From: Candidatus Hermodarchaeum yapensis
GTDB taxonomy: Archaea > Asgardarchaeota > Hermodarchaeia > Hermodarchaeales > Hermodarchaeaceae
DNA: 11,899 bases
Direction of reading: 5' to 3'
Assembly (NCBI GenBank): GCA_016840405.1
Contig: JAEOSK010000052.1
Coordinates: 1 to 11,899 of the forward strand
In this document: piece after piece, positions 1 to 11,899 of the stretch
Numbering within the stretch: the stretch's first letter is position 1
Layout: each line of letters opens with the position of its first letter
Notes under the pieces: model-generated
Told to the model about the DNA's origin: nothing
Databases searched by the model: none
Seen by the model: only the letters and a program-made list of their open reading frames with translations
Position numbers and translations under genes: made by a program

Positions 1-1
1 G

Positions 2-439
2 CGACAGGTAATCGAACGTAAACTTTTGCGCCGTGAATGGTTGGTTGAATTAAAGGATTCACATGAAATCCGACGCCTCAACACATTTGTTTCGCGCGTA
101 TTCCGTGAAGATCCTGAAGCGGAAGCAGCGTTAACAGCTCGTGCTGCTAGCCCATCAATAATGCGTATGACAACACTTTCAATTGGATCTTCCCTAATTC
201 GCTTCACGTTGGTCATCATTATTGCATACATATGCATTAACCCTGTGATTTTTCTCACACTACTTGGTGCCCCAAGCATTATCATTGAATCAGTTGAGTT
301 ATGGTTCTTACTGGAAAAGGTACTAATCTTCCTCCTTCCCCTTGTTCTTCTCTTTCCGCTCGTAGCTACATTAATAGGTTATATCCGCCAACGACGAAAG
401 CAATCAACAGAAGAAACTACATCGTCATCGTCACAATAG
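2..439 (+). CDS. Hypothetical membrane protein, C-terminal part (5' end outside window)
   Basis: The frame is open from position 2 (CGA CAG GTA...) to TAG at 437-439. Two long hydrophobic segments are followed by a basic RQRRK and a Ser/Thr tail. Overlaps the 3' end of the convergent queD by 23 nt. Confidence 0.65.
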   Translation, partial: RQVIERKLLRREWLVELKDSHEIRRLNTFVSRVFREDPEAEAALTARAASPSIMRMTTLSIGSSLIRFTLVIIIAYICINPVIFLTLLGAPSIIIESVELWFLLEKVLIFLLPLVLLFPLVATLIGYIRQRRKQSTEETTSSSSQ

Positions 440-893
440 CTTGAGCTGTGGGGCTTTCTGATAAAACGACACGTACTTGAGTGAGATTTGGATAATCAGC
501 TTTCAAGCCTTCAATTAATTTTTGACAGATTACGCGGGCTAACTCTTCAGCTGTAGTTTCAACTACATTGAGAACCTTCACGTCTCTTGTGGGAAACGAA
601 TATGCTCCATTTGGTGTCTCAACTTGGACTTGGTTGCCTTTTTGATTGACTTTGATTAACGAGGAAAGCTGCGGGAGTAGAATGTGGTGGTCCCACTTCT
701 TTGACAACAATCGTACCCGACGTTTAATCTCCCTAAAGTCAATCACCATGCCCAGTGAATCGATTTTACCCCAAATTAGAACTGCTACTTGATAATTGTG
801 CCCATGAAGCCGTTCACACTTTCCACCCTCACTCACAAAATGTGCTGCAGAAAAATCAATACCTGAAACCTCGACGGTAATTTGTTGATTCAT
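417..893 (-). CDS. queD: 6-carboxytetrahydropterin synthase / 6-pyruvoyl-tetrahydropterin synthase family (QueD-like)
   Basis: Motifs FSAAHF, CERLHGHNY, GMVIDF, WDH, TTAEELA and a C-terminal E. The ATG at 893 lies 9 nt after a GAGGTG RBS (908-903) and is preferred over the GTG at 905. Confidence 0.85.
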   Translation of the reverse strand: MNQQITVEVSGIDFSAAHFVSEGGKCERLHGHNYQVAVLIWGKIDSLGMVIDFREIKRRVRLLSKKWDHHILLPQLSSLIKVNQKGNQVQVETPNGAYSFPTRDVKVLNVVETTAEELARVICQKLIEGLKADYPNLTQVRVVLSESPTAQAIVTMTM

Positions 894-926
894 ACGGATG
901 ACCACCTCTATACTATACGCTAAGGT

Positions 927-975
927 AAAAAAAGAATAGGAAAAAGGAGAGAAAAGCGCCCGTAAACACGGACGC
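927..975 (-). terminator. Hairpin plus pyrimidine/oligo-T tract after the thermosome gene
   Basis: The minus strand reads GCGTCCGT-GTTT-ACGGGCGC (8-bp stem with one G-U) followed by TTTTCTCTCCTTTTTCCTATTCTTTTTTT, starting 4 nt after the stop codon. Confidence 0.7.
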
Positions 976-979
976 TAGT

Positions 980-2644
980 TTACATCATTCCTGGAGGCAT
1001 TCCACCCATGCCACCCATACCTGGGGGCATGCCGCCCATACCTGGACCGCCTGGTGGTGCAGCACTTCGCTTGGAGGCGATAACGTCATCGATTCGAAGA
1101 ATGAGTGACGCCGCTTCTGTAGCAGATCGGACTGCATGGGTTTTAACGCGTAGAGGTTCGAGTACGCCGGCTTTCATCATGTCTTTGGATTTTCCAGAAT
1201 GGACGTCTACACCCATGGTGTTCTTTCCACTTCCATGATCAGCACGGAGAGCAACAATGACATCGATGGGATCGTGACCCGCATTCTCTGCGAGGGTCTT
1301 GGGAATGATTTCCATAGCATCAGCAAACCGGTTGACAGCGATTTGCTCACGACCTTTCAAAGTTCCAGCATATTCACGAAGTTGTGACGCCACCTCGACT
1401 TCTGGGGCACCACCGCCTGGGACAATTTTTGCGTCTTCAACGGCATCGCGTACAACAGATACAGCATCGTGGAAGGCGCGTTCAGCTTCATCGACAACCC
1501 GTTCAGTTCCTCCTCTAATGAGGACGCTGACTGTTTTGGGATCTTTGCAGCCTTCGACGAACACCATCTTGTCGTCACCGACTTTGCGTTCTTCAACAGT
1601 CTCACAGGCGCCTAGATGCGCTTCTGTGAGGTGATCAATAGATGAAACCACGCTACCCCCTGTTGCTCGGGCAAGCGCTTCCATGTCACTCTTCTTGATT
1701 CGACGAACCGCGAGGATACCGTCTTTTGCGAGGTAGTGTTGAACTTTATCATCAATGCCCTTCTGGCCAAAAACGACATTTGCACCGGTTGCCTTCACTT
1801 TTTCCGAGATGCTTTTCAACATTCGTTGTTCTTCATCTAGGAAGGATTTCATCTGTTCGGGATCGGTAATTCGGATTTCTGCATCCATCTCAGTTTTTTC
1901 AACTTCCATTGACGCATTAACCAGTGCAATCTTAGCTTTTGAAACACGTCGGGGCATTTCTGAATGTACAATTTCTTTGTCAACAATTACGCCACGAACA
2001 AGCTGAGTATCCCGGACTGAGCCGCCTTCCTTCTTTTCGACTTTGATATGATCAATATCGGCAACGAGCCCGCTGTTGGTTTCCTCAGTAATTTGTAAAA
2101 CTGAATCAACCGCGATGGGGGCTAGGAAGTCTTTTGCTTCAGCAATGAGTTTACTAGCTATCGAGGTCTCAACGACCTTGAGTAGCTTGTTGCGGTCTTC
2201 TAGAGTACATTCGACCGACATACCGTCGAGAACTTCAGTAGCTTTGTCAACGGCTTTTCGATAACCTGAAATGATTACAGTAGGATGGACTCCTGAGGTG
2301 ATTAGCCCCAGTGCTTGCTTGAGTAACTCACCACAAACAACAACAGCAGAAGTGGTACCATCACCTGTTTCAGCATCTTGGGCTTTGGCTACTTGAACAA
2401 GCATTTTAGCAGCAGGATGCTGAACCTCAATTTCATCAAGGATAGTGGCACCATCGTTTGTGATCGTAACATCACCCAGGCTATCCACTAGCATTTTATC
2501 TTGACCTCGAGGTCCAAGAGATGAGCGAACTGCATCCGCTAGAGCTCGCACTGCCATAATGTTATTTTCGCGAGCGTCACGACCTCGGGCTCTTTCTGTA
2601 CCTTCTTTGAGTATTAAGACCGGCACGCCTTGCATTTGTGCCAT
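980..2644 (-). CDS. ths: Thermosome subunit (group II chaperonin, TCP-1/cpn60 family)
   Basis: Motifs SLGPRGQDKML, ITNDGATIL, GDGTTSAVV, GGGAPE and LRIDDVI, plus a C-terminal GGM-rich tail. The ATG at 2644 (MAQMQGVPVLILKEG) follows a GGAGG RBS. Confidence 0.97.
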   Translation of the reverse strand: MAQMQGVPVLILKEGTERARGRDARENNIMAVRALADAVRSSLGPRGQDKMLVDSLGDVTITNDGATILDEIEVQHPAAKMLVQVAKAQDAETGDGTTSAVVVCGELLKQALGLITSGVHPTVIISGYRKAVDKATEVLDGMSVECTLEDRNKLLKVVETSIASKLIAEAKDFLAPIAVDSVLQITEETNSGLVADIDHIKVEKKEGGSVRDTQLVRGVIVDKEIVHSEMPRRVSKAKIALVNASMEVEKTEMDAEIRITDPEQMKSFLDEEQRMLKSISEKVKATGANVVFGQKGIDDKVQHYLAKDGILAVRRIKKSDMEALARATGGSVVSSIDHLTEAHLGACETVEERKVGDDKMVFVEGCKDPKTVSVLIRGGTERVVDEAERAFHDAVSVVRDAVEDAKIVPGGGAPEVEVASQLREYAGTLKGREQIAVNRFADAMEIIPKTLAENAGHDPIDVIVALRADHGSGKNTMGVDVHSGKSKDMMKAGVLEPLRVKTHAVRSATEAASLILRIDDVIASKRSAAPPGGPGMGGMPPGMGGMGGMPPGMM

Positions 2645-2713
2645 GATAGTGTTCCTCCATAGTATCTGTTGGTATTTCCAATAGGATGAACTGCACGGCA
2701 ATCCTTGCACTGA

Positions 2714-2728
2714 CATAAAAATCTTACG
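2714..2728 (-). promoter_or_regulatory. Putative BRE/TATA of the thermosome gene
   Basis: Minus strand CGTAAGA-TTTTTATG, about 70 nt upstream of the start codon. Confidence 0.45.
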
Positions 2729-2760
2729 CCGTGTCAAGAGGTGTTCTCATGAGTGAACAG

Positions 2761-3360
2761 CTATAGTTCAGTTAAGGGAGTGTAATCCCATTCGAGAAAG
2801 ATTGTACGAAGCATGCTCACGATTCCACGGGATAAAAAGATGGTCTCCATGACGAAGGCCATGAACAAGATTTCTATCCATGCTTTAGCCACAATACCAA
2901 GAGAAATTAGAAGTGCAATGTTTACAGGCATAGCCGTCGTAATGGGGACAATGAAGACGAATAGGACGACTGTGAATATACATTCAGGAACATACCCGAT
3001 GATTACAGATAGAAAAGGGCGTTTAAGCACACGTTGAACGTAACCCGTAGTAAATCCTGCCATGGCTTTACCTACTGGAAGTCCAATTAGGCCTACGATT
3101 CCCAATGACCCCCAGACATAGCCGAATGCAATACCGGGATAAATTCCAACTAGAGCCCCAGTTATGGCGCCAAGAATAGGTCCACCCGGTATTGCTACGA
3201 GAAAGGTGCCAAGGTGACTCAGATCCAGTGCGATTTGCCAAACACCGAGATGTACAAAGTTTATCGTGATAATAGAAACAGCCGTGCCCAGCGCAGCCAT
3301 TATCGCTATGTACACAACTGTTTTGGTGCCATACCGTTGAGAAGATTTAGGGGTGGTCAC
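2761..3360 (-). CDS. ECF transporter S-component-like membrane protein, substrate unknown
   Basis: 199 aa with 5-6 hydrophobic helices. N-terminal IAIMAAL (AxxxA) helix and a GPILGAITG motif typical of S components. GTG start with a GGAGGT RBS. Confidence 0.7.
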   Translation of the reverse strand: MTTPKSSQRYGTKTVVYIAIMAALGTAVSIITINFVHLGVWQIALDLSHLGTFLVAIPGGPILGAITGALVGIYPGIAFGYVWGSLGIVGLIGLPVGKAMAGFTTGYVQRVLKRPFLSVIIGYVPECIFTVVLFVFIVPITTAMPVNIALLISLGIVAKAWIEILFMAFVMETIFLSRGIVSMLRTIFLEWDYTPLTEL

Positions 3361-3400
3361 TAATGAACCTCCAATGGAGTGGGCGCCTTGACTGTTCCAA

Positions 3401-3432
3401 GTATTTAAGAGTAGCTACTCGAATTTGAGTAG
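3401..3432. promoter_or_regulatory. TATA-like box of the divergent ECF/gcvP promoter with adjacent palindromic operator-like sites
   Basis: TATTTAAG at 3402-3409 reads as a TATA box on either strand. It is followed by the perfect palindrome GAGTAGCTACTC (3409-3420) and the overlapping CTACTC-N6-GAGTAG (3415-3432). Confidence 0.5.
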
Positions 3433-3500
3433 TTCAGTAGCGTAGTTGTGGAGAAAGCTATTTTTGGTTGGAATAAGCGAACAAGGGTGAGGTTGATTAA

Positions 3501-4916
3501 GTGACTGACTTCCGCCATTCATTTTTACCGACTGTAGGCGAGCAAGAGACAGAGATTCTTGCAGCACTGGGAATCAAAAGCATTGATGAGTTATTTAGTG
3601 ATATTCCATCAAAGTTTCAACTAAAGACCCGGTTGAAGATTCCTGATAGCTTATCTGAAATTGAAGTAACTCGTAAAATTGCTGAACAACTAGCACAAAA
3701 TTGGAAGTCGCCTAAAGGAGAAGGATTCCTTGGCGGGGGTGTCTGGCATCATGTTATTCCTGAGACTGTAAAAGCCATTGTGAATCGGACTGAGTTTCTA
3801 ACCGCTTATACTCCGTATCAATCAGAGATCAGTCAGGGGATGCTTCAAGCGCTTTTTGAATATCAAAGTCTAATAGCCGAGTTAGTAGAGTTACCTGTAG
3901 TCAATGCGTCGATGTATGATTGGGCTAGTGCTTTGGGCGAAGCAGCCTTGATGGCAAGTCGGGTTACTAAGCGCCAGAAATTCCTAGTTCCTAATTTGAT
4001 TGCGCCAAACCGCCGAGGTGTCTTGAATACTTACACAAATCCTGCAGGTATGAACATAGATAGTATTGGTTATGATCCAGTTTCAGGTCAACTCGATTTA
4101 GAGCAATTGAAAACTCTTGTCGATAAGGACACCGCAGGAGTATATTTCGAAAATCCTGCTTATCTTGGCTACCTCCAGAGTGAGGTTGATGCCATGGCAG
4201 AGATTACACATGATGCTGGTGCGTTGTTAGTCGTAGGCATTGATCCAATCTCTCTTGGTATCATTCGCGCTCCTGGAAATTATGGAGCCGACATAGTAAT
4301 TGGTGAAGGACAACCACTGGGAAGTCCTATCAATTTGGGTGGACCATTACTGGGAATTTTTGCTAGCCGCGATGAAAGAAAGCTAATACGTCAACTTCCG
4401 GGTCGGATAATTGGATTAACAACTGCACAATCCTCTGGGCAGCGTGGTTTTGTGATGACTATTCAAGCCCGTGAACAACACATCCGACGCGAGAAAGCAA
4501 CATCCAATATTTGTTCAAATCAGGCGCTTTCCGCTGTCACAGCTGCGATTTATCTTGCATTGCTAGGTCCTAGCGGTCTTGTGCAAATTGGTGAGACAAT
4601 ACTTCAATTACGCCATTATGCAGAACGACAGTTAAACGCCTTGGAAGGAGTAAAGGCGCCACTATTCGAAGCACCTCACTTCAAGGAATTCGTTTACCAA
4701 ATCAAAAATACGAAGCATTCAAGCTCTGCGGGTTTACCCATCAGGACCGTTTTGAAGAGTGTTCAGGAAAGGGGAATCTTGGCTGGAATACCTCTCGATC
4801 AAAGCTTCCCAGATTTTGGACAATCTGCGCTAGTTTGCGTTACAGAGGTTCATACTCAAGCTGCCATAGATTCTCTGTCAAAAACCTTACAACAGACAAT
4901 GGAGGGTCGGCAATGA
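3501..4916 (+). CDS. gcvPA: Glycine dehydrogenase (decarboxylating) subunit 1, glycine cleavage P protein
   Basis: Motifs FLTAYTPYQSEISQGMLQALFEYQ, NASMYD and REQHIRREKATSNICSNQAL. GTG start with a GGTGAGG RBS. Confidence 0.96.
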   Translation: MTDFRHSFLPTVGEQETEILAALGIKSIDELFSDIPSKFQLKTRLKIPDSLSEIEVTRKIAEQLAQNWKSPKGEGFLGGGVWHHVIPETVKAIVNRTEFLTAYTPYQSEISQGMLQALFEYQSLIAELVELPVVNASMYDWASALGEAALMASRVTKRQKFLVPNLIAPNRRGVLNTYTNPAGMNIDSIGYDPVSGQLDLEQLKTLVDKDTAGVYFENPAYLGYLQSEVDAMAEITHDAGALLVVGIDPISLGIIRAPGNYGADIVIGEGQPLGSPINLGGPLLGIFASRDERKLIRQLPGRIIGLTTAQSSGQRGFVMTIQAREQHIRREKATSNICSNQALSAVTAAIYLALLGPSGLVQIGETILQLRHYAERQLNALEGVKAPLFEAPHFKEFVYQIKNTKHSSSAGLPIRTVLKSVQERGILAGIPLDQSFPDFGQSALVCVTEVHTQAAIDSLSKTLQQTMEGRQ

Positions 4917-6436
4917 AATTTCAACAGGCAAAATGGGATGAAGCCCTGCTTTTTGAACGTTCAAGAGCAGGAGCTATTGGCTACTCATTCCCGGCAGTAA
5001 GCAAGGCAGTCCAACAAGCACTTCCAAAACCCACGTCCACACTACCTAAAGATTTACGTCGTTCAACTCCTCCTTCGTTGCCTGAACTCTCTGAACCCGA
5101 AGTCATGCAGCACTTTGTCCGTCTTTCCCAGATGAACTATTGCGTCGACTTGGGTCTTTACCCATTAGGCAGCTGTACAATGAAATTCAATCCACCAATG
5201 AATGAGGAAGTAATCAAGAACCCACAATTTTCTCTATTACACCCACATCAGGACTGTTCAACCTTACAAGGAATTTTGCAAATCTTTTATGAATTACAAC
5301 AATGGCTTTCCGAGATTACCGGTATGGATGATTTCTCCTTGCAGCCTGCCGCGGGTGCACAGGGTGAATTGGCTGGCGTTCTCATCATCAGAGCCTATCA
5401 TGCTGATCATGGTAATCTTGAATCAAGGCGGGAAATCATTATTCCTGACTCAGCCCATGGAACTAATCCCGCAAGTGCAGCCATGGCGGGATTTGACGTT
5501 GTTGTTGTTCCTTCTAACGAGCAAGGTCAAGTTGATCTCAAAGCCCTTGAGAGTGCAGTATCAGAGAAAACAGCGGGCCTTATGCTCACTAATCCCAACA
5601 CATTGGGCCTTTTTGAACAAAAAATTGAGAAAATCGCCGAGATTGTTCACAAGGCAGGGGGTTTGTTGTATTACGATGGAGCAAATTTGAACGCAAACTT
5701 GGGCCGTGTTCGCCCCGGAGACATGGGATTTGATATTATTCATACGAATCTTCACAAAACTTTTGCAACACCACATGGAGGTGGGGGACCAGGCGCAGGA
5801 CCTGTTGGCGTGAAAGCATCTTTAGCACCATATCTACCAATACCTGTTATTGTCTTTGATGGGGAAAATTATTCTTTGGATATTGAGCGTCCCAAATCAA
5901 TTGGACGTACGCATGGTTTCTTAGGAAATGCTGCTGTGCTGCTGAAAGCCTATGCCTACATCATGAGAATGGGGTGGCAAGGATTACATGCAGTGTCAGA
6001 TCATGCAGTGTTAAACGCAAATTACATCATGAAAAAAATACAAGGGTTCAAGGGCTTTAGTGTGCCTTATGCTTCAGGGGTATGGCGGAAACACGAGGTC
6101 GTATTCAGTGCAAAGCAGCTAGAGCAGGATACTGGGGTGAATGCAAGAGATGTTGCCAAGGCATTGTTAGATCGCGGATTGCATGCCCCAACTTTCTATT
6201 TTCCTTCGATTGTAGAAGAAGCCCTTATGATTGAGCCTACAGAAACATTTGGAAAAGCTGAATTAGATCGATTTATCGATGCCTTTCGAGAAATTGCTGA
6301 ACAGGCATATACCAATGTCGATATTGTTTGCAAGACGCCTCAAAATACAGCCATTGATCGCCTTGATGAAGTTAAGGCTGCGCATCCAAGAACGATGGCA
6401 TTAACTTGGCGTATGTTTCAGCAGAGTCAGAAATAA
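4913..6436 (+). CDS. gcvPB: Glycine dehydrogenase (decarboxylating) subunit 2
   Basis: Motifs YPLGSCTMK, QPAAGAQGE, SAHGTNPASA, the PLP-lysine motif NLHKTFATPHGGGGPG, and MIEPTET. The ATG at 4913 overlaps the gcvPA stop (ATGA). Confidence 0.96.
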   Translation: MKFQQAKWDEALLFERSRAGAIGYSFPAVSKAVQQALPKPTSTLPKDLRRSTPPSLPELSEPEVMQHFVRLSQMNYCVDLGLYPLGSCTMKFNPPMNEEVIKNPQFSLLHPHQDCSTLQGILQIFYELQQWLSEITGMDDFSLQPAAGAQGELAGVLIIRAYHADHGNLESRREIIIPDSAHGTNPASAAMAGFDVVVVPSNEQGQVDLKALESAVSEKTAGLMLTNPNTLGLFEQKIEKIAEIVHKAGGLLYYDGANLNANLGRVRPGDMGFDIIHTNLHKTFATPHGGGGPGAGPVGVKASLAPYLPIPVIVFDGENYSLDIERPKSIGRTHGFLGNAAVLLKAYAYIMRMGWQGLHAVSDHAVLNANYIMKKIQGFKGFSVPYASGVWRKHEVVFSAKQLEQDTGVNARDVAKALLDRGLHAPTFYFPSIVEEALMIEPTETFGKAELDRFIDAFREIAEQAYTNVDIVCKTPQNTAIDRLDEVKAAHPRTMALTWRMFQQSQK

Positions 6437-6485
6437 CTTCATTTATTTCGTGAAAATGGGTCGACTTAATTAGAGGTACCTGGGT

Positions 6486-7217
6486 CTATCCACGTTTCTT
6501 TCGACCAGTACGCTTGGGTGCAATGAGACCGACTTTCTGACCAGGTGGAGCCGTTCGTTTAATAGATGTCGGACCACCAGGGTGTTGATGAGCACCTCCA
6601 CCGTGAGGGTGAGATACTGCATTCATTGCTACACCTCGAACCTTGGGATAAGTGTGGCCTTTAGCGTGTCGAAGTTTGTGTTTATTACCTGCCTTAAGGA
6701 AGGGTTTCTCGGGTCGACCGCCACCTGATACTACACCGATGGTAGCTCGTGCTGTTGAATTAAAAGTTCGCGTTTTTCCTGAAGGTAATCGAATGGTGGT
6801 TTTCCCGCGGGTGTGAGTGACGATGGTGGCATAGGTGCCACTCGACCGTACAAATTTGCCTCCATCTCCAGGCTGACTTTCAATATTAAAAACAGGAGTT
6901 CCTTCTGGAATTTTACCCAGCGGTAGGATGTATCCTGCACGAATACCTGCTTTCGGACCAATTCGCAGTTGTTGACCTATGGCGGATCCTTCGGGGACTA
7001 AGGCTAGATAAGTTTCGCCGCCTTCGAGTCTAAGTTTTGCTACGGGCGAACCACGACCAGGATCATGCATTAAATCCTCAATATCCGCGGTTAGATAACC
7101 GCGTTTATTCATGAGCGCAAGGGGAGGATATTTTACTGCTCCTCGACGTCGATGTGTTTTTGCGCGGAAGGTTGGAGAGCCACGACCGCGCCGTTGGACC
7201 AAGATTCGTTTACCCAT
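6486..7217 (-). CDS. rpl2: 50S ribosomal protein uL2
   Basis: Motifs MGKRILVQRRGRGS, HDPGRG and VRGVAMNAVSHPHGGG. The ATG at 7217 follows a GGAGG RBS. Confidence 0.97.
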   Translation of the reverse strand: MGKRILVQRRGRGSPTFRAKTHRRRGAVKYPPLALMNKRGYLTADIEDLMHDPGRGSPVAKLRLEGGETYLALVPEGSAIGQQLRIGPKAGIRAGYILPLGKIPEGTPVFNIESQPGDGGKFVRSSGTYATIVTHTRGKTTIRLPSGKTRTFNSTARATIGVVSGGGRPEKPFLKAGNKHKLRHAKGHTYPKVRGVAMNAVSHPHGGGAHQHPGGPTSIKRTAPPGQKVGLIAPKRTGRKKRG

Positions 7218-7232
7218 TGTTTTATCCTCCAT

Positions 7233-7493
7233 TTAGAATAATCCTAATTTCACCGCAAGGTCAGCGGCATTGTCCTCAGGTGAAAGCTTTACCAATGCCT
7301 TCTTTTTTCCGTCAGGGGTAATAAGAGTGTTGACCTTAATGACCTTGACTTCATACAGCGTTTCAATTGCTTCGCGAATTTGCCCCTTGGTTGCCTTCCG
7401 ATTAACAATAAAGGTCAATCTGTTCTCTTTTTCGACAATTTCTGATGCACGTTCTGTGATCATCATTCGAATAATAACATCGTAAGGATCCAT
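7233..7493 (-). CDS. rpl23: 50S ribosomal protein uL23
   Basis: Motifs TERA...ENRLTFIV...KVNTLITPDGKKKALVKL. The start overlaps the rpl4 stop (TAATG). Confidence 0.96.
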   Translation of the reverse strand: MDPYDVIIRMMITERASEIVEKENRLTFIVNRKATKGQIREAIETLYEVKVIKVNTLITPDGKKKALVKLSPEDNAADLAVKLGLF

Positions 7494-8284
7494 TATTGAC
7501 CACTCCCATAAAGCCCAGTTGCCAGTGCCTCAATGGCTGATTTTGCCCAGAGCGTGAGGCGTCCGGGTTGAGTTCCGGGGGCAAGTGCTTCGGCATTTAG
7601 TTTCGAGACATATAGGACTTTAACACCGGGAAGGTTCCGAGCAGCTTGGCGAATGCCTTTATCTTCAGTTATGACTATAAGCGGACCAACGGGTTTACGA
7701 TATTTTCGTCCACGGCGTCGTGCATTACCACCTCGAACCTTTCTTCCATTCTTAGCACGAACAACATCAGACCAGATTCCAAGGTTTTCAAAGACTTCCT
7801 TAACTTCTTCAGTTGATTGAAGATCTTGGATTTTATCTTCAATAATCAGGGGAAGTTCATCAGCTTCAAATATATGACCACGTGCTTTGACTATGTCGTT
7901 TTGGGCTGTGGCTGCAATTGCAGATCGAATTGCTAAACGGCGTTCTTTCTTGTTGATGAGTTCTAGAGCATTTTTTGCAGCTTCAGGAGGATGAGTGCGA
8001 CGTCCACCAACGGTGAAAGGAGCAAAGGCGCCAGCTGAAGCAGAACGATAACCTCCACCTTTCCGTCGTGGAACTCGAGCACGACCATGTCCCACTCCCC
8101 ATGATTCAGCCGTGGTTCGTTTTCCAGCAAGTGGATCCACGCCATGTGGTTGATAACGGGCGGACTGTTGCGCAAGTACTGCACGTTTAATTATGTCCTT
8201 CCGAAGTGGCGTGTTGAAGACTGGAGGAAGGGTCGCTGTTCCCTTTTTCTTACCATCTAATGTTAGAACCTTAATTGACACCAC
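7493..8284 (-). CDS. rpl4: 50S ribosomal protein uL4 (archaeal type)
   Basis: Motifs TTAESWGVGHGRARVPR, GGRRTHPP and LAPGTQPGRLTLW. GTG start with a GGAGG RBS. Confidence 0.97.
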   Translation of the reverse strand: MVSIKVLTLDGKKKGTATLPPVFNTPLRKDIIKRAVLAQQSARYQPHGVDPLAGKRTTAESWGVGHGRARVPRRKGGGYRSASAGAFAPFTVGGRRTHPPEAAKNALELINKKERRLAIRSAIAATAQNDIVKARGHIFEADELPLIIEDKIQDLQSTEEVKEVFENLGIWSDVVRAKNGRKVRGGNARRRGRKYRKPVGPLIVITEDKGIRQAARNLPGVKVLYVSKLNAEALAPGTQPGRLTLWAKSAIEALATGLYGSGQ

Positions 8285-8300
8285 TTGTAACCCTCCTTCA

Positions 8301-9302
8301 CTATTTCTTCGCTGTCATGCTGATATAGACTATCTCCGGTGGCTTATCGGGAATCGGCTTAGGGCGATTGGGTAACCTTAGTCTGACTAATCTTCGTGAA
8401 GGTCCGGGAACAGAACCATCAATGAGAAGAAAATCGGATTGTAGTACTCCATAATGTGGAAAACCGCCTGCAGGTGTGATATCGTCAGTTTTTTCGCCGA
8501 TTTTTAGGAGCCGTTTGTTATATTCTGTACGTTGATGGACGCCCATTTGTCCTGGGCGAGGAACTGTGTACATGATTCGGTTTGGATGCCATGGACCCAG
8601 TGTACCTACTGCGCGGACTCGTTTCCGAGTTTTATGCGAGAGTTTCTTGACACCAAATCGTTTAATCACACCTTGAAAGCCCTTCCCTTTGGTTACTCCA
8701 ATGATATCTAAGAATTGACCTGGTTGGAAAACGTCTCGAACACGAATTTCTTGTCCAAGGAGGTTCTTGGCGAATTCGAATTGATCGTTTATTGTCCCAC
8801 CATATACACCAAATTCAAGGGCATCAGGTTTCTTTTGTCCAATACCGGCTTGGCGGGGTTGCGTTAAGAGTTGTACTCGTAACTCAACTAAGTCGTCAAG
8901 AGATTTGGTGAATTTCTTCAAGGCGGCTGCGGCATCATAGTCTTTTGGCCAGGGCATTGTTCGACGGATATCCTTAGGGAGATTTTCCATCCAAGTTTCG
9001 CCAATTACTTGCAATCCCCCGCCATTGCGACCATATCCTCGTAAAGAAGCTACAAGCATTGGTGGTGTATCAACAATTGTTACAGCACGACTTATCTCAC
9101 GACCATACCAGGGACTATTCGGTTTGTCGTCAACTAGGATCACATGCGTCATACCAACTTTATACCCGGCATAGCCCAGAATTTGAGGGTCTGTGACATG
9201 TGTAGGCCAATGACGAACGCGTCCACTAAGACGACGCGCACGTTTTCGGGGACGGTAGGAAAGGCTACCATGTCTGGGGGCATGTTTTTTTCGATGACCC
9301 AT
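8301..9302 (-). CDS. rpl3: 50S ribosomal protein uL3
   Basis: Motifs PRHGSLSYRPRKRA, GYKVGMTH, VTKGKGFQGVIKRFG and GQMGVHQRTEYNK. The ATG at 9302 is preferred over the TTG at 9317. Confidence 0.97.
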   Translation of the reverse strand: MGHRKKHAPRHGSLSYRPRKRARRLSGRVRHWPTHVTDPQILGYAGYKVGMTHVILVDDKPNSPWYGREISRAVTIVDTPPMLVASLRGYGRNGGGLQVIGETWMENLPKDIRRTMPWPKDYDAAAALKKFTKSLDDLVELRVQLLTQPRQAGIGQKKPDALEFGVYGGTINDQFEFAKNLLGQEIRVRDVFQPGQFLDIIGVTKGKGFQGVIKRFGVKKLSHKTRKRVRAVGTLGPWHPNRIMYTVPRPGQMGVHQRTEYNKRLLKIGEKTDDITPAGGFPHYGVLQSDFLLIDGSVPGPSRRLVRLRLPNRPKPIPDKPPEIVYISMTAKK

Positions 9303-9397
9303 GGATTCCACTACCAAGGGATTAACTATGCCGGGAAAGCAATACTATCAACCAAATAAGGCGTTGCTTTTACGGCTTACCGGCTCGGAAGCAAGCG

Positions 9398-9545
9398 CCG
9401 TGATTTAAGTGTTTTGTGTGAACTACGCCTGCCTTCAGGCAGGTGTTTCCATCGAGTCCACTACCCAGGTAGCTTGGGGTAGGGCTGTGTGTCGATGCAA
9501 ACCAAACAAGAAATCTTGTAATGGTTCCCCGTTCACAGGAGGTTG
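9398..9545 (-). ncRNA. Predicted TnpB omegaRNA (reRNA): scaffold about 9545-9418 plus guide 9417-9398; 5' end uncertain
   Basis: Stems CTCC/GGGG (loop TGTGAAC), CATCGA/TCGATG, CTACCC/GGGTAG and CCTGCC/GGCAGG. The loop GTGAAC (9536-9531) is complementary to the terminal GTTCAC (9423-9418), forming a pseudoknot. Confidence 0.65.
9402..9417 (-). promoter_or_regulatory. Putative BRE/TATA of the rpl3 operon
   Basis: Minus strand ACAAAACA-CTTAAATC (TTAAAT at 9408-9403), about 100 nt upstream of the rpl3 ATG and directly abutting the IS right end. Confidence 0.5.
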
Positions 9546-9810
9546 CTGCGATAGAAACCGCACCATGATGTTGACTGCTGCGTTCTGGTCCCTATCAAAA
9601 GAGGTTCCACAATCGCACTGAATAATGCGCTCTGATAACCGTCGGTCCCGAACCTTGCCACAAACACAACACCTCTTGGTTGTCTGCGCCTCATCAATCC
9701 TTATTACTCTTTTACCCACTTTCTTTGCCTTGTAGGTCAAGAATTGGACGAACCGCCCCAAGAACCCCGTGTTCTGAATCGAATGATTCAACGTTCGAGC
9801 CGCCGTATCC
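9418..9810 (-). mobile_element. IS200/IS605-family remnant (right end plus 3' part of tnpB); left boundary approximate, no left end or tnpA seen
   Basis: The minus strand ends in the subterminal hairpin CCTGCC-TGAA-GGCAGG followed by CGTAGTTCAC (last base 9418), the usual right-end layout. TnpB-like sequence is recognisable only from about RTLNHSIQNTG onward. Confidence 0.8.
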
Positions 9811-9884
9811 TGCCTTGACAGTTGGGGAGTTATTGGAAAATAGGCTAAATTGGAGGTATTTCGCTGGCAAACTTTCGACCACAC
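9435..9884 (-). pseudogene. tnpB: 5'-truncated TnpB (C-terminal zinc ribbon and RuvC-III only)
   Basis: Motifs FLTYKAKKVGKRVIRIDEAQTTKRCCVCG, CDCG and DRDQNAAVNI. No WED/REC domain, RuvC-I Asp or RuvC-II acidic motif. The first ~28 codons look unrelated to TnpB. Confidence 0.85.
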
Positions 9885-9952
9885 CGCTATTCCTTTAAAC
9901 TAAAAGTACCATCCTACACGAAGGTCTGAAAAATTTCGTAACATTTTCAGGA

Positions 9953-10066
9953 GCCGGGTTAGCCAAGTGGTTACGGCGCGGGCCTTGAGAAATGGTATGT
10001 GAATACCGTTTCAAGGGAGCCTGTGGCTTCCGAGCCGCAAGGGTTCGAATCCCTTACCCGGCGCCA
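9953..10066 (+). tRNA. tRNA-Ser (anticodon TGA) with a 28-nt intron at 37/38 and encoded CCA
   Basis: Acceptor stem GCCGGGT/ACCCGGC, discriminator G, CCA. D arm GCC..GGC. Anticodon stem CGGGC/GCCTG with TGA at 9986-9988. Long variable arm GGCT-TCCG-AGCC. T arm AAGGG-TTCGAAT-CCCTT. Confidence 0.93.
9990..10017 (+). other. Archaeal tRNA intron with bulge-helix-bulge motif
   Basis: Central helix CTTG (9984-9987)/CAAG (10012-10015), bulges AG^A and GG^A, and an intron hairpin TGGTAT-GTGA-ATACCG with a GNRA loop. Confidence 0.88.
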
Positions 10067-10178
10067 CTTTCCCTATATCAAGACTTGTGGAGTCGTTCCT
10101 TTTCTTGACCATGGAAACGCCAATGTTAAAAAGCGGGAAACCTGTCATTTCCTCAAGTGTTTCACTTGGTGGTAATCT

Positions 10179-10601
10179 GTGAAATATGAGTACTTTGACG
10201 AGATTACATCGGATCAGATGTTTCGGGCATATGGAACCACACTTTCTGAAGTCTTCGAACATGCAGCCATGGCGATGTTTGGCATAATGTATGACTTAGA
10301 GGAAATCAGGATTGATAATCAAGTCAAAGTTGAGGCAAAGGGCCTAGATAAAGAAAAACTACTTTATGATTGGTTATCTAATCTTCTTCTTGAATTTGAA
10401 GTGGAAGGCGTATTTTTTGCGGAGTTTTCTGTCGAAGAAATTAATGAATCTCCCGAAAAGAAAATGCATCTGAGTGGGATAGCAAAAGGAAGTCGAACGA
10501 TGCCCGAACTTCGAACTCATGTTAAAGGAGTGACATTTCATCGGTTTGCCCTTGAAAGGGTTAATAACCAATACATTGCTACGGTGGTAGTTGATGTTTA
10601 A
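10179..10601 (+). CDS. Archease (RtcB activator)
   Basis: N-terminal YEYFDEITSD-x-FRAYG, LLYDWLSNLL, VKGVTFH and C-terminal VDV. 140 aa, GGTGGT RBS, directly upstream of rtcB. Confidence 0.92.
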   Translation: MKYEYFDEITSDQMFRAYGTTLSEVFEHAAMAMFGIMYDLEEIRIDNQVKVEAKGLDKEKLLYDWLSNLLLEFEVEGVFFAEFSVEEINESPEKKMHLSGIAKGSRTMPELRTHVKGVTFHRFALERVNNQYIATVVVDV

Positions 10602-10632
10602 CGAGATTAAACGATAGGAGGCGCATATTACA

Positions 10633-11899
10633 ATGAAGGAGAAATTGAAGCAACAAGATGAATTCCGTTGGTGGTTGGATAAGTCAGCACGAGAACGAAT
10701 GAAGGTAAGCGCTAAAATTATTGGTTCACGCAAAATTATTGACGCTTTAGAAGATGCTGCCGTTGAACAACTCACTAATGTAGCTACCCTTCCCGGAGCT
10801 GTTGAGCCGGTTCTTGCAATGCCTGACGCACATTGGGGTTATGGATTACCCATGGGTGCAGTTGGCGCATTTGATGCCGAAGAAGGGATAATCTCTGCAG
10901 GGTGTACAGGTTTTGACATCAACTGTGGCGTTCGTTTGCTTCGAACCAATCTCACCTTAGATGCCCTAAAACCAAAATTGCGCCAACTAATGGACGAACT
11001 CTTCCGTCGTGTTCCCGCGGGTGTCGGTTCAAAGGGTAAACTGCGATTAAGTGATGGTCAATTTAACGATGTCGTACGACTAGGAGCACGTTGGGCGATT
11101 GAGAATGATCATGGGATTGAAGCCGATCTCACTCACTGTGAAGAAACTGGAGGAATGGAAGGCGCAGCCACCAAGGCACCGCGTATAACAGAGAAGGCTC
11201 GACGGCGTGGTCGACCGCAACTAGGAACGTTAGGTGCGGGTAATCATTATCTAGAAGTGCAAAAAGTAGAGAAAATATTTGACGAAAATGCAGCTAAGAC
11301 GTTTGGTCTTGAATCAGGACAGATTGTCGTCATGTTGCACTGTGGTTCTCGTGGTTTTGGTCATCAGGTTGCAACAGATTACCTTGAACGCATGGCGACG
11401 GCGGTAAAGAAGTACAACATTTGGCTTCCAGATAAGCAACTTGTCTGCGCACCCGCTTCGTCACCTGAAGGACAGGACTATTATGCGGCGATGAAGGCCG
11501 CTGTCAATTTTGCCTTCTGTAACCGCCAAGTGATGACCCATTGGATTCGAGAAGGCTTTGAAGCGGTATTCAGCAAAGATTGGGAGAAGATTGGTCTAAA
11601 TCTTGTTTATGACGTGACACATAATATTTGCAAGTTCGAAACGCATGAGACGAATGGAACCAAACGTGATCTTTACGTTCACCGAAAGGGTGCAACACGT
11701 GCTTTTGGACCAGGGAACCCACTTATTCCTGAAGCCTATCGTTCTGTGGGGCAACCGGTATTAATTGGTGGCTCGATGGGAACCGCTTCATACGTTCTCG
11801 TGGGTACAGAACAAGCCATGAAGGAAACTTTCGGTTCGACATGCCATGGTGCTGGGCGTGCTATGTCACGCAAAGCCGCAATCCGCCGATATCATGGAC
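10633..11899 (+). CDS. rtcB: RtcB tRNA-splicing ligase (3' end outside window; absent from the ORF track because no stop is reached)
   Basis: Manual translation from the ATG at 10633 (GGAGG RBS) gives MPDAHWGYGLPMG, GFDINCGVR, QLGTLGAGNHYLEVQ, HCGSRGFGHQ, YDVTHN, VHRKGAT, GSMG and STCHGAGR. The frame is open to the window edge. Confidence 0.97.
   Translation, partial: MKEKLKQQDEFRWWLDKSARERMKVSAKIIGSRKIIDALEDAAVEQLTNVATLPGAVEPVLAMPDAHWGYGLPMGAVGAFDAEEGIISAGCTGFDINCGVRLLRTNLTLDALKPKLRQLMDELFRRVPAGVGSKGKLRLSDGQFNDVVRLGARWAIENDHGIEADLTHCEETGGMEGAATKAPRITEKARRRGRPQLGTLGAGNHYLEVQKVEKIFDENAAKTFGLESGQIVVMLHCGSRGFGHQVATDYLERMATAVKKYNIWLPDKQLVCAPASSPEGQDYYAAMKAAVNFAFCNRQVMTHWIREGFEAVFSKDWEKIGLNLVYDVTHNICKFETHETNGTKRDLYVHRKGATRAFGPGNPLIPEAYRSVGQPVLIGGSMGTASYVLVGTEQAMKETFGSTCHGAGRAMSRKAAIRRYHG

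Follow-up and report, generated by a model that had tools for sequence, protein, structure and literature searches.

Does an omegaRNA gene that has lost its TnpB persist as a stand-alone guide, and does it act on the promoter that its guide matches? Both questions are raised by a tnpB remnant in an Asgard archaeon, which lies in the 650-bp spacer separating a tRNA from the ribosomal protein gene rpl3. The window, the whole stretch of DNA analysed here, is the entire 11.9-kb contig C74 of a 2.7-Mb, 86%-complete MAG, referred to below as G000.

On its minus strand the window carries rpl3, rpl4, rpl23 and rpl2, identified from ORFs and Pfam matches. On its plus strand it carries an intron-containing tRNA, archease and RtcB. 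The tRNA was missed by ARAGORN and detected by Rfam. The features of the locus are as follows.

8301-9303, minus strand: rpl3 (Pfam PF00297; conserved ATG), the operon's first gene, with its promoter abutting the right end of the element
9398-9417, minus strand: guide (flank), containing the BRE/TATA of rpl3-rpl4-rpl23-rpl2, a block conserved with or without the insertion
9418-9547, minus strand: core omegaRNA scaffold, from covariation, a covariance model and a single-sequence fold
9435-9812, minus strand: tnpB 3' remnant, residues 310-439 and the stop, with zinc ribbon and RuvC-III (PF07282)
9548-9617, minus strand: upstream long-range RNA helices (helices 1-3) within the tnpB coding remnant, from the covariation alignment
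9808-9814, minus strand: deletion junction, a single 7-bp GGCAGGA where the full-length element has two (comparison with G002:C15)
9808-9844, minus strand: left-end stub of 37 nt, aligning with the left ends of eight copies (seven from G000 and that of G002)
9845-9849, minus strand: degenerate TAM, TTTAG in G000 and TTTAC in G002 and G005:C3
9953-10063, plus strand: intron-containing tRNA (Rfam RF00005, 47 bits), the other boundary of the insertion site

The element and its deletion junction

The remnant is very probably a 427-bp internal-deletion derivative (9418-9844, minus strand) of an IS1341-type element of about 1.43 kb (tnpB-only, IS200/IS605). It is composed of the left-end stub and the last ~395 bp of the element, fused at the 7-bp microhomology. 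Similarity to the seven other family copies in G000 ends exactly at 9418, the last C of GTTCAC (GTAGTTCAC), and in a BLAST search of the genome these copies matched the window over 9418-9812 only. Because family homology stops at 9418, the 20 nt at 9417-9398 are flank, i.e. the guide. The original prediction had spanned 9398-9884. It placed the right end and the 20-nt guide correctly but misjudged the extent of the element.

The ORF at 9435-9884 (minus strand) keeps a single TnpB domain, the Cas12f1-like TNB domain (PF07282, E = 1e-20). Its product matches residues 310-435 of the intact 439-aa TnpB of a related genome, G002, at 97% identity. About 70% of the protein is gone, confirming the prediction that tnpB lacks its N-terminal two-thirds. 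The initial 23 residues of the ORF match no TnpB sequence. They come from host flank, the degenerate TAM and the left-end stub, and the ORF is thus chimeric.

The left-end stub is 97% identical to positions 4-38 of the G002 element. In the full-length copy, one GGCAGGA lies in the left-end hairpin region and the other in the ORF. The right-end hairpin is present and covarying in the remnant. The family left end has a CCCCG/CGGGG hairpin, which is degenerate at the rpl3 site, also in the full-length G002 allele.

History of the insertion site

The region was used to query 40 genomes of relatives. Four forms of the rpl3 site emerged, one empty, one full-length and two with internal deletions of independent origin. 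On G002 contig C15, a 1434-bp element with an uninterrupted 439-aa tnpB occupies the same position between the same flanks. The G000 allele equals this G002-type element minus 1006 bp, lost between the two copies of the 7-bp repeat. On G005 contig C3, ~147 nt of the left end are fused to the last 310 nt. This junction differs from that of G000, indicating a second, independent deletion. The empty site, on G005 contig C288, consists of TTTAA, one T and then the promoter block, with target duplication absent. A further 11 tRNA-rpl3 spacers, taken from the genomes of 10 other relatives, contained no interrupting IS and had a conserved promoter block. One site in four states provides a natural-history series, indicating that effector-less omegaRNA loci can arise by in-place deletion as well as by mobilisation of mini-elements.

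The insertion is carried by three sampled species of the genus. Its position is identical in all three, and it was therefore most likely acquired by their common ancestor. Shared derived substitutions make G000 and G002 sisters and leave G005:C3 outside, and the G000 deletion is thus younger than the G000/G002 split. The original prediction had cautioned that a recent deletion would account for the same picture. The full-length element in the sister species and the 1006-bp loss at the 7-bp repeat bear this out.

Three other studies (marine sediment 2017, estuary 2025) yielded contigs identical to the window across the G000 junction. The full-length allele of the rpl3 site was found in a mangrove metagenome contig of a fourth study. 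Given the matches in three other studies, the junction marks a genuine allele with a geographic spread and is not a product of assembly. The remnant is thus not confined to one sample. Confinement to one strain was among the outcomes that the original prediction would have counted against itself.

A remnant with both element ends could in principle be a mobile PATE-like mini-element that inserted as a short unit. This explanation is refuted by G002 and the mangrove contig, both of which have the full-length element at exactly this site, and we give it practically no chance of being correct. The junction is moreover a unique 7-bp microhomology with no second copy anywhere in G000, and the G005:C3 allele of the site is joined differently. 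In-place deletion is the reading that we retain.

Internal-deletion derivatives that keep both ends number at least seven in the genus, compared with about 17 full-length copies, making this a frequent route of decay. In each of these derivatives the right end is preserved over no less than ~95-130 nt. A breakpoint bias sparing the scaffold was considered and rejected, as it was not significant given uniform breakpoints and BLAST detection limits.

The G005 MAG holds both an occupied (deleted) allele, on C3 (L062), and an empty allele, on C288 (L060), with flanks diverged by ~6-8%. This indicates either strain or species mixing in the bin, or alleles that coexist in the population.

The guide, the promoter and the TAM

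The tRNA-rpl3 spacer was aligned across 12 related genomes from two genera. It contains a single sharply conserved block, a BRE followed by a TATA box, with the consensus CGAAAGACTTAAATC in most genomes. In G000 this block equals guide positions 2-16, in agreement with the original claim that the guide covers the operon's BRE/TATA. Downstream of the block lie a conserved leader of ~75 nt and then the rpl3 ATG. The right end of the element is one base upstream of the BRE, element and operon point in the same direction, and the promoter has been left intact. A TTTAA-directed element can evidently come to lie a single base from an essential operon's BRE and still leave it intact.

The guide matches the promoter because omegaRNA guides are read from the DNA 3' of the right end, and the guide is hence set by the insertion site. 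The original prediction had itself warned that the promoter match is automatic, and this warning was justified. It applies equally to any promoter-side insertion. A promoter-matching guide arises automatically in such cases and says nothing on regulation without a TAM-flanked target.

We found TTTAA to be the family TAM. It lies 5' of the left end in ~12 independent copies, distant archaeal ones included. Among the seven G000 siblings, six have TTTAA immediately before the left end and one has CTTAA, and TTTAA likewise precedes family copies of Methanohalarchaeum and of other Asgard lineages. Before the resident target stands the right end, TTCAC, and no TAM, as the original prediction had noted for the occupied allele. 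DNA binding by TnpB and TldR needs a TAM before the target (PMC10705468). Since the resident target has none, action on the resident promoter is not expected. The sole TAM-flanked form of the target is the IS-free allele, the canonical homing target.

In a scan of G000, the only perfect guide match was the resident flank, and none of the matches with up to 3 mismatches over 16 nt was TAM-flanked. An IMG/VR contig of 118 kb (L115) carries, at 554-574, TTTAA with 15 of the 20 guide bases (positions 2-16), apparently in coding sequence. It was rejected as a viral target as three composition-matched control patterns gave 3, 0 and 0 hits, putting the match at chance level.

We also considered whether transcription from the element, or from upstream of it, reads through into rpl3 and adds to or occludes the native promoter, such that the deletion was favoured for altering output. 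The element is co-oriented with the operon, its right end is not followed by a T-run terminator, and the rpl3 site has undergone two independent deletions. Internal deletions are however equally common at other sites, and the native BRE/TATA is intact and conserved. Selection for altered read-through is thus an unlikely explanation of the deleted allele.

The TnpB family and its candidate effector

BLAST identified four full-length family copies of ~1.43 kb in G000 (C67, C73, C40 and C39), a copy cut by the contig end (C6), two further internally deleted copies (C24 and C76) and a contig-end fragment (C26). The eight omegaRNA copies of the genome comprise four beside a tnpB with nonsense codons, three in internal-deletion derivatives and one at a contig end. 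Each of the four full-length copies (L002-L005) has 1-3 in-frame nonsense codons and no frameshift over 1.3 kb. The nonsense codons include TAG, TAA and TGA, and mostly replace Trp or Gln codons via transitions. Recoding was rejected as the source of these in-frame stops. TAG, TAA and TGA are mixed and no PylS was found above the cut-off, and the stops were treated as nonsense mutations.

C39 and C40 have TAG at the same Trp codon despite only 72% identity. The family copies sampled from relatives are nearly all intact.

The original prediction relies on a TnpB encoded in trans. Our search for a cognate TnpB in G000 returned one candidate, C6, whose reading frame stays open for 353 aa until the contig ends and which shares 90% DNA identity with the remnant over a 132-bp overlap. 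C6 is a possible cognate effector of the remnant RNA, albeit incomplete at the contig end. No match to the Y1 transposase family (PF01797) was found in G000, which is 86% complete. The 1434-bp G002 element encodes tnpB only and no tnpA. Its TnpB contains PF12323 (HTH), PF01385 (OrfB_IS605) and PF07282 (TNB) and matches the ISDra2 TnpB structures.

In the family protein, the motif I(V/I)GxL replaces the RuvC-II glutamate (L061:1972-3288, minus strand, and family copies). The replacement was seen in G000 and, of 11 Asgard (Hermodarchaeia-type) copies sampled, in 10; the remaining one is heavily degraded. A conserved D/N-E motif lies just before the zinc ribbon, and the RuvC-I and RuvC-III aspartates are retained. 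A class with glycine-substituted, rearranged RuvC-II (RIIr) is predicted to be active via a relocated glutamate (PMC10691335). Judged by these motifs, the family TnpB is predicted to be an active protein of the E-to-G rearranged RuvC-II type and not a dead TldR.

The glycine RuvC-II, rearranged-site class has also been discussed for Fanzors, and is found here in Asgard archaea. As an Asgard TnpB with glycine-substituted RuvC-II, the family is of possible interest for TnpB-Fanzor links.

The locus can be compared with the IS1341 group and ISDra2 TnpB (PDB 8h1j, 8bf8). Like these, the full-length copy encodes HTH, OrfB_IS605 and zinc ribbon domains, and the element lies 3' of a 5-nt TAM, has not duplicated its target and carries a subterminal hairpin at its right end. 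The omegaRNA also overlaps the tnpB 3' end, with a pseudoknot beside the guide and the guide taken from the right flank. By contrast, the rpl3-site copy lacks 70% of tnpB, the family has the RuvC-II glycine (RIIr type, PMC10691335), the host is an Asgard archaeon and a Y1 transposase was not found in the 86%-complete genome.

These data also bear on whether the orphan guide steers a TnpB-family protein to the ribosomal protein BRE/TATA and tunes transcription as a TldR would. Promoter repression by RNA-guided TnpB derivatives is established (PMC10705468), and the guide at the rpl3 site covers the BRE/TATA exactly. TldR guides are likewise complementary to the core promoter of a host gene, and some TldR relatives use a TTTAA TAM (PMC10705468). 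TldR targets however carry the cognate TAM (PMC10705468), whilst the remnant's target has TTCAC and not TTTAA before it. No dead effector accompanies the remnant either, as the family protein has the E-to-G RuvC-II predicted to be active (PMC10691335) and keeps its RuvC-I and RuvC-III aspartates. Unlike TldR (PMC10705468), the remnant shows no conserved non-transposon gene association and retains both transposon ends. The arrangement is limited to three closely related species and stems from an ordinary insertion, whose site explains a guide that is flank-derived by default. We consider TldR-like regulation extremely improbable, and rate any host regulatory role of the remnant no higher. The original suggestion that the locus modulates ribosomal protein transcription is thus not upheld, as the target lacks its TAM and the family TnpB is predicted to be active.

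Structure of the omegaRNA scaffold

The core scaffold consists of the right-end hairpin (9425-9446), two compound stems and one hairpin with a pseudoknot loop. This loop, GTGAAC (9533-9538), is able to pair with the terminal GTTCAC (9418-9423). Covariation was assessed by aligning the 200-nt 3' ends of 21 family copies (72-97% identical) from nine genomes. The RNAalifold consensus showed compensatory changes in 22 of 49 pairs. The inner stem and the GTGAAC/GTTCAC pseudoknot were added to this consensus. In the completed structure 95.2% of cells were paired, compared with 28-44% when the 3' partners were slid by 1-3 columns. Changes on both sides were seen in 23 pairs, and none of 500 shuffles reached the observed values.

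Eight of the nine pairs in the right-end hairpin covary. The upstream helices 1-3 were 94-99% paired, with 3 pairs changed on both sides. By contrast, the pseudoknot showed no covariation and was invariant except for three G-U cells and two unpaired cells. As it never covaries, covariation neither supports nor contradicts the pseudoknot.

A covariance model of the last 130 nt scored the remnant at 147 bits, level with the best copies. The remnant sequence alone folds into the same stems (z = -2.9). The right-end hairpin, the three further stems and the GTGAAC/GTTCAC pairing are all found in the remnant, and the scaffold is intact, as originally described.

Retention and use of the scaffold

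The scaffold was compared with the dead ORF for signs of retention. Since its split from G002, the G000 lineage has gained four private changes in 395 nt. The 130-nt scaffold received one of these, a C-to-U change by which pairing is maintained as G-U, and the other three fall in the ORF-only part of 265 nt. With only four private changes, the comparison of scaffold and dead ORF is without power at the rpl3 site. Interspecies identity of the remnant was 96-97%, higher than in the rpl3 coding sequence (95%) and in the neighbouring spacer on the tRNA side (91-94%), albeit from small numbers. The higher identity of the remnant could reflect constraint or, equally, a younger coalescence.

An older orphan, C76, was more informative. 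At family-conserved columns it had private changes in 2 of 89 scaffold positions, compared with 11 of 77 in the ORF-only part (Fisher p = 0.007). In a second decayed copy, whose tnpB status was not checked, the corresponding counts were 14/93 and 25/79. The scaffold of C76 is better kept than its dead ORF, indicating that orphan scaffolds of this family can be under selection. In at least one orphan, then, the scaffold can survive longer than its gene, which agrees with the stand-alone omegaRNAs on record (PMC10691335).

The original prediction suggested that the locus may be retained as a stand-alone guide. Our results point instead to a recent deletion in place, with the sister species full-length at the same site. 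The remnant could nevertheless work as a stand-alone omegaRNA, transcribed, bound in trans by the C6 TnpB, selected at the level of the element and cleaving IS-free, TTTAA-flanked alleles of the spacer to the advantage of the occupied one. Its intact scaffold with a top covariance-model score, the candidate effector C6, the coexistence of empty and occupied alleles in related populations and the decay of the ORF part but not the scaffold in C76 are all in line with this. Stand-alone omegaRNAs that work in trans have also been described (PMC10691335). Against this, the deletion is too young, at four changes in 395 nt, to separate retention from lack of time. Of the five G000 family copies other than the deletion derivatives and the fragment, four have nonsense codons and the fifth is incomplete, and a Y1 transposase was not found in G000. 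At the site itself the left-end TAM is already mutated, and guide position 1 (A) mismatches the single sequenced empty allele (T). We therefore regard a working stand-alone omegaRNA as possible but doubtful. The same tentative rating applies to the narrower proposition that the rpl3-site remnant is still expressed and loaded.

Stand-alone or PATE-like omegaRNAs (PMC10691335 and its reference 1) resemble the remnant in being effector-less, with a complete scaffold and a flank-derived guide. In both cases the host genome also carries copies that encode the effector. The described stand-alone omegaRNAs were 'evidently mobilized' (PMC10691335), whilst the remnant came from an in-place deletion, is found at one locus only and keeps 130 tnpB codons. 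By its sequence, the locus is an effector-less omegaRNA gene, one that might still serve its element family in trans. The cutting of IS-free alleles, the other activity suggested originally, is possible and would be the canonical role of TnpB.

We propose the following history for the locus. The element, directed by its TAM, would have inserted 3' of TTTAA in the tRNA-rpl3 spacer of an ancestor common to the three species. The G000 lineage later lost 1006 bp between the 7-bp repeats, sparing the whole omegaRNA gene. The remnant RNA, if still made, would come from a left-end or upstream promoter, or be produced by read-through. C6 TnpB binding this RNA in trans would cut TTTAA-flanked IS-free alleles, amounting to selfish homing. 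The resident promoter would be spared, with TTCAC in place of the TAM.

A further-reaching version is that the loaded orphan omegaRNA acts as an allele guardian that cuts IS-free copies of the rpl3 promoter, or represents an early intermediate between a transposon guide and a TldR-like regulator. We consider this highly unlikely. If the guardian role were true, IS-free, TTTAA-flanked copies of the rpl3 promoter would be cut whether they arose or entered by recombination.

Neighbouring features

The rpl3 leader (9318-9392, minus strand; ~75 nt) contains a hairpin whose arms covary across genera. G000 has the arms AAAGCAA/TTGCTTT, most of the genus has GGAGGCAA/TTGCCTCC, and a different genus has GGCGACAA/TTGTCGCC. 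An Rfam search with the leader gave no match. The hairpin may be an autoregulatory site for a ribosomal protein. Nearby, the rpl3 ribosome-binding and start region (9299-9315, minus strand) resembles scaffold segment 9449-9465 (minus strand), with 15 of 17 positions matching. Each is conserved on its own, the scaffold segment at every other insertion site and the ribosome-binding site in genomes lacking the element, and the resemblance is therefore older than their proximity.

On the other side of the insertion site, the tRNA (9953-10063, plus strand) has an intron and a long variable arm. It lies directly 5' of archease (10179-10601, plus strand) and RtcB (10633-11898, plus strand). RtcB is a tRNA-splicing ligase and archease is its activator.

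Between the tRNA and the insertion site, at 9889-9899, is a TTTAAA box with its flanks (GTTTAAAGGAATAGCGG, minus strand), which is conserved not only in most of the genus but also in a second one. It may be the promoter of the tRNA or a second, upstream promoter facing rpl3. In the latter case it would transcribe the tnpB remnant.
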